A stretch of DNA of 64,000 nucleotides from an uncultured Actinomycetota bacterium (GTDB taxonomy: Bacteria; Actinomycetota; Actinomycetes; Propionibacteriales; Nocardioidaceae). This document shows, in pieces, positions 1 to 64,000 of this stretch. The stretch covers positions 1,397 to 65,396 of the forward strand of contig CAWIOB010000011.1 in assembly GCA_963837595.1 (NCBI GenBank). The letters are read 5' to 3'. How positions within the stretch are numbered: position 1 is the first letter of the stretch; each line of letters begins with the position of its first letter. Under the pieces are notes generated by a model. It did not search any database. It saw only the letters and a program-made list of their open reading frames with translations, and was not told the DNA's origin. Position numbers and translations under genes: made by a program.

Positions 1-1310
1 TTCGGTTTCGGCACCGACAACGACGTCGAGCACCTCGACGGCTACCCGATCATCAAGCACCGCACCTTCGCCCCGGTCGAGGCGGCGACCAAGCCGCATG
101 CCGGCGAGGAGGTCGCGCTGCCGTCGGCCAAGATCCTGGGCGGACCGCGCGGCCGGGCGCCGCCTTCCGCCCCGCGTCGGTCGTGAACATCTCCGGGATG
201 AGCTTCGGGGCGCTGTCGGCCAACGCGATCACGGCCCTGAACGAGGGCGCGCATGCGGCCGACTGCCTGCACAACACCGGGGAGGGTGCGCTGTCGCCCT
301 ACCACCGCCGAGGCGGTGGGCTCGTCTTCCAGATCGGTACGTCGTACTTCGGCTGCCGCGACGATGCCGGACACTTCGACCTGGGACGACTCAAGGAGCT
401 GGTCGCCGGTGCGCCGGTGAAGGCCATCGAGATCAAGCTGTCCCAGGGCGCCAAGCCGGGACTCGGGGGCATGCTGCCGGGCGAGAAGGTCAGCGCCGAG
501 ATCGCTGAGATCCGGGGCATCCCGGTGGGTGAGGACTGCGCGTCGCCGTCTCGGCACCAGGTCTTCCACGACGTCGACTCGATGCTCGACTTCGTGGAGC
601 TGGTCGCCTCCGAGACCGGACTGCCGGTCGGGATCAAGTCCGCGGTCGGTCATCTGGAGTTCTGGGACCAGCTCGTGGAGGCGATGCTGCCTCGGCAGCG
701 CGGCGTCGACTTCGTCAACATCGACGGCGGTGAAGGTGGCACCGGGGCCGCGCCGATGATCTTCTCCGACGCGGTGGCCTACCCCTTCCGGATCGGGTTC
801 GCCCAGGTCTACCGGCGCTTCGCGGCCGCCGGACTGGCGGACGACGTCACGTTCATCGGCGCCGGAAAGCTCGGGATCCCGGAGAACGCCGTGGTCGCGT
901 TCGCGCTCGGAGTCGACCTCGTCAACGTCGGGCGGGAGGCCATGCTGGCGTTGGGCTGCATCCAGGCCCAGAAGTGCCACACCGACCACTGCCCGGTGGG
1001 GGTGGCCACCCAGAACCCCCGCTACGTCCGGGGGCTCGACGTCACCCTCAAGAGCGTCCGGGTCGCCAACTACATCCGCTCGCTGCGCCGTGACCTCCTC
1101 AAGGTCTCGGAGGCGGTCGGCGTACCCCACCCGGGGCTGCTGAGCGTCACCGACGTCGACGTACTCGACGGGACTGCGCAGCGCGACCCCGATCGGCGAG
1201 CTCTATGGCTATGACGCTTCCTGGCCGAGGCTCTCGCCCGACCTGACTGCCCGGATCGCCGGGATCATGTCGGCCGCCGAGCCTCCCCGCGAGCAACCTC
1301 CCACCCGCTG
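1..1310 (+). CDS. FMN-binding glutamate synthase family protein (5'-truncated; two apparent frameshifts near 159 and 1178)
   Basis: Motifs NISGMSFGALS, NTGEG, EIKLSQGAKPG, DGGEGGTGAAP, GCIQAQKCHTDHCPVGVATQ in ORF 183..1214. Frame 1 upstream reads FGFGTDND...; an alternative frame after ~1178 continues ..ELYGYDASWP.. to TGA at 1308-1310. Confidence 0.88.
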
Positions 1311-1330
1311 AGCGTCAGCATCGCCTGACG

Positions 1331-1513
1331 TCAGGTCTGAGGGTGCGACTTGGCCTTGGCCACCAGCTCAAGAGCCGTCCGCAGTGCGGCGACGCGGTTG
1401 GTCATGAGCGTTTGCCGAGAAGGACTGAGTGTGCTGCGGTGAACCACGGCTTCGCACTTTCGAAGGAGCGAGCCGAGCTCGACCTCGGCACGTTCGAGTT
1501 CCGTCATGTCCAT
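1331..1513 (-). CDS. small hypothetical helical protein (60 aa)
   Basis: MDMTELERAEVELGSLLRKCEAV...; amphipathic helical pattern; no recognisable domain. Confidence 0.55.
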   Translation of the reverse strand: MDMTELERAEVELGSLLRKCEAVVHRSTLSPSRQTLMTNRVAALRTALELVAKAKSHPQT

Positions 1514-1805
1514 GCGTCCATTATCGACTGCGGCGGCGACCCGTAGCAGCGGTCCGACAGAACAGGGCATTGCCGCAGTGCACCTTCGGATCTCCCCACA
1601 GCGGGATCGTCTACGGGACGGATGGCCCGGGGGGCCGGGGCGTGACAGGCATACGCGGCGCTAGGCAGCGAGTCTCCTGCCTTCCCGTCGGCGTGCGCAT
1701 GTCAAACCTCCCACGGGAACGACGCACGCCAGCGCGCCTGCGCCCCCTGGTCGGTGTCCAACACCGGCGCGGCGCCAATCCTGCCTGCATCTACACAGTG
1801 AGACC

Positions 1806-3247
1806 TCAGTCGCGGGTGGCGTCGCGGACGACCTTGCCGTGGTCGGGGCGCGTCGCCGCGAGCTCCTCCAGGAAGCGCTGGGCCCACCGGGTCACGTCGT
1901 TCTCGAGCACGGTCTTGCGCATGGTGCGCATCCGCCGGCTGATCTCGCGCGGCTCCGCGTCGAACGCCTCCCGCAGTGCCGACTTCATCCCGTTGATGTC
2001 GTAGGGGTTCACCAGCCAGGCCTGACGCAGCTCGTCGGCCGCCCCGGCGAACTCGGAGAGCACCAGTGCGCCGTCCTCCTCGAGCCGGCAGGCGACGTAC
2101 TCCTTGGCCACGAGGTTCATCCCGTCGCGCAGCGGCGTGACCACCATGATGTCGGCGGCGCGGTAGAGCGCGGCCATCTCGTCGCTGGGGGTAGGACGAG
2201 TGCAGGTAGGAGATCACCGGCTTGCCGATCCGGCCCAGGTCGCCGTTGATCCGGCCGACCAGCCGGTCGATGTCGTCGCGCAGCATGCGGTACTGCTCGA
2301 CGCGCTCGCGAGAGGGCGTCGCCACCTGCACGAACACGGTGTCCTCGACGTCGAAGTAGCCGTCGCGCACCAGCTCGCTGTAAGCGCGCAGGCGGGCGTA
2401 GATGCCCTTCGTGTAGTCGAGGCGGTCGATGCCGAGGAAGATCGTGCGCGGGCTGCCGAGCTCGGTGCGGATCTCGGCGGCGCGCTCGGCCACCGAGTCC
2501 GACTCGGCCAGCTTCTGGAAGACGGCTGTGTCGATCGAGATCGGGAACGCCTTCGCCTGCACCGTGCGCCCGTCGGGGAGGTAGACCATGTCGCGGTGGG
2601 TCTTGTGCCCGACGCGCTGCCGCACCAGGCGCACGAAGTTCGCTGCGCCGCCGGCCAGCTGGAAGCCGACCAGGTCGGCCCCGAGCAGCCCCTCCAGGAT
2701 CTGGCGCCGCCACGGGAGCTGCTGGAACAGCTCGGCCGGCGGGAAACGGGATGTGGAGGAAGAACCCGATCCGGAGGTCGGGTCGCAGCTCGCGCAGCAT
2801 CTGCGGGACCAGTTGCATCTGGTAGTCCTGCACCCAGACCAGGGCGCCCTCGGACGCGATCTCGGCGGCCTTCTCGGCGAAGCGCTGGTTGACCTTGACG
2901 TAGTCGATCCACCAGTCGCGGTGGAACTCCGGCTTGGCCACCACGTCGTGGTAGAGCGGCCAGAGAGTGCCGTTGGAGAAGCCCTCGTAGAAGTACTCCA
3001 CCTCCTGGTCCGACAACGTCATCGGCACCAGGTGCAGGCCGTCCTGCTCGAACGGGTCCAGGTCGTCACCGGTGCTTCCGGGCCACCCGATCCAGGCACC
3101 CTCGTTGGCGCGCAGCACGGGCTCGAGGGCGGTCACGAGACCTCCCGGAGAACGCCGCCAGCCGATCGATCCGTCCGGGTCGGTGACCCGGTCGACGGGA
3201 AGTCGATTGGCGACGACGACGAGGTCGGCCGAGCCCTTGTTCGTCAC
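1806..3247 (-). CDS. otsA: trehalose-6-phosphate synthase (GT20), split by two +1 frameshifts (~2745, ~2189)
   Basis: [57 protein letters not shown] spread over ORFs 2117..3256, 1702..2634 and 1806..2177; otsB nearby. Confidence 0.92.
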
Positions 3248-3345
3248 ACGCCCCACCCTAGTCGGCGACTCGCCGTCATCCGAATGACATCGATGTGGTT
3301 TGTCGCCTACAGTGGGAGCACACGTGCACTGACGGGAGACTTGGG

Positions 3346-3645
3346 ATGGACGCCGCGAACGCCTTCGAAGGCAGTGAGGCCGCTTCCGGCGCGCCGCTGC
3401 TGTCTGATCGCGACCGCGAGATCCTGGAGTTCGAGCGCCAGTGGTGGAAGTACGCCGGCGCGAAGGAGCAGGCGGTGCGCGAGAAGTTCGACATGTCCTC
3501 CACGCGCTACTACCAGGTCCTCAACTCGCTGATCGACAAGCCCGAGGCCCTGGAGGCCGACCCGCTTCTCGTACGCCGACTGCGCCGCTTGCGCGCCGCG
3601 CGCCAGCGCCAGCGCTCGGCCCGTCGGCTCGGCTTCGAGGTCTGA
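3346..3645 (+). CDS. DUF3263 domain protein
   Basis: [43 protein letters not shown] signature; usual otsA/otsB neighbour in Actinobacteria. Confidence 0.9.
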
Positions 3646-3648
3646 GCC

Positions 3649-4134
3649 GTGCGTCCTCGCGACGAGCGTGGGGTGGCGTTCCCCTCTCCACTGGTGATCC
3701 TCAGCATCGTCGCCGTCGCCATGGCCGGGTTGGCGTTCGTCGCCACCCAGGGGTCTGACAAGCCCACCCAGCAGGCTCAGACCGTGGTCGAGCCGTCGGC
3801 GTCGCCGACCCGGACCCCGGCACCGAAGCCCCCGAAGATCGTCAAGAAGCCGACGATCAAGCGCGGTGAGATCTTCGTCGAGGTCTACAACAACTCCGGC
3901 ATCTCCGGGCTGGCCGGCACCACCGCGGCGCGCGCCCGTGGCGCCGGGTGGAACGTCGTGGGGTCCGACAACTGGTACGGCACCATCCCGGCCTCCACGG
4001 TCTACTACCCGCGCAGACTGGAGACCGCAGCCAAGGCCCTGGCCAAGGATCTGGGCATCTCGCGCCTGCTGCCGGCCGTCGACCCGATGCGGTTCGACCG
4101 TCTCACCGTGATCCTGACCTCCGACTACTCCTGA
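3649..4134 (+). CDS. LytR C-terminal domain membrane protein
   Basis: N-terminal TM helix, Pro-rich linker, VEVYNNSGISGLAG..GW.V..NW..STVYY motif. Confidence 0.85.
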   Translation: MRPRDERGVAFPSPLVILSIVAVAMAGLAFVATQGSDKPTQQAQTVVEPSASPTRTPAPKPPKIVKKPTIKRGEIFVEVYNNSGISGLAGTTAARARGAGWNVVGSDNWYGTIPASTVYYPRRLETAAKALAKDLGISRLLPAVDPMRFDRLTVILTSDYS

Positions 4135-4155
4135 GGTTCATGGTTGGCTGGACTC

Positions 4156-5001
4156 ATGGAGTTCACCTCCCCTGAGGCCGAGCAGCGCTATGCCGCGCTG
4201 GTGCGGTCCTCCGCCGAGACGATCGTCGGCCTCGACTTCGACGGCACCCTGTCGCCGATCGTGGCGGATCCCGCTGAGGCTCACATCCACCCCGCAGCCG
4301 CCGAGGTCCTCGTGGCTCTCTCCGCCCAGGTGCGTGCGGTGGCCGTGATCACCGGGCGGCCCGCCCGCCAGGCGCTGGCACTCGGAGGGCTCGATGAGGT
4401 GGGCGACGCCATCGGTGAGCAGGGGCGCGAGCTCTTCGTCTACGGCCAGTACGGCAACGAGCGCTGGTCATCCACCGACCGCCGGGTGATCTCGCCGCGG
4501 CCGCCCCACGGTGTGGCCTCCTTCCTGCGCGAGGTCCGTTCGGTCATTCGCCGTGCCGGGGTCGGCGAGGCGCACATCGAGGAGAAGGGCCTGGCAGTGG
4601 CGGTGCACACCCGCCGACTCGAGGATCCCGACGCGGCGTACGACCGGCTGCTGCCGTTGGTCGCCGACCTGGCGCACCACTACGACCTCGTGGTCGAGCC
4701 CGGGCGCAACGTGATCGAGGTGCGTGCGCCGGGGATGGACAAGGGCGAGGCCGTGCACAAGCTCTCGTCCGACCTGTCCGCGGGCGGCTTCATGTTCGCC
4801 GGCGACGACCTGGGTGACCTCGAGGCGTTCAAGGCGGTGCTCCACCTGCGGGACACCGGGCTCGCCACCCTGCTCGTCTGCTCGGCCTCGGCCGAGCAGA
4901 GCGCGCTGATGGACCTGGCCGACGTCGTGGTCGACGGGCCCGAGGGTGTGCTCGACCTGCTCTCCCAGTACACCGACGACGCTGCCTCGATCCGAGCCTG
5001 A
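4156..5001 (+). CDS. otsB: trehalose-6-phosphate phosphatase (HAD)
   Basis: LDFDGTLSPIV, ITGRP, EEKGLAVAVHTR, MDKG, GDDLGDLEAF. Confidence 0.92.
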   Translation: MEFTSPEAEQRYAALVRSSAETIVGLDFDGTLSPIVADPAEAHIHPAAAEVLVALSAQVRAVAVITGRPARQALALGGLDEVGDAIGEQGRELFVYGQYGNERWSSTDRRVISPRPPHGVASFLREVRSVIRRAGVGEAHIEEKGLAVAVHTRRLEDPDAAYDRLLPLVADLAHHYDLVVEPGRNVIEVRAPGMDKGEAVHKLSSDLSAGGFMFAGDDLGDLEAFKAVLHLRDTGLATLLVCSASAEQSALMDLADVVVDGPEGVLDLLSQYTDDAASIRA

Positions 5002-5074
5002 GCAACCCGACCCCGCGTCCAGATGCCGGGACTGGTGTACACATTGTGAGACGTGTTGCGTAGGCTGGCGACAG

Positions 5075-5205
5075 CTCATCGAGAGGGACTGAGGGAACGG
5101 CCCGTTGAAGTCCCGGCAACCGCCGCGAACCCCCCGTCGAAGCTGACGGTCGCGGAAACGGTGCTAATTCCGGCCTGGGACGAGATACGTCGCGGGGAAG
5201 ATGAG
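5075..5205 (+). ncRNA. SAM-I (S-box) riboswitch
   Basis: P1 CTCATC(5075-5080)/GATGAG(5200-5205); conserved GAGAGGG..GAGGGAACGGCCCGTTGAAG..CCGGCAACC and GGTGCTAATTCC blocks; P1 abuts RBS AAGGAGGA; -10 TAGGCT at 5061. Confidence 0.92.
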
Positions 5206-5217
5206 AAGGAGGACTGC

Positions 5218-6495
5218 ATGAGCGCCATAGATTCCCTCACGGCCCCGGCCCCGGCCACGCTGCGTGAGGGCGCCTTCGGCTACGCCACGGGACTGGCCTG
5301 CCGGGAGTGCGGCCACGAGATCGCGCTCGGCCCGCACTACGCCTGTCCCGAGTGTTTCGGCCCCCTCGAGATCGCCTACGACTTCCCCGCCATCACCCGC
5401 GAGCAGATCGAGGCCGGGCCGGCCAACATCTGGCGCTACAAGGCCCTGCTTCCGGTGCCGGACGACATCGAGCAGAGCCCCAACATGGAGCCCGGCTTCA
5501 CACGGCTGCTGAAGGCAACCAACCTCGGCGCGGCCCTCGGCATCGACAACCTCTGGGTGAAGGACGACTCCACCAACCCGACCAACTCCTTCAAGGACCG
5601 GGTCGTGGCCTGTGCGCTCAGCGCGGCCACCGAGTTCCACAGCAAGGTCTTCGCCTGCCCCTCGACCGGCAACCTGGCCAACGCGGTCGCCGCGGCCGGG
5701 GCCCGCGCCGGCATCAAGACGGTCGTGTTCATCCCGGCCGACCTCGAGCAGCCCAAGCAGGTCAACTCCGCCATCTACACCGACTCCCTGGTGGCGGTGA
5801 ACGGCAACTACGACGACGTGAACCGTCTCGCCTCGGAGATCGCGGGCGAAGAGGAGGGCTGGGCCTTCGTCAACGTCAACGTCCGCCCGTTCTACGCCGA
5901 GGGCTCCAAGACGCTGGGCTACGAGATCGCCGAGCAGCTCGGGTGGAGACTGCCCGACCAGATCGTCATCCCGGTCGCCTCCGGCTCCCAGCTGACCAAG
6001 GTGCACAAGGCGTTCCAGGAGCTGATCAAGCTCGGCCTGGTGGCGGACAAGCCCTACCGGGTCTTCGGAGCCCAGGCGACCGGATGCTCACCGGTGTCGG
6101 TGGCCTACAAGGCCGGGGTCGACGCGATCCGGCCGGTGAAGCCCGACACGATCGCCAAGAGCCTGGCCATCGGCAACCCCGCCGACGGCATCTACGTCCT
6201 CGACATCTGTCGCGAGACCGGTGGCGCCGTCGAGGACATCACCGACGACGAGGTCCGCGACGGCATCGTCCTGCTGGCTCGCACCGAAGGCATCTTCACC
6301 GAGACGGCGGGCGGAACCACGGTCGGCGTACTCAAGAAGCTGGTGGAGACCGGACAGCTCGACACCACCCTCGACACCGTCGTGATCAACACCGGCCACG
6401 GACTCAAGACCCTGGACGCCATCTCCGGCCAGGTCGGGGCTGCGGCCGTCATCGAGCCGTCGTACGCTGCGTTCGCCGCGACCGGAATCGCCTGA
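5218..6495 (+). CDS. threonine synthase-like PLP enzyme with N-terminal Zn ribbon (possible O-phosphohomoserine sulfhydrylase)
   Basis: CRECG..CPECFGP, NPTNSFKDR (PLP Lys), STGNLA, EGSKTLGYEIAEQLGW, TGHGLK; RBS at 5206-5213. Confidence 0.9.
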   Translation: MSAIDSLTAPAPATLREGAFGYATGLACRECGHEIALGPHYACPECFGPLEIAYDFPAITREQIEAGPANIWRYKALLPVPDDIEQSPNMEPGFTRLLKATNLGAALGIDNLWVKDDSTNPTNSFKDRVVACALSAATEFHSKVFACPSTGNLANAVAAAGARAGIKTVVFIPADLEQPKQVNSAIYTDSLVAVNGNYDDVNRLASEIAGEEEGWAFVNVNVRPFYAEGSKTLGYEIAEQLGWRLPDQIVIPVASGSQLTKVHKAFQELIKLGLVADKPYRVFGAQATGCSPVSVAYKAGVDAIRPVKPDTIAKSLAIGNPADGIYVLDICRETGGAVEDITDDEVRDGIVLLARTEGIFTETAGGTTVGVLKKLVETGQLDTTLDTVVINTGHGLKTLDAISGQVGAAAVIEPSYAAFAATGIA

Positions 6496-6519
6496 ACCAC
6501 ACCCAGATCGAGGAGAAGC

Positions 6520-6795
6520 ATGAGCGTCAGCGTCCGCATCCCGACCATCCTGCGCACCTACACCGGGGGTGAGTCCGAGGTGAGCGCGAGCGGCTCCACC
6601 CTCGCTGAGGTGCTCGAAGATCTCGACGCGTCATACTCCGGGATCAAGGGCCGGATCCTCGACGAGTCCGGCGAGCTGCGCCGGTTCGTGAACGTCTACG
6701 TCGGCAACGACGACGTGCGGTTCCTGGACAGTCTGGCGACCCCGACCCCCGACGGCATCCAGATCTCCGTCATCCCCGCAGTAGCCGGAGGCTGA
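6520..6795 (+). CDS. MoaD/ThiS/CysO family sulfur carrier protein
   Basis: 91 aa, RRFVNVYVGNDDVRFL, C-terminal PAVAGG. Confidence 0.92.
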   Translation: MSVSVRIPTILRTYTGGESEVSASGSTLAEVLEDLDASYSGIKGRILDESGELRRFVNVYVGNDDVRFLDSLATPTPDGIQISVIPAVAGG

Positions 6796-6809
6796 TCACC
6801 AGTCCAACG

Positions 6810-8039
6810 TCATTGCTCTTGCTCGCTCCGATGACCAGGAGTGATGACGTCAGCGAGGTGGACGAGCAGCAGACGCTCCGGCTCGTTGTCGCACAGCGCG
6901 ATGGCCTGGTCGTACGCCGCCCTCGCCTCGTCCGGGCGGCCGGCCCGCGCGAGAAGCTCCGCGCGCACGCCCGGCAGCCGGTGGCCCGGGAGCTCGACTC
7001 CGTGCAGTGCGGACAGGCCGGCGAGCGGGCCGTCGGCCTCGGCCACGGCCACCGCCCGATTGAGGCGTACGACGGGGGAGTCGGCGCAGGCCACCAGCTC
7101 GTCGTAGCGGCTGACGATGCGCGGCCAGTCGGTGTCCTCGGCACGAGGTGCGATGGCGTGCTCGGCCGCGATCAGCGCCTGGAGCAGATAGGGCTCGGCC
7201 GGGTGGTGGACGAGCGGCCGGAGCAGGTCGAGCGCCTCGTCGATCTCGTAGCGGTGCCAGGCGCCGCGGTCCTGGTCCGGAAGCAGCACCGGCAGCCCGT
7301 CGACGACGCGGGCATCGCGGCGGGAGTGCTGCAGGAGCACGAGGGCGAGCAGGGCGGTGAGGACCGCGTTGTCGGGCAGGAGGTGGTGCAGGAGGCGGGT
7401 CAGCCGGACGCCCTCCGCGGCGAGGTCGGGGCTGCGGCCCGGAAGGTAGCCGTGGGTGAAGGCGAGATAGGAGATGGTGGCGAGGGTGTCGACGCGGGCG
7501 TCGAGGTCGTCGGCGGCAGGGACCTCGAAGGACTGACCGGCCAGGCGCTGGCGGGCCCGGGTCAGCCGAGCCGCCATCGTGGCGCGGGGCACCAGGAACA
7601 GGGAGGCGATCTCCTGGGTCGGCACTCCGAGCACCAGACGCAGCGTCAGGGCGGCCGCGGACTCCAGGGGCAGGGAGGGATGAGCGCACAGGAGGACGAG
7701 TCTCAGGCGTTCGTCGGTGATGGTGTTGCCGGGGTCCGCCATGGATCGCTGCGCCTCCTCTCGGGTGCGGGCGTCGACGACCAGCAGGGGCTCCTTGCGA
7801 GCCACCACGGCTTCGGATCTCAGACGATCGAGGACCCGGCGCCGCGCGACCGTCAGCAGCCAGGCGCTCGGGTTGTGGGGCGTGCCGTCCGCTCGCCAGG
7901 TCCGCGCCGCCGCCTCGAAGGCGTCGGCCAGGCCGTCCTCGGCGACGTCCAGCCGGCGGAACCGCGCGACGAGCAGGGCCAACAGTCGGCCCCACTCGTC
8001 GCGATGGATCTCCTCGAGTGTGGTCACACGTCGGGTCAC
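6810..8039 (-). CDS. ECF sigma factor with C-terminal TPR-like extension (ECF42 type)
   Basis: Region 2 AEDGLADAFEAA..WLLTVARRR, DERLRLVLLCAHP, YLLQALIAAEH, DWPRIV, SPVVRLNRAVA; GTG overlaps the stop of the YciI gene. Confidence 0.88.
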   Translation of the reverse strand: MTRRVTTLEEIHRDEWGRLLALLVARFRRLDVAEDGLADAFEAAARTWRADGTPHNPSAWLLTVARRRVLDRLRSEAVVARKEPLLVVDARTREEAQRSMADPGNTITDERLRLVLLCAHPSLPLESAAALTLRLVLGVPTQEIASLFLVPRATMAARLTRARQRLAGQSFEVPAADDLDARVDTLATISYLAFTHGYLPGRSPDLAAEGVRLTRLLHHLLPDNAVLTALLALVLLQHSRRDARVVDGLPVLLPDQDRGAWHRYEIDEALDLLRPLVHHPAEPYLLQALIAAEHAIAPRAEDTDWPRIVSRYDELVACADSPVVRLNRAVAVAEADGPLAGLSALHGVELPGHRLPGVRAELLARAGRPDEARAAYDQAIALCDNEPERLLLVHLADVITPGHRSEQEQ

Positions 8040-8398
8040 ATGTCGGAGGAGTGGTCCACGCACTCGCGGACCTCGACGGCGCCCTCACCCTCGGTCAGCT
8101 TGCCGACGCAGTTGAGCAGGTCGTCGAGGTCGTCGGACTCGACGAGGTAGAAGCCGGTGAGCTGTTCGACCGACTCCGCATAGGGGCCGGCCGTGACGGT
8201 GACGGAGTCCAGCGCACCGGACACCACCCGGGCTGTCTTGGAGTGGGTGAGCTCGGCGCCGGCGGTGACCCGGTGGCCGCGCTCCGCGAGCACCGCCGCG
8301 AAAGCATTGTGCTTGGCGTACATCTCGGCCTTCTGCTCGACCGATGCTGCGGCCCAGGCGTCCTCGTTGTCCGGAATCAGTACGACGTACTCGGTCAT
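8036..8398 (-). CDS. YciI/DGPF family protein
   Basis: TAGPYAESVEQLTGFYLVE, VEVRE; classical ECF42 partner. Confidence 0.9.
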   Translation of the reverse strand: MTEYVVLIPDNEDAWAAASVEQKAEMYAKHNAFAAVLAERGHRVTAGAELTHSKTARVVSGALDSVTVTAGPYAESVEQLTGFYLVESDDLDDLLNCVGKLTEGEGAVEVRECVDHSSDM

Positions 8399-8439
8399 GG
8401 TGCGATCCTTCCCTCGTGAGTGGAGTCTGACACCGAGAT

Positions 8440-8466
8440 GACGGGCACGGTATGCGGAAATCGACA
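8440..8466 (-). promoter_or_regulatory. ECF42-type promoter TGTCGA-N17-CGTC
   Basis: Minus strand reads TGTCGA tttccgcataccgtgcc CGTC upstream of yciI; fits the ECF42 autoregulatory consensus. Confidence 0.7.
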
Positions 8467-8485
8467 GGGCCGGAGGATCCCCAAA

Positions 8486-8556
8486 GTGGGAGCGTTCCCA
8501 CGAATCCCTTGACACGCGAGGTGATCGCGGTCACAGTTGCGTGGGAACGCTCCCAC
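8486..8556 (+). promoter_or_regulatory. two CebR/CelR operators flanking the cebE promoter
   Basis: TGGGAGCGTTCCCA (8487-8500) and TGGGAACGCTCCCA (8542-8555), each one mismatch from TGGGAGCGCTCCCA; TTGACA(8509)-N17-CACAGT(8532) lies between them. Confidence 0.88.
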
Positions 8557-8583
8557 TTATCCGCCGAGAACGGGTGACAGACG

Positions 8584-9882
8584 ATGAAAATGCACATGAA
8601 CCGCACCAGGCTGGCAGCCCTTGTGGCGCTCACCCTGGCGACCTCAGCAACCCTGGCAGCCTGTGGCGGGGGTGGTGACGACAAGGCCGGCGAGGACGTG
8701 ACCCTGCGGGTGTCCGTCTTCGGCAACTTCGGCTACGAGGACCTCTACAAGCAGTTCGAGAAGGACAACCCCGGTGTCACGATCGTCGAGGCCGCCGAGG
8801 GTGACCTCGGGCAGTACAACACCCAGCTGACCCAGAAGATCGCGGCCGGCAGCGGGGCCGGGGACGTCGTGGCGATCGAGGAGGGTCAGATCGTCAACTT
8901 CCTCCAGAAGCCCGACAACTTCGTGAACATGCAGGACCACGGGTCGAACGACAAGAAGGACCAGTGGCTCGACTGGAAGTACGCCCAGGCCACCACCGCC
9001 GACGGCAAGGACACCATCGGCCTCGGGACCGACGTCGGTGGCCTCGCCATGTGCTACCGCAAGGACCTCTTCGAGAAGGCGGGGCTGCCCACCGACCGGG
9101 ACGCGGTCAGTGCGCTGTGGCCGACCTGGGACGACTACATCGCCACCGGTCAGCAGTTCCAGGACGGCATCGGCGACGACAAGGTGCACTTCGTCGACTC
9201 CGCGACCAACACCTACAACTCGATCCTGATGCAGTCCTCCGACCACACCTACTTCGACACCGACGGCAGCCTGGTCATCGACTCGAACCCGGCCGTCAAG
9301 GACGCCTGGGACACCTCGGTGCAGATGGTCGACGACGGCATCACCGCCCGCCTCAAGTCCTTCTCCAACGAGTGGAACGCCGGTTTCAAGAACGGCAGCT
9401 TCGCGACCATCGCCTGCCCAGCCTGGATGACCGGCTACATCAAGGAGCAGGCCGGCGAGGCCAACACCGGGAAGTGGGACATCGCCTCGGTCCCCGGCGG
9501 CGGCGGCAACTGGGGCGGCTCGTTCCTCGCCGTGCCCACCTCGAGCGACCACCAGGACCTCGCCATCAAGCTGGCGTTCTTCCTGTCCAGTGCCGACGGG
9601 CAGATGTCCGCCTTCAACAAGGTGGGCAACCTCCCCTCGAACCCCACGCTCTACGACACCCCGGAGCTCAAGGGTGCGGTCAACGAGTTCTTCAGCAACG
9701 CACCGGTCGGCCAGATCTTCGTGGCCGGAGCCAAGAACCTGACGCCGGTCTACCTCGGGGCGAAGAACCAGCCCGTCCGGGACGCGGTCGAGAACGCGCT
9801 GCGCAGCGTCGAGAACGGGCAGAAGTCCTCAGCCGACGCGTGGGACACCGCGGTGTCGGACGCCCAGGCAGCCGCGGGCTGA
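8584..9882 (+). CDS. cebE: cellobiose/cello-oligosaccharide ABC substrate-binding lipoprotein
   Basis: Lipobox LAAC, GLGTDVGGLAMCYRKDLF, GNWGGSFL; CebR boxes and GH1 gene in the operon. Confidence 0.85.
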   Translation: MKMHMNRTRLAALVALTLATSATLAACGGGGDDKAGEDVTLRVSVFGNFGYEDLYKQFEKDNPGVTIVEAAEGDLGQYNTQLTQKIAAGSGAGDVVAIEEGQIVNFLQKPDNFVNMQDHGSNDKKDQWLDWKYAQATTADGKDTIGLGTDVGGLAMCYRKDLFEKAGLPTDRDAVSALWPTWDDYIATGQQFQDGIGDDKVHFVDSATNTYNSILMQSSDHTYFDTDGSLVIDSNPAVKDAWDTSVQMVDDGITARLKSFSNEWNAGFKNGSFATIACPAWMTGYIKEQAGEANTGKWDIASVPGGGGNWGGSFLAVPTSSDHQDLAIKLAFFLSSADGQMSAFNKVGNLPSNPTLYDTPELKGAVNEFFSNAPVGQIFVAGAKNLTPVYLGAKNQPVRDAVENALRSVENGQKSSADAWDTAVSDAQAAAG

Positions 9883-9893
9883 CCCCAGATGCG

Positions 9894-9938
9894 CCGATGG
9901 GTCCGGGGGACACCTCCTTGCACTCCCGGACCCATCGG
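9894..9938 (+). terminator. stem-loop after the substrate-binding gene (mRNA stabiliser or attenuator)
   Basis: CCGATGGGTCCGGG / CCCGGACCCATCGG 14-bp stem. Confidence 0.6.
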
Positions 9939-9976
9939 TATGCCGCCGCCCACCACTGCGAACTGCCAGGAGTGAC

Positions 9977-10909
9977 ATGACCCGCCCGAGGACAAGCAAC
10001 GGGAACCGGCCCGATTCGGCCGTACCGCTGGACGAGAAGGTCACCGGCTATGCGTTCGTGTCGCCGTTCTTCATCGTCTTCGCGATCTTCGGGCTCTTCC
10101 CGATCGTGTTCACGTTCTGGGTCTCACTGCACGACTGGAACCTGCTGGGGGAGCACTCCTGGATCGGCTTGGCCAACTACACCGACCTGGTGGGCGACCC
10201 GAACTTCTGGAACGCACTGGTCAACACCCTGGGCATCTTCGTGCTCGCGACCGTCCCCCAGCTGCTCATCGCGCTGGCTCTCGCGCAGCTGCTCAACCAG
10301 AGCATCCGGGGGCGCACCCTGTGGCGGATGGGCGTCCTGCTCCCCAACATCACCTCGGTGGCTGCGGTCGGGATCATCTTCACGCTGCTGTTCGCCCGGG
10401 ACTTCGGGCTGGTCAACTGGCTGCTGGGCCACGTCGGCGTCGACCCGATCGGGTGGCAGGACCACCGCTGGTCGTCGTGGCTGGCGATCTCGATCATGGT
10501 CGACTGGCGCTGGACCGGCTACAACGCGCTGATCTTCCTGGCGGCGCTGCAGGCGGTGCCCAAGGATCTCTACGAGGCTGCGGCGATCGACGGGGCCACG
10601 CCACGCCGGCAGTTCTGGGCGATCACCATCCCGATGCTGCGTCCCACGCTGGTCTTCGTCAGCCTCATCTCGACGATCGGCGGGATCCAGCTCTTCACCG
10701 AGCCGCTGCTGTTCAACTCCGGGGCCAACGCCATCACCGGCGGGACCACGCGGCAGTTCCAGACGCTCACGATGTACCTCTACGAGAAGGCCTTCACCGG
10801 CCAGGAGTTCGGCTACGCCTCCTCCATCGCCTGGGTCATGTTCCTGGTCATCGCGCTCGTCGGGCTCATCAACTTCCTGCTCCTGCGACGCCTGCGATCG
10901 GCGGCCTGA
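9977..10909 (+). CDS. cebF: sugar ABC permease
   Basis: Multiple TM helices; WRWTGYN; EAA motif LYEAAAIDGA. Confidence 0.88.
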   Translation: MTRPRTSNGNRPDSAVPLDEKVTGYAFVSPFFIVFAIFGLFPIVFTFWVSLHDWNLLGEHSWIGLANYTDLVGDPNFWNALVNTLGIFVLATVPQLLIALALAQLLNQSIRGRTLWRMGVLLPNITSVAAVGIIFTLLFARDFGLVNWLLGHVGVDPIGWQDHRWSSWLAISIMVDWRWTGYNALIFLAALQAVPKDLYEAAAIDGATPRRQFWAITIPMLRPTLVFVSLISTIGGIQLFTEPLLFNSGANAITGGTTRQFQTLTMYLYEKAFTGQEFGYASSIAWVMFLVIALVGLINFLLLRRLRSAA

Positions 10910-10910
10910 C

Positions 10911-11744
10911 ATGTCCAGACGACTCAGCCCGACCCTCAATCCGACTCTGGTGATCCTCGCCTTCGTCTCCGTGGTCTCGGCGTTCCCCCTCTACTTCATG
11001 GTCGTGATGGCCTCGCGGCGCAACGAGGACATCACCTCGGTCCCGCCGCCGCTGCTCCCGGGCGGCCAGCTGTGGACCAACATCGACCGGGTCCTGGCGA
11101 ACCCCGACGTCACCTTCGCCCGGGCCATCGTGAACAGCCTGATCGTCGCGTCGGTCACGACCCTGGCGGTCGTGCTGTTCTCCTCGATGGCCGGATTCGC
11201 CTTCGCCAAGCTGCGCTTCGTCGGCCGGCAGCCGCTGCTGGCGTTCGTGCTCGCCACGATGATGGTGCCCATCCAGCTCGGCCTGATCCCGCTCTACATG
11301 CTGATGACCAAGCTGCACCTGGCCGGCACGCTCCCGTCGGTGATGCTCCCGTTCCTGGTCTCCGGGTTCGGCGTGTTCATGATGCGCCAGTTCGTGGCCC
11401 AGGCCGTGCCCGACGAGCTGCTCTCCGCGGCCCGGATCGACGGCGCCTCGACCTGGCGGACCTTCTGGTACGTCGTGATGCCCGTGCTGCGACCTGCTGC
11501 GGCCGTCCTGGCCCTGCTCACGTTCATGGAGCGGTGGAACGACTTCCTCTGGCCCTATCTCGTGCTCGACCTCGACCACCCCACCGTCCAGGTGGCCCTG
11601 TCCCGGCTCGCGGGGGGCTACTACACCGACCAGTCGCTGGTGATGGCCGGAACGCTCCTGGGGGTCCTGCCCCTGCTGGTGGTCTTCATCCTCTTCGGCC
11701 GACAGATCGTCGGCGGCATCATGGAAGGCAGCATCAAGTCATGA
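10911..11744 (+). CDS. cebG: sugar ABC permease
   Basis: AGFAFAKLRF, ELLSAARIDGA, WNDFLWP. Confidence 0.88.
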   Translation: MSRRLSPTLNPTLVILAFVSVVSAFPLYFMVVMASRRNEDITSVPPPLLPGGQLWTNIDRVLANPDVTFARAIVNSLIVASVTTLAVVLFSSMAGFAFAKLRFVGRQPLLAFVLATMMVPIQLGLIPLYMLMTKLHLAGTLPSVMLPFLVSGFGVFMMRQFVAQAVPDELLSAARIDGASTWRTFWYVVMPVLRPAAAVLALLTFMERWNDFLWPYLVLDLDHPTVQVALSRLAGGYYTDQSLVMAGTLLGVLPLLVVFILFGRQIVGGIMEGSIKS

Positions 11745-13135
11745 CCACGACCCACCCGTCGGGGCTCGTCGGCACCGGTCCCCGCCCCACTGACTTCCCC
11801 GCCGACTTCCTGTTCGGTGCGGCCACCGCGTCGTACCAGATCGAGGGTGCCGTCACCGAGGACGGCCGCACGCCGTCGATCTGGGACACCTTCAGCTCAC
11901 TTCCCGGTCGGGTCCGTGGCGGTGACACCGGGCTGGTGGCGTGCGACCACTACCACCGCTACCGCGAGGACGTCGCGCTGATGCGCGAGCTGGGGATCGG
12001 CGCCTACCGACTGTCCTTGGCCTGGCCGAGGCTCCTGCCCCACGGCGGTGACGTCGCGAACCCAGCGGGCATCGCCTTCTACGACCGGCTCGTCGACGAG
12101 CTGCTCGAGGCCGGGATCACCCCGTGGGTCACCCTCTATCACTGGGACCTCCCGCAGCCCCTCGAAGACGCGGGTGGCTGGCCGGGTCGCGAGGTGAGCG
12201 ACCGGTTCGCGACGTACGCCGCCACCGCGGCAGCCGCGCTGGGCGACCGGGTCCACGACTGGATCACCCTCAACGAGCCCTGGTGCTCGGCCTTCCTCGG
12301 CTACGGCTCGGGCATCCACGCGCCGGGGCGGGTCGACCCTGTCGCCGCGGTGCGGTCCTCCCACCACCTCCTGCTGGCGCACGGCAAGGCCGTCCAGGCG
12401 ATCCGCGCCGAGACTCCCGAGGCCCGGGTCGGGATCACGCTGAACCTCTATCCGGTCACGCCCGCCGACGACCAGCCCGCCTCCCTCGATCTCGCCCGGC
12501 GCCTCGACGGCCTGCACAACCGCTGGTTCCTCGACCCGATCTTCCGGGGGAGCTATCCCGAGGACGTGCTCGCCGACCTCGCCCCAGTCCTCGACCGGGA
12601 CCTGGTGCAGGACGGTGATCTCGAGGTCATCTCCGCGCCCCTCGACTTCCTCGGCGTCAACTACTACACGCGTCACAACGTGCGGTCCTCGCCCTACCCG
12701 GGCACCAACCTCGCGGAGTTCTCCGGGCGCCACCTGACCCGAGCCGCCAACGGCTGGGAGGTCGACCCCGAGGGGCTCACCGAGGTGCTGACGCGGGTGA
12801 CGCGCGACTACACGCCGCTGCCGCTCTACGTCACCGAGAACGGGTCGGCCTGGGAGGACGACGTGGCGCCCGACGGCTCCGTCGACGACCTGGAGCGCAC
12901 CGCCTACCTCTCCTCCCACCTCCAGGCCTGCGTGGAGGCTCGCGAGCAGGGGGCCAACCTGGCGGGCTACTTCGCCTGGTCGCTGCTGGACAACTTCGAA
13001 TGGGCCGAGGGGTTCGCGACCCGGTTCGGTCTCGTCTACGTCGACTACGAGACCCAGGCCCGGACGGTGAAGACGAGCGGACGCTGGTATGCAGGATTCA
13101 TCCGGGAGCACGGCAACGGCATACTGACGCCATGA
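11741..13135 (+). CDS. GH1 beta-glucosidase
   Basis: FLFGAATASYQIEGA, catalytic TLNEP and VTENG, WSLLDNFEWAEG; ATG overlaps the cebG stop. Confidence 0.95.
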   Translation: MTTTHPSGLVGTGPRPTDFPADFLFGAATASYQIEGAVTEDGRTPSIWDTFSSLPGRVRGGDTGLVACDHYHRYREDVALMRELGIGAYRLSLAWPRLLPHGGDVANPAGIAFYDRLVDELLEAGITPWVTLYHWDLPQPLEDAGGWPGREVSDRFATYAATAAAALGDRVHDWITLNEPWCSAFLGYGSGIHAPGRVDPVAAVRSSHHLLLAHGKAVQAIRAETPEARVGITLNLYPVTPADDQPASLDLARRLDGLHNRWFLDPIFRGSYPEDVLADLAPVLDRDLVQDGDLEVISAPLDFLGVNYYTRHNVRSSPYPGTNLAEFSGRHLTRAANGWEVDPEGLTEVLTRVTRDYTPLPLYVTENGSAWEDDVAPDGSVDDLERTAYLSSHLQACVEAREQGANLAGYFAWSLLDNFEWAEGFATRFGLVYVDYETQARTVKTSGRWYAGFIREHGNGILTP

Positions 13136-14154
13136 GCCGACCGCCCAGCACGCGGCCGACCCTCGAGCAGGTGGCCGCCCTGGCCGGAGTGGGTCGCGGC
13201 ACCGCCTCCCGGGTCATCAACGGGGGGGCGAAGGTCTCGCCGCGAGCCAGGCTGGCCGTCGAGGAGGCCATCGCCGAGCTGGGCTACGTGCCGAACCCGG
13301 CCGCCCGGACCCTGGTCACCCAGCGCACCGACGCGGTCGCACTGGTGATCGCCGAGTCGGAGGAGCGGATCTTCGGGGAGCCGTTCTTCGCCGGCGTCGT
13401 CCGCGGGATCGGGTCGGCCCTGAGCGAGGCCAACCGGCAGCTCGTCCTGCTCATCGCGCAGGCAGGGCACCGCACCGGGCACCTCGCCGACTACCTCACT
13501 CGCCAGCACGTGGACGGCGTACTCCTCCTCTCGCTGCACGACGACGACGAGCTGCCTCAACGGCTGCGCTCGCGCGGCCTGCCCGTGGTGCTCGGCGGGC
13601 GGGTCAACGACACCGAGCCGGGGGCCTACGTCGACGTCGACAACCTCCTCGGCGCCCGCCTGGCCGTCGACCACCTGGTCCACCGGGGGCGTCGGCACAT
13701 CGCGGCCATCTCCGGCCCCCTCGACATGGTCGCCGGCCGCACCCGCCACGAGGGGTACGTCGCCGGTCTCGTCGCCGCCGGTCGGGAGGTCGACGAGCGC
13801 CTGGTGTCCCACGGCGACTTCAGCCAGGAGAGCGGTGAGGCGGCGATGCGCGAGCTGTTGATCCGGTTCCCCGACCTCGACGCGGTCTCCTGCGCCAACG
13901 ACCTGATGGCCGCGGGCGCTCTGCGCGTGCTGCGGGAGGCCGGCAGGATGGTGCCGGAGGACGTCTCGGTGGTCGGCTTCGACGACGCACCACTGGCGCT
14001 GACGACCCACCCACCGCTGACCACCGTGCATCAGTCGCCGGAGCGGATGGGGCGGGAGATGGTCGACCTGCTGCTCGAGATCATGGCCAACCCCGAGCAG
14101 CCGACCCACGGCCGGATGCTGCCCACCCACCTCGTGGTGCGGGGGAGCAGCTGA
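13132..14154 (+). CDS. cebR: LacI family repressor (CebR-like)
   Basis: PTLEQVAALAGVGRGTASRVING HTH, YVPNPAAR, VPEDVSVVGFDD. Confidence 0.88.
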   Translation: MSRPPSTRPTLEQVAALAGVGRGTASRVINGGAKVSPRARLAVEEAIAELGYVPNPAARTLVTQRTDAVALVIAESEERIFGEPFFAGVVRGIGSALSEANRQLVLLIAQAGHRTGHLADYLTRQHVDGVLLLSLHDDDELPQRLRSRGLPVVLGGRVNDTEPGAYVDVDNLLGARLAVDHLVHRGRRHIAAISGPLDMVAGRTRHEGYVAGLVAAGREVDERLVSHGDFSQESGEAAMRELLIRFPDLDAVSCANDLMAAGALRVLREAGRMVPEDVSVVGFDDAPLALTTHPPLTTVHQSPERMGREMVDLLLEIMANPEQPTHGRMLPTHLVVRGSS

Positions 14155-14176
14155 CCGACCCGTTAGCCTGACCGGC

Positions 14177-15004
14177 GTGGACGACCTGGTGCTGCTGGCG
14201 ACGTTCGAGGCGATGCCGGAAGGCGAGCCCGGACACGAATCCCTCGACGCGGAGTTCGCGGCGCGCGGGGTCGACGCGCGCTGGGTGAGGTGGGACGACC
14301 CCTCGGTCGACTGGAACAGCGGACTGGTGGTCGTCCGGGCCACCTGGGACTACGACCTCCGGCTGGCCGAGTTCCTGACCTGGGTGCGCTCGGTGCCCCG
14401 GCTCCTGAACGGCGCAGCGGTGTTCGCCTGGAACATCGACAAGTCCTACCTCAGGCAGCTGGCCGAGGCAGGGGTGCCCGTCGTACCCACCGCGGTGGCG
14501 ACGCCGGACACCGTGGTGGACGAGGCGGCGGCGCACGCCGTTGCGGTGGTGAAGCCGACCGTCGGGGCAGGCGGTCGTGGCGTGCAGATCGTCGAGGGTG
14601 GGTCGACGCCCTCGGTCGACGGGCCAGGTCCATGGATCGTTCAGCCGCTGGTCGAGTCGGTCCGGACCGAGGGGGAGACGTCCCTGTTCGTGTTCGGGGG
14701 CCAGGCGATCAGTCAGTACAGGAAGGTCCCGCCGAACGGGTCGATCCTCGTGCACGAGCACTTGGGTGGCACCACCTACGCCGTGCCGCTCGACGCCGAG
14801 TCGACCGACCTGGCGATCCGCGCGGTCGAGGGAGCCTCCGACCTGCTCGAGCGGGATCTGGCCTATGCGCGGGTCGACATGATGCGCCTCGACGACGGGC
14901 GGCTCGTGGTCAGTGAGCTCGAGCTGGTCGAGCCTGGCCTCTACCTCGATGTCAACGACCTCAATGCCGGCCCCTTCGTCGACATGGTGCTCACGCACCT
15001 CTGA
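14177..15004 (+). CDS. ATP-grasp ligase (RimK/glutathione synthetase-like)
   Basis: RATWDY, WNIDKSYL, VVKPTVGAGG, YARVD, ELELVEPGLYL; leaderless -10 TAGCCT at 14164. Confidence 0.82.
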   Translation: MDDLVLLATFEAMPEGEPGHESLDAEFAARGVDARWVRWDDPSVDWNSGLVVVRATWDYDLRLAEFLTWVRSVPRLLNGAAVFAWNIDKSYLRQLAEAGVPVVPTAVATPDTVVDEAAAHAVAVVKPTVGAGGRGVQIVEGGSTPSVDGPGPWIVQPLVESVRTEGETSLFVFGGQAISQYRKVPPNGSILVHEHLGGTTYAVPLDAESTDLAIRAVEGASDLLERDLAYARVDMMRLDDGRLVVSELELVEPGLYLDVNDLNAGPFVDMVLTHL

Positions 15005-15092
15005 ACGCTCAGCGCGGGTCGCGACACGGTTTCGTCCACCCTCCAACCAAACCCGCCCGGCACGCGTTGACACGGTGAGAGGTGGTGCTGCG

Positions 15093-15584
15093 ATGAGTGA
15101 GCGGGAGGCGTTCACCGAGTGGGCGCGCGGTCGTCAGGTCGCATTGCTGCGCACCGCGATCCTCCTGACCGGTGACCACCATCGCGCCGAGGACCTCGTG
15201 CAGGAGGCACTGGCCAAGGTGGCCCTGCGCTGGAGCCGTCTGGAGCCCGGTCATCCCGAGGCCTATGCGCGCCAGGTGATGGCCCGCGACAACATCTCAT
15301 GGTGGCGCAAGCGCCGCAGCGAGGTGGTCGCGGAGGTCGCCGACACGGCGGGCACCCACGCCGATCCGGACCGACACCTGATGCTGCAGGCGGCGCTGGC
15401 GCGGTTGACGACCCGGCAGCGCACGGTCGTCGTACTGCGCTACTACGACGACCTGAGCGTCGAGGACACGGCGACGGCCATGGGAGTGAGCACGGGAACG
15501 GTGAAGAGCCAGACCCATCTGGCACTGCGGCGGCTGCGCGAGGCGATGCCCGAGCTGGCCGAGCTGCTCAGAGAGGAGTCCTGA
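15093..15584 (+). CDS. SigE-family ECF sigma factor
   Basis: LLTGDHHRAEDLVQEALAK, RQRTVVVLRYYDDLS..GTVKSQ. Confidence 0.92.
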   Translation: MSEREAFTEWARGRQVALLRTAILLTGDHHRAEDLVQEALAKVALRWSRLEPGHPEAYARQVMARDNISWWRKRRSEVVAEVADTAGTHADPDRHLMLQAALARLTTRQRTVVVLRYYDDLSVEDTATAMGVSTGTVKSQTHLALRRLREAMPELAELLREES

Positions 15585-16765
15585 TGTCCGAGCAGAGGTT
15601 GCGCGAGCTGTTGCACGAGTCGGTGCAGCACGAGTCCGGCCCCGATCTGGCCGATGCCGCGTGGGAGCGGGCGCAGCGCTCGCGGCGCCGCTCGCGGTTC
15701 GCGGTGGTGGCCGGTTCGGTCGCAGCGGTCGTCGTCCTCGTCGGCGGGTTCTCGGTGCTGCAGCGGCCCGACTCGGTCCCGAGGCCGATGCCGGCGCCTG
15801 GTGCCAACTCGCAGTCCGGCAGTCCCGACGCCGACCTGGACGGTACGCCGGTCTGGTGGGCTCCGGCGGGAGCCGACGAGGCCGCCCTGCCAGCCATCGA
15901 CCGTTCCCTGACCCGGCTGCCCGAGACGATCGACCTGTCGGCGGACGCGCCCGACATCGCAGCCACGCCGTTGGACCAGGCGCTCGCGGCGTTCGCCGTC
16001 CTCGACGACGAGGGCGTTCAGCGCCTGCTGCTGGTCGGCACCGACGGGTCCTACCGGGCGCTGGACGTCTCGGGACTCGACCAGGTGACGAAGCCGAACG
16101 GCTACCGGCTGGATCCGGAGTCCGTCTCGATGCTGTCCCCCGACGGTCGGACGCTGCTGTTCCCCCAGGACGGTCATCTGGAGCTCTACGAGCTCCCCAG
16201 CAACGAGTGGCGCCGGGTCGAGACCGGTTCCCGGGTGACGGCGTTCGCGACCTGGGTCAGCTCCGAGCAGATCCACCTCCCCCGCACGAGTGCGGGCGGG
16301 TCGGGGCCGGTCCTCGACCTCGACGGCCACCTGGTCGGGTCGATGGACCTCCACCCCGTCACCCAGGGTCTGCCGCTGGGACAGGCCGAGCCGTTCGGCC
16401 TGATGAGGGCGAACCCGGAGCGGAGCGTCGTCGCGCAGAGCTGGTCCGTCGGTGCGCACGCGCCCGCCCCGCCCGACGCCTTCCAGGATCCCGAGGTCCT
16501 GGTCGTCACCCCTGGTGACCCGTCGCTGATCCTGGCGCTCCCCGGGAGCAGCAGCGGGCAGCCGGTCCGCTGGAAGCAGTGCTGCCCGGCCGTCGGCTGG
16601 CTCGACGACGACACGGTCGTCTACGAGTCCCGCAAGGCGGTGCCGCAGCTGATCGCCTGGCGAATCGGCACCCATGACTTCCACACCGTCACCACGATCA
16701 CCGGCTTCACGGCGGGTCTGGAGTCCTACACGGCCAGCTGGGCCGACCTTGCGGCCGAGAGATAG
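15584..16765 (+). CDS. membrane-anchored putative anti-sigma factor with extracytoplasmic domain
   Basis: TGATG coupling to the sigma gene; short cytoplasmic N-terminus, RRRSR then TM helix, LSPDGRTL propeller-like motif. Confidence 0.75.
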   Translation: MSEQRLRELLHESVQHESGPDLADAAWERAQRSRRRSRFAVVAGSVAAVVVLVGGFSVLQRPDSVPRPMPAPGANSQSGSPDADLDGTPVWWAPAGADEAALPAIDRSLTRLPETIDLSADAPDIAATPLDQALAAFAVLDDEGVQRLLLVGTDGSYRALDVSGLDQVTKPNGYRLDPESVSMLSPDGRTLLFPQDGHLELYELPSNEWRRVETGSRVTAFATWVSSEQIHLPRTSAGGSGPVLDLDGHLVGSMDLHPVTQGLPLGQAEPFGLMRANPERSVVAQSWSVGAHAPAPPDAFQDPEVLVVTPGDPSLILALPGSSSGQPVRWKQCCPAVGWLDDDTVVYESRKAVPQLIAWRIGTHDFHTVTTITGFTAGLESYTASWADLAAER

Positions 16766-16776
16766 CGGGGGGACCG

Positions 16777-16838
16777 TTTGCACTCGCGGGGGTCGAGTGC
16801 TAAACATGAGGCTGGCACTCTCATCACGAGAGTGACAA
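16777..16838 (+). promoter_or_regulatory. tandem CIRCE (HrcA) operators
   Basis: TTTGCACTC-N9-GAGTGCTAA (16777-16803) and CTGGCACTC-N9-GAGTGACAA (16812-16838) upstream of groEL. Confidence 0.92.
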
Positions 16839-16942
16839 GACATTGGGACCGGTGAGTTGAGGTCTGCAGCGTCGGCGGGAAGGGTCCGCCGGTACGGCCA
16901 GGTCGTCCGTCGCGGGCAGCGAACCGGTTCTGAACTCTCTAG

Positions 16943-18592
<1,650 letters not shown>

Positions 18593-18602
18593 GTCCCAAA
18601 CC

Positions 18603-18673
18603 ATCGACCCGTCGCAGATGTACGCACATCTGCGACGGGTCGATGCATTTCAGGCGTACATCTGCGACAGGTC
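18603..18673. repeat. REP-like element, three 18-bp units (GACCYGTCGCAGATGTAC)
   Basis: Inverted pair 18606-18641 plus third unit 18656-18673 after a 14-bp linker; lies between convergent genes. Confidence 0.85.
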
Positions 18674-18998
18674 AGTGGACGAGCGGGGACTCTCGCTGGT
18701 GGTCGCGGAGCGCCAGCACGATCACCCCGAGCGCCAGCAGCGGAAGCACAAGCGTCCACATCGTCGGGATGACCGCGAGGACCGCGCCGACGATCAGCAG
18801 TGCCGTGCCGGCGTGGAGATGGCTCGCGCGAAGAGCGACTCCCGCGAGCACGAGGCCCGCGCTGCCCAACAGTGAGAACACCCAGAGCAGGTGGCTGCGC
18901 AACGAGTCGTCACGGTGACTGTGGATGGCGACCACGCCATAGACGATCAGGACCATCGCCAGCGCGACGGCCAACCAGGTACCTTCGCGCGACTCCAT
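18672..18998 (-). CDS. hypothetical membrane protein
   Basis: 108 aa with 3-4 hydrophobic helices. Confidence 0.7.
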   Translation of the reverse strand: MESREGTWLAVALAMVLIVYGVVAIHSHRDDSLRSHLLWVFSLLGSAGLVLAGVALRASHLHAGTALLIVGAVLAVIPTMWTLVLPLLALGVIVLALRDHQRESPLVH

Positions 18999-19152
18999 GG
19001 CTGAACGGTATGGCTCGGTGCGAGTTCCCGGCATGGCTCGACGGGGTGGTTCCTCGCTCCCAACCCGTGCTGGGGTCGCCAGGCATCGAGAGGGCACCGA
19101 AATGGCCCCGAAAGGAAGCCGCGCCGGCCGGACAGATGAAAGTGTGGAGACC

Positions 19153-19692
19153 GTGAGTGAACCTACGACCGACGAGCAGCGCTTCGTCGACCTGGCTGGA
19201 CGCGTTGGCCCGCCGGTCCGACGCTACGTCGCCCGTCGCGTGAGCGCCGGAGAGGTCGACGACGTCCTGGCCGACGTCTTCCTGGTGCTGTGGCGCCGGC
19301 TGGACGACGTACCCCCCGAGAACGAGCTGCCCTGGGCGTACGGCGTGGCTCGCAACTGTCTCAACAACGCGCGGCGCGCGAACCGCCGCAACCTCGAGCT
19401 GCTCGACAAGGTGACCCGCCTCGACCGGCCACGGCACTTCGCCCCCACCGAGTCCTACGACGAGCTGCACGACGCGCTGGGCCGCCTCGAGGAACCCGAA
19501 CGCGAACTGCTCCGGCTGTGGGCCTGGGAGCAGCTCGCGCCCCGCGAGATCGCGGTGGTGCTCGACCTGACGCCCAATGCCGTGAGCATCCGCCTGACCC
19601 GCGCTCGGCAGAGGCTCGCCGACCTGCTGGACCCGACACGAAAGAACGAGCCCGTCTCCGGACACAGACCAGATGAAGGGAGCACGCCATGA
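19153..19692 (+). CDS. ECF sigma factor
   Basis: DDVLADVFLVLWRRLDDVP..WAYGVARN; RELLRLWAWEQLAPREIAVVL..VSIRLTRARQRL; start uncertain (19144 or 19153). Confidence 0.9.
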   Translation: MSEPTTDEQRFVDLAGRVGPPVRRYVARRVSAGEVDDVLADVFLVLWRRLDDVPPENELPWAYGVARNCLNNARRANRRNLELLDKVTRLDRPRHFAPTESYDELHDALGRLEEPERELLRLWAWEQLAPREIAVVLDLTPNAVSIRLTRARQRLADLLDPTRKNEPVSGHRPDEGSTP

Positions 19693-20306
19693 ACGACGAC
19701 GAACTGCTGGCCCGGCTGCGCGCAGCCGATCCCGCCGACCGCGCCCCGGCAGCCCCCGAGCGCTGGATCCAGGACCTGACGGAGGCCACCATGACCGAGA
19801 GCTCCACCACCCCGAGCGAACCCGGCGCACGTCGGGGAGTCTGGCTGCTCGCCGTGGCCGCGGCAGTGATCATCGCCGGCATCGGCGGCTATGCACTGAC
19901 CAGCCGCACGAACGGCACCGGGATCGTCCCGCCGCCGATCGCCGCCTCCAGCAGCGGACCCACGACGACCCAGCTGCAGGCCCCGCCGGCGACCGACGCG
20001 AAGTGCATGGTGCCCAACGCCACCACTCTGAAGATCGCCGACCTCGCCTTCGCCGGCACGGTGTCGGCCATCGACGGCGACCAGGTCACCCTGGATGCCG
20101 ACTTTTGGTACCTCGGCGGTCCGACCGACCAGGTCGTCGTCACCGCGACCCCGGCCGACCTGCAGGCACTGCTCAGTGCCGTCTCCTTCGAGGACGGCCA
20201 GCGCTACCTCGTCGCCGCCCACGACGGCAACGTGATGGTGTGCGGCTTCAGCGCGCCGTATGACGCCTCGCTCGCCTCGGTCTACGGCGAGGCGTTCCCC
20301 GGGTGA
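19689..20306 (+). CDS. membrane-anchored putative anti-sigma factor
   Basis: ATGA overlap with the sigma gene; LRAADP N-terminus, one TM helix, outer domain with two Cys. Confidence 0.75.
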   Translation: MNDDELLARLRAADPADRAPAAPERWIQDLTEATMTESSTTPSEPGARRGVWLLAVAAAVIIAGIGGYALTSRTNGTGIVPPPIAASSSGPTTTQLQAPPATDAKCMVPNATTLKIADLAFAGTVSAIDGDQVTLDADFWYLGGPTDQVVVTATPADLQALLSAVSFEDGQRYLVAAHDGNVMVCGFSAPYDASLASVYGEAFPG

Positions 20307-20310
20307 TCCG

Positions 20311-20850
20311 ATGATCGCCGGACTCGTCCTCGCCGCCGGTGCCGGCAGCCGCATGGGACTGCCCAAGGCGCTGGTCGAGGACGAGTCCGGACCATGGCTG
20401 CCCCGTGCCGTGGCGACGCTGCGCGAGGGTGGGTGCGACCAGGTCAGCGTGGTGCTGGGCGCCGCTCCCCAGGCGGCGCTGCTGGTGCCCGGGACCCCCG
20501 TGGTGGTCGCTGAGGACTGGGCTGACGGCATGGCGGCCTCGCTCCGGGCGGGCCTGTCGTCGCTGGGGCCGGAAGCGCTCGCGGTCGTCGTCACGCTGGT
20601 GGACCTGCCCGATGTCGGCGGGGCGGTGGTGACCCGACTGCTCGAGCGCGAGGTCGACGCCTCCACGCTCGCGCGTGCGTCGTACGCCGGGCACCCGGGT
20701 CACCCGGTGCTGATCGGACGCGACCACGTGCCGGGGGTGATCGCGACCGCCGAGGGTGATCAGGGGGCTCGTGCCTACCTCGGCGCCCACCCGCACGAAC
20801 TGGTCGAGTGCGGTGATCTGGCCACCGGCGTCGACGTCGACCGCCGCTGA
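20311..20850 (+). CDS. MocA-like molybdenum cofactor cytidylyltransferase (NTP_transf_3)
   Basis: LVLAAGAGSRMGLPKAL, GMAASLRAGL, LVDLPDV, GHPVLIGR, GDQGAR; cox cluster context. Confidence 0.85.
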   Translation: MIAGLVLAAGAGSRMGLPKALVEDESGPWLPRAVATLREGGCDQVSVVLGAAPQAALLVPGTPVVVAEDWADGMAASLRAGLSSLGPEALAVVVTLVDLPDVGGAVVTRLLEREVDASTLARASYAGHPGHPVLIGRDHVPGVIATAEGDQGARAYLGAHPHELVECGDLATGVDVDRR

Positions 20851-20883
20851 CCAACCTTCGACCAACGCCTGCCCACGTAGCCT
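20851..20883 (+). promoter_or_regulatory. heptamer direct repeat plus -10 of the leaderless coxD promoter
   Basis: CCAACCT-N4-CCAACGC-N9-TAGCCT, ATG 7 nt later; same architecture at 29772. Confidence 0.6.
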
Positions 20884-20890
20884 TGCCCGC

Positions 20891-21748
20891 ATGGAGGAGA
20901 TCGCCGCTCGCCTGCGGGCCACAGGCTACGTCTGCGACGAGTCACTGGCGACCATGGTCTACCTCGCCCAGGAGATGCAGCGACCGCTGCTGCTCGAGGG
21001 GGAGCCGGGCACCGGCAAGACGGCCCTCGCCGAGGCCGTGGCCGAGTCGCTCGACCTTCCGCTGATCCGGTTGCAGTGCTACGAGGGCATCGACGCCTCC
21101 CAGGCTCTCTACGACTGGGACTTCCCGCGCCAGATCCTGCACCTCAGGGCGCTCGAGGCCGCTGGCGGTGCGGGCTTGGAGGAGGCGGAGAAGAGCCTGT
21201 ACGACGCCCGCTTCCTGCTGGCCCGTCCGATCCTGGCCGCCCTTCAGCAGAGCCCTGCGGTGCTTCTCATCGACGAGGTCGATCGGGCCGACGACGAGTT
21301 CGAGGCCTTCCTGCTCGAGGTGCTGTCGACCTGGCAGGTCACGATCCCCGAGTTCGGCACCGTCAAGGCGGCGACCCCGCCCTTCGTCGTCCTCACCTCC
21401 AACCGCACCCGCGAGGTGCACGACGCGCTCAAGCGGCGCTGTCTCTATCACTGGATCGACCACCCCGGCCTCCAGCGCGAGCTGGAGATCGTCAGGTCCC
21501 GTGCGCCCGAGGTGTCGCAGCTGCTCGGCGAACAGGTCGTGACGATCGTCCAGCAGTTGCGCGACCGCGACGACCTGGTCAAGCCGCCCGGGGTTGCCGA
21601 GACGCTCGACTGGGCTCGGGCGCTCGACCGCCTCGGCGCCAGCGAGCTCGACCTCGAGACCGCGGCGGCGACCTTGGGGGCGCTGGTGAAGTACCGCGAG
21701 GACACCGAGCGGGTGAAGCACGCGCTGGACCGGATGATGGCGGGATGA
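20891..21748 (+). CDS. coxD: MoxR family AAA+ ATPase (CoxD-like)
   Basis: GEPGTGKT, RLQCYEGID, LLIDEVDRADDEFEAFLLE, HDALKRRC. Confidence 0.9.
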   Translation: MEEIAARLRATGYVCDESLATMVYLAQEMQRPLLLEGEPGTGKTALAEAVAESLDLPLIRLQCYEGIDASQALYDWDFPRQILHLRALEAAGGAGLEEAEKSLYDARFLLARPILAALQQSPAVLLIDEVDRADDEFEAFLLEVLSTWQVTIPEFGTVKAATPPFVVLTSNRTREVHDALKRRCLYHWIDHPGLQRELEIVRSRAPEVSQLLGEQVVTIVQQLRDRDDLVKPPGVAETLDWARALDRLGASELDLETAAATLGALVKYREDTERVKHALDRMMAG

Positions 21749-22860
21749 GCCGCTACGCCGCGGACGAGGTGCTGCTCGCATTCGCCGCGGCGGTGCGCGC
21801 AGCCGGCGTGCCCGTCACCGCGGACCGCACCCACCACTTCCTGGAGGCCGTCGCGCTGCTGGGCGCCGACTCCCGACAGGGCACCTGGCTGGCAGGCCGG
21901 GCGACCCTGTGCGGTGGCCCGGAGGACCTGGCTCGCTACGACCAGATCTTCGAGGCCTGGTTCCTGGCCCGAGAGGGGTTGCCCCGCACGGTGGCCGCCC
22001 AGGAGTCCGCATCGCCGGTGGCGCAACTGCCCACCGAGGCCGAGGGCGAGGGCGTCCTGGACGACGAGGTGCTGCGAGTAGCGGCCAGCGACGAGGAGAT
22101 CCTGCGCGACCGCGATGTCGCCGGACTGTCCGCGTCGGACCGGGCTCGCCTGGCGCGGATGTTCTCCGTCCTCCCGTGCCGCTCGCCGCAGCGGCGGGCG
22201 CTGCGACGTACGCCGTGGCACCGGGGCGAGGTCGACGCCTCCCGCACGATGCGGCGGATGGTCAGCCGGCTCGGCGAGTCCGACCGGGTGGCCTGGCGTC
22301 GGCGGGGCACCCGCCCTCGCCGGGTGGTGCTCCTCATCGATGTGTCCGGCTCGATGAGCGCCTACGCCGACGCCCTCCTGCGGTTGGCGCATCGCTTCGT
22401 GGTGTCCACGGCCTCGACCGGCGGGGGCGGCTCGACGGAGGTGTTCACCGTCGGCACCCGGCTCACCCACATCACCCGAGCGATGCGCCTGCGCGATCCC
22501 GAGCGAGCGATCGTGGCCGCCGGTCGCACGGTCCCGGACTGGTCGGGTGGCACCAGGTTGGGGGAGACGCTCAAGATGTTCCTGGACCGCTGGGGTCAGC
22601 GCGGGCTCGCCCGCGGGGCCGTCGTGGTGATCTTCAGCGACGGTTGGGAGCGCGGCGACGCGGCACTGCTGGCTGAGCAGGCCGAGCGGCTCAGCCGACT
22701 CGCCCACCGTGTGGTCTGGGTCAACCCCCACCGCGGCAAGAGCGGCTACACCCCCGTCCAGCAGGGAATCGTGGCGGTGCTCCCACACGTTGACCACTTC
22801 GTGGCCGGGCATTCGATGGCGACGTACGCCGACCTGGTGGAGGTGGTGGCCCGTGCGTGA
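21745..22860 (+). CDS. coxE: vWA domain protein (CoxE-like)
   Basis: MIDAS DVSGSM, WSGGTRLG, SDGWERG, WVNP. Confidence 0.9.
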   Translation: MSRYAADEVLLAFAAAVRAAGVPVTADRTHHFLEAVALLGADSRQGTWLAGRATLCGGPEDLARYDQIFEAWFLAREGLPRTVAAQESASPVAQLPTEAEGEGVLDDEVLRVAASDEEILRDRDVAGLSASDRARLARMFSVLPCRSPQRRALRRTPWHRGEVDASRTMRRMVSRLGESDRVAWRRRGTRPRRVVLLIDVSGSMSAYADALLRLAHRFVVSTASTGGGGSTEVFTVGTRLTHITRAMRLRDPERAIVAAGRTVPDWSGGTRLGETLKMFLDRWGQRGLARGAVVVIFSDGWERGDAALLAEQAERLSRLAHRVVWVNPHRGKSGYTPVQQGIVAVLPHVDHFVAGHSMATYADLVEVVARA

Positions 22861-23989
22861 GGTGCTCGACGAGCTGATGACCTGGTGGCGAGCCGGCGAC
22901 ACGGTCGCCTTGGGCACGGTGGTCGCGACGTTCCAGTCCGCGCCCCGGCCGGCCGGCGCCTCGATGATCGTGGGCCCGACGGGTGAGGCCGTCGGCTCGG
23001 TGTCGGGTGGCTGTGTCGAGGGAGCCGTCTACGAGCTCGGACAGGAGATCATCGGCACCGGCGAGCCGGTGCTGCAGCGATACGGCATCAGCGACGACGA
23101 CGCGTTCGCCGTGGGTCTGACCTGCGGGGGCATCCTCGACGTCTACGTCGAGAAGGTGGATCGGCAGACCTTCCCCGAGCTTGAGGCGATCGCCGACGAC
23201 CTGGCCGCCGGGCGCCCGGTCGCGGTGGCCACCGTGGTCGACCATCCGGATCCGGCCCGGGTGGGCCGGCGCCTGGTCATCCACCCGGATGGGAACGGAC
23301 CCTCGGGGGCGTCGTTGGGCAGCTCACGCGCGGACGCCGCCGTGCACGACGATGCGCTCGGCCTGCTCGCGTCCGGGCACAACGGCACGCTCGAATACGG
23401 CCCCGACGGTGAGCGCCGGGGTGAGGGCATGCGGGTGTTCGTCTGGGGCTTCGCACCCAAGCCGCGGATGCTCGTGTTCGGCGCCATCGACTTCGCGGCC
23501 GCCGTGGCCCGGGTGGGCAGCTTCCTCGGCTATCACGTCACCGTGTGCGACGCGCGCCCCGTCTTCGCCACCAACACCCGATTCCCGGAGGCCGATGAGG
23601 TCGTCGTCGACTGGCCCCACCGCTACCTGGGTGCCGAGGTGGCCGCGGGGCGGGTGGATCGGCGCACGATCATCGCGGTGCTCACCCACGACCCGAAGTT
23701 CGACGTACCCCTCCTGGAGGTCGCCCTCCGCGTTCCCGACGTGGCGTACGTCGGCGCCATGGGCTCGCGGCGCACCCACGACGACCGGATGGCTCGGTTG
23801 AGGGAGGCGGGACTGACCGAGGAGGAGCTGGGTCGGCTCTCCAGCCCGATCGGCCTCGACCTCGGTGCCCGCACTCCGGAGGAGACCGCCGTCAGCATCG
23901 CGGCTGAGATCATCGCCCTGCGCTGGGGTGGCACCGGGGATCGCCTCGGTGGGCGCGAGGGGCGCATCCATCACACCGCCCCTCGATGA
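22853..23989 (+). CDS. XdhC/CoxF/CoxI family molybdoenzyme maturation protein
   Basis: SAPRPAGA, GSVSGGCVEG, GLTCGG, THDPKFD, YVGAMGSRR, SPIGLDLGARTPEETAVSI. Confidence 0.92.
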   Translation: MREVLDELMTWWRAGDTVALGTVVATFQSAPRPAGASMIVGPTGEAVGSVSGGCVEGAVYELGQEIIGTGEPVLQRYGISDDDAFAVGLTCGGILDVYVEKVDRQTFPELEAIADDLAAGRPVAVATVVDHPDPARVGRRLVIHPDGNGPSGASLGSSRADAAVHDDALGLLASGHNGTLEYGPDGERRGEGMRVFVWGFAPKPRMLVFGAIDFAAAVARVGSFLGYHVTVCDARPVFATNTRFPEADEVVVDWPHRYLGAEVAAGRVDRRTIIAVLTHDPKFDVPLLEVALRVPDVAYVGAMGSRRTHDDRMARLREAGLTEEELGRLSSPIGLDLGARTPEETAVSIAAEIIALRWGGTGDRLGGREGRIHHTAPR

Positions 23990-23993
23990 CCGC

Positions 23994-24071
23994 GACCTGT
24001 CGCAGATGTACATCGAAATTGCGTCGACCCGTCGCAGATGTACGTGTGGACATGTACATCTGCGACAGGTC
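23994..24071. repeat. REP-like element, three 18-bp units
   Basis: Units at 23994-24011, 24026-24043 and inverted 24054-24071; 14-bp linker as in the 18.6 kb copy. Confidence 0.85.
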
Positions 24072-24091
24072 GACGGCGTAGGTTCGCTGGC

Positions 24092-25519
24092 GTGAGTGCG
24101 CCGAGGGACACCGTGCTCCCAGTGGGCTTCGCCGTCGCGCTCTCGCATCACGTCAAGGTGCGCGACGGTGGGCGCACCCTGGTGGGCGGGTCGGCAGGCT
24201 CGGTGCTCTACCTCGCTCCCGAGGCCGCCTCCCTGATCGGCGCCGGCCCGGTGTACGCCGAGCCCGGGACGGCGGCCAGGCTGGTCCGCCTGCTGCTCGA
24301 CCGGGGCTTCGCCGACCCGGTCTGGGCCGAACCACCCGTCGACGACACACACGTCACCGACGTCACCGTGGTGGTGCCGATCCAGGACCGTCCGGCTGCT
24401 CTGCAGCGGCTGCTTGCCGGCTTGGCGTCGGGTCTCCCGGTCGTCGTGGTCGACGACGGCTCCCGCGACCCGGCCGCGGTGGCGGCTGTCTGCTCGGCGT
24501 ACGACGCGAGGCTGGTGTGCCATGCGGTGAACCGCGGACCGGCTGCCGCCCGCAACACGGGCCTGCGGGAGGTCCGGACGCCGTACGTCGCCTTCTGCGA
24601 CTCAGATGTGCTGCCGTCGCCCGGCTGGCTCGGCATGCTGCGACGGCACCTCGACGATCCCGCGGTCGCGGTGGTGGCGCCGCGGATCCTCGGGCCTGAG
24701 GCTCGCGACGGCGACACCTGGCTCGAACGCTACGAGCAGGCGCGATCCTCTCTCGACCTGGGGACCCGGCCGGCTGCGGTGAAGGCCGGTGGGGCCGTGT
24801 CCTACCTGCCCAGCGCATGCCTGGTCGCCCGCGTCGAGGCTCTTGCTGCCGGCTTCGACGAGGACCTTCGTGCCGGTGAGGACGTGGACCTCGTGTGGCG
24901 GCTGCTGGCCGACGGCTGGCGGGTCCGCTACGAGCCGGCCGCCTCCGCGCGCCACGAGCACCTGGCACGGTTCGGCGAGTGGTGGGCGCGCAAGGCCTTC
25001 TACGGTACGTCGGCCGCACCGCTCGCCGCGCGGCACGACAGCGCGGTGGCGCCGATGGTCCTCACGCCCTGGTCGCTGGTCTTCGCGGCCTCGCTGCTTG
25101 CGCAGCGTCGCTGGTCGGTCCCGGTCGCCCTGGCCGCGGCCGGTGCGGCGACTCTCGGGGTCAGTCGCAAGCTGACCAGGAGCGAGCATCCGTTCCGCGC
25201 CGCCGCCGTCCTCACCGTCGAGGGTGCCGTCGCCACCTGGTGGCAGACCGCATCCGCGCTGACCCGGCACTACTGGCCGGTGGCTGCAGGCGCCGCGGTG
25301 CTGTCGCGCAGGGCCCGGCGGGCGCTGCTGGTCGCTGCGGTCGCCGAGGGTCTCGCCGACCGTCGCCGGACCCGTCCCGGCCTGGATCCGGCACGGTATC
25401 TCCTGGCCCATCGGCTCGACGATCTCGCCTACGGCACCGGCCTCTGGCAAGGGGCGTGGCGCGAGCGTTCGCTGCGCGCCCTGGTGCCGAAGTTCCACGG
25501 ATTCACGCGAATCCGGTGA
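24092..25519 (+). CDS. mftF: mycofactocin glycosyltransferase MftF-like (GT2)
   Basis: DGGRTLVGGS, LLDRGFADP, VVDDGS, NRGPAAARNTG, YEQARSSLDLG, VSYLPSA, GEDVDLVWRL, RKAFYGTSAAPLAARH, DDLAYGTGLW. Confidence 0.85.
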   Translation: MSAPRDTVLPVGFAVALSHHVKVRDGGRTLVGGSAGSVLYLAPEAASLIGAGPVYAEPGTAARLVRLLLDRGFADPVWAEPPVDDTHVTDVTVVVPIQDRPAALQRLLAGLASGLPVVVVDDGSRDPAAVAAVCSAYDARLVCHAVNRGPAAARNTGLREVRTPYVAFCDSDVLPSPGWLGMLRRHLDDPAVAVVAPRILGPEARDGDTWLERYEQARSSLDLGTRPAAVKAGGAVSYLPSACLVARVEALAAGFDEDLRAGEDVDLVWRLLADGWRVRYEPAASARHEHLARFGEWWARKAFYGTSAAPLAARHDSAVAPMVLTPWSLVFAASLLAQRRWSVPVALAAAGAATLGVSRKLTRSEHPFRAAAVLTVEGAVATWWQTASALTRHYWPVAAGAAVLSRRARRALLVAAVAEGLADRRRTRPGLDPARYLLAHRLDDLAYGTGLWQGAWRERSLRALVPKFHGFTRIR

Positions 25520-25581
25520 ACCGGTGTCGCTCTTCCCCACCCCTGGGCTAACGTGGCGCACGTCACGCCGGAGGAGGGTGG

Positions 25582-26823
25582 GTGCACGTCAACCGCAGGA
25601 GTCTGCAGGACCGTCGGGTCGCTGCCACGCGCGCCTGGTCATCCTTCGTCGAGCACGGTGACGAGGCCGAGGATCTCGTGCGACCCGAGATCCTGAGCAG
25701 CTGGACGCGATCGGAGGCGGCCCGGGCGCTGGAGGTGACCGAGGCTCCGCTCGCAGACGAGTCCGACACCCACGCGATCTGGCAGGGCTCCCAGCTGCAG
25801 ACGGCCGTCGAACGCGTCGAGGCCGAGCTGCGCCGCACCGCCGAGGACGGCGACCTGGTGCTCGCCGTGACCGACCCCGAGACGCGGATCCTCTGGACGT
25901 ACGGCGGCCGCGTGATGCGGCGCAAGGCCGAGACGGTCAACTTCGTGGCCGGCGGGCGCTGGGACGACGAGAGCGTCGGGACCAACGCCCTCGACCTGGC
26001 CAACCGGCTGGACACGCCGAGCATGGTGTTCAGTGCCGAGCACTACGCCCCGATCGTGCACAACTGGGTCTGCTGGGCCGCGCCCGTCCACGACCCCGCG
26101 ACCGGCGAGCAGCTCGGCGTACTCGACCTGTCGACGACCTGGGACCGCACCCACCCCATCGGGCTCGCGACCGCTCGCGTGCTGGCACGACTGATCGAGA
26201 CCGCGATGCCCGTCTCCGGCAGCGGTCTGGTCACCGGCAACATCGACAGCGGCGAGCCCGGCCTGAGCCTCACCCTCCTCGGCACCGCAGAGGCCCGTCT
26301 CGACGGTGTCCGGCTGCTGCTCAACCGTCGGCAGACCGAGATCCTCGCGCTGCTCGCCATCCACCCTGAGGGGCTGTCGGTCGACCATCTGCACGCGCTG
26401 CTGTACGGCGAGTCCTCGGTCACCCTGTCCACCCTCAAGGCGGAGGTGTCCCACCTGCGACGCGCCTTGTCCGGTCAGCTGTCGTCGCGGCCCTACCGGC
26501 TCACCATGCCGGTGCAGACCGACGTCGAGACCGTGCTCGAGCTGTTGCGGCGGGGCGAGGTGGCTGCAGCCGTCGACGCCTATGGCGGCGACCTGATGCC
26601 CGGCACCGACTCGCCGGCGCTCAACGAGCTCGCCGACTACGTCGCAGTGGCGGTTCGCGAGGCCCTGCTCGCCAATCCCGATCCTGCGGCCGTCGTGCAC
26701 TACAGCGAGCTGGCGCCGTACGACGTCGAGGTGCTCGAGGTCTGCCTGCTGTCGCTGGGCGACCGCTCCCACCCGGCCAAGCCGCTGCTGAAGGGCCGGC
26801 TCGCCGCCACCACCAGGAGCTGA
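25582..26823 (+). CDS. GAF-domain transcriptional activator with OmpR/SARP-type wHTH
   Basis: VRPEILSSWTRS, WDDESVGTNAL, SAEHY, WVCWAAPVHDP (AcoR-like GAF); RQTEILALLA..HPEGL..TLKAEVSHLRRAL. Confidence 0.85.
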   Translation: MHVNRRSLQDRRVAATRAWSSFVEHGDEAEDLVRPEILSSWTRSEAARALEVTEAPLADESDTHAIWQGSQLQTAVERVEAELRRTAEDGDLVLAVTDPETRILWTYGGRVMRRKAETVNFVAGGRWDDESVGTNALDLANRLDTPSMVFSAEHYAPIVHNWVCWAAPVHDPATGEQLGVLDLSTTWDRTHPIGLATARVLARLIETAMPVSGSGLVTGNIDSGEPGLSLTLLGTAEARLDGVRLLLNRRQTEILALLAIHPEGLSVDHLHALLYGESSVTLSTLKAEVSHLRRALSGQLSSRPYRLTMPVQTDVETVLELLRRGEVAAAVDAYGGDLMPGTDSPALNELADYVAVAVREALLANPDPAAVVHYSELAPYDVEVLEVCLLSLGDRSHPAKPLLKGRLAATTRS

Positions 26824-26930
26824 TCCCGCTCCTCGTCGCTTGTGGATGACCACGTTGACGAGTGTCACTATCTATGTAAATGTTTCTACCCGTACCTACG
26901 TCTAGAAAAACGTACTTCGGGGGAACAACA

Positions 26931-28220
26931 ATGACATTCATACATACTGGTGCATTTCTGCTTGCTGGTGGAGTGCTCGCGACCACGCTGGCTGGGGGAG
27001 GCCCACACCTGGCGTCAGCGAGTTCGCGTGCCACGACCTCGTGTCCGACCAGCAGAGGCGTATCGGGCTCGGTCGGGCGCGTCGCCGTCGAGACGAGGGT
27101 CGATCTCTATGCGGAGCCGAAGCCGGAGCCGTCCAGCCTGAAGGTGGGCGACGCGTCCTACCCGAGACACCTCGGGTCGAGTCAGGTCACGAAGGACGGC
27201 TGCTACGCAGTGCCCTGGCCCTCGGCCACGGTGATGCGTCGGGCCGCCGACTCCCACGGCGTGCTCAACCTCCGCCTCGTGGTGCAGCGCAGCGGCCAGC
27301 TGCAGATGCGGGTGTTCCCGGGCTTCCTCACCAGGTCTGCCGCCGGCTTCACGATGCGAAGCGGATCCGGCGCCGCGTCCGTTGCTGCCTTGGGTCGCGC
27401 CATTTCGGCGGAGCAGTCGAGCGTCGAGGGAGAGCTGACTGAGTCCTTCGCCAGTGCGGGCGCGTGGCCGGCGAGAGTCGACGCCACGTCGCTGCGTGGT
27501 CGAACGGCAGCCGTGGCGGTGAGCACGTCCGATGTGGCGACGCTGCCACGAGAGCTGACTGCGCGAGCGCCGAGCGGAGTCCGCTATGTCCTCGAGCGCA
27601 GGTTCCGTGACCGTCCGGCCGCCGTCGGCCAATACTGGAGCAACACCAAGCGAGCCAGGGAGCGTTACGTCTACGCCGGCGGAGCGACGTCCAGCCTGGG
27701 GGCCGCGTGGTCGGTGAGCGGTGCCAACGGCTCCTACAGCGCCAGCCAGACCTGGACCACCGCGACGGACAACTCGATGGGGTTCCCCGTGGCCAGGGGC
27801 AAGGCGCATCGCATCTACCGGACCTACTTCTCCTACGGGAAGTTCGCCTATCAGGTCTACAACTACCTCGCCGGGAAATGGAACACGGTGGGCCACATCG
27901 TGCGCCGGATTCGTTGGGAGGGGGGGCAGGGATCTCTTGCCGGTCCGTCAACGCCTACTTCGTCCGCGGACTTCTGCAAGCCGTTCAAAAGGGGCGGGTA
28001 CTGGAACTCCGGAACCACGCATGCGATGACCTGGTCGAACGGTGTGGACCTCACGGCAGGAATGAAGGGGGTATTGGGCAGTCTCTCGCTCTCGTCGAGC
28101 AGTGGTTTCAGTCGGCTTGCGCACAACCACGTGACCTTTGCCAAGAAGGCGCGGCTGTGCGGCTGGCACGATCGCCTGACGGGTCGTCCGGGTGCACTCA
28201 TTGCGCGACGTCCACGGTGA
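26931..28220 (+). CDS. secreted cationic hypothetical protein (429 aa)
   Basis: Signal peptide ending ..LASA; RBS GGGGGAA; Arg/Lys- and Ser/Thr/Gly-rich C-terminal half; AT-rich upstream DNA. Confidence 0.8.
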   Translation: MTFIHTGAFLLAGGVLATTLAGGGPHLASASSRATTSCPTSRGVSGSVGRVAVETRVDLYAEPKPEPSSLKVGDASYPRHLGSSQVTKDGCYAVPWPSATVMRRAADSHGVLNLRLVVQRSGQLQMRVFPGFLTRSAAGFTMRSGSGAASVAALGRAISAEQSSVEGELTESFASAGAWPARVDATSLRGRTAAVAVSTSDVATLPRELTARAPSGVRYVLERRFRDRPAAVGQYWSNTKRARERYVYAGGATSSLGAAWSVSGANGSYSASQTWTTATDNSMGFPVARGKAHRIYRTYFSYGKFAYQVYNYLAGKWNTVGHIVRRIRWEGGQGSLAGPSTPTSSADFCKPFKRGGYWNSGTTHAMTWSNGVDLTAGMKGVLGSLSLSSSSGFSRLAHNHVTFAKKARLCGWHDRLTGRPGALIARRPR

Positions 28221-28807
28221 GGCGAAGATGGCTACCGCTCGCAGGTGTGGGTCTCTTGGCGATGGTTCTCGCGATCCCTGTTGGCCGCTCGCACGTTGGC
28301 GCGCGTTCTACGGCCCTTGTCGCGCTCGGAGACGACCCGACCACGGAGTGCAGTCCTACCGTTGGGACCTCCTCGGGCATGACCGTCAGCATCGAAGGGG
28401 TGCGAAACCTCAGCAACAAGCCTGTCAAGGTACTCAAGGCGGAGTTGACGCGAGCAGTTGACGTCCGAGTGCTCGGGATCGATGCGCTGGATCAGGATTC
28501 GACGACAGGCTTCGGTGGATTCGGCTCGTGGGACGGTTATCCACCTCGAAAGTTGCCGCCGGCCTGGAAGGCCGCTTGGGAGCGTCGGGAGCCGGCTGAG
28601 GGTGCCGTGATTCCACCCCAACACGGCCAGTACGAGTTCACCGGGTTCATCATCGGCTATGCCGCTGTCCGCGGCTCGGCCGGACCGCTGCGGATCACCT
28701 ACGAAGACGGCGAAGGTCGTCAAGGGTCCGCGGAGATGTCCACGATCTTGGTGACAAGCCCACACTGCCACGGCCCGTTCCCGGGCTACCAGGGCTTCGG
28801 AAAGTAG
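28217..28807 (+). CDS. membrane-anchored or secreted hypothetical protein, paralog 1
   Basis: GTGA overlap with the upstream gene; RRRW plus hydrophobic N-terminus; clear similarity to 28815..29417. Confidence 0.8.
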   Translation: MRRRWLPLAGVGLLAMVLAIPVGRSHVGARSTALVALGDDPTTECSPTVGTSSGMTVSIEGVRNLSNKPVKVLKAELTRAVDVRVLGIDALDQDSTTGFGGFGSWDGYPPRKLPPAWKAAWERREPAEGAVIPPQHGQYEFTGFIIGYAAVRGSAGPLRITYEDGEGRQGSAEMSTILVTSPHCHGPFPGYQGFGK

Positions 28808-28814
28808 GCCCGGC

Positions 28815-29417
28815 ATGCTCTTCGTCAGACCGCTGCCCCGATGGGCGGCGGCCACGGTGTGCGGCCTGCTGGGCCCGGCGCTCGCGCCCGCCTACTGGGT
28901 GGTCAGGTCGCCCCCATCCACGGCCCTGGTGGGTGCCGATGGCTTGAACGCCATGTGCATGCCTTCTCCCGGGACCGCTCGGGGCGTCACGACCAGCATC
29001 GAGGACGTGCGCAACCGGAGCGATCAGCCGGTGAGGATCCTGAGCGTCGAGCTGCTGCGGGCCACAGGGATCCGAGTCCTCGGAATCAGCGCGCTGAACT
29101 ACCCGGCTCGCAGAGCCTTCGGCGGCTTCGGATCCTGGGAGGGCTTTCCGCCACGCGGGCTTCCACCCGCCTGGCGAAGGGCCTGGGACCGCTCCGCGCC
29201 GGCTCAGGGCGCCGTCATTCCACCCCAGGCCGGGGACGAGTACACCGGATTCATCATCGGGTTCTCCGCTGTCCGGGGCTCCGCCGGCCCCCTCAGGGTG
29301 ACCTACGAGGACGGTGATGGGCGCCGCGGATCGGTGCTGGTGCACTTGACGCTGCTGAGCAGTCCCGACTGCCACGGGCCCTTTCCTGGCTCGAAGGGCC
29401 AACCCGACTTCCGTTAG
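28815..29417 (+). CDS. membrane-anchored or secreted hypothetical protein, paralog 2
   Basis: Shares SIE.VRN.S, FGGFGSW.G.PPR.LPPAW, GAVIPPQ, TGFIIG..AVRGSAGPLR.TYEDG, CHGPFPG with paralog 1. Confidence 0.8.
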   Translation: MLFVRPLPRWAAATVCGLLGPALAPAYWVVRSPPSTALVGADGLNAMCMPSPGTARGVTTSIEDVRNRSDQPVRILSVELLRATGIRVLGISALNYPARRAFGGFGSWEGFPPRGLPPAWRRAWDRSAPAQGAVIPPQAGDEYTGFIIGFSAVRGSAGPLRVTYEDGDGRRGSVLVHLTLLSSPDCHGPFPGSKGQPDFR

Positions 29418-29428
29418 AGAGGTGACGC

Positions 29429-29530
29429 ATGCGTTCCCTCAACACGAAACGAAGGATCATCATGTGGATCATCGCAGGCGTGATCGCCGGGGACCTGATC
29501 GGAATGGCTGAATCGCACCGTTGGTGCTGA
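29429..29530 (+). CDS. small hydrophobic peptide (33 aa)
   Basis: RBS AGAGGTG; MRSLNTKRRIIMWIIAGVIAGDLIGMAESHRWC; below the ORF-track cutoff. Confidence 0.45.
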   Translation: MRSLNTKRRIIMWIIAGVIAGDLIGMAESHRWC

Positions 29531-29545
29531 AACGGAGGGAGACCA

Positions 29546-29683
29546 TTGAGGGTGGTCAGTTGGCTCTTCACATCGCTCCGCACGCGGACCGGACGGCTCA
29601 GCTGGGCCGTCGTGGTGATGTCGGTGGCCGCGGCTGTGGCGCTGACGATTCTCGACCTGAGTCAGTCGTGGCTAAGTGGTTGA
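29546..29683 (+). CDS. small single-TM peptide (45 aa)
   Basis: RBS GGAGGG, TTG start; MRVVSWLFTSLRTRTGRLSWAVVVMSVAAAVALTILDLSQSWLSG. Confidence 0.45.
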   Translation: MRVVSWLFTSLRTRTGRLSWAVVVMSVAAAVALTILDLSQSWLSG

Positions 29684-29771
29684 ACGCAGTCACCAGGTGG
29701 CTGCGATCAACCATCCAAGCGTCAGGCATTCCCGCGATCGCTGAGACTCGCGCGCTCCAGCCCCGGGCAGG

Positions 29772-29816
29772 CCAACCTTTGGCCAACCTCGCCGACCTAG
29801 CGTGAGGCGGGTCACA
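29772..29816 (+). promoter_or_regulatory. coxS promoter: heptamer direct repeat, -10 and CRP-like site
   Basis: CCAACCT-N4-CCAACCT-N8-TAGCGT; CGTGA-N6-TCACA at 29801-29816. Confidence 0.65.
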
Positions 29817-29853
29817 GGTTCAGCCGTCGTTTGCATGCCCTCCAGGAGCGTTC

Positions 29854-30318
29854 ATGACCAAGATCCAACTCACCGTCGACGGAGCGTCGGTCTCCGACGA
29901 CGTCGAGCCCCGCATGCTCCTCGTGCAGTACCTGCGCGAGAAGCTCGGCAAGACCGGCACCGTCATCGGTTGCGACACCAGCAACTGTGGCGCCTGCACC
30001 GTGCACCTCGACGGCAGGAGCGTGAAGTCCTGCAACGTGCTGGCCGTCCAGGCCGACGGTCACGAGGTCACCACCATCGAGGGGCTCGCCCAGGACGGCG
30101 AGCTGCACCCCGTCCAAGCCGCCTTCCATGAGTGTCACGCCCTCCAGTGCGGATTCTGTACGCCGGGCATGATCATGCAGTGCGTCGATCTCCTCAAGGA
30201 GAACCCACACCCGACCGAGGCCGAGATCCGGGAAGGCATCGAGGGCAACCTGTGCCGGTGCACCGGTTACCACAACATCGTCAAGGCCGTGGAGCACGCC
30301 GCGGGAGGTGCCAAGTGA
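29854..30318 (+). CDS. coxS: molybdenum hydroxylase 2Fe-2S subunit
   Basis: [29 protein letters not shown]. Confidence 0.93.
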
Positions 30319-32765
30319 CCGCCGTCCAGGAACCCGTCGCAGCCAAGGAGATCGGCCGCGAGCGCCGCCGCAAGGAGGACCAGCGGCTGATCACCGGTCG
30401 CACCCGCTGGACCGACAACATCACGCTGCCCGGCATGCTGCACCTCGCCATGGTGCGCAGCCCCTTCGCGCACGCCATGATCACCGCGATCAACACCGAC
30501 GACGCCAAGGCAGCGACCAACGTCGTCACCGTGATCACGGGACGTGACGTCGCCGAGGAGCAGGGCTCGCTGCCCAACGCCTGGCCGATCACCCCCGACC
30601 AGGTGACCCCGGCCCACCCCCCGGTGGCCGTCGACCGGGTCACCTTCGCCGGCGAGATCGTCGCTGTCGTGGTCGCCCGGACGGCCGCGGAGGCCCGCGA
30701 CGCCGCCGAGCTGGTGGACGTCGACTACGAAGAGTTGCCGGCCGCGCTCGACCTGAGGGAGTCCGCGGAGGACAAGGTGCTCGCGCACCCCGACCTCGGC
30801 ACCAACAAGTCCGCACTGTGGCAGTTCGACTCCGCTGCCGCAGGCACGGGCGGTGACGTCAATGCGGCCATCGAGAAGGCCCGCGGCGACGGCATCGTCG
30901 TCGAGCGGGAGTTCCGTCAACAGCGGCTGATCCCGGCGTTCATGGAGCCACGCTCCGTCGTCGTCGACCCCACCGGTGAACAGATCACCATGTGGTCCGC
31001 GACGCAGATCCCGCACATCCTGCGGTTCCTGCTGGCCGCTGTCCTGGGCATCCCGGAGCAGAAGATCCGGGTGATCGCGCCCGACGTCGGTGGTGGGTTC
31101 GGCGGCAAGCTGCAGACCACACCCGAGGAGTTCATCGCCATGGTGCTGGCTCGCCGCCTGGGCAAGCCGGTGAAGTACACCGAGACCCGTTCCGAGTCGC
31201 TCGTGGCTGGTCACCACGGCCGGGACCAGTGGCAGAAGCTGACGCTGTCGGCCGAGAAGGACGGCACGGTCACCGGGTTCAAGGTCGAGCTGCTCGCCGA
31301 CCTGGGCTCGTACGTCTCCTTGGTGGGTGGCGGCGTCCCGGTGCTGGGCGCCTTCATGTTCAACTCGATCTACAAGTTCCCGGCCTACCACTTCAGCTGC
31401 CAGACGGTGTTGACCAACAAGACCTGGACCGATGCCTACCGCGGTGCCGGTCGCCCGGAGGCGACGTTCGGGATCGAGCGGATGATGGACGAGCTGGCCG
31501 TGGAGCTCGACATGGAGCCCCTGGAGCTGCGCGCCAAGAACTGGATCACCAACACCGAGTTCCCCTTCACCACGGTGGCCGGGCTCGAGTACGACTCCGG
31601 CAACTACGAGGAGGCGACCGCGCTCGCCAAGGAGCACTTCGGCTACGACGAGCTGCGGGCGGAGCAGAAGACGCGTCGTGAGTCCGGCGATCCGGTCCAG
31701 CTGGGCATCGGCATCTCCACGTTCACCGAGATGTGTGGTCTCGCGCCCTCCCGGGTGCTCGGCTCGCTCGACTACGGCGCCGGCGGCTGGGAGCACGCCG
31801 AGGTCCGGATGCTGCCCACCGGCAAGGTCGAGGTCGTCACCGGAGCCTCCGCTCACGGCCAGGGCCACGAGACGGCGTTCAGCCAGATCGTCGCCGACCG
31901 GCTGGGGGTCGCGTTCGAGGACGTGGAGGTCCTGCACGGTGACACCCAGGTGGCACCCAAGGGTCTCGACACCTACGGATCACGATCGCTCGTGGTCGGT
32001 GGCGAGGCGCTGGTGAAAGCGGTCGACAAGGTGATCGAGAAGGCCAAGCCGATCGCGGCCCACCTCCTCGAGGCCTCGGTCGACGACATCGAGTTCGCTG
32101 CTGGTCGGCTCGGCGTACGCGGAACCGACAAGGGCATGGCCATCGGCGAGGTGGCGCTGGCGACCTTCGCAGCCCACAACCTGCCGGACGGTGTGGAGGC
32201 CAACCTCGACTCGTCGGCGACCTACGACCCGATCAACTTCAACTACCCGCACGGCACCCACCTCTGCGCCATGGAGGTCGACACCGAGACCGGCGCTGTG
32301 AAGATGCGCAAGTACACCTGCGTCGACGACATCGGCAACATCATCAACCCGCTCATCGTGGCCGGTCAGGTGCATGGGGGGCTGGTGCAGGGCATCGCCC
32401 AGGCGCTGTGGGAGGAGGCCGTCTACGACAGTGCGGGCACGCTGGTGTCGGGGTCGTTCGTCGACTACCTGGTCCCCACCGCCGCCGACACGATCAGCTT
32501 CGACATCGACCACCGCAGCACCGCGTCGCTGACCAACACCCTGGGCACCAAGGGGGTCGGCGAGGCAGGCACCATCGCTTCGACACCCGCTGTCGTGAAT
32601 GCCGTGCTCGACGCGGTGCGTCAGTTCGGGGTGAAGGACATCCAGATGCCCTGCACTCCCGAACGGGTCTGGAAGGCCATCCATGCCTCCGGTGACGGAG
32701 GCGCAGATGCGACCACCGGTGATGCCATGCCGCACTTCGACGAGTCAGAAGGAGGGGTCCAGTGA
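30315..32765 (+). CDS. coxL: molybdenum hydroxylase large subunit, form II CoxL-like
   Basis: VGGGFGGK, active-site [26 protein letters not shown]; S-L-M gene order. Confidence 0.92.
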
Positions 32766-33616
32766 TCCCCGCACAGTTCGACTACGTGGCGCCGGCGTCG
32801 GTGGAGGAGGCGCTCGCCGTCCTTGCCGAGCACGGTGACGACGCCAAGGTCATCGCCGGAGGCCAGAGCCTCCTCCCCGTGCTCAGGATGCGGCTGAATG
32901 CGCCGGAGATGGTCGTGGACCTCGCCAAGATCGACTCCTTGCGTGGCATCCGCGACGACGGCGACGCCATCGTCATCGGCGCCATGACCATCCACTCCGA
33001 CGTGGGCAGCAGCGAACTCGTGGCCGAGCACGCGGCGCTGATCACCAAGGCGGTCGCGCACCTCGCCGACAACCAGATCAGGCATCGCGGCACCTTCGGC
33101 GGAGCGCTCGCGCACGCCGACCCTGCCGGTGACCTCGGAGCGCCAGCGCTGGCCCTCGGCGCAGAGTTCGTGATCGCTGGTCAGGGCGGGACCCGCACCG
33201 TCTCGGCGGACGACTTCTTCGTCGACCTCTTCGAGACGGCGATCGGGGAGGGTGAGCTGCTCACCGAGATCCGGATCCCCAAGCACACCGGGTGGGGTGC
33301 CCACTACGAGAAGTTCGTACGCGTCGCCCACCAGTGGCCGATCGTGGCCGTGGCGGCGACGATCCGCTCGGAGGGTGGCACCATCGCCGAGGCGCGGATC
33401 GGCCTGACCAACATGGGTTCGACGCCGTTGCGCGCGGCCGTGGTGGAGCGGGCCCTGGTGGGTCAGCCGGCCACCGACGAGGCGGTGCGGGCAGCGGCTG
33501 CGGCGGCGGCCGACGGCACCAACCCGCCATCCGACCTCAACGGTGACAGCGACTACCGCAAACACCTGGCCACCGTCCTGACCCGTCGTGCCGTGCTCGC
33601 GGCGGCAGGAGCGTGA
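32762..33616 (+). CDS. coxM: molybdenum hydroxylase FAD subunit
   Basis: MIPAQFDY, AGGQSLLP, QIRHRGTFGG, HADPAGD. Confidence 0.93.
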   Translation: MIPAQFDYVAPASVEEALAVLAEHGDDAKVIAGGQSLLPVLRMRLNAPEMVVDLAKIDSLRGIRDDGDAIVIGAMTIHSDVGSSELVAEHAALITKAVAHLADNQIRHRGTFGGALAHADPAGDLGAPALALGAEFVIAGQGGTRTVSADDFFVDLFETAIGEGELLTEIRIPKHTGWGAHYEKFVRVAHQWPIVAVAATIRSEGGTIAEARIGLTNMGSTPLRAAVVERALVGQPATDEAVRAAAAAAADGTNPPSDLNGDSDYRKHLATVLTRRAVLAAAGA

Positions 33617-33620
33617 GCGG

Positions 33621-34313
33621 GTGGAGCTGACCCACGAGTTCACGGTTCCGGCCTCACTCGACGAGACCTGGGCGGCCTTCAACGACATCGAGTCGGTCGG
33701 TGGATGCTTCCCGGGTGCTGTCGTCACCTCGGTCGAGGGCGACACGTTCCAAGGCTCCTGCAAGGTCAAGCTGGGTCCGATCGCGTTGGTCTACAACGGC
33801 ACGGGCACCTTCATCGAGAAGGACGAGTCGTCCCACACGATGAAGATCCAGGCCAAGGGCAAGGACAAGCGCGGCAACGGCACCGCAGGCGCCGACGTGG
33901 TGGCGACGATGGTCGACTCCGGGGACGGCACCACCGTCAAGGTGGTGACAGACCTGGCGATCACCGGCAAGCCGGCCCAGTTCGGGCGGGGCGTCATGCA
34001 GGATGTGAGCGACAAGCTGCTCGGGCAGTTCGTCGAGTGTCTCAAGACCAAGGTCGGCGATTCCGTCGAGGACGCGCCCACGGCACCAGAAGCCGTGGGC
34101 GAGCCGGAGACGGCTGCCGCCGCCCCTGCGCCCACCCCCACTCCGGCTCCCACGGCGCGATCGGTCGCCGCGCCGCCGCCTGCGACTGAGGACGACGCCC
34201 TGGACCTGGGGGCGACCGTGATCCCGATCCTGATCAAGAGCTATGGCAAGCAGATCGCAGCCGGGGTCGGCATCGTCGCGGTGCTGGTGATCCTGTGGAG
34301 GCTGATCCGCTGA
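33621..34313 (+). CDS. coxG: CoxG/SRPBCC membrane anchor
   Basis: CFPGA, VKLGPI, GKPAQFGRG, Pro/Ala linker, C-terminal TM. Confidence 0.9.
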   Translation: MELTHEFTVPASLDETWAAFNDIESVGGCFPGAVVTSVEGDTFQGSCKVKLGPIALVYNGTGTFIEKDESSHTMKIQAKGKDKRGNGTAGADVVATMVDSGDGTTVKVVTDLAITGKPAQFGRGVMQDVSDKLLGQFVECLKTKVGDSVEDAPTAPEAVGEPETAAAAPAPTPTPAPTARSVAAPPPATEDDALDLGATVIPILIKSYGKQIAAGVGIVAVLVILWRLIR

Positions 34314-34337
34314 CCGGCTCGCAGGCGAGGGGCTCGA

Positions 34338-34961
34338 TCAGAAGACGTTGAGGGGACGGAACTGCACCGAGACCCGGGGCCCGCTGTGCGCGGTCTTGGG
34401 CACAGCGTGCTCCCAGGTGCGCTGGCACGAACCTCCCATCACGAGCAGGTCGCCGTGGCCCATCGTGAAAGCGACCGACGAGCCGCCGGCTCGGGGTCGC
34501 AGCAGCAGTCGGCGAGGATCGCCGAACGACACGATCGCGACCAGGGTGTCCTCGCTGCGGCCGCGACCGATCGTGTCGCCGTGCCAGGCGACGCTGTCTC
34601 GGCCGTCGCGGTAGTAGCAGCAGCCGGCGGTCACGAACGGCTCGCCCAACGTGGGCAGGTAGTGACGTGACAGGACGTCCCGGGCGGTGACCAGCCCAGG
34701 ATGGGGAAGTGAGTCGTTCGCGCCGTAGGTGTGCACCAGGCGCGGAACATCGACCACCCGGTCGTACATCTCACGCCGTTCGGCGCGCCACGGCACGTCG
34801 TTGACCAGGGTGGAGAACAGATCGTCGGCACCCGACACCCAGTTGGGGCGTACGTCGATCCAGGCGCCGCGCGTCAGCGGCGTGCGCTGGACGCCGGCCA
34901 TCGACCGGATGGACACGGCCGGTGCGGTGTCGAAGAGGTTGCCCTGGATCTCGACGGTCAC
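34338..34961 (-). CDS. AlkB-like 2OG-Fe(II) dioxygenase
   Basis: YYRDGRDSVAWHGD, WEHAVPK, RVSVQFR. Confidence 0.9.
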   Translation of the reverse strand: MTVEIQGNLFDTAPAVSIRSMAGVQRTPLTRGAWIDVRPNWVSGADDLFSTLVNDVPWRAERREMYDRVVDVPRLVHTYGANDSLPHPGLVTARDVLSRHYLPTLGEPFVTAGCCYYRDGRDSVAWHGDTIGRGRSEDTLVAIVSFGDPRRLLLRPRAGGSSVAFTMGHGDLLVMGGSCQRTWEHAVPKTAHSGPRVSVQFRPLNVF

Positions 34962-34982
34962 GCGTCGAGACTACCACGCGAA

Positions 34983-34998
34983 TCGAACAGGTGTTCGA
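34983..34998. promoter_or_regulatory. LexA SOS box
   Basis: TCGAAC-AGGT-GTTCGA, perfect actinobacterial consensus, just upstream of the leaderless alkB -10 (TAGTCT). Confidence 0.88.
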
Positions 34999-35071
34999 GA
35001 CAGGTCATCTCGGGGTCGCCTCAGGGGAATCCCGGTAGCCGAGTGTCGACGGCTCCGGGCAGAGTGGTGCC

Positions 35072-35821
35072 ATGACCACCACGTTGACTGTCGGCCCTGC
35101 AGCCCGGGTCGAGCACCTGACCAAGACCTACGGCACCGGCGAAGCGCGAGTGGTCGCGCTCGACGACGTCACCTTGGCCATCAACGCTGGCGAGTTCACC
35201 GCCGTGATGGGGCCGAGCGGTTCGGGGAAGTCGACGCTCATGCACTGTTGTGCGGCCCTCGACACCGGTGACACTGGTGCCGTCTACATCGGTGATCAGA
35301 ACCTCGTCGGCATGAAGGACAAGGCGCTCACCGCCTTGCGGCGCGACGCGATCGGCTTCGTCTTCCAGTCCTTCAACCTCGTGCCCACCCTCACGGCTCA
35401 GGAGAACATCCTGCTGCCGCTGTCGATCGCGGGTCGCAAGCCCGACCCCGACTGGTTCCGCAGCGTGATCGACACCGTGGACCTCGGAGACCGGTTGCAC
35501 CACAAGCCCAACGAGCTCTCCGGGGGACAGCAGCAGCGAGTCGCGGTCGCCCGGGCGCTCGTCAGCCGCCCCCGCATCGTCTTCGCCGACGAACCGACCG
35601 GCAACCTCGACAGCCACAGCGGTGCCGAGGTCCTCGGCCTGCTCCGCGACAGCGTCAAGCAGCACGGACAGACCATCGTGATGGTGACACACGATCCGGT
35701 GGCTGCGGCCTACACCGACCGGGTGGTGTTCCTGGCCGACGGGCGGGTCGTCCACGAGCTGCGTCAGCCGAGCCGGGAGCAGATCCTCGAGACCATGTCC
35801 GAGATGACCGCGAGGGGCTGA
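35072..35821 (+). CDS. ABC transporter ATP-binding protein (LolD/MacB type)
   Basis: GPSGSGKST, LSGGQQQRV, FADEPTGNLD. Confidence 0.95.
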   Translation: MTTTLTVGPAARVEHLTKTYGTGEARVVALDDVTLAINAGEFTAVMGPSGSGKSTLMHCCAALDTGDTGAVYIGDQNLVGMKDKALTALRRDAIGFVFQSFNLVPTLTAQENILLPLSIAGRKPDPDWFRSVIDTVDLGDRLHHKPNELSGGQQQRVAVARALVSRPRIVFADEPTGNLDSHSGAEVLGLLRDSVKQHGQTIVMVTHDPVAAAYTDRVVFLADGRVVHELRQPSREQILETMSEMTARG

Positions 35822-35823
35822 TC

Positions 35824-38367
35824 ATGCTCAAGGTCACCTGGCGCAACCTGATCGCCCGCAAGGTCCGGCTGCTCCTGTCCGGCATGGCGATCGTGATCGG
35901 CGTCGCCTTCGTCGCCGGATCGTTCATCTTCACCGACTCCCTGGGTGGGGCCTTCGACGACATCATCGAGGGCTCGACCGCCGACGTGGAGATCGCTCCC
36001 GCCGGCGCGAACGACTTCGACTCGGTCCAGGACTCGCGCACCATCCCGGCCTCGGTGGTGGCCGATCTCGAGGCCCTCCCCGAGGTGGGTTCGGTCCACC
36101 CCCAGAACGGGCTGCAGACGGTGTTCGTGATCGGCAGTGACGGCAAGGTGGTCGGCGGCAACGGGCCGCCGGGCCTGGCGTTCAACCCGAGTGGCGCGAC
36201 GTCGTTGACCGGCAACCCGATCATCGAGGTCACCGAGGGCGAGCTTCCGTCCGGACCCTTCCAGATCGCCCTCGACGAGGCGACGGCCGACAAGGGCGGC
36301 TACGACGTGGGAGACACGGTCAAGCTGGTCACGCCAGGCACGCCGCCGACCATGGAGGCGACACTCACCGGCCTGGTCGAGTTCGGCAACGGCAGCGGGC
36401 TCAACGGGGCGACGCTGACCCTGTTCGAGAGCCGGTTCATGCAGGACCAGTTCTTCGGGGGCAAGGACGTCTACTCCACCATCTCCCTCAATGCGGCCGA
36501 CGGCGTCAGCCAGGAGGAGCTGCGTGCAGCCGCGCAGACCGTGCTGCCCAACGGCGTCCAGGCTCGCACCGGCGACGAATACGTGAAGACCAACCAGGAC
36601 GCGCTCGACGAGATCCTCGGCTTCATCCAGACCTTCCTCCTGGTGTTCGCGGGGGTCTCGCTGGTGGTCGGCGTGTTCATGATCATCAACACCTTCTCGA
36701 TCCTGGTGGCCCAGCGCAGTCGCGAGCTGGCGCTCCTGCGAACCTTGGGCGCCTCGAAGCGCCAGGTCACCGTGTCGGTCGTCCTGGAGGCACTCGCGGT
36801 CGGGATCGTCGGCTCCACGATCGGCCTGGGTGTGGGCTATCTGCTGGCCCGGGGTCTCGCGGCGATCTTCGGCCTGCTCGGCCTCGACCTCGGCAACGCC
36901 AGCTATCCGATCACCGTGCCGACCGTGGTCTGGTCCTACGTCGTCGGCATCCTGGTGACGGTCATCGCTGCCTACCTTCCGGCCCGCCGCGCCTCGACGA
37001 TCGCCCCCATCCAGGCTCTGCGCGACGACGGCTCGCTGCCCGAGACGGCGCTGCGCCGCCGCCTGATCATCGGAGGGGTGTCGATCCTCGCCGGGCTCGG
37101 CAGCCTGGTCGCGGGATTCGCCCGTGACGGCGCGCTCGGCCTGAGCCTGATCGGACTCGGGATGCTCCTCGTCCTCGTCGGGGTCGCCCTGATCAGCCCG
37201 ATCGCGGCGGTCCCGGTGATCAGTGCCTTCTCGGCGCCCTACCGGGTCTTCGGCACGGTGGGGCAGCTCGCCACCCAGAACTCCCTGCGCAATCCACGAC
37301 GGACGGCGGCCACCGCGAGCGCTCTGATGGTCGGGCTCGCCCTGGTGGCGATGATCTCGATCCTGGGCCGTTCGGCATCTGCCTCGACCGAGGCCGCCCT
37401 GAAGGAGAACCTGACCTCGCAGTTCATCGTCTCCAACGTGGTGCAGCAACCGTTCTCCACCGACGTGGCCGCCGAGATCCGCAAGGTCGACGGGGTGGCC
37501 AGCGTCGCCAGCCTGCGCTCGGCCTACGTGGAGCTCGACGGCGCCGGGGTGCAGGTGGGTGCCATCGATCCTGCCGTGTTCGCGCAGGCGTTGGCCTTGC
37601 CGATGGCCACCGGGGCCGTCTCGGACCTCAGATCCGGCACCGTCATCCTCAGCAAGGGACGCGCCGAGAGCCTCGGTGTCTCGGTCGGTGACACCACGAC
37701 CCTGAAGATGCAGGGCGGCAGCGTGCCGTTGACCGTGGCCGGCGTGCTGGCGACCACAGCGGTGGTGCCGGCGGAGGCCCTGGTCACCTTCGACACCCTG
37801 ACCAAGGGGGGCCTGGCGCCGCTGGACTCCCTGGTCCTCGTGACCAAGGACCCAGGAGCCGACACGGCGACGGTGCGCGACGACATCGAGGCGATCACCA
37901 AGGATCTGCCGACCGTGACGGTCAAGGACCCGGAGGGTCTCGCCGCCGAGCAGCAGAAGCAGGTCAACACCTTCCTCAACCTCATCTACGGGCTGCTCGG
38001 GCTGTCGGTCGTGATCGCTATCCTCGGTGTGATCAACACCCTCAGCCTCTCGGTCATCGAACGGACCCGCGAGATCGGCCTGCTCCGAGCGATCGGGATG
38101 AGCCGTCGACAGCTGCGGCGGATGATCCGGCTCGAGTCCGTCGTGGTGGCCGTCTTCGGCGCCCTGCTGGGCATGGCCCTTGGCCTGGCGTTCGGGGCCG
38201 GACTCATCTTCGCCCTGCGCGATCAGGGCCTGACCGAGCTGTCGATCCCCTGGATCCGACTGGTGATCTTCGTGGTCGCGGCAGCGGTCGTCGGCGTTCT
38301 CGCGGCCTACTTCCCGGCTCGACGAGCAGCGAAGCTCGACGTGCTGCGAGCCATCTCGACCGAGTAG
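35824..38367 (+). CDS. FtsX-like ABC permease (duplicated domains)
   Basis: NTFSILVAQRSRELALLR, RNPRRTAATASAL, ERTREIGLLRAIG. Confidence 0.93.
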   Translation: MLKVTWRNLIARKVRLLLSGMAIVIGVAFVAGSFIFTDSLGGAFDDIIEGSTADVEIAPAGANDFDSVQDSRTIPASVVADLEALPEVGSVHPQNGLQTVFVIGSDGKVVGGNGPPGLAFNPSGATSLTGNPIIEVTEGELPSGPFQIALDEATADKGGYDVGDTVKLVTPGTPPTMEATLTGLVEFGNGSGLNGATLTLFESRFMQDQFFGGKDVYSTISLNAADGVSQEELRAAAQTVLPNGVQARTGDEYVKTNQDALDEILGFIQTFLLVFAGVSLVVGVFMIINTFSILVAQRSRELALLRTLGASKRQVTVSVVLEALAVGIVGSTIGLGVGYLLARGLAAIFGLLGLDLGNASYPITVPTVVWSYVVGILVTVIAAYLPARRASTIAPIQALRDDGSLPETALRRRLIIGGVSILAGLGSLVAGFARDGALGLSLIGLGMLLVLVGVALISPIAAVPVISAFSAPYRVFGTVGQLATQNSLRNPRRTAATASALMVGLALVAMISILGRSASASTEAALKENLTSQFIVSNVVQQPFSTDVAAEIRKVDGVASVASLRSAYVELDGAGVQVGAIDPAVFAQALALPMATGAVSDLRSGTVILSKGRAESLGVSVGDTTTLKMQGGSVPLTVAGVLATTAVVPAEALVTFDTLTKGGLAPLDSLVLVTKDPGADTATVRDDIEAITKDLPTVTVKDPEGLAAEQQKQVNTFLNLIYGLLGLSVVIAILGVINTLSLSVIERTREIGLLRAIGMSRRQLRRMIRLESVVVAVFGALLGMALGLAFGAGLIFALRDQGLTELSIPWIRLVIFVVAAAVVGVLAAYFPARRAAKLDVLRAISTE

Positions 38368-38440
38368 CCCCGCAACCGGCTGCCAGGGTGAAATGTCCAG
38401 ATTTGGAGACTCCGCCGAGCCGCATCCCTACAATCGACCC

Positions 38441-39202
38441 ATGATGGAGGTGGTCTCGAACACGGAGTCAGGCGCCCTCCCCGCCTTGAAGCACATCCAG
38501 GTGAGGGAATACGTGCGTGGCCTTGTGGACGGTTGCGAGCCGGGAGCCTCTGCGCCCTCGGAGCGCGAGCTGGTGCAGCGCTTCGGTGTCGCACGGATGA
38601 CCGTTCGGCAGGCCATGGACGCCCTCGTCGGGGAAGGCCTGCTCGTCCGGGTCCCGGGGCGCGGGACCTTCGTCGCCCAGCCGCGCACGCAGCCGGGCAA
38701 GCTGCTGAGCTTCTCCCAGGAGATGACCCAGCGCGGTCTTCTGCCCGAGTCGCAGACACTCATCGCCCGCCGGGAGAAGGCCGGTCCGGGGGTCGCCAAG
38801 GCCCTGAGCCTCACCGAGGGCGACCCGGTCATCCACTGGAAGCGGCTGCGTCGGGCGGACAGTTCACCGGTCTGCGTGGAGGACGCCTACCTCAATGAGG
38901 TGCTGCTGCCGGGCTTCCTGCAGAGTGGCATGCCGACCAGCCTCTACGAGGCCCTCGATGCGCGCGGCCTGCGACCCACGTGGGCAGAGGACTCAGTGTC
39001 GGCCGATCTCGCCACTGCAGAGGAGGCCGCCCACCTCGAGGTCGACCCCGGGACCGCCGTACTCCGTGTCGCCCGCCGTGCCTTGGTCGACGATCGACCC
39101 ATCGAGGTCTCCCGGGCCGTCCTCCGAGGGGACCGCTACACCCTCTGGGTGCAGTTCGACGGTTCCCTCAGGGGTCCGCATCAACGGCGGGGGCGTTGGT
39201 AG
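38441..39202 (+). CDS. GntR/HutC family regulator (UTRA)
   Basis: PSERELVQRFGVARMTVRQA, GRGTFV; leaderless -10 TACAAT at 38429. Confidence 0.92.
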   Translation: MMEVVSNTESGALPALKHIQVREYVRGLVDGCEPGASAPSERELVQRFGVARMTVRQAMDALVGEGLLVRVPGRGTFVAQPRTQPGKLLSFSQEMTQRGLLPESQTLIARREKAGPGVAKALSLTEGDPVIHWKRLRRADSSPVCVEDAYLNEVLLPGFLQSGMPTSLYEALDARGLRPTWAEDSVSADLATAEEAAHLEVDPGTAVLRVARRALVDDRPIEVSRAVLRGDRYTLWVQFDGSLRGPHQRRGRW

Positions 39203-40035
39203 GCGCTGGGTGGGCAGCCGACCAGGCGGCTGAACTCGCGGGCGAAGTGTGCCTGGTCGAACCAGCCGTGGCGGGCGGCCAGATCGGCCAGGGAGCCGTC
39301 GTAGCCATGATCGAGCTCGGTGACGACGTCGTGCATCCGATAGCGGGCGAGCACCCACTTGGGACTTACGCCCACATAGTGGGCGAACAGCCGCTGGAGC
39401 CGCCGAGCGGTCGTCGCGAACCGATCCTCCAGCTGCGCCACCCTGACGAGAGAAGGGTCGTCGAGCATCTCGCCGATGATCTGGAGCACGAACTGGTAGT
39501 CGGCCTCGGGGGTGGTTCCGTCCTGGGCGAGCACCGCATCGACCCGCCGCCGACAGGTGTCCATGTCGAGGGGTGGCCCCAGTGCGTCGAGGGTCGCGTG
39601 GGTGGAGGCGCCCACCACCCCGAGCGCCGGCACGGTGAGGTCTCTCAGCGTCCGGGCGCTGGTGCCGGTCAGACTGGCGAGGCCACCGGGGCGGAACTTC
39701 ACCCCGAACACCCAGCCGACGCCCGCAACATCCACGTCGAAGCGCCGGGTGAGCACCCCGGTCACGACCACGTGCTCCCGGCCGACGCCCGCTCGTCGAT
39801 GGCCCCGTTCGACGCTGAGGGTGCACGCCGGGTGCGGAAGCGTCGAGCTGAGGTACGACGTGCCTGCCGGGAGGTCCCACCTGAGCATCCAGTAGTTCTC
39901 CACCCACGGCGACAAGCTCGGCCCACAGTCGGCGCGCTCGAGCTCGACATAGCGCGCGAACTCGTCGGGCCGCAGCACACCCGCGCCCGTCGTGGTGGCC
40001 TCTGACGCGTTTCTCCAAGCCTCCACGACAGCCAT
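39181..40035 (-). CDS. AraC family regulator
   Basis: GVKFRPGG, RRLQRLFAHYVGVSPKW, GWFDQAHFAREF. Confidence 0.9.
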   Translation of the reverse strand: MAVVEAWRNASEATTTGAGVLRPDEFARYVELERADCGPSLSPWVENYWMLRWDLPAGTSYLSSTLPHPACTLSVERGHRRAGVGREHVVVTGVLTRRFDVDVAGVGWVFGVKFRPGGLASLTGTSARTLRDLTVPALGVVGASTHATLDALGPPLDMDTCRRRVDAVLAQDGTTPEADYQFVLQIIGEMLDDPSLVRVAQLEDRFATTARRLQRLFAHYVGVSPKWVLARYRMHDVVTELDHGYDGSLADLAARHGWFDQAHFAREFSRLVGCPPSAYQRPRR

Positions 40036-40082
40036 CGTAGGAGGCTGGTGGGACACGATCCACCACGACAGAGGAGTCAGCG

Positions 40083-40457
40083 ATGAGCACCCCGGCCGCC
40101 CGCCTTGCCATGGTCACCCTGGACTGCGCCGACCCAGAGGTCTCCGCCACCTTCTGGTCGGGCCTGCTGGGCTGGGAGATCGCCCACGCGGAGCGCGACT
40201 ACGCGATGCTCACGGGGCCGGACCATGCGTTGGGGTTCGGTCGCGTCGAGGACTATGTGGCGCCGGCCTGGCCGAACCAGGGTGGAAGCAAGCAGTTCCA
40301 CTTCGATCTCGCCGTCGCAGACCTCGACGAGGCCGAGCGCATCGCCCTCGAGCTCGGCGCCACCCGCCCCGACGAGCAGCCGGGAGACACCTGGCGTGTG
40401 CTCCTCGACCCCGCTGGTCATCCGTTCTGCCTGACCGATGCCGCGAACTGGGGCTAG
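40083..40457 (+). CDS. VOC/glyoxalase family protein
   Basis: LDCADP, FHFDL, WRVLLDPAGHPFCL. Confidence 0.92.
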   Translation: MSTPAARLAMVTLDCADPEVSATFWSGLLGWEIAHAERDYAMLTGPDHALGFGRVEDYVAPAWPNQGGSKQFHFDLAVADLDEAERIALELGATRPDEQPGDTWRVLLDPAGHPFCLTDAANWG

Positions 40458-40464
40458 CGGCACC

Positions 40465-40809
40465 TCAGGGCAGGGAGCCGAGAGCCGCGACCGTCGCGCC
40501 GGACTCCTCGCACACCCACATCGGGTCCGGTCCACCCAGCTCCGGATGGATGTAGATGGCGTGGGGCTCGTCGGTGTCGCAGGCGGAGCACAGGGGCCAG
40601 CGTCCGACCCGTTCGAGGAGCATGTCCTGGATGTCCTGGGCGACCAGTCCGGCCACGTACGTGCCGCCTTCTGGCCACTGCTCCACCCACCAGCGTCGGG
40701 TGGTGACAGCCTCCTCGAGCAAGGACACGACCTCGGCATCCGCGACCCTGGTGGCCTGCAGGTCGCGCAGCACCAGTGCGCGCGCGACGTACACCGCTGA
40801 CTCATCCAC
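40465..40809 (-). CDS. conserved hypothetical protein with possible Zn site
   Basis: RRWWVEQWPEG..VAGLVAQDIQD..WPLCSAC..H..WVC. Confidence 0.75.
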   Translation of the reverse strand: MDESAVYVARALVLRDLQATRVADAEVVSLLEEAVTTRRWWVEQWPEGGTYVAGLVAQDIQDMLLERVGRWPLCSACDTDEPHAIYIHPELGGPDPMWVCEESGATVAALGSLP

Positions 40810-40857
40810 AGGTTCATCCTGCCGCGATCGGCCAAACCGGCGCCGTAGAGTCTCCCC

Positions 40858-41553
40858 ATGACCTCGACCCCCGAGCCCTCGCTCGAGGTGACGGTCCTGC
40901 ATCCGCGCGACGTCGCAGGGGCCGCGGAGGGCGGGGCCGACCGGCTGTTCCTGATGTCGTCGGCAGGGATGTCTCCCACGCCGGCGGAGGTCAGCGCCGC
41001 GGTGCGCGAGTCCGACCTTCCGCTACGGGTGATGCTGCGTCTCTCCGACCACCGCACCACCGACGGCGGCGAGTTCGCTCGCCTGGTGGCGCTCGCCGAG
41101 GAGTACGTCGCGCTGGGGGCCGAGGGAGTCAGCTTCGGCTTCCTCGACACCGACCTTCAGGTCGACGTCGGCACCTGTCGTGCACTTGCCGACGCCCTTC
41201 CGGGCGTGCCCTGGACGCTCAGTCGCGCCATCGACGACACCCTGGAACCCCAGCGGTCCTGGCGACGCCTCACCGGCCTGCCCGGCCTCGACGCGGTGCA
41301 TTCGGCAGGCTCTCCGCGCGGCCTCGACGGAGGGTACGACGAGCTGCTGGCCCTGGCCGAGTCCGAACCGTCGGTCTCGTCACTGCTCGTGCCCTCGGGT
41401 GGGCTGCGCGCGGAGATGGTGCCGTGGTTCGTGCGCGCCGGGGTGACCCGGTTCCACGTGGACAACCAGGTGCGCCCGGGCGCAACCGAGAAGGCATACG
41501 TCGACGCCGGTCACGTCCGGTCCTGGCGACTCCTGCTCGACGGGACCGCATGA
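40858..41553 (+). CDS. cutC: CutC-like TIM-barrel protein
   Basis: LEVTVL..AAEGGADRL, LRVMLR, FGFLD, RAID. Confidence 0.78.
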   Translation: MTSTPEPSLEVTVLHPRDVAGAAEGGADRLFLMSSAGMSPTPAEVSAAVRESDLPLRVMLRLSDHRTTDGGEFARLVALAEEYVALGAEGVSFGFLDTDLQVDVGTCRALADALPGVPWTLSRAIDDTLEPQRSWRRLTGLPGLDAVHSAGSPRGLDGGYDELLALAESEPSVSSLLVPSGGLRAEMVPWFVRAGVTRFHVDNQVRPGATEKAYVDAGHVRSWRLLLDGTA

Positions 41554-42716
41554 TCCTCATCGACCCGCCCAACGCAGCGGGGCACGGCCGGCTGTGGTCC
41601 CACCTCGCCAGCGATTCGTCGTACGACGAGCTGCATGTGTTCGCCCGTATCATCGGTGTCCCCGAGCGTGGCTTCGACCGCGACCACTACGACGTGCCGG
41701 CCGAGTGGTACGACCGGGTGGTGGCGGCGGGCGCGACCCCGGTGTCGTCGCGCGAGCTGATCGTCCGGATCCGGGCCGCCGGGCTACGCCGTCGCAAGAC
41801 CGAGTCCCTGCGTCCACGCAGAGCTGGTCGGGGGCTGTTGCGCCCACCGTTGCTCAGGCGCGGTGACACCGTGGCCGTGGTCGCGCCGGCCGGGCCGGCC
41901 GAGGCCGCGAGGGTCGCTGCCGGAGCCGACGTGCTGCGGGGGTGGGGCCTGGAGTTGCGCCCGGTCGCAGATCAGCTCGAGGCTGGCTTCGCCTGGCTGG
42001 CCGCGCCCGACGAGGTGCGCGCCGCGGCTCTGCAGGACGCCTGGCTCGATCCTGCGGTCTCGGCCGTCTGGTGCACGCGTGGCGGATTCGGGTCGCACCG
42101 GATCCTGGATCTCCTCGACTGGCGGGCGATGGCCTCGGCCAACCCCAAGCTGCTCGTCGGCTTCTCCGACGTGACGGCCCTGCACCAGGCCTTTGCGGCG
42201 CGCCTCGGCGTGTCCACCGTCCACGGTCCCGTTCTGAGCAGCATCGAGGACCGGCTCCCGGCGACGCGGGCGGCGCTGCGCTCGCTCGTCATGGAGGGCG
42301 TGACAGCCGAGATCACCGGACTGGAGCTGGCGCCGGGCGAGGCGACCGGCGTCCTCGTCGGTGGCAATCTCACGGTGCTCGCGAGTTCGGCGGGGACCTC
42401 GCTGACCCACCCGGCCGCCGACTCGATCGTGGTTCTCGAGGATGTGGGCGAGAGCCCCTACCGCCTCGACCGTTCGCTCACCCAGCTCCTGCGATCAGGG
42501 TGGTTCGACGGTGCTCGGGGCATCGTGCTGGGTGAGTTCAGCGACTGTGGGGATCCGGCGACGGTGGCGGATCTGCTGACGGCACGCCTCCGTCCGCTCG
42601 GCGTACCCCTGCTGGCCGGCGCCCCGATCGGGCACGGCGACAGCAACATCGCGATCCCGCTGGGCGTGCGCGCTCAGCTCGGCGACGGTCGGCTCAGGGT
42701 CGATGCAGTCGGCTGA
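41550..42716 (+). CDS. DUF4031-LD-carboxypeptidase (S66) fusion
   Basis: N-terminal WSHLASDSSYDELH.FA..GFDRDHYDVP; C-terminal VAPAGP, RGGFG, GFSDVT, GGNL, LEDVGE, IGHG. Confidence 0.85.
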   Translation: MILIDPPNAAGHGRLWSHLASDSSYDELHVFARIIGVPERGFDRDHYDVPAEWYDRVVAAGATPVSSRELIVRIRAAGLRRRKTESLRPRRAGRGLLRPPLLRRGDTVAVVAPAGPAEAARVAAGADVLRGWGLELRPVADQLEAGFAWLAAPDEVRAAALQDAWLDPAVSAVWCTRGGFGSHRILDLLDWRAMASANPKLLVGFSDVTALHQAFAARLGVSTVHGPVLSSIEDRLPATRAALRSLVMEGVTAEITGLELAPGEATGVLVGGNLTVLASSAGTSLTHPAADSIVVLEDVGESPYRLDRSLTQLLRSGWFDGARGIVLGEFSDCGDPATVADLLTARLRPLGVPLLAGAPIGHGDSNIAIPLGVRAQLGDGRLRVDAVG

Positions 42717-43287
42717 TCTCGTCCTCGACCCGCGCCCGGGCCGCCGCTTCCCAGGCGGCACGGGCGTAGTGGGTGTGGAAGATGGCCGGCTTGGCCAGCA
42801 GATCCGCAAGGATCGCTGCCCGGCCGGCTGCGAAGTCGGCGTCGGCGACGTGCGCGTACTCCCGTCGCACGCTGGCGACGTAGTCCGCATATCGCTGCGG
42901 TGAGGCGGCCAGGATGCCGAGGTCGGCATCGCTCAGTGCGCATCCGTTGACGTCGGTCTCCACGGGGCGGTGGTGCTCGGTCAGGCGGACCAGCCGGGCG
43001 ACCTCGCCGACCTGCGGATGCCCGGCGAGTGCGGCCTCTGCCCACCGCGCAGACCGCTCCTCCGCCTCCGGCCGTGCGTCGTACACCGCGTCGTGGAACC
43101 AGGCGGCGAGCAGCACGGGCTCTCGGTCGAACGCGGTGCTCGGCGCGAGATCGACCAGCCGCTCGAAGACCTCTGCCAGGTGCCGGGTGTCGTGGTAGCC
43201 CCGCGACGGATCGGCGTAGGCCGCCTCCAGCTCGCCCCGCAGGTCCTCGTGATCAGGCAGGGGCCACCACGGCGACAGGTCGATCAT
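42694..43287 (-). CDS. HD-domain metal-dependent phosphohydrolase
   Basis: RGYHDTRHL, AAWFHDAVYD, DADLGIL, VRREY. Confidence 0.9.
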   Translation of the reverse strand: MIDLSPWWPLPDHEDLRGELEAAYADPSRGYHDTRHLAEVFERLVDLAPSTAFDREPVLLAAWFHDAVYDARPEAEERSARWAEAALAGHPQVGEVARLVRLTEHHRPVETDVNGCALSDADLGILAASPQRYADYVASVRREYAHVADADFAAGRAAILADLLAKPAIFHTHYARAAWEAAARARVEDEISRLHRP

Positions 43288-45326
43288 GCGACGAGTCTGG
43301 CATCCAGCTCGCCGGGCAGAGGAAGATCGTGCAGCACCACCAGGGAGCTGACGGCCCGCGTGAGGCACACGTAGAGCCGCCTCAGTCCCGTCACGCGGTC
43401 CGGCTCGCCGGACACGACGGCCTCGGGCTCGACCAGCACGACGTGGTCGTACTCCAGTCCCTTGGCCAGGGACGCCGGCACGAGGTCGAGGTGGGCCCAG
43501 AACGGATCGGCCACCTCGTCCGTGCCCACGAACGCCACCTGCAGTCCCTTGAGCTCCGAGGTCACGGCCGCTCTCAGGCTGTCGGGGACGATCAGGCCGA
43601 TCGACCCCTCGCGCCGGGCGATGGAGTCGAGTCGGTCGCGCAGCTCGCTCACCGCACCGAACTCGAGCTCGCCCCGGCTGCGGCGTACGGATGTCGGCGG
43701 CTCGAGGTCGGCGGCGATATGGGGAAGCAGGGTCGCGGCGTACTCGATGACCTGGCCGGGCACCCGGAACCCCCGGGTCAGCTGCTCCACGTGGGCGCCG
43801 GGCTTGCCCAGATGGTTGAGCGCGTCAGCCCAGGAACGGCTGCCCCAGGGTGTGGTGGCCTGGGCCAGGTCGCCGAGGATGGTCATCGACCCCGTCGAGC
43901 AGCGTCGTCCCAGGGCGCGCAGCATCATTGCGGAGAGGTCCTGAGCCTCGTCGAGGACCAGATGCGCCAAAGAGCCGGTCCGCTCGACGAGGTCGGTGGC
44001 CTCGTCGATGAGGACCGCATCGGCGAGGCTCCACCGCGTGGTGCCGGCCGAGCGTGGCGGACGGTCCCAGAGGAGCAGGTCCTGTTCCTCTGGCTGCAGG
44101 ACCCCCTGCGCAGCCGAGGCCAGGAACCCCGGTTCGGACAGCAGCCGGTGCACCAGTCTGGCGGGGTCGACCTCAGGCCACAGGCGCTTGGCGTAGGACT
44201 TCACCGGGGCGCTGCGGGCGACGGCGTTCTGAACCCGGTCGTCGGGGGAGTCGCCGCCGTTCTCCATCTTCACCAGGATCCGGTGGGCGAGTGCCTGGGG
44301 CAGCATGGCCCGCGCCGCGCCGTACCTCACTCCCCGGGTGCGGAGCTCGGCGACGATGTCCTCTGCCTCGTAGGCCGCCACCCGCCACCGGCTCGAGCCG
44401 CGCGGCACCACGAGCGCCTCGTCGGGAGTGGTCAGGTGTGACCAGAGGGCCCGCTCGATCACCAGGGCGAGGCGGGCGTCGCCCTTGAGGGTGGCGACTG
44501 GCGGCGGCTCCTCGCCGCGAATGGGCGTCGATCTGCCGACCAGCTGCTCGATCGTCGTCTGAGTCGCGTCTATCTCGCCGAGCGCCGGCAGGACATCGGC
44601 GATGTAGCGCAGGAAGCTCGCGTTGGGCCCGACAACGAGCACGCCCTGGCGCGAGAGCTGCTCACGGTGGGCATAGAGGAGGTACGCCGCGCGGTGGAGG
44701 CCGACCGCCGTCTTCCCGGTCCCGGGTGCTCCCTGGACACAGATGGTCTCGCCCAGGGCCGCCCGGACGATCACGTCCTGCTCGGGCTGGATGGTGGCGA
44801 CGATGTCGCGCATCGGGCCAACGCGTGGCCGCTCGATCTCGGCCTCGAGCAGCTCGGAGTAGTCGTCCTCTGCGCCGGTCGCCAGGTCCTCGTCCTCGTA
44901 CGCCGTGAGGATGCCGGCCTGGAAGCCGAAGCGGCGGCGCCGCTCGAGTCCGAGCGGCTCGGTCCGGCTGGCGCGGTAGAAGGGCAGGCTCACCGGTGCC
45001 CGCCAGTCGATCACCAGGGGATCGCCGTCGGGATCGGAGATGTGCCGGCGCCCGATGTGGAACGCCTCTCCGCTCGAGCCGTCGGCGGTCGGCGCGTAGG
45101 TGATGCGCCCGAAGAAGAGAGGGATGGTCGGGTCGTCGGCCAGTTGCTGCATGCGCAGCGCGAACGTCGAGTCGAGATAGGCACGACTCACCCAGTCGCC
45201 CGCCGCGGCGGAGTCCATGGAGGCGGTCCGCTCGCGCATGCGGGTCAGCTGATGTCTGGCCTGGGAGTGGTGGTGGCGTTCGCCGTCGAGATCGAGATCG
45301 AGATCAGGTTGCGTGGGAGTAGGCAC
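43284..45326 (-). CDS. helD: HelD family helicase-like RNA polymerase recycling factor
   Basis: HIGRR, IDWRAP, MRDIVATIQPEQD, GAPGTGKT, DEAQDLS, AKGLEYD, LYVCLTRA. Confidence 0.9.
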   Translation of the reverse strand: MPTPTQPDLDLDLDGERHHHSQARHQLTRMRERTASMDSAAAGDWVSRAYLDSTFALRMQQLADDPTIPLFFGRITYAPTADGSSGEAFHIGRRHISDPDGDPLVIDWRAPVSLPFYRASRTEPLGLERRRRFGFQAGILTAYEDEDLATGAEDDYSELLEAEIERPRVGPMRDIVATIQPEQDVIVRAALGETICVQGAPGTGKTAVGLHRAAYLLYAHREQLSRQGVLVVGPNASFLRYIADVLPALGEIDATQTTIEQLVGRSTPIRGEEPPPVATLKGDARLALVIERALWSHLTTPDEALVVPRGSSRWRVAAYEAEDIVAELRTRGVRYGAARAMLPQALAHRILVKMENGGDSPDDRVQNAVARSAPVKSYAKRLWPEVDPARLVHRLLSEPGFLASAAQGVLQPEEQDLLLWDRPPRSAGTTRWSLADAVLIDEATDLVERTGSLAHLVLDEAQDLSAMMLRALGRRCSTGSMTILGDLAQATTPWGSRSWADALNHLGKPGAHVEQLTRGFRVPGQVIEYAATLLPHIAADLEPPTSVRRSRGELEFGAVSELRDRLDSIARREGSIGLIVPDSLRAAVTSELKGLQVAFVGTDEVADPFWAHLDLVPASLAKGLEYDHVVLVEPEAVVSGEPDRVTGLRRLYVCLTRAVSSLVVLHDLPLPGELDARLVA

Positions 45327-45465
45327 GCGGGAGACTCCTCCTTCGAACCGGAGGTGGGGACTGGAAGCCGGGTGACTCTACGCCGCCTCCGGGGCACTGT
45401 CATCCGGGTTTCCGCCGACGGCGAACACTCTTGACTGGGTAATGATGTAACTGTGTAATCAGAGC

Positions 45466-45948
45466 ATGAATGAAATCAATGAATGGTTCGCAGGACGGCT
45501 CCCCGAGGAGTGGTTCGACGGCGCTGCGCAGATCACGGTCGACCGCGAGGAGATCCTCGTGGTGGGCGCCCTTCGGCAGTCCGGCGAGACGGTGAGCCCG
45601 CCCGAGGCCGACGGCCGGATCCAGCGATACCGCGAGGAGACCCGCGGCGCGCGCATGAAGATCGCCGACGAGGCCGAGGCCCGGTTCGGTCGCAAGGTCG
45701 CCTGGGGCGCCGCCCTGGGTGACCGGTCCCACGTGTTCACCTCCCTGGCCGTCCCGGTGATGACCCGGCTGCGGCAGCCCGAGCGCCTGGTCCTCGACAC
45801 CCTGGTCGAGGCCGGCGTCGCCCGCTCCCGCTCCGAGGCGCTGTCCTGGTGCGTCAAGCTGGTCGGCCGCAACCAGGAGGACTGGATCAAGCAGCTGCGC
45901 GAGGCCCTCGACGTGGTCGCCACCGCACGCGCCGACGGCCCCAGCTGA
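45466..45948 (+). CDS. conserved actinobacterial protein with C-terminal ribbon-helix-helix-like segment
   Basis: WFAGRLP..VDREEI; PVMTRLRQPERLVLDTLVEAGVARSRSEAL; leaderless TTGACT-N17-TGTAAT promoter. Confidence 0.82.
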   Translation: MNEINEWFAGRLPEEWFDGAAQITVDREEILVVGALRQSGETVSPPEADGRIQRYREETRGARMKIADEAEARFGRKVAWGAALGDRSHVFTSLAVPVMTRLRQPERLVLDTLVEAGVARSRSEALSWCVKLVGRNQEDWIKQLREALDVVATARADGPS

Positions 45949-45964
45949 GGGGGCAGCAGAGCGA

Positions 45965-46130
45965 TCAGCGTCGGGCGCGGACCGGATAGAGCACCGGGTC
46001 CTCTCCCCGATAGGGCGACAGGCCGGTGCCCTCCTCCTCGTGAAGGATCGTGAAACCTGGCTCGCGGGTGAGTCGTGCGCTGAACGCCTCGCTGTTCTGG
46101 ACGCGCCGGGAGCGCGATGTCCCGCAGCTC
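45965..46130 (-). pseudogene. possible 3' remnant of a decayed gene (methyltransferase-like tail)
   Basis: Protein-like tail FSARLTREPGFTILHEEEGTGLSPYRGEDPVLYPVRARR with no coherent upstream frame. Confidence 0.35.
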
Positions 46131-46377
46131 CTCGGCTGCCGACGGGCCTGTGCGGTGGTCCGAGACGTAGCCGGCGTCGAAGTCGCTGTTGCGACGGTCG
46201 TCCGCGGGGACCGGGATGGGTGGGAAGCAACGATCTCCATGACGCAGGAGCAGGCGAGCAGTATCCGCAGGCCTCGTACTGAGTAGCAGGGCCCAGGCGC
46301 ATCCGGAGGATCCGAACGAGCATCAGTGGTGCCGCCACCTCGTGCGGTCGATCGACTCGAGACCCCGGGAGAACAAC

Positions 46378-47010
46378 ATGAAGTCGCACCTACTCGTCGC
46401 CACCATCGCCGCAGCAGCCCTCCTGCTGCTGACAGGCCCCAGCAGTGCCACCCCCGCCGCACCCGTGCCATCGGCGCAACCAGCCCACCCGAGCGTCCGG
46501 ACCGTGCACGACCCGCGCCGCGATGTCGTCAGCGTCACGGAGCGGGCCGGCAAGGACGCGTTCACCCCGGCACCCAACCGCCGCCACGGCGACATCGTCG
46601 CCCTCCGGGTCTCGCACCGGGCTGGTTCGGTCGTCACCCGCGTCACGATGCGGCGACTCACTCGTGACGACCGGTTCTTCGGCGCAGCGGTCCAGTTGCG
46701 CACCTCGAGGGCGACCTACTCGGCCGTCGTCTTCAGGTTCCTGCCCGGGCGCCGGCTGCAGCAGAGCTTCGACGGGGGTGGGCAGGACTCCTGCGCCGGC
46801 ATGAGCCACCACCTGTCCTATCGCCACGACACGATCACGATCACTGTTCCGCGCGCCTGCTTGGGGTCACCGACGTGGGTGCGCCCCCGCGCCGTGGTCG
46901 ACTACTTCGGCCCGGGCGGCGCCAGTGACACCTTCTTCGCCGACGGTGTCCCCGGCACCAGCCTGACCCCGGTGCCGTTCCTGGCCAGGGTCTGGCACCC
47001 GGGAGCCTGA
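46378..47010 (+). CDS. secreted hypothetical protein
   Basis: RBS GGAGA; signal peptide ..GPSSA; two Cys; beta-rich and basic. Confidence 0.8.
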   Translation: MKSHLLVATIAAAALLLLTGPSSATPAAPVPSAQPAHPSVRTVHDPRRDVVSVTERAGKDAFTPAPNRRHGDIVALRVSHRAGSVVTRVTMRRLTRDDRFFGAAVQLRTSRATYSAVVFRFLPGRRLQQSFDGGGQDSCAGMSHHLSYRHDTITITVPRACLGSPTWVRPRAVVDYFGPGGASDTFFADGVPGTSLTPVPFLARVWHPGA

Positions 47011-47014
47011 GACC

Positions 47015-48214
47015 TCAGGTGGTCCAGGTGCGCAACCAGATGGTGTGCTCGGACTGCCTGAGCTTCTCCAGGGCGGCTTCGGACAGGGGTGCGTCGGCAT
47101 CGGTGACGACGTACCCCTGCTCGCCGCGGGTCGAGAGGAACTGTGCGGTGACGTTGTCGTCGTTCTCGGCCAGCACCTGATTGATGCCTGCCAGTACGCC
47201 GGGCACGTTCACGTGCAGGTAGCCGACTCGGAAGGCCCCGTGCGTGACGGGCGCCTGGACCTCGGGGAGGTTGACCGACAGGGCCGTCGAGCCGTGGTGG
47301 GCGAATCCCACGAACTTGCCGGCCACGAAGTAGCCGATCTCCTCCTGGGCCTCCTGGGTGGAGCCACCGACGTGGGGGGTCAGGATCACGTTGTCGAGGC
47401 CGCGCAGGGCCGACTCGAACGGGTCGCCCTGCCGCTTCGGCTCCACCGGGAACACATCGAGCGCTGCACCGCTGATGTGGCCCGACAGGATGTTGTCGCG
47501 CAGGGCCATGTCGTCGACGACCATTCCGCGCGAGGCGTTGATGAACATGGCCCGCGGCTTCATCTTCGCGAACTGCTCCGCGCCGAAGAGCCCGGCGTTG
47601 CCAGGCCTCCCGTCGACGTGCAGGCTGACGACGTCAGACCTCTCGAGCAGCTCGTCGAGAGTGAGCACCCGGCGAGCGTTGCCGTGAGCGAGCCGGTCGG
47701 CGGTGTCGAAGAAGATCACCCGGAAACCGAGCGCTTCGGCCAGGTTGGACAGCTGGGTTCCGATGTTGCCGTAGCCCACGATGCCGAGGGTCCGGCCGCG
47801 CACCTCGTGACTCCCGTTGGCCGACTTGTCCCAGACCCCGTTGTGCATCTTGTGGGTCTTGTCGGGCAGCCGCCGGGCCAGCGCGATGATCTCGCCGATC
47901 ACGAGCTCGACGACACTGCGCGTGTTCGAGTAGGGCGCGTTGAAGACCGCGACCCCGCGGGCGGCGGCGGCGACCAGGTCGACCTGGTTGGTGCCGATGC
48001 AGAAGCAGCCGACAGCCAGCAGGTCGGGAGCGGAGTCGAGAACCTTGTCGGTGATCGTGGTGTTCGAGCGGATGCCGAGCAGGTGCACCCCCGGCAGTGC
48101 GGCGATCAGGTCGTCCTCGGACAGCGAGCCTGGCCGGAGCTCGACCTCGAATCCCTCGCCCTCGAGGAGGTCGACGGCCAGCGGGTGGATGTTCTCGAGC
48201 AGCAGCACCTTCAC
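47015..48214 (-). CDS. serA: D-3-phosphoglycerate dehydrogenase (with ACT domain)
   Basis: GCFCIGTNQVD, NAPYSNTRSVVE, GIVGYGNIG, TPHVGGSTQEAQ, HVNVPGVL. Confidence 0.96.
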   Translation of the reverse strand: MKVLLLENIHPLAVDLLEGEGFEVELRPGSLSEDDLIAALPGVHLLGIRSNTTITDKVLDSAPDLLAVGCFCIGTNQVDLVAAAARGVAVFNAPYSNTRSVVELVIGEIIALARRLPDKTHKMHNGVWDKSANGSHEVRGRTLGIVGYGNIGTQLSNLAEALGFRVIFFDTADRLAHGNARRVLTLDELLERSDVVSLHVDGRPGNAGLFGAEQFAKMKPRAMFINASRGMVVDDMALRDNILSGHISGAALDVFPVEPKRQGDPFESALRGLDNVILTPHVGGSTQEAQEEIGYFVAGKFVGFAHHGSTALSVNLPEVQAPVTHGAFRVGYLHVNVPGVLAGINQVLAENDDNVTAQFLSTRGEQGYVVTDADAPLSEAALEKLRQSEHTIWLRTWTT

Positions 48215-48237
48215 AGCGCCAGCCTAGGCGCTCGGAT

Positions 48238-48278
48238 CGGGGTGACCCCGCCGCGTCTTACGCAGCGGGGCCACCCCG
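48238..48278 (-). terminator. terminator hairpin of the DUF4331 operon
   Basis: ~19-bp stem; plus-strand A-C mismatches become G-U pairs on the minus strand. Confidence 0.7.
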
Positions 48279-48304
48279 TGTCGGTGTTGCGTGCCGCTGT
48301 CCGC

Positions 48305-48748
48305 TCAGACCGGCCACGTGGCCGTGGCCACGTCGCCCCCCGATACCTGAACGGTGAGCAGGACCTCGAGGGTCCCCTTCTCGTAGAGCTCATAGGAGCC
48401 CTCGAGAAGCTCTGGGAACACCAGGGAGGGCACGGCACCTGAACCGATCGGCCGGCTCACCACGGCGACGTGCGGATGCACGCCGTCGTCGTGCGCATGC
48501 GTGTGGTCGTGCGCATGCGTGTGGTCGTGCGGATGCGCGTGCTCGTGCACGTGATGTTCCCCCTGGTTGTGCGACGCCCGAGGATCGTGCCGCAGGTCGG
48601 GGCCTCCGACCGGACGGATCTCCACCTCCAGTCCGTCGAGCTCCGGTGGCATGGTGACCACCAGGGCTCCGACGTCCCCGCCGATGTCGAGCAGGACCGA
48701 GCCCTGGCCGGCGAAGGGATTCTCGGCGTCGACCTGGTCGGCGCTCAT
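48305..48748 (-). CDS. His-rich hypothetical protein
   Basis: VLLDIGGDVGALVV..EVEIRP..HHVHEHAHPHDHTHAHDHTHAHDD..HVAV; ATGA overlap with DUF4331. Confidence 0.82.
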   Translation of the reverse strand: MSADQVDAENPFAGQGSVLLDIGGDVGALVVTMPPELDGLEVEIRPVGGPDLRHDPRASHNQGEHHVHEHAHPHDHTHAHDHTHAHDDGVHPHVAVVSRPIGSGAVPSLVFPELLEGSYELYEKGTLEVLLTVQVSGGDVATATWPV

Positions 48749-50124
48749 GACGCCTTCGTCGTGCCCGGGGTCGTCTGGTAACCACCGCCCGGCGTACCGA
48801 GGTACGGGAACAGCTCCCAGGTCGGCGCGTTGGTGTCGCTCGTGCCGTCCTGGACCGCGCTGGCTGCGCCGTCCGGGGTGAAGCTCGGGTCGACCAACGG
48901 GATCGTCAGACCGGCCACGGCCCGCAACTCGATCGTCACCACGTCGTCGATGATCCGACGGCCGTTCGGGAACCCGGCCGGGTCGCCGGCCACCAGCCCG
49001 AGACTGTTCGGCTTGGCGCTCGGCGGGATGGCCACGTTGAGGCGCAGCATGTCGGAGGCCACCGGGCCGGTGTAGTTCTGGAAGCCCGCGACGACACCCG
49101 ACGGGATGCCCGTGAGCAGGATCGCGTTGAGGTCGGCACGTGGCTTCTTGTACGCCGCCAGCTTCGGGAACACGCCCGGGTAGAGGACCGGCAGCAGGCC
49201 GGCCAGCTCGGGCTTGTTGACGTACTTGGCGTAGCGGCTGTCACCACTCGGCTGGCGAGCGTTCCACTCGTCCTTCTCGGCCATCGGCACGATGACCTCG
49301 TTGAACAGCGGGTTGCCGAGACGGGAGACCTGCTCCCAGGGGCCGTGGCCGACGAACTTGCCCTTGGCCTGGTCGAAGATCCGCGACTTGCGACGGCTGG
49401 CCGTGGCCCAGACGCCGATCACCGCGCCCGGCTTGGAGGCGTCCGTGGGTCGGTCGCGGTTCCGGGTGACCTCGGTGATCGGGACCTGCAACGCGATGGT
49501 GTGCACGTTGTAGGACTGAACCGAGTTGACCCCGTTCATGTTCGGCATCGAGATGAGGTGCGCCTCGTTGAACGGTCGCAGTGCGCCGAGGTCGAAGATG
49601 CTCCCCAGGTCCACGTGGAACGCGTCCGCCCGCTGACCTGCGAAGACCTGCCGACCGCCGGCCAGCTTCTTGATGGCCTGCTTGGACAGCTCGACGTAGT
49701 TCGGGGTGCTCCGCGGCCCGACGTTCACCGGGGGACAGGGAACGTTGCGGGCGATCACCTTAGAGACGCCACCGCGTACTCGGGTCACCGAGTAGTACTG
49801 CGGACGGTTCCAGGTCTCGTCGTCGATCTTGGTGATCGGCCCGGTGTTGTAGAGGAACGTCTTGGCGTTGCGGATCTTGGTGTGGAACCGGAACTGGTAC
49901 TTCAGGTCCGAGGTGCCCTTGCCCTTGTTGGACACGTGGATCTCGTAGAGGACGTCGTCACCGAACTCGTAGAAGTTGGGTCCTCCGTCCGGCTTCTGGA
50001 GAGGGATGAAGTTGGCGATGAGCGTCACGGTGCCGGGTCGTCGGGGGCTGACGAACGCGTAGACGTCGGTGCCGTCGGCGACGGGGTCCTTGCTGATCTC
50101 GGGTGCTTCGCGGTGCGAGGACAT
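48745..50124 (-). CDS. DUF4331 domain protein without a signal peptide
   Basis: MSSHREAP..DVYAF, FAGQRADAF.VDLG, QVSRLGNPL.NEV, DMLRLN, GFPNGRR..DDV, FPYL. Confidence 0.92.
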   Translation of the reverse strand: MSSHREAPEISKDPVADGTDVYAFVSPRRPGTVTLIANFIPLQKPDGGPNFYEFGDDVLYEIHVSNKGKGTSDLKYQFRFHTKIRNAKTFLYNTGPITKIDDETWNRPQYYSVTRVRGGVSKVIARNVPCPPVNVGPRSTPNYVELSKQAIKKLAGGRQVFAGQRADAFHVDLGSIFDLGALRPFNEAHLISMPNMNGVNSVQSYNVHTIALQVPITEVTRNRDRPTDASKPGAVIGVWATASRRKSRIFDQAKGKFVGHGPWEQVSRLGNPLFNEVIVPMAEKDEWNARQPSGDSRYAKYVNKPELAGLLPVLYPGVFPKLAAYKKPRADLNAILLTGIPSGVVAGFQNYTGPVASDMLRLNVAIPPSAKPNSLGLVAGDPAGFPNGRRIIDDVVTIELRAVAGLTIPLVDPSFTPDGAASAVQDGTSDTNAPTWELFPYLGTPGGGYQTTPGTTKAS

Positions 50125-50390
50125 CAGTTGCCTCCTGCTGCGTTGAGGATGCGGTTGACGAGGTCGGCGTCGTGCACTATCACTTCGCGCTCACCGACCA
50201 TCAGCCGCAGCTTGCTGGAGCGGTGGTCCTTCACGTAGGCCACCACGGTCTCCTCTGCACTTCCGGGCTTGCGCTTGGTGTCGCCCGCCTCGGCTGCAGC
50301 CGGCGACCCGAGACCGGCCAGTCCGACCGTCCCTGCTGCGGCTCCCGCGCCGGCCACGGCGAGGAACTTCCTTCTGTTCGTTTCGCTCAT
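50124..50390 (-). CDS. small Tat-signal protein (88 aa)
   Basis: N-RR-K-FL twin-arginine motif, hydrophobic core, AAA/AEA cleavage; RBS AGGAGG; TGATG coupling to DUF4331. Confidence 0.85.
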   Translation of the reverse strand: MSETNRRKFLAVAGAGAAAGTVGLAGLGSPAAAEAGDTKRKPGSAEETVVAYVKDHRSSKLRLMVGEREVIVHDADLVNRILNAAGGN

Positions 50391-50442
50391 CTGTTGTGCC
50401 TCCTGGGATGGGCGGCCTCGATGTGAGGCGCGCCACAGGTGG

Positions 50443-50468
50443 TTCGGAGCCCCGGGCTCGACGGATGG
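50443..50468 (-). promoter_or_regulatory. SigK-type ECF promoter
   Basis: Minus strand CCATCC-N15-CCGAA upstream of the Tat/DUF4331 operon; second copy at 53432-53457. Confidence 0.75.
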
Positions 50469-50567
50469 GTGACCGGGGTGGAAACTTTCGGGACCCCGTA
50501 GGCAACCTCACGACCCCGTGGCGCGTCCTACGGCTGAGAGTGCCGCTGAGAAGAGAACGGACCACCC

Positions 50568-53276
50568 ATGTCGATGACGAAGTCGAGCCGAAGAGTCGCC
50601 TGCTGGGTGGGGAGCGTCACCCTCGGCGTACTCACCGTGATGGCCCCGGTCACGGCAGGGGCCGCTCCTGCCGGCGCGCCGGCCCCGGGAGACGGCGATC
50701 GAGGAGTCTGGCAGGTCTCCAGGATCGACGACGGGACGTGGCAGGTGACCTGGCGTTCGCCGTCGCTCCTGCCGGTGACCTCCGACCGACCCACGATCGT
50801 CGAGGACACCCGGTCCCTGGGGGTGCCGACCATCGCCGACGACGGTCGGACGGTGCAGGTGACCGTACGGTCGGACGTCGCACCGGATCCGCTGGACCTG
50901 GACGTCGTCCTGTCCGGGGACCGTCTCGACAGCATCGGCGACGATCTGAAGGGCACCGCTCCGGCGACCACCGGTCGAGTGGCGCAAACCGTCCTCGGCG
51001 AGGACCCGGCAACCCCCGGGCCCTACGACGTCGTCACCAGCGACTACGAACTGCCCGCTGTGAAGCTGGCGGGCATGCCCGAGCCGATCGAGATGGTCGG
51101 CCACATCGTCGAGCCCGCCCCGGACGCCGTCACCGGCGCCCGGCCGCTGGTCCTGTTCCTGCACGGGCGGCACAGCTACTGCTACAACCCGGCCAACGGC
51201 GACGACGGCTGGGAATGGCCGTGTCGGAGTCCGTTCGAGGAGATCCCGAGCCAGCTCGGCTACGACTACATCCAGAAGCTGCTGGCCTCCCAGGGTTACG
51301 CGACGGTCTCCATCCGCGTCAACGGGATCAATGCTCAGGACTACGCCCTCGACGACGGTGGTGCGGGTGCGCGCGCCCGGATCATCCGCGAGCACCTCGA
51401 CCACTGGGTCTCCCTCGCCGCCGACCATCAGGTCGACCTCTCACGGGTGGTGCTCGTGGGGCACAGTCGCGGAGGTGAGGGGGTGGATCGCGCCTCCATC
51501 CAGATCCCGCTCGACGCGCCCTACCGCGTCGTCGGGCAGGTCCTCATCGCCCCGACCGACTTCGGCACCCAGACCGCCCCCTACGTCCCCACGGTGACGC
51601 TGCTGCCCTACTGCGACGGCGACGTGATCGACCTGCAGGGTCAGCGCTTCACCGACACCGCCCGCGACCTGAGCGTCCGGGACACCGCGCTGAAGAGCTC
51701 GGTGATGGTGATGGGGGCCAACCACAACTTCTTCAACACCGAGTGGACCCCCGGCATCGCTGCGGCCCCTGCCTTCGACGACTGGTTCGGCCCCGAGGCA
51801 GGTGCCTGCGGGACCGCGACCCCGGCACGGCTCAGTCCGGCGGAGCAGCAGGACGTCGGCAAGGCCTGGGTGGCCGGCGCGGTCCACCTGTTCGCCGACG
51901 ACGCCGAGCAGTTCCTGCCGATGTTCGACGGTTCCGGTGCCACCGTGGCCTCGGTCGGCGATGCCGACGTCCGCTCCCACGCACTCGGCGGCGGTCGCGT
52001 GCTGCGGCGCCCCGGGCTCGGCACGGGGTTGTCGCTGGCAGATGGTGCCGAGACGCAGTTCTGCCGTGGGATCAACGAGTTCGGTGGCGCTCACAACATC
52101 TGTGGACGCACCATCCGGGACAGCTACGTCACGCCGCACTGGCCCGCCTCCTACGAGCAGGTGCCCACCCGTCGGGCCTTCGAGATGTCCTGGAGCGCCC
52201 CGGGTCAGTCCGGTGGACTGGTGTTCGCCCATCCTCTGGACCTCAGCGGGGGACGGCTCGAGCTGCGCACCGTCGTCGACCCGCCCCTGGGCGGCGTACG
52301 ACTGCGCGTGCGGGTCACCGACGCCGACGGGGGGAGCTCGACACTCACGCCGGCGGGCGGCGGCCAGCTGCCGGCGCTGCTGCGGGGTCGCGGGCTGTCG
52401 AAGCGCTGGGCGCAGACCCTGCTGGTCGACACGTCCACCGCGACCGGGGTCGACCTCACCCGCATCAGCCAGGTCGACCTGATCGGCGACAGCCCCGACG
52501 GCCGGATCTGGGTCGAGGACCTGGCGGCCGCTCCGTCCCGTCTGGCCCCGGTGCCCGAGGAGCGGTTGCCGCTGGTCAGCATCGGCAGCCTGCGCCAGCA
52601 GGAGGGTGACGGGCCCGGGACGGTCACCGCGCGAGTCCCGTTCACGATCCAAGGTTCCGTGGATCACCCCGCCCGTCTGGTCGCGGTGGTCGCCGGAGAG
52701 GAGCGTGGCAACACGCACCGGTTCGCGATCGACCTGGCGCCGGGACAGACCTCGGGGAGCATCCCGATCGACTACCAGGCGGACACCGCCGACGACTACC
52801 CGCGCACCTACACGCTGGTGGCGGCCTGGGCGACCAAGGAGGCCATGACCGACGACTACCTGGGCCGGCTGGTGGTCGTGGACGACGACCCCAGCCCCAC
52901 CATCACCATCACGCCGGTCTCGCGGACCGTCAAGGAGGGCCAGAACGCCACCTGGCGGATCACACTCTCGGACCCGGTCGACTACGACCTCTACATCGAC
53001 GGGCAGGTGGCGCGCGGACCCAAGCCGGCGCTGAAGGGTTTCGACGTACCACTCTCGTGGCTTCGTGACCACGGTTCCACCCGGCACCGCGCATGGCCGA
53101 TGTGGCGCTCGGGAGCCTGGGTCTACACCGCGGTGAAGCGAGGGAGGACGACAGCGACGATCTCGGTCCCGATCCGCAAGGACGGGGCGAAGGAGCGCCG
53201 TGAGGCGTTGACGGTGGACTTCCACATCAACCGCCGCACCGTCACCCGAACCATCAGGGTGGCCGCCTCGCGCTGA
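50568..53276 (+). CDS. secreted alpha/beta hydrolase with C-terminal Ig/Calx-beta-like domains
   Basis: Signal peptide; LVLFLHGRH, nucleophile GHSRGG, CDGDV, GANHNFFN. Confidence 0.85.
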   Translation: MSMTKSSRRVACWVGSVTLGVLTVMAPVTAGAAPAGAPAPGDGDRGVWQVSRIDDGTWQVTWRSPSLLPVTSDRPTIVEDTRSLGVPTIADDGRTVQVTVRSDVAPDPLDLDVVLSGDRLDSIGDDLKGTAPATTGRVAQTVLGEDPATPGPYDVVTSDYELPAVKLAGMPEPIEMVGHIVEPAPDAVTGARPLVLFLHGRHSYCYNPANGDDGWEWPCRSPFEEIPSQLGYDYIQKLLASQGYATVSIRVNGINAQDYALDDGGAGARARIIREHLDHWVSLAADHQVDLSRVVLVGHSRGGEGVDRASIQIPLDAPYRVVGQVLIAPTDFGTQTAPYVPTVTLLPYCDGDVIDLQGQRFTDTARDLSVRDTALKSSVMVMGANHNFFNTEWTPGIAAAPAFDDWFGPEAGACGTATPARLSPAEQQDVGKAWVAGAVHLFADDAEQFLPMFDGSGATVASVGDADVRSHALGGGRVLRRPGLGTGLSLADGAETQFCRGINEFGGAHNICGRTIRDSYVTPHWPASYEQVPTRRAFEMSWSAPGQSGGLVFAHPLDLSGGRLELRTVVDPPLGGVRLRVRVTDADGGSSTLTPAGGGQLPALLRGRGLSKRWAQTLLVDTSTATGVDLTRISQVDLIGDSPDGRIWVEDLAAAPSRLAPVPEERLPLVSIGSLRQQEGDGPGTVTARVPFTIQGSVDHPARLVAVVAGEERGNTHRFAIDLAPGQTSGSIPIDYQADTADDYPRTYTLVAAWATKEAMTDDYLGRLVVVDDDPSPTITITPVSRTVKEGQNATWRITLSDPVDYDLYIDGQVARGPKPALKGFDVPLSWLRDHGSTRHRAWPMWRSGAWVYTAVKRGRTTATISVPIRKDGAKERREALTVDFHINRRTVTRTIRVAASR

Positions 53277-53293
53277 GGGGACATCAGCGCAAC

Positions 53294-53340
53294 GGGCTCG
53301 TCCTCGGTTCCCCTCCCACAAGGGAACCGAGGACGAGCCC
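53294..53340. terminator. perfect 19-bp hairpin between convergent units
   Basis: GGGCTCGTCCTCGGTTCCC / GGGAACCGAGGACGAGCCC with a 9-nt loop. Confidence 0.8.
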
Positions 53341-53425
53341 ACCTGCACAGGCGTCCCCGTAGACGCGCCCGTTGGTGCCCGGTCTCCGCGGCGGGGGCTG
53401 CCGGGATTCCGAACCCTTCAACTGT
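53294..53425 (-). ncRNA. candidate ~130-nt sRNA from a SigK-type promoter
   Basis: Lies between the promoter at 53432-53457 and the hairpin at 53294-53340; no convincing ORF. Confidence 0.5.
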
Positions 53426-53431
53426 CAGGGA

Positions 53432-53457
53432 TTCGGAGCCCCTCGTGGCGCGGATGG
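53432..53457 (-). promoter_or_regulatory. SigK-type ECF promoter (second copy)
   Basis: CCATCC-N15-CCGAA; shares ACCCATCCG and GGGGCTCCGAA with the 50443-50468 copy. Confidence 0.7.
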
Positions 53458-53597
53458 GTCGGCACCCCCCCGTCTAGACCGGGCGCCTCAGGTTTCCCCG
53501 GATATCCGGGGAAACTCGCGGTTGTCAGCCGTTGCAACAGCCGACAACCACCGACAAGGCCTGACAGGCCGCGCTCAAGGGGCTGGTGTGGCCCGAC

Positions 53598-55232
53598 TCA
53601 GAGGTCGTCCGCGTCGACGATCCGATAGGCGTAGCCCTGCTCGGCGAGGAAGCGCTGCCGGTTCTGGGCGAAGTCGGCGTCGACGGTGTCACGGGACACG
53701 ATCGTGTAGAAGTGAGCGCTCTTGCCCTCGGCCTTCGGGCGCAGCAGACGGCCGAGTCGCTGGGCCTCCTCCTGGCGGGAACCGAACGACCCCGAGACCT
53801 GGATCGCGACCTCCGCCGAGGGCAGATCGATCGAGAAGTTCGCCACCTTCGAGACGACGAGCAGGCCGACCTCGCCGGTTCGGAAGGCCTCGAACAGCCG
53901 CTGACGTTCCTTCACCGGGGTGTCGCCCTTGATGACGGGCGCATCGAGGATGGCGGCCAACTCGTCGAGCTGGTCGATGTACTGCCCGATCACCAGCGTG
54001 GGCTGGCCCTGGTGCTGCTTCACCAGCTGCCTGACCACGTCGACCTTGTGGTGGGTGCACGAGGCGAGCCGGTAGCGCTCCTCGGGCTCGGCCGTCGCGT
54101 AGGCCAGTCGCTCGTTGTTGGGCAGGGTCACCCTCACCTCGACACAGTCCGCGGGGGCGATCCATCCTTGCGCCTCGATGTCCTTCCACGGTGCGTCATA
54201 CCGCTTCGGGCCGATCAGCGAGAACACGTCCCCCTCGCGGCCGTCCTCGCGCACGAGCGTCGCGGTCAGGCCGATCCGCCGACGGGCCTGCAGGTTGGCG
54301 GTCATCCGGAAGATCGGCGCCGGCAGCAGATGGACCTCGTCGTAGATGACCAGACCCCAGTCGCGGGCGTCGAGGAGCTCGAGGTGGGTGTAGGCGCCGT
54401 TTCGTCGGGTGGTGAGCACCTGGTACGTCGCGATCGTGACGGGCCGGACCTCCTTGACCGCTCCGGAGTATTCGCCGATCTCGTCCTCGGTGAGCGAGGT
54501 GCGCTTGATCAGCTCCTCCTTCCACTGCCGAGCGCTGACCGTGTTGGTGACCAGGATCAGCGTGGTCGCCTTCGCGTGTGCCATGGCGGCCGCGCCCACC
54601 AGGGTCTTCCCAGCTCCGCACGGGAGTACGACGACGCCGGAGCCGCCGTGCCAGAACGAGTCGGCGGCATCGCGCTGGTAGCCGCGCAGGTGCCACTCCG
54701 ACTCATCGAGCTCGATGGCGTGCGCCTCTCCGTCGACGTAGCCCGCGAAGTCCTCGGCCGGCCAACCGAGCTTGAGCAGCGCCTGCTTCAGGTTCCCGCG
54801 CTCGCTGGGGTGGATGGCCACCGTGTCCTCGTCGAGGCGGGCACCGATCATGCCGGCGACCTTCTTGGCGCGCAGCACCTCCTCGAGCACGGGCCGGTCG
54901 TTGCTGGCCAGCACGAGCCCGTGGACGGGATGCTTGTCGAGACGAAGCCGCCCGTAGCGGGCCATCGTCTCGGCGATGTCGACGAGCAGGGAGTGCGGCA
55001 CGGCGTACCGGCTGTAGGTGAGCAGGGTGTCCACCACCTGCTCCGCGTCGTGTCCCGCGGCGCGGGCGTTCCAGAGACCGAGCGGGGTGAGCCGGTAGGT
55101 GTGGATGTGTTCAGGGGAGCGTTCGAGCTCGGCGAACGGCGCGATGGCCTTGCGGCACTCCTGCGCGAGCTCGTGGTCGATCTCCAGCAGCAGGGTCTTG
55201 TCGGACTGGACGATCAGAGGGCCTTCGTTCAC
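53598..55232 (-). CDS. DNA repair helicase XPB
   Basis: LPCGAGKT, DEVH, RED motif (LVREDG), QRLGRLLR. Confidence 0.95.
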   Translation of the reverse strand: MNEGPLIVQSDKTLLLEIDHELAQECRKAIAPFAELERSPEHIHTYRLTPLGLWNARAAGHDAEQVVDTLLTYSRYAVPHSLLVDIAETMARYGRLRLDKHPVHGLVLASNDRPVLEEVLRAKKVAGMIGARLDEDTVAIHPSERGNLKQALLKLGWPAEDFAGYVDGEAHAIELDESEWHLRGYQRDAADSFWHGGSGVVVLPCGAGKTLVGAAAMAHAKATTLILVTNTVSARQWKEELIKRTSLTEDEIGEYSGAVKEVRPVTIATYQVLTTRRNGAYTHLELLDARDWGLVIYDEVHLLPAPIFRMTANLQARRRIGLTATLVREDGREGDVFSLIGPKRYDAPWKDIEAQGWIAPADCVEVRVTLPNNERLAYATAEPEERYRLASCTHHKVDVVRQLVKQHQGQPTLVIGQYIDQLDELAAILDAPVIKGDTPVKERQRLFEAFRTGEVGLLVVSKVANFSIDLPSAEVAIQVSGSFGSRQEEAQRLGRLLRPKAEGKSAHFYTIVSRDTVDADFAQNRQRFLAEQGYAYRIVDADDL

Positions 55233-55295
55233 CCACCGAGTCTACGGATGGTGCGTTGGCCGCGCTGAGTGGCGTGCAGTCCGACGCAGGAGGGC

Positions 55296-55823
55296 TCAGG
55301 TGTCCAGACCAGCCTTCTGGCGGGCCCGGAAGGCGGCGACGTTGGCCCGCGAGGAGCAGCGGTCCGAGCAGTAGCGGCGGGACTGGTTGGGGGAGGTGTC
55401 GACATAGACATTGGTGCACGGGCTCGAACTGCACACCCCCATGCGGTGCGGTCCGAGGTCGCAGACCACGGCCGCGAGGCCGAGCAACGACTCGGAGATG
55501 AGCAGATCGCTGACGGGAGTTCCACCGTGGGCGACGTGCAGATGCAGGTTGTCCGGGTCGTGGTCGCTGATCATCGGGGTGAGCGGATGTCGGGCAAGCA
55601 GGTCGTTGAGTCCGCTCACGATGGCGCCGGAGTCACCGGCATCGGAGGCCTCGAAGACAGCGCGGAGCTCGCCCTGGAACTTCTGGAGCACGCCGGGATC
55701 GCGATCGTCGCACTGGGACCGAAGCGACTCTCGCTCGCCGAGGAACGCCACCAGGGCGTCGAGGTCGGCGACGTCGGCGTTGACCAGGGCCGCACCCGAC
55801 TCCGCATAACGGACAAAATCCAC
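55296..55823 (-). CDS. CGNR zinc-finger (ABATE) protein
   Basis: GVCSSSPC..YVDTSPNQSRRYCSDRCSSRANVAAFRAR. Confidence 0.9.
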   Translation of the reverse strand: MDFVRYAESGAALVNADVADLDALVAFLGERESLRSQCDDRDPGVLQKFQGELRAVFEASDAGDSGAIVSGLNDLLARHPLTPMISDHDPDNLHLHVAHGGTPVSDLLISESLLGLAAVVCDLGPHRMGVCSSSPCTNVYVDTSPNQSRRYCSDRCSSRANVAAFRARQKAGLDT

Positions 55824-55832
55824 GGGTGAATC

Positions 55833-58094
55833 CTACGTGCGGTCTTCCAGCGGTCGGACCGCAGTGATCCGGTGGACCGCGAAGGTGCGGGTCTCCTCGG
55901 TTCGATGGTCGCGGGCGGTCAGCCAGCCGCCCTCCACCTGCAGAGGGTCGACGACGCGCTCGGTGGTGGTCCCGTGGTTGTCGACGTAGCCGATCAACAC
56001 CGACCGACCGGTCTCCACGGCGGTGCGAAGAGCCGACAGGGAGCTCGACGGGGTGAGCAGGTCGACGGCAGCCGGCCGGGTAGCCTCCACCCGGTCACCA
56101 GCGCGGACCGCCCGCACGGCCTGGACCAGCTGGGCCGTCTCGCGGGCCGACACCAGCCCCGCCGGGCGAGCCGCGCGCGGGGTGCGGGCGCGCAGCAGGT
56201 CGCGGCGTGCGATCCGGACCGTGCCGTCAGCCGCCTCGAGGACCGGGGCGCTGCCGAGCTCGCGCAGTCGGGGCAGCAGGACGTCGACCGGGGTGTCGCT
56301 GACCAGCACCGTCGGGGCGATCCGGCGCAGCCCCAGGGAGGCTGCCTTGGGGTGATGCAGCAGCTCGGACAGCACGGTCTCGTCGTCGGCTCGCAGGAAG
56401 GACTCGGCCGCTCCGACCCGGACCGCGCCGAACGTCCGCGAGGAGTCGTCGATCAGATAGCTCAGGGGCTGCGGCACCGGGGTGCGGGACACCGACCCGA
56501 CGAAGTCGTGCAGCTCGACGGCCGACCAGCCGGCGTCGAAGGCACGGCGTACGGACTGGGTGGTGAAGCGGTAGACGGTGGCACCGCCTCGGGACTCGAC
56601 GTCGGCGATGAGCTGCAGCTGGCGCGCGAGAAGCGGCTCGAGCGGCCCCGGCGCGACGGCGGTGAGGTCGGCCTGGAGCAGGACATGGTCGATCGGCTGC
56701 GGGATGAGAGGGGTGAGCGCATCCACGGCCGAGAGCTCGGTCTCCGGGTCGAGCAGGGCTCGGGCGTAGGTCGACAGACCGCCGATGCCCAGCAGGCCCA
56801 AGGTGGCGGCCTCCCGGAGCGTCCAGACCGCCAGGTCGTCGCGCGTCGGGGGACGACGTGGGCGCAGCCACGACAGCCGTTCGATCAGGCTGGGGGAGCC
56901 GGTACCGGTCGCCAGCACCGATCCGTGGGGAAGCTCGGCGAGCTGCTCGAGGACCAGTCGACGGGTCTCGACCGCCAGCATGCTCGACAACTCGGGGGTC
57001 AGCGCGTTCACGGGCTTGTCGGCCTGGTCGCGGCTGCCGACCAGGCCGGGCATGCGTGGGCTGGTCAGCCAGGTCGAGGCGAGCAGGTGCCAGCGCTCGG
57101 CGGCGGGTTGGGTGGACCAGGCGTCGTACGCATCGGTCGGCAGCCAGCCCGCGGTGCCGTCGGGCAGCGCGGCCTGGGTCACGAGGTTGGCGGCCGCGGC
57201 GATCTCGACCAGAAGCGCCGTCGTCGTCTCATCGGTGTTCGTCTCGGCTGCGGCCTGTCGAAGATCGCGCACGCCCAGCCCGCCCGTGCGCAGGGCGAGG
57301 GGCGGGGACGAGCTCCAGCGGTCGAGCAGCAGCTCCACCCGGCGTACCGCCTCGAACGCGGCGCCGGCTGCCGCCCGGTCGATGAGGGCGGAGTCCCGTT
57401 CGGAGGTCGCGATCTCCGGAACGACGTCGACCCGCTCGCGGGTGGTGTGTCCGCCTCGCAACGCGATCCCCACCTCTCCCGGCAGGTAGACGCTGCCGCC
57501 CTCGCGAGGCAGGAGCAGCCGGCGCGAAAGCGCCTCCTCCACGGGCGTGCGAGCCTGGTCCGGGTGGATGCCGCGCCGCGCCGACTCGGTGCGGCCTTCC
57601 CCACCGGCACCGTCCACGTGGTCCAGGAGGGCGCGCGCCGCGGGGCTGAGCTCGTCGAGCAGCGCGGTGGCTGCGGGCACGTCGAGATCACCGGCCGCGA
57701 AGGGTTGGAGTCCGCTGCCGCTGGAGCGGAGTATGTCGGCGACGCCGGTCAGGGCGCGGACTTCGGCACCGCTCTCCCACGCGACAGCGAGATCGATCAG
57801 CCGGGTCACTGCGGACTCCACCCAGGCCCGGTCGGCCGACAGGACCGAGGCCGCGTCCGCACGGTTGGTCTGACCCAGGATCGCGAGGGCGTCGAGGACC
57901 AAGAGCTCGCCGCGGGTCAGCTGGTCCAGCGCCCGCAGCAGCGAGGAACGCGTCGCGGCACGTGAGGCGAGCTGCGCTGAGTCCTGCGGCGCCGGGGTCG
58001 CGAGATCGGGCCGGTCGCGCAGCAGGCGCAGCAACCGGGCCTCCGGCCAGCCGCGCAACTGGTCCGCAAGCGAGCGAGGTGGGGAGGCGGCCAT
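55833..58094 (-). CDS. XPB-associated helicase-C3 domain protein with C-terminal WYL-like domain
   Basis: RPDLATPAP, LQADLTAVAPGPL, VESRGGATVYRF, PVPQPLSYLI.D, IGYVD..RTFAVHRI; standard XPB neighbour. Confidence 0.88.
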   Translation of the reverse strand: MAASPPRSLADQLRGWPEARLLRLLRDRPDLATPAPQDSAQLASRAATRSSLLRALDQLTRGELLVLDALAILGQTNRADAASVLSADRAWVESAVTRLIDLAVAWESGAEVRALTGVADILRSSGSGLQPFAAGDLDVPAATALLDELSPAARALLDHVDGAGGEGRTESARRGIHPDQARTPVEEALSRRLLLPREGGSVYLPGEVGIALRGGHTTRERVDVVPEIATSERDSALIDRAAAGAAFEAVRRVELLLDRWSSSPPLALRTGGLGVRDLRQAAAETNTDETTTALLVEIAAAANLVTQAALPDGTAGWLPTDAYDAWSTQPAAERWHLLASTWLTSPRMPGLVGSRDQADKPVNALTPELSSMLAVETRRLVLEQLAELPHGSVLATGTGSPSLIERLSWLRPRRPPTRDDLAVWTLREAATLGLLGIGGLSTYARALLDPETELSAVDALTPLIPQPIDHVLLQADLTAVAPGPLEPLLARQLQLIADVESRGGATVYRFTTQSVRRAFDAGWSAVELHDFVGSVSRTPVPQPLSYLIDDSSRTFGAVRVGAAESFLRADDETVLSELLHHPKAASLGLRRIAPTVLVSDTPVDVLLPRLRELGSAPVLEAADGTVRIARRDLLRARTPRAARPAGLVSARETAQLVQAVRAVRAGDRVEATRPAAVDLLTPSSSLSALRTAVETGRSVLIGYVDNHGTTTERVVDPLQVEGGWLTARDHRTEETRTFAVHRITAVRPLEDRT

Positions 58095-58126
58095 CAGGAC
58101 AACGCTACTAGGGTGCCCCTGCGGGG

Positions 58127-58924
58127 GTGTCGGGAACGGAGCAGGAAGGCGGTGGCGTCGTCGCCATGGGCGGTGTCCGACTCAGCCATGCTGGTGCCAC
58201 CGACGTGGGTCTCGTGCGCACCCACAACGAGGACTCCTACCTCGTCGCGCCGCCGGTCTTCGTCGTCGCCGACGGAATGGGCGGGCATCACGGTGGAGAC
58301 GTCGCCAGCGGCATCGTGGTCGACCAGCTCGGCTCGTTGGCGGGCTTCTCCGGCAAGCTCACCGAGGGCGTCGCCGCACTGACCGAGGCTCTCGAGGCGT
58401 GCCAGCGCCGCATCCTGGAGTACGCCGTGCAGCAGGGCGCGGCGGGTCCGGGGCAGTGGTACGCCGGCACCACCGTCACCGCTGCACTGCTGGTGGACGA
58501 GGTGGCGGCCCCACGCTGGCTGGTGATGAACCTCGGGGACTCGCGCTGCTACCGACTTCACGGCGGGCGGCTCACGCAGGTCAGCACGGACCATTCGGTC
58601 GTGCAGGAACTGCTCGACGCCGGCCTGATCGACGAGGTGGAGGCGGCCAGCCACCCCGAGAGGCATGTGATCACCAAGGCCCTCGGTGGGCCCGACCTTC
58701 CGCGCCCGGACTTCTTCGAGGTCCCTCTCTCGGAGGCCGAGCGCCTGCTGCTGTGCTCCGACGGCATCAACGGGTTGCTCGGCGATGGCGAGATCGAGGC
58801 GGTGCTCGCAGCACAGGCCGACCCGGTGGCGGCTGCCGACCGGATCGTGGCGGCCGCACTGTCCGCAGGTGGCTCAGACAACGCGACCGCGGTGGTGGTG
58901 GATGTGGTGGGATGGCCGACATGA
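58127..58924 (+). CDS. PP2C family Ser/Thr phosphatase
   Basis: TDVGLVRTHNEDS, VADGMGGH, NLGDSRCY, LLCSDG, GGSDNAT; start could be 58166. Confidence 0.93.
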   Translation: MSGTEQEGGGVVAMGGVRLSHAGATDVGLVRTHNEDSYLVAPPVFVVADGMGGHHGGDVASGIVVDQLGSLAGFSGKLTEGVAALTEALEACQRRILEYAVQQGAAGPGQWYAGTTVTAALLVDEVAAPRWLVMNLGDSRCYRLHGGRLTQVSTDHSVVQELLDAGLIDEVEAASHPERHVITKALGGPDLPRPDFFEVPLSEAERLLLCSDGINGLLGDGEIEAVLAAQADPVAAADRIVAAALSAGGSDNATAVVVDVVGWPT

Positions 58925-59992
58925 CCACCGCGCTCAAGTCGTACCGACCCGGGAGTTGGTACGCCGTACTCGGGGACGACCTCACGGTCGTCCTGCCGGC
59001 GGCCGAGAGGCACCGGGTCGGATCCCTCTGGGAGCTGGTGGACGGCGGCGCCACCCGCGACGAGGTCCTCGACACCCTGCTGTCCGGTGGCCTCAGCAGC
59101 CTGTCGGGAGTGGTGCTGATCGGCCGCCGCTTCGACGAGACCCAGGTGATCGTGCGTGGACCGGCCGTGGTCGTGCTCACCACGCGGGACGGGTCGGTGC
59201 AGGAGATCGACGGCGCCGTGGCCCAGACCTGGGTGGAGCGACGCGCCTCGGGGGTGATGCGGATGTCGGTGCTCGTGGAGGACTCTGAGGAGACCGATCG
59301 CCTGGTCTCCACGGGCTTGGTCCGGGTTGCCCGAATCGACCTGCCGCCACACGAGCCGGAACCCGTCCCTCAGCCGGAGCCCGAGCCCGAGCCTCAGCCG
59401 GAGCCCGAGCGGAGCCGAGCCCGAGCCCGAGCCGGAACCCGAGCCGGAACCCGAGCCGCACGAGGTTCCCACGGAGATGTTCGCCGCCCCGCCAGCCGAG
59501 CAACCGGCCGAGCAACCGGCCGAGCAACCGGCGGAGCAACCGGCGGAGCAACCGGCCGAGCCAGTCACTCCTGCGGCTCCGGTCTGGGGCCATGGACCGG
59601 GGGCGGTCGTCCCTGCCGAGCCGGCGGGGAGCTCCCGCTCGGTGGCGGTGCTGACGTTCTCGAGCGGCGAGGTCATCGAGGTGGATCGGCCGATCCTGGT
59701 GGGCCGCGCGCCCGAGGCGCGCCGCTTCGCGCTGACGGAGGAGCCGATGCTGGTCACGGTGCTCAGCCGCAACCACGAGATCTCCTCGACACACCTCGAG
59801 ATCCGTCCGGGATCCGGCGTCGACCAGGGCCACGCCATCGTGACCGACATGGGCTCGACCAACGGGACGGTCCTGGTCCAACCCGGCCAGGGCCCCGAGG
59901 ACCTGCAACCGGGCGTCCCCGTGCGACTGCTGCTGGGAGCGATGGTCGACCTCGGCGATGGCATCACCCTGTCGGTCGCCTCCGCCACCTGA
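58921..59992 (+). CDS. FHA domain protein with Glu-Pro linker (apparent frameshift near 59410)
   Basis: N-terminal half in the 58399 frame; C-terminal FHA (VGRAP, ISSTH, DMGSTNGT) in the 59327 frame; the switch occurs inside the EP repeat. Confidence 0.85.
59352..59560 (+). repeat. coding tandem repeats (EP)n and (PAEQ)n
   Basis: GAGCCS hexamers, then CCGGCSGAGCAA 12-mers. Confidence 0.85.
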
Positions 59993-60399
59993 CTGCGATC
60001 CGCGCCGGCGGGCGGATCCTGCGGAAGTCGAACCCCAGTAGAAAGCTGCTCGAACCCCAGAAAGTCGCCCGACCCGTGGCCTTCCACCACCGGCCGGGTG
60101 CGGCGCTGGCCTTCGGCTCCGTCGGCATCGCGCGCCACGACTCTGGCCTTTCGGCCACGCTCCGCAGTCAGGCAACCCCCGGTTCTGCGCTGCGGCACGG
60201 CCTATTTCGGTGCACTCGAAAGGTCACGATTCGTGCAGTTTCCTGGTTTCACCTCGTGGTTCTGAGATTTGCGCTTTGATAACGGTTCTACTACTTTCGT
60301 TGACTTGCCATGCTGGTACAGGGTGCGGATCTCGGGCTGTATCAGCGACATGACAGATGTTTGTGCATCGGGTTCCCCCGCCCTGTGCCCGGAGGTTTT

Positions 60400-62106
60400 A
60401 TGAACTTCAGGTCCGAGAACAATCCCGAACCTGCCCATCGACTATCCCCCCCGAGACACCGCGCAAGCCTGGATCTCGCCACCAGGACGCGAACGCCTCG
60501 CCGCACAGTGATCCTGATCGGCACCCTGGTCGCCATGCTCGTGGCCGTTCCTGCTGCGCTGGCCATGACCGGCGGCCTCAAGACCGGCAAGATCTCCTTG
60601 CGGAGCATGGAGCTCGTCGTCAACGGAGACTTCGAGAACGGAACCACCGGCTGGAAGGTCAACGCTCCGGCCCGTCAGCAGATCCAGGCGGCGCGCCCTG
60701 CCGCCAACGGCGCGGCGGCGGCCGCGCTCACCAGCTCGACCGCCGGAACCGTGATGCTCAACGACGAGGTCCCGACCGTGGCCTCGACCACCGTGGGTCG
60801 CACCTACAACGTCAGCGCCTACGTCCGGTCCTCGGGCCCGGACCTGAAGGGTCTGCTGCGCATCCGCGAGGTGCGTGGCGGGGCTCAGATCGCCACGGCT
60901 CGCGCTGTGTTCCGGGCCACCGGATCTTCGTGGTCGCGCATCGAGCTCGCCTACACCACCACCAGCAACAATGCGGCCCTCGACCTGAACGTCGTCGGGC
61001 TCAAGGTGCCCGCCGGTGTCGGTCTCCTGGTCGACAGCGTCTCCATGGTCGCCATGGAGACCATCTCGACGCCGCCGAGCGCTCCGACGTCCGCACCGAC
61101 CTCCTCGAGCCCGTCGATCTCACCGTCATCGAGCCCGACGAGCACGCCGACCAAGAGCCCGACGTCGACTCCGACGTCGAGCCCGACGTCGAGCCCGACC
61201 TCCACCCCGACCTCGACGCCGACGTCGAGCCCGACCTCGACGCCCAGCGCGCCGCCCCCGTCGAAGGGCTGCGTCAGCAACGCCATGGGGATCCCCGCCA
61301 CGGGGACCTACCTCGGTGCCGTGGTGAACGGGGTGAGCACCATCGAGCAGCGTGAGACCCAACTGGGCGGCACGATGGCCCTGCACCGCAGCTACTTCTC
61401 AGCCGACCGGATCGCCGGCGCGGTGAAGCAGGCCAATGCGGACCTGGCAGCCGGACGACTCCCGTGGATCAGCTTCAAGGAGCCGTTGTCGTGGTCGCAG
61501 ATGGCCAGCGGTGCCGGAGATGCGTGGGCGACCCAGCTGGCCGATGCGCTGGCGACGGTGAACGGTCCCGTGTGGCTCGCCGTGCACCACGAGCCGGAGA
61601 ACGACGGTGACATGGCGCTGTGGACCAAGATGCAGGCCCGGATCGCGCCGATCATCCACGCGCGGACCAACAACGTGGCCTACTCGGTGATCTACAGCGG
61701 GTGGAACACCTTCGGCGGTGACACGAACACGGTCGCCACCAAGTGGCCCGGTGACGCCAACGTGGACATCCTCGCCATCGACGCCTACAACGACTTCGGC
61801 GCCGTCCGCAACGGCAAGGAGGGCACGAAGGTCCTGGAGCTGAAGACCTACTACGCCAAGATGGCGGCATGGTCGAAGGCGCACGGGACCAGGTTCGCCA
61901 TCGGTGAGACCGGACAGACAGCCAAGGCGTCCGCGCTCGACCCGACGTGGCTCGACCGGACCTACCACGACATGATCGCGGCCGGAGGGATCGGCCTGTC
62001 CTACTACGACTCCAACGCCAACTCGGTGGCGGACTGGTCGTTGAACGACAAGGTCAAGTTCGGTCGGTTCAAGGCACTGATGCCGGAGTCCCCGCACATC
62101 TGCTGA
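60400..62106 (+). CDS. exported glycoside hydrolase: CBM4/9-like domain, PTS linker, GH26-like catalytic domain
   Basis: RBS GGAGG; TM/signal segment; VNGDFENGTTGW; (SPTST)n linker; HHEPEND, WPGD.NVDILAIDAYN, FAIGETG. Confidence 0.78.
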   Translation: MNFRSENNPEPAHRLSPPRHRASLDLATRTRTPRRTVILIGTLVAMLVAVPAALAMTGGLKTGKISLRSMELVVNGDFENGTTGWKVNAPARQQIQAARPAANGAAAAALTSSTAGTVMLNDEVPTVASTTVGRTYNVSAYVRSSGPDLKGLLRIREVRGGAQIATARAVFRATGSSWSRIELAYTTTSNNAALDLNVVGLKVPAGVGLLVDSVSMVAMETISTPPSAPTSAPTSSSPSISPSSSPTSTPTKSPTSTPTSSPTSSPTSTPTSTPTSSPTSTPSAPPPSKGCVSNAMGIPATGTYLGAVVNGVSTIEQRETQLGGTMALHRSYFSADRIAGAVKQANADLAAGRLPWISFKEPLSWSQMASGAGDAWATQLADALATVNGPVWLAVHHEPENDGDMALWTKMQARIAPIIHARTNNVAYSVIYSGWNTFGGDTNTVATKWPGDANVDILAIDAYNDFGAVRNGKEGTKVLELKTYYAKMAAWSKAHGTRFAIGETGQTAKASALDPTWLDRTYHDMIAAGGIGLSYYDSNANSVADWSLNDKVKFGRFKALMPESPHIC

Positions 62107-62211
62107 CCTGCCCACGCTGGCAGGCTCATCGCCCGGACGCCGACTCGTCGTACATCTTCGACGGGTCGGCGTCCTGGTTCTCCACCACGCATCTGACCTA
62201 GGGTGCGAGGC

Positions 62212-63825
62212 ATGGAGTCGTACGCCGCAGGCGAGACCACGCAGCCGTTGCTGGAGGAGACCATCGGGGCCAACTTCGAGCGGACCGTGGCCGAGCGAGG
62301 GGCAGCCGAGGCGCTCGTCGAGAGAGCCTCTGGCCGCCGATGGTCGTGGACCGAACTGGACGCCGACGTCGACGCATGCGCCCGCGGGCTGCTCGCCGCA
62401 GGGATCGCGAAGGGTGACCGGGTCGGGATCTGGGCGCCGAACTGTGCCGAGTGGACCATCACGCAATACGCCACGGCGAAGATCGGCGCCGTGCTGGTCA
62501 ACGTGAACCCGGCCTACCGCACCCACGAGTTCGCCTACGCCGTCAACCAGAGCGGCATGCGCCTGCTGATCGCGGCCTCCCGGTTCAAGACCAGCGACTA
62601 CCGCTCCATGGTCGAGGAGACGGCCGGACAGTGCCCCGACCTGGAACGCACCGTCTACCTCGACACCGACGACTGGTCAGCGCTCCTGTCGGCCGGAAGT
62701 GGCCTGCCGGCGACCGCGGTCGCGGATCGGCTGGCCACGCTGGACGCGCACGACCCGATCAACATCCAATACACCTCGGGTACGACGGGCTACCCCAAGG
62801 GCGCGACGCTCAGCCACCGCAACATCCTCAACAACGGCTACTTCGTGACCGAGCTCATCAACCTCCACGGCGAGGACCGGCTGTGCATCCCGGTGCCGTT
62901 CTACCACTGCTTCGGCATGGTGATGGCCAACCTCGGCTGCACCACCCACGGCGCGACCATGGTGATCCCGGCGCCGGGATTCGACCCCGCCCTGACGCTG
63001 GAGGCCGTGGCCGAGGAGCGGTGTACGGCGGTCTACGGGGTGCCCACGATGTTCATTGCGATGCAGAACGTGCCTGACTTCGCCTCCTACGACCTGTCGT
63101 CGCTGCGCACCGGGATCATGGCTGGCTCGATCTGCCCGGTCGAGGTGATGAAGCACTGCATCGACGATATGAACATGGCCGAGGTGTCGATCGCCTACGG
63201 CATGACCGAGACCTCGCCGGTGTCGTGCCAGACCCGCGACGACGACGACCTGGAACGGCGTACCGCCACCATCGGCCGCGCCGCACCGCACGTCGAGATC
63301 AAGGTCGTCGACCCAGCCACCGGTCAGACCGTGCAGCGCGGTGAGACCGGTGAGTTCTGCACCCGCGGCTACTCGGTGATGCTGGGCTACTGGGACGACC
63401 CCGCGAAGACCGCAGAGGCGATCGACCCGGAGGGCTGGATGCACACCGGCGATCTCGCCGAGATGCGCGAGGACGGCTACTGCAACATCGTCGGGCGGAT
63501 CAAGGACATGGTGATCCGCGGCGGGGAGAACATCTACCCGCGCGAGATCGAGGAGTTCCTCTACACCCACCCCGACATCGAGGACGTCCAGGTGATCGGG
63601 GTGCCGGATGAGAAGTACGGCGAGGAGCTCTGTGCCTGGGTGAAGCTGAAGGCCGGAGCCGAGCGACTGGATGCTGCGGCAGTGCGCGAGTTCGCGACCG
63701 GCAGGCTGGCCCACTACAAGATCCCGCGCTACGTGATGATCGTCGAGGACTTCCCGATGACGGTGACGGGCAAGATCCGCAAGGTGCAGATGCGTGAGGA
63801 GGCTGCCAAGAGCCTCGGCCTCTGA
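62212..63825 (+). CDS. AMP-dependent acyl-CoA synthetase
   Basis: [44 protein letters not shown]. Confidence 0.95.
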
Positions 63826-63853
63826 GCGGCCGGTCTCTCGTCCTTGCCCGGAC

Positions 63854-63884
63854 GACGGGAAATCGATGTACATCTGCGACAGGT
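63854..63884. repeat. REP-like element, single unit plus linker
   Basis: GTACATCTGCGACAGGT at 63868-63884; linker (reverse complement ATCGATTTCCCGTC) resembles ATCGAAATTGCGTC at 24012. Confidence 0.75.
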
Positions 63885-63902
63885 GAGCGGCAGCATGGAG
63901 GG

Positions 63903-64000
63903 ATGAGCCTCCGGATCCAGTGCCTCGTCATCGACTGCCACGACCCCGCCAGGCTGGCGAGGTTCTGGCAGCAGGTCCTCGGCTGGCGAGTGACCTACGA
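63903..64000 (+). CDS. VOC family protein (3'-truncated)
   Basis: RBS GGAGG; MSLRIQCLVIDCHDPARLARFWQQVLGW. Confidence 0.85.
   Translation, partial: MSLRIQCLVIDCHDPARLARFWQQVLGWRVTY

Follow-up and report, generated by a model that had tools for sequence, protein, structure and literature searches.

Signal-less DUF4331 proteins of Actinomycetes are encoded in a strict three-gene arrangement, in which the DUF4331 gene is preceded by the gene for a mini-protein with a twin-arginine (Tat) signal and followed by the gene for a His-rich protein. The window, which is the whole stretch of 64,000 nucleotides analysed here, from an uncultured member of the Nocardioidaceae, carries one such trio on its minus strand. 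The balance of evidence tips modestly towards a self-contained module of the SigK regulon, with the mini-protein as escort of the folded DUF4331 protein through the Tat pathway. In this reading the complex, its export and its metal binding are inferred.

The open reading frames are exactly those described in a first-pass annotation made from the sequence alone (Table 1). The junction of genes 1 and 2 is CAACTGATGT, a TGATG with a 1-nt overlap, and that of genes 2 and 3 is CGTCATGAGC, an ATGA with a 4-nt overlap. Re-reading the sequence thus upheld the three coupled genes, both overlaps and the signal-less MSSHREAP start that the annotation had reported. It had also given the operon its own terminator, a claim that held in part. 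The 96 nt at 48215-48310, which include the hairpin downstream of gene 3, fold at -60 kcal/mol (z = -5.1), and none of 200 shuffles was equally stable, but the hairpin lacks a U tract and a canonical terminator scan made no call there. It likely serves as a terminator without a U tract, an inference from sequence only.

Table 1. Features of the trio locus, with positions in the window
Feature	Positions	Strand	Details
SigK-type ECF promoter	50442-50468	-	CCATCC 50463-50468, N15, CCGAAC 50442-50447
Gene 1 ribosome-binding site	50399-50404	-	AGGAGG, read directly from the sequence
Gene 1, mini-protein	50124-50390	-	88 aa, Tat signal
Tat signal peptide of mini-protein	50286-50390	-	residues 1-35
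Mini-protein mature domain and stop codon	50124-50285	-	about 53 residues; proposed escort/docking module
Gene 2, signal-less DUF4331	48745-50124	-	459 aa, starts MSSHREAP
Gene 3, His-rich protein	48305-48748	-	147 aa
His-rich loop of gene 3 protein	48470-48571	-	residues 60-93, HxH repeats, inserted between sandwich strands
GC-rich hairpin	48238-48278	-	19 bp, 27 nt past the gene 3 stop

The three-way co-occurrence of the mini-protein, signal-less DUF4331 and His-rich genes is strict. In a class-wide sample of 401 genomes, all 25 signal-less DUF4331 loci have the mini-protein gene upstream and the His-rich gene downstream, whereas neither gene lies alongside any of 18 signal-bearing DUF4331 genes. 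Loci retrieved with a His-rich profile have DUF4331 directly upstream in 80 of 80 cases, and the mini-protein gene is present too in the 75 of 75 with enough contig, mostly with a stop-to-start gap of ~1 nt. The annotation had proposed asking whether signal-less DUF4331 co-occurs with the Tat mini-protein, and that check was passed (25/25 and 75/75 versus 0/18). The divergent representatives P0260, P0266 and P0371 likewise carry the mini-protein gene. The count comes to about 100 loci in several actinobacterial families, only loci with enough contig being scored for both partners, and such recurrence places the arrangement far beyond chance. Cultivable strains that carry the trio include Nocardioides kribbensis DSM 16314, N. 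psychrotolerans CGMCC 1.11156 and Pedococcus sp. KACC 23699. The exported domain of the mini-protein was never found apart from DUF4331 in these loci, and neither it nor the His-rich domain was found inside signal-bearing DUF4331 proteins. Among the 67 loci examined for neighbors, no flanking genes are conserved beyond local synteny, and no NiCoT or HupE permease lies beside the trio. Shared inheritance of one operon in related lineages is not independent evidence for a physical interaction.

The mini-protein is recognized by the Tat signal model TIGR01409 (19.5 bits, cut-off 16.7) and matches PF10518 below its cut-off. The signal consists of an N-R-R-K-F-L motif, an Ala/Gly h-region and an A-E-A cleavage motif. 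Across 100 orthologues, with the consensus S-R-R-x-F-L, R6 is kept in 99 and R7 in 97, F or L occupies position +2 in 94, and L or I occupies position +3 in 96. The Tat motif is under selection. The same genome encodes a Tat translocase, with TatC (PF00902) at G000:C1:463457-464104 (E 8.4e-64). An AxA motif is found in about 70% of the 100 orthologues, and a polar linker after it is the majority state; there is no lipobox and no second hydrophobic segment. The mature domain has the conserved core VVAYV...GEREV.V.D..L..R, and V48, A49, G64, E67, D72 and L75 are invariant or nearly so over the 100 loci. It has no His or Cys suggestive of a metal site. The family numbers 586 members, all of about 83-99 aa. 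The sole matches in a Pfam scan (E up to 0.01) were TAT_signal and UCR_Fe-S_N, itself a Tat signal; a PDB sequence search found no homologue, and look-alikes in the ESM Atlas fell only in unnamed, uninformative clusters. It is probable, though inferred, that the mini-protein exists only to lend its Tat signal. The annotation's view of it as an export adaptor is supported by co-occurrence and by the Tat motif, while complex and export still have to be inferred.

The gene 2 product matches PF14224 (DUF4331) over profile positions 1-421 of 421 (E 2.6e-141, 472.1 bits, cut-off 27) and begins right at M-SSHREAP, without any N-terminal extension. The family is large, with >5,500 clusters at 50% identity, and 157 of the 401 Actinomycetes genomes sampled encode it; no mention of DUF4331 was found in the literature searched. 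The N-terminus could be read in 122 representatives, of which 87 are signal-bearing and 32 signal-less, so the annotation was correct that a signal usually precedes SSHREAP. Cleavage in the 87 is predicted directly before SSH(REAP), with A, G or S at -1 and a small residue at -3. The mature tripeptide is SSH in 116 of the 122, and 51 diverse sequences all share S3, H4, A7, P8, D17 and D20. An initiator Met that precedes Ser is expected to be excised, given the specificity of methionine aminopeptidase. Met removal and signal cleavage are therefore predicted, from sequence, to yield the same Ser-Ser-His mature end. This end meets the sequence criterion for an ATCUN site, with His at mature position 3 and a residue other than Pro at position 2. 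An ATCUN-like arrangement is possible, with Cu(II)/Ni(II) binding and the free amine only inferred. An ATCUN site does not call for conservation as strong as that of positions 1 and 2 (Ser-Ser), so the N-terminus may serve another purpose. The AF2 model of the DUF4331 protein is confident (pLDDT 91.9, pTM 0.92). A PDB sequence search found no homologue, Foldseek with the whole 459-residue model gave no PDB fold match (E at least 0.007; sub-domains were not queried separately), and the top hit of the whole model in VIA-align was Sas6 (Z 7.2), in the range that the tool rates uninformative. It remains possible that a sub-domain has a known fold.

The His-rich protein belongs to a family of 1411 members without any Pfam or NCBIfam match. 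It contains 16 His, 15 of which lie within residues 54-93. A conserved N-terminal ENPFAGQG..LDIGGD motif is followed by a seven-strand beta-sandwich, modelled by AF2 with a pLDDT of about 90; confidence is low for the N-terminal motif and for the His loop. The model shows the invariant motif as disordered (pLDDT 45-51), which would be expected of a partner-binding peptide, an inference from sequence and model. The His loop varies in length among orthologues, with H82 and H93 kept in all or nearly all of them. A PDB profile search matched only His-rich metal loops, such as those of PA4063 and ZnuA (E at least 0.01), and these matches were rejected as noise confined to a low-complexity loop. Fold searches with the model found nothing more specific than generic sandwiches of the CnaB, pilin or transthyretin-like kind (Z at most 7.9). 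Membership in the HypB, SlyD, UreE, CooJ or Hpn metallochaperone families was rejected for lack of homology in Pfam, NCBIfam and PDB profile searches. The metal chaperone or partner proposed by the annotation stays an inference; a metal role is possible, and there are no binding data.

The trio likely belongs to the SigK (ECF19-type) regulon. SigK-dependent transcription is inferred from a shared promoter motif, which precedes the start codon of gene 1 by about 50 nt; a canonical sigma-70 promoter scan at the trio found nothing. The same genome contains an mpt83(fasciclin)-sigK-rskA cassette, consisting of genes for a fasciclin (Mpt83-like) lipoprotein, an ECF sigma factor and an RskA_C anti-sigma factor (88.3 bits, C7:41135-41536), with the ECF sigma gene directly upstream of the last. 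The promoter of this sigK operon is CCAATCC-N15-CCGAAT (C7:39404). The annotation had suggested looking for sigK-rskA in the genome, and the pair is indeed present, behind the same motif. Its claim that the trio promoter matches the mycobacterial SigK consensus is supported only by the motif of the sigK operon within this genome, not by a published consensus. The motif also precedes fasciclin-sigK-rskA in all five named genomes. Of the 75 trio loci, 40 (only about half) match the pattern CCA(A)TCC-N15-NCGAAN, at positions between -73 and -125. The enrichment before the trio is nonetheless ~170-fold (40 matches in ~22 kb versus 13 in the remaining ~1.25 Mb). The motif was also found before 11 of 17 signal-bearing DUF4331 genes. 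Matches elsewhere in the genome, at C6:319363, C6:138314, C10:181014 and C13:97945, were not counted as regulon members; they appear to be intragenic or without a downstream gene.

In the proposed mechanism, SigK-RNA polymerase would initiate at CCATCC-N15-CCGAAC, and the three translationally coupled products would be made together. The DUF4331 protein would fold in the cytoplasm, lose its initiator Met to expose the Ser-Ser-His N-terminus, and bind the ~50-residue mature domain of the mini-protein. The twin-arginine signal of the mini-protein would then take the folded complex through TatABC. The His-rich protein would be an obligatory partner, either loading Cu/Ni-type ions as a metal donor in the cytoplasm ahead of export or leaving the cell with the complex as a third subunit, in the manner of PaoABC. 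Complex formation, Tat-dependent co-export, metal binding and the biochemical function are all inferred, and that this DUF4331 protein acts outside the cytoplasm is inferred from the signal-bearing majority of the family (87/122). Several points count against the mechanism. Most signals of signal-bearing DUF4331 proteins are Sec-like, with RR in only 15 of 87; folding or loading in the cytoplasm is therefore not a general requirement of the fold, and why the trio should use Tat lacks an explanation. The metal role, moreover, rests only on a His loop of variable length and an X-X-His N-terminus, and direct evidence for a complex or for export is lacking.

The closest functional parallel is the melC operon of Streptomyces, in which the apotyrosinase MelC2 hitchhikes on MelC1, a Tat-signal helper ("caddie") that is needed for copper insertion (PMC2758597). 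Both are actinobacterial operons with a small upstream gene that carries the sole signal (Tat) and, behind it, a larger gene that is signal-less. A Pfam scan gave no sequence similarity between the mini-protein and MelC1, and homology was rejected; the resemblance is functional only. The mini-protein also differs in its mature part, which spans only ~50 residues and is without any His or Cys to hint at metal coordination. Its cargo is not a type-3 copper enzyme but a beta-sandwich protein whose function is unknown, and the trio adds a separate His-rich protein and SigK control. In E. coli, hydrogenase-2 (HybO/HybC) and PaoABC use a signal-bearing subunit to escort the signal-less HybC, or PaoB and PaoC, which assemble with their cofactors in the cytoplasm (PMC4273604). 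Like PaoABC, the trio could be a ternary hitchhiker case. However, in those enzymes the signal lies on a complete redox subunit that has cofactors of its own, whereas the mini-protein is little beyond a signal and a docking module, and the trio has no homology to these systems and no known cofactor.

Secreted metalloproteins in which cleavage exposes an N-terminal metal site offer another comparison. They include the histidine brace of LPMOs and the DUF4198, DUF6702 and "anglerase" domains (PMC12537917); DUF4331 is not treated in that work. The mature N-terminus of DUF4331 is likewise conserved exactly at the cleavage site, with an invariant His near the free amine. In the LPMO-type proteins, however, the His is residue 1, whereas in DUF4331 it is residue 3 (Ser-Ser-His), an ATCUN arrangement, and no metal binding has been shown. 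With regard to regulation, an mpt83-sigK-rskA cassette with a conserved SigK site (ECF19) has been described in Mycobacterium and also in Yersinia (PMC7509140). The same cassette is present in this genome and its promoter motif matches that of the trio. Described mycobacterial SigK targets are the mpt70/mpt83 and sigK loci (PMC4105308), and DUF4331 is not among them. The trio would thus extend the SigK regulon in Nocardioidaceae, Intrasporangiaceae and other families.

An alternative to export is that the DUF4331 and His-rich proteins form a complex that works within the cytoplasm, perhaps as a metal buffer or an enzyme, with the mini-protein exported alone and the three genes merely co-regulated. 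Both proteins lack an export signal, and MelD1/MelD2, a melC-like pair, can be intracellular (PMC2758597). The His-rich metal-storage proteins HypB, SlyD and Hpn are typically cytoplasmic. A cytoplasmic complex is nevertheless unlikely. The rest of the family is predicted to be exported, the mature DUF4331 N-terminus has stayed the same as in the exported forms, and the mini-protein domain is translationally coupled to DUF4331 and inseparable from it in about 100 loci. The helper of the intracellular MelD pair has lost its Tat motif, whereas RR is kept here in 97-99%. A different possibility is that the complex is exported by Tat and then tethered to the membrane, with the mini-protein signal uncleaved or the mini-protein remaining bound, so that it anchors DUF4331 outside the cell in place of the C-terminal anchors or extensions of its relatives. 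The DUF4331 proteins of the trio are indeed short (about 455-480 aa), many signal-bearing relatives having 50-300 extra C-terminal residues, and AxA is missing from a sizeable minority of mini-proteins. This too seems improbable: A-x-A with a polar linker, the state of the majority, fits cleavage by signal peptidase I, and neither a lipobox nor a second hydrophobic segment is present.

It may also be asked whether genes 1 and 2 are a single frameshifted or split open reading frame, an artefact that the first-pass annotation had named as a refutation of its own reading. Four database proteins do seem to fuse the mini-protein and DUF4331. On inspection, all four have read-through junctions and out-of-frame tails and are frameshifted metagenome assembly errors; no others occur among 5.8 billion proteins. 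About 100 loci, complete genomes included, conserve the stop codon, the M/V-SSHREAP start and a separate product of 83-99 aa, and the mature domain of the mini-protein has no counterpart in signal-bearing DUF4331 proteins. On the strength of this conservation and of the four inspected entries, the artefact can be all but dismissed.

With its N-terminus reached by two routes, its minimal escort and its His-rich partner, the trio provides a testable handle on DUF4331, a large family without a solved relative. If the escort mechanism is correct, the trio would be a new and widespread natural case in which a purpose-built adaptor serves Tat piggy-back export, of use for Tat biology and for the engineering of secretion in actinobacteria, and it would tie an unstudied family of envelope proteins to the SigK/RskA switch. 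The inducing signal and the physiological role of SigK are still unknown (PMC7509140). A bolder reading can be entertained as a possibility. Since signal-less and signal-bearing DUF4331 genes both lie behind SigK-type promoters, DUF4331 may be a widespread core output of SigK/RskA. In the cytoplasm, the His-rich donor would hand Cu or Ni to the Ser-Ser-His tip of DUF4331, and a minimal, cargo-specific Tat escort would export the loaded protein. If so, the trace-metal or metal-redox status of the envelope would be the long-sought signal of the SigK regulon, including Mpt70/Mpt83 in the tubercle bacillus.

The genes for the Tat-signal mini-protein (gene 1), the signal-less DUF4331 protein (gene 2, PF14224) and the His-rich protein (gene 3) are real and, in the loci examined and with the paralogue P0247 set aside, are always inherited together. 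They are arranged head to tail, with a 1-nt overlap at the gene 1/gene 2 junction (TGATG) and a 4-nt overlap at the gene 2/gene 3 junction (ATGA); GGAGG for gene 2 sits within the 3' end of gene 1. Gene 1 scores above cut-off against TIGR01409, a twin-arginine signal model, and gene 2 matches Pfam DUF4331 across the entire profile (E 2.6e-141). Gene 3 has no match in Pfam or NCBIfam; 15 of its 16 histidines fall within residues 54-93. Downstream of the gene 3 stop is a GC-rich 19-bp hairpin, missed by the canonical terminator scan because it has no U tract; the 96-nt stretch containing it has a folding energy of -60 kcal/mol (z -5.1). The next gene is serA. The upstream neighbour is a divergent gene (50568-53276, plus strand) for a secreted protein of 902 aa whose N-terminus resembles a signal and whose only match, to chlorophyllase/alpha-beta-hydrolase, is sub-threshold; it is not conserved beside the trio elsewhere. 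The source assembly is 3.0 Mb and 79% complete, and the nearest named relatives of the window proteins are from Nocardioides species.

Coordinates of the three genes and the gene 1 ribosome site in the window
Feature	Position	Strand	Length
Gene 1, mini-protein	50124-50390	minus	88 aa
Gene 2, DUF4331	48745-50124	minus	459 aa
Gene 3, His-rich protein	48305-48748	minus	147 aa
Ribosome site of gene 1, AGGAGG	50399-50404	minus	

Relatives of the mini-protein number 586, every one about 83-99 aa, and those of the His-rich protein 1411. Of 401 genomes sampled from the class, 157 encode DUF4331 and 33 the mini-protein, and all strong mini-protein matches in this sample have a DUF4331 gene immediately downstream. 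Counted in these figures are the unpublished genomes G006, G014, G029, G031, G042, G262 and G372, from which no loci were fetched. Forty loci were fetched from the sample for a neighbourhood check. Among fetched loci, signal-less DUF4331 was flanked by the mini gene on its 5' side and the His-rich gene on its 3' side in 25/25 cases (five had escaped the first screen), and either partner accompanied 0/18 genes for signal-bearing DUF4331, the relatives with their own signal peptide before SSHREAP. A His-rich profile search found DUF4331 directly upstream in 80/80 loci and, where enough contig was available, the mini gene in 75/75, usually with a stop-to-start gap of 1 nt. The proposal of the first-pass annotation that signal-less DUF4331 co-occurs with the Tat mini-protein thus held in both sets. 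Divergent signal-less representatives likewise have partners, with P0247 (L146:2035-3576) the sole exception. This paralogue has lost the SSHREAP motif, its N-terminus having decayed to MTTHRAGG, and has neither neighbour. Comparison of trio neighbourhoods found no other gene conserved beside the trio, and no nickel/cobalt permease gene adjoined it in the loci compared; only one of these loci, in Nocardioides sp. TRM66260-LWL, had a GDT1/UPF0016-like membrane protein gene after the His-rich gene (L080:4685-5270). Within the same genus, only 3/17 sampled genomes besides the source genome carry the trio, which is therefore a patchy accessory module.

Two maturation routes are predicted to yield one and the same DUF4331 N-terminus. 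In 87 of the 150 best cluster representatives a signal peptide ends immediately before SSHREAP, with A (80), G (5) or S (2) at residue -1 and a small residue at -3; another 32 start M-SSHREAP. Twin arginines occur in only 15/87 of these signals, so the family appears to be mostly Sec-exported. Methionine aminopeptidase specificity is such that Met excision is expected before Ser. Signal peptidase and Met excision would then expose an identical Ser-Ser-His end in signal-bearing and signal-less proteins, respectively. His at mature position 3 is invariant in an alignment of 51 diverse sequences, and NH2-X-X-His is the ATCUN arrangement for Cu(II)/Ni(II). An ATCUN-like metal site is inferred, without metal-binding data; that the two serines are themselves strongly conserved points to something beyond simple ATCUN chemistry. 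Alignment positions 130 and 133 are both Cys (a CPPC-like motif) in about half of signal-less DUF4331 proteins and in none of the signal-bearing relatives; here residues 130-133 (~49726-49737) are CPPV.

The high-confidence DUF4331 model (pLDDT 91.9, pTM 0.92) predicts a large beta-sandwich with a helical sub-domain, for which neither Foldseek (best E 0.007) nor VIA-align (best Z 7.2) found a convincing solved relative. The His-rich protein is predicted to be a seven-strand CnaB/transthyretin-like sandwich interrupted by the His loop, which forms a disordered insertion. Its invariant N-terminal motif ENPFAGQG..LDIGGD is also predicted to be disordered, a combination typical of a peptide folding on a partner.

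The trio promoter (CCATCC-N15-CCGAAC) is inferred to be SigK-type by its likeness to CCAATCC-N15-CCGAAT, about 55 nt ahead of a fasciclin (Mpt83-like) lipoprotein gene in the source genome. There, the fasciclin gene and an ECF sigma gene precede an RskA-type anti-sigma gene, an order that matches the mpt83-sigK-rskA cassette reported by Veyrier and colleagues (PMC7509140); the sigK-rskA pair that the first-pass annotation had suggested locating is therefore present, behind a similar motif. The SigK-type motif (CCA(A)TCC-N15-NCGAAN) precedes the cassette in 5/5 named genomes also carrying the trio. It lies at a fixed distance upstream of the mini gene in 40/75 loci, compared to 13 matches in the remaining 1.25 Mb of those loci, an enrichment of ~170-fold. 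As the motif also precedes 11/17 signal-bearing actinobacterial DUF4331 genes, DUF4331 generally looks like a SigK-type target. At L036-L051, loci from other Actinomycetes, signal-bearing genes are often tandem paralogues followed by a gene for a membrane-anchored TPR protein. An MsrP/YedY-like molybdopterin oxidoreductase gene directly precedes the cassette in the source genome (G000:C7:~38800-41600; L010 and upstream) and in five named genomes. A second exact motif, CCATCC-N15-CCGAAT (53432-53457, minus strand), has GGGGCTCCGAA in common with the trio promoter; it lies between the convergent 902-aa and helicase-like genes, oriented so as to read antisense into the former at its 3' end, with no ORF after it. 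Elsewhere in the source genome (G000:C10:84513-84538, plus strand), CCATCC-N15-CCGAAC immediately precedes an alpha/beta-hydrolase-like ORF, with a TetR-like gene next in line, and is possibly an additional SigK target.

That genes 1 and 2 are one frameshifted ORF, an artefact that would have refuted the original interpretation, was looked for and is all but excluded. The only longer proteins holding the mini-protein are four metagenome entries, which show read-through junctions and out-of-frame tails, and its mature domain has no counterpart within signal-bearing DUF4331 proteins. A purely cytoplasmic DUF4331/His-rich pair is also unlikely. In MelD, a helper that no longer has its Tat motif serves an intracellular cargo (PMC2758597), whereas the Tat motif of the mini-protein is kept almost without exception. 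Twin arginines are retained in 99/100 and 97/100 mini-proteins, followed by F/L at +2 in 94/100 and L/I at +3 in 96/100, and about 70% of the 100 have an A-x-A site after the Ala/Gly-rich core; this conservation indicates that the Tat signal is under selection. A variant in which the exported complex is tethered is likewise doubtful.

Piggy-back Tat export remains the best-supported reading and is modestly favoured, with both complex and export inferred. Folded DUF4331 would borrow the Tat signal of the mini-protein, much as MelC2 is exported by way of MelC1 (PMC2758597) and as HybO escorts HybC (PMC4273604). TatC is encoded in the source genome. The mature part of the mini-protein is ~50 residues, and its small conserved core (V48, A49, G64, E67, D72, L75) is insufficient for an enzyme. 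The His-rich protein may supply metal in the cytoplasm or be a subunit exported with the others, in which case the trio may make a ternary complex like PaoABC, the ternary Tat case (PMC4273604). No mention of DUF4331, PF14224 or SSHREAP was found in the open-access literature searched, and recent work on metal sites from signal-cleaved N-termini (PMC12537917) does not include DUF4331. Tat hitchhiking with a helper and the ECF regulon are already known; what would be new are the families of the trio and a minimal escort protein.

Follow-up and report, generated by a model that had tools for sequence, protein, structure and literature searches.

Small RNAs (sRNAs) driven by extracytoplasmic function (ECF) σ factors are a known kind of system. 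In mycobacteria, the small RNA F6 is driven by SigF, and the SigK regulon of Mycobacterium tuberculosis includes the fasciclin proteins and antigens MPT70 and MPT83 (mpt70/mpt83). The C-rich loops of the actinobacterial sRNA 6C belong to a type that needs no chaperone to pair with G-rich targets. Conservation of SigK binding sites among Actinobacteria has been reported (PMC7509140). The literature that we searched describes no RNA in the mycobacterial SigK regulon. In Escherichia coli, the ECF factor σE drives the sRNAs MicA, RybB, and MicL beside its protein regulon, and MicL is transcribed from an ECF promoter of its own, located within the 3′ part of the same-strand gene upstream, cutC (PMC8103513). 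Lastly, the ChIP-seq sites of σE in Streptomyces coelicolor include one intergenic sRNA and five promoters of intragenic antisense RNAs (PMC10771440).

Here, we describe a locus within a window of 64,000 nucleotides (nt), the whole stretch of DNA analyzed, from a Nocardioides genome that we call G000 (window G+C content, 69%; assembly of 2.99 Mb in 13 contigs, 79% complete). An earlier reading of this window, made from its letters and open reading frames (ORFs) and referred to below as the sequence-only reading, had pointed out a minus-strand SigK-type promoter in a gap of about 320 bp between convergent genes, with no gene behind it, and had proposed that it drives an F6-like noncoding RNA ending in a perfect 19-bp hairpin, a possible post-transcriptional arm co-regulated with the DUF4331 operon. 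In what follows, P1 is the promoter of a nearby DUF4331 operon, P2 is the promoter under study, and SL1 and SL2 are stem-loops 1 and 2 of the putative P2 RNA. Judged by comparison among genomes, the locus is probably a SigK-dependent sRNA gene of narrow distribution that is new as a family. To its reading as a stand-alone gene for a noncoding RNA of about 130 nt in the SigK regulon, we assign a probability of roughly 0.55.

The P2 RNA matches no described family. When positions 52800 to 54000 were searched against Rfam with cmscan at E values of up to 10, neither F6, 6C, nor any other family was matched; the four returns (two microRNA hairpin models, an L31 leader, and a Burkholderia sRNA) were chance matches, all far below thresholds. 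The F6 likeness of the sequence-only reading was therefore not upheld: both are small actinobacterial RNAs under an alternative σ factor, but the σ factor and the promoter type differ and there is no homology. Like the P2 RNA with its SL1 apex, 6C is a structured sRNA with an exposed C-rich loop; however, the P2 RNA has one such loop rather than two, lacks it in one of four homologues, is narrowly distributed where 6C is phylum-wide, and gives no covariance-model match at E values of up to 10. The likeness to MicL may extend to the layout of a 3′-UTR-type sRNA with its own promoter: P2 lies just after the stop codon of the XPB helicase gene and upstream of the next strong hairpin (25 to 52 nt after the stop codon in the homologous loci G130, L336, and L341, with no strong hairpin in between; in G000, a hairpin-rich repeat is inserted). 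On the other hand, the two RNAs have no relation in sequence or structure, the σ factor here is SigK (ECF19 clade) and not RpoE, the putative P2 RNA shares its terminator with a convergent gene, and the organism is an actinobacterium, a group not known to have Hfq. With SigK/RskA of M. tuberculosis (ECF19), the Nocardioides system shares the σ factor family (NCBIfam SigK), an RskA-type anti-σ factor, and a fasciclin-domain gene directly upstream of sigK, whereas its regulon also contains DUF4331 genes and a leaderless molybdenum (Mo)-oxidoreductase gene. S. coelicolor σE is likewise an actinobacterial ECF σ factor, one with ChIP-seq sites at sRNA and antisense-RNA promoters, although it is of another ECF group with another promoter, and its RNAs, none of them related to the P2 RNA, were not analyzed further.

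Results

The locus and its homologues

The intergenic gap measures 321 bp (positions 53277 to 53597), in line with the length given in the sequence-only reading, and separates a plus-strand gene for a 902-amino-acid (aa) protein from the minus-strand XPB/ERCC3 helicase gene; the features of the locus are collected in Table 1. The 902-aa gene, hereafter the hydrolase gene, has a third-position G+C content (GC3) of 0.89 and a weak Chlorophyllase Pfam match, and its product is named "secreted protein" or "dienelactone hydrolase" in Atlas clusters and in the source. A 635-aa minus-strand ORF (51441 to 53348) was rejected as a gene, since its GC3 of 0.69, compared to 0.89 for the overlapping plus-strand gene, marks it as a shadow frame. 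Because of this, P2 has no downstream gene, as the sequence-only reading had stated; the remaining candidate, a 45-codon ORF, has no Pfam match and is not conserved.

Table 1. Features of the P2 locus and of the reference promoter P1 (positions in the window)
Feature	Positions	Strand	Comment
P2 −35 box, SigK type	53451..53459	−	Same bases as in the −35 box of P1; ATCCG core invariant in all four homologous loci
P2 extended −10 box	53432..53442	−	Ends in CTCCGAA; identical to the P1 box; CTCCGAA invariant in all four loci
P1, SigK-type promoter of the Tat-ORF/DUF4331 operon (reference copy)	50443..50470	−	Conserved in G130, L336, L337, and L338
Putative transcription start of P2	53423..53425	−	+1 placed at the 9th nucleotide after the −10 box, by analogy with leaderless SigK-type promoters
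Stem-loop 1 (SL1)	53374..53416	−	C-rich apex at 53398-53391; in the minimum-energy folds of G000 and L341
Stem-loop 2 (SL2)	53347..53372	−	In all four homologues; one pair seen as G.U, G-C, and A-U
21-bp terminal hairpin	53294..53340	−	Shared bidirectional terminator or 3′-end protector
45-codon TTG ORF, rejected as a gene	53284..53421	−	G+C by codon position, 0.67/0.67/0.76; no Pfam match
902-aa secreted α/β-hydrolase-like gene	50568..53276	+	Convergent; 3′ end shares the terminal hairpin
XPB/ERCC3 helicase gene	53598..55232	−	Upstream of the RNA, same strand; Pfam ERCC3_RAD25_C, Helicase_C_3, ResIII; source name "DNA repair helicase XPB"

Three further Nocardioides lineages carry promoter and RNA at the corresponding position: L336, an ENA metagenome contig (hydrolase identity, 86%); G130/L334, a Nocardioides sp. 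metagenome-assembled genome (76%); and L341, a JGI contig (65%). The RNA is complete in L336 and L341, and in G130 the first stem-loop is missing, with a 46-nt gap in its place. The homologues beyond G130 were reached via relatives of the 902-aa protein and their contigs. A BLASTN search with the gap in 60 relatives, and then with the RNA region in 400 genomes of the genus, matched only G130; a covariance-model search of 150 genus genomes yielded no further element; and exact 17-mer scans of genome and metagenome contigs gave, among the matches listed, chance matches and no homologue. The element is absent from L337 (85% identity, with a gap of just 29 nt), L340 (10-nt gap), L338 (Uma2-family genes inserted), and L342, as well as from relatives at about 60% hydrolase identity. 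Relatives no more distant than L336 do without the element, which is therefore dispensable. Its distribution in the sequences compared is narrow, with a few lineages carrying it and equally close relatives lacking it. Across the loci compared, promoter, stems, and hairpin are present or absent together.

The XPB-hydrolase neighborhood is an insertion hot spot. In L338, a Uma2-family endonuclease gene and a 54-aa ORF occupy the place where the RNA would be (5752 to 6299), and in L337 an IS30-like transposase gene (HTH_38 plus rve; 7437 to 8600) lies beside XPB. In G000 only, a REP-like repeat (minus strand, 53480 to 53569) is inserted between the XPB stop codon and P2; no such insert is found at this position in L336, L341, or G130. 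The repeat is intergenic, with a core of about 55 to 90 nt and two hairpins per copy, and the 3-Mb assembly contains 26 copies. P2 has a copy about 20 nt upstream of it, the fasciclin-sigK promoter has one about 30 nt upstream (G000 contig 7, 39294 to 39374), and 24 further places make up the rest. The repeat also occurs in several other Nocardioides genomes; in L336 it sits elsewhere, in the XPB-CGNR gap. Its variants carry apparently compensatory changes in the first hairpin, and no Rfam model matches it.

The promoter and the SigK regulon

P2 repeats P1 at every specified base. The nine-base −35 box and the eleven-base −10 box of P2 (53459-53451 and 53442-53432) are the same as those of P1 (50470-50462 and 50453-50443) at all 20 specified bases, and the spacer from CCATCC to CCGAA measures 15 nt in both promoters, as had been read from the sequence before. 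The two promoters are 2989 bp apart, which agrees with the earlier figure of 3 kb. A loose form of the promoter pattern has three matches in the window, compared to 0.19 expected from shuffles, and the full 20-base pattern exists in exactly two copies, P1 and P2, in the 2.99-Mb assembly.

In G000, a slightly relaxed pattern gave five promoter-like sites, namely, those of the oxidoreductase gene, the fasciclin-sigK-rskA operon, a 222-aa ORF on contig 10, P1, and P2; four of them precede genes, and P2 does not. The G000 σ factor scores 263.9 bits against the NCBIfam SigK model (cut-off, 226), and the gene beside it encodes an anti-σ equivalog (179 bits) with RskA_C domain matches. With up to three mismatches allowed, the pattern has 170 matches in 121 genus genomes, compared to 18 for the reversed control, an approximately 9-fold excess. 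Downstream of the motif in relatives are genes for a molybdopterin oxidoreductase, a fasciclin-domain protein followed by an ECF σ factor, DUF4331 operons, an AMP-binding enzyme, and, assigned by eye from an N-terminal dinucleotide-binding motif, a possible flavin amine oxidase. Of the strict sites in relatives, 21 were checked, and each is followed 8 to 65 nt downstream by the start of a gene on the same strand; P2 is the exception. The motif is called SigK-type because of its autoregulation and gene content. Its presence, with the boxes and spacing of P2, before the fasciclin-sigK-rskA operon and the Mo-oxidoreductase gene, in G000 and across the genus, bears out the promoter type proposed in the sequence-only reading, and by these comparisons the motif is predicted to be a genuine SigK-type promoter.

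At no fewer than five SigK-type promoters in the genus, that is, at least five, the start codon of a leaderless gene stands exactly 8 nt after CCGAA. On this ground, the +1 of P2 is placed at about 53423 to 53425. The Mo-oxidoreductase gene (sulfite-oxidase-like plus Ig domain; G000 contig 7, 37679 to 37714, locus L333; relatives L052, L041, L022, and L037) begins in several genomes with an ATG placed exactly 8 nt beyond the −10 box, and its mRNA is therefore evidently leaderless. In G096, this gene shares an overlapping divergent promoter pair with the flavin amine oxidase-like gene (by eye only). The fifth SigK-type promoter (G000 contig 10, 84514 to 84538; locus L332, about 514 to 538) precedes the 222-aa ORF, which has no NCBIfam match and is followed by genes for a TetR-like regulator and a DHA2-family MFS efflux protein.

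Two short sequences were noted upstream of these promoters. The assembly has only two copies of the 10-mer GAAAGTTTCC, and each directly precedes a SigK-type promoter: one at 50481-50490 (minus strand), 11 nt before the P1 box, and one at G000 contig 7, 39396-39405, overlapping the −35 box of the fasciclin-sigK promoter. It is not present at P2, and it may be an upstream element or the site of a second regulator. A block of 9 nt at about 53473 to 53481 (minus strand), which precedes the P2 −35 box by 13 to 14 nt, reads GGTCTAGAC in G000 and L336 and GGTCTGGAC in L341 and G130; it keeps the same distance in all four homologous loci, while the bases around it differ, and its core is an 8-nt palindrome found at only six genomic places.

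Comparison of G000, L336, L341, and G130 revealed a footprint at P2. ATCCG and CTCCGAA are invariant at a fixed spacing of 12 nt, whereas none of the 12 spacer positions is invariant across the four loci and little of the flanks can be aligned. The footprint recurs at P1, where the boxes are kept and the spacer is scrambled. Fourfold degenerate sites of the flanking genes are 46 to 69% identical among the element-carrying genomes. Thus, conservation in relatives, which the sequence-only reading had left to comparison, was found for promoter and hairpin RNA at the same position in three lineages. An argument from the overall identity of the RNA region was also tried: the region is 86% identical to that of L336, compared to 56 to 69% at fourfold degenerate sites, but the argument was dropped because other intergenic regions of the same pair are 76 to 86% identical.

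Fold and covariation of the RNA

The hairpin ends 138 nt from the −10 box, corresponding to an RNA of about 130 nt. Folded alone, the sequences of G000 and L341 each give the same three hairpins; that of L336 gives the SL1 core and the terminal hairpin without a separate SL2. G130 keeps SL2 and the terminal hairpin. The 5′ stem with a C-rich loop, first noticed in the sequence-only reading, is present in the minimum-energy fold as SL1. The three genomes with SL1 (three of the four homologues) share the same 8-nt C-rich apex, even though the surrounding stem differs; four SL1 pairs are changed on both sides, and in G130 the stem-loop is deleted.

With a covariance model built from G000 and L336 only, L341 scores 77 bits and G130 scores 52 bits, and in the covariance-model alignment of the four sequences 93.9% of cells are paired. 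In this structure-fitted alignment of four sequences, 5 of 45 pairs are changed on both sides, four of them in SL1, a count reached by 5 of 500 shuffles; the covariation score of the same structure-fitted, four-sequence alignment is 0.144 versus 0.080, and none of 500 shuffles reaches it. Slid controls show zero to one pair changed on both sides. MAFFT misaligned the promoter of G130 and the stems of L341, and hand and covariance-model alignments were therefore used; the hand alignment was checked letter by letter against the sequences, and both alignments lean to the fold. The consensus energy of the hand alignment is −57.8 for the RNA strand, compared to −46.2 for the reverse complement, and several G.U pairs exist on the RNA strand only. 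The evidence for covariation is accordingly divided: five compensatory pairs on the structure-fitted alignment of four sequences, and no compensatory pair with MAFFT and RNAalifold on three sequences. Modeled in this way, the transcribed part is a conserved three-hairpin RNA with some covariation.

The terminal hairpin

The perfect 19-bp hairpin of the sequence-only reading was confirmed at 53340-53294 and extended; on the minus strand, 19 Watson-Crick pairs, a U.G pair, and a U-A pair make 21 bp. Its energy is −47.1 kcal/mol on the minus strand (z = −8.6 versus shuffles) and −43.8 kcal/mol on the plus strand, and the hairpin of L341 carries one compensatory change from C-G to G-C. A scan for a U-tract or T-run at the hairpin found none on either strand, unlike a canonical intrinsic terminator, in which a U-tract follows the GC-rich hairpin; the hairpin downstream of the DUF4331 operon is likewise without a U-run in the sequence inspected.

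In L343 and G013, a hairpin with homologous arms follows the hydrolase gene, but the neighbor there is the DUF4331 operon and not XPB, and there is no SigK box. Because this homologue occurs without XPB as the neighbor, the terminal hairpin was ancestrally a terminator of the hydrolase gene. The hairpin is thus better described as a shared bidirectional terminator than as a feature specific to the RNA. A strand test on wobble pairs (G.U versus A.C) favors the hydrolase strand at two pairs in G130 and the RNA strand at one pair each in G000 and L341; this asymmetry is equivocal and fits a terminal hairpin that serves both strands. Either termination or trimming as far as the hairpin may generate the 3′ end of the RNA. 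In L343 (5198 to 5252) and in G013 (contig 39, about 68328 to 68432; locus L346), it is the final gene of the DUF4331 operon that the hydrolase gene meets in convergent orientation, with the homologous hairpin shared between them; at least two different arrangements therefore link this operon to the hydrolase gene. The hydrolase copy of G013 has in-frame stops and frame breaks.

Discussion

The promoter type, the selective conservation, the lack of a coding frame, and the conserved fold are each indicated by comparison among the genomes. Of the sRNA interpretation in the sequence-only reading, the SigK-type promoter has stood, with position and fold conserved in relatives and the ORF not conserved; the F6 likeness and the specificity of the hairpin have not, and few lineages carry the element. 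We propose that SigK, when released from its anti-σ factor RskA, would bind with RNA polymerase at the boxes between 53459 and 53432, and that transcription would start about 9 nt after the −10 box, near 53423 to 53425 on the minus strand. The transcript would fold into SL1 with its C-rich apex, SL2, and the 21-bp terminal hairpin. This preexisting terminator of the hydrolase gene, used in both directions, would stop transcription or, after trimming, protect what is presumed to be the 3′ end. As P2 is of SigK type, the RNA would be coexpressed with three other transcription units, those of DUF4331, fasciclin-sigK-rskA, and the Mo-oxidoreductase. Finally, the invariant C-rich apex suggests, by analogy to 6C, pairing with G-rich sites, and the RNA may act through base pairing in trans with G-rich translation-initiation regions.

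A search for trans targets, covering the sigK operon, other regulon leaders, the hydrolase start, and the complement of the apex in the genome, yielded no target that stands out. The longest complementary runs between the RNA and the start regions of the fasciclin gene, sigK, rskA, the P1 transcript, and the hydrolase gene are within the shuffle range; feedback by pairing of the RNA with sigK mRNA was considered and set aside on the same result. The complement of the 8-nt C-rich apex has 279 occurrences in the genome and is uninformative for targets. Furthermore, G130, which is without SL1, is also without the proposed seed, and this counts against a trans-acting sRNA.

The main rival is an effect in cis on the hydrolase mRNA. 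According to this explanation, the promoter is real and the transcript acts only on the convergent 902-aa hydrolase gene, lowering the secreted enzyme when SigK is active, either because the complementary 3′ ends pair across the shared hairpin and are cleaved by a double-strand RNase or because transcription enters the hydrolase gene from the opposite side. The only guaranteed complementarity of the RNA is indeed to the 3′ end of the hydrolase mRNA, via the shared hairpin; read-through antisense to the hydrolase gene is plausible because the terminal hairpin is without a U-tract; all loci with the element have XPB and the hydrolase gene in convergent orientation; and the regions searched hold no trans target. 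However, SL1, SL2, and the invariant apex show structural conservation and, on the structure-fitted alignment, covariation, and a pure interference device would not need them. Moreover, convergent genes commonly share terminators without regulatory consequence, and the lineages without the element keep the hydrolase gene. On this evidence, we regard an exclusively cis-acting transcript as rather unlikely.

It is improbable, too, that the site is a real one for SigK-RNA polymerase with a functionless product, whether a decaying remnant of a SigK-dependent gene or a promoter-terminator pair surviving by chance in a few lineages. Such a relic would suit the narrow distribution of the element, its loss at least two times among close relatives, the 46-nt deletion in the RNA of one lineage (G130), and an overall identity no higher than that of other intergenic regions; in S. 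coelicolor, likewise, many σE ChIP sites are of unknown activity (PMC10771440). What makes a functionless relic less likely is the footprint and the covariation: the boxes are invariant amid a scrambled spacer and scrambled flanks, among genomes whose fourfold degenerate sites are only 46 to 69% identical, compensatory changes on the structure-fitted alignment keep the stems, and the apex is invariant.

The chance-match and small-protein readings are both unlikely. That the motif match is a coincidence or the site of another protein, in a region holding just the terminators of two convergent genes, would leave the hairpin fully explained as a terminator common to those genes; it is nonetheless very doubtful given that the 20 specified bases are found only twice in the genome, that the boxes are kept with exact spacing in four diverged genomes, and that the motif exceeds its reversed control about 9-fold in the genus. 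We find it scarcely credible that the transcript encodes a small protein, from the 45-codon TTG ORF or another short frame: although the open frame begins 10 nt after the −10 box and leaderless genes occur at SigK promoters in the genus, L336 loses the frame ahead of the hairpin through a 1-nt indel, eight of the ten codon differences preceding that indel alter the amino acid, the start region is missing in G130, whose frames have just six residues in common with G000, a ribosome-binding site is lacking and the start would be TTG, and codon-position G+C is flat with no family match.

Returning to the reading as a SigK-dependent sRNA gene, a bolder and rather speculative extension, which we think more likely wrong than right, is that SigK-type (ECF18/19) regulons repeatedly recruit a small-RNA arm beside the DUF4331 envelope operon, here in the form of an RNA with a 6C-like C-rich seed. 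If that were true, the logic of σE, which activates proteins and represses via sRNAs, would be a general, convergently evolved feature of the SigK-type stress response. For Nocardioides itself, a SigK-driven sRNA would add a repressor arm to the regulon, as σE has in enterobacteria. The DUF4331 genes under SigK control here are uncharacterized and the literature that we searched leaves the function of the SigK regulon open, and such an sRNA would be a compact, testable handle on the purpose of the regulon. The locus would also clearly illustrate how an ECF promoter and the terminator of a neighbor can be put together into an sRNA gene, one that has been gained, trimmed, and lost within one genus.
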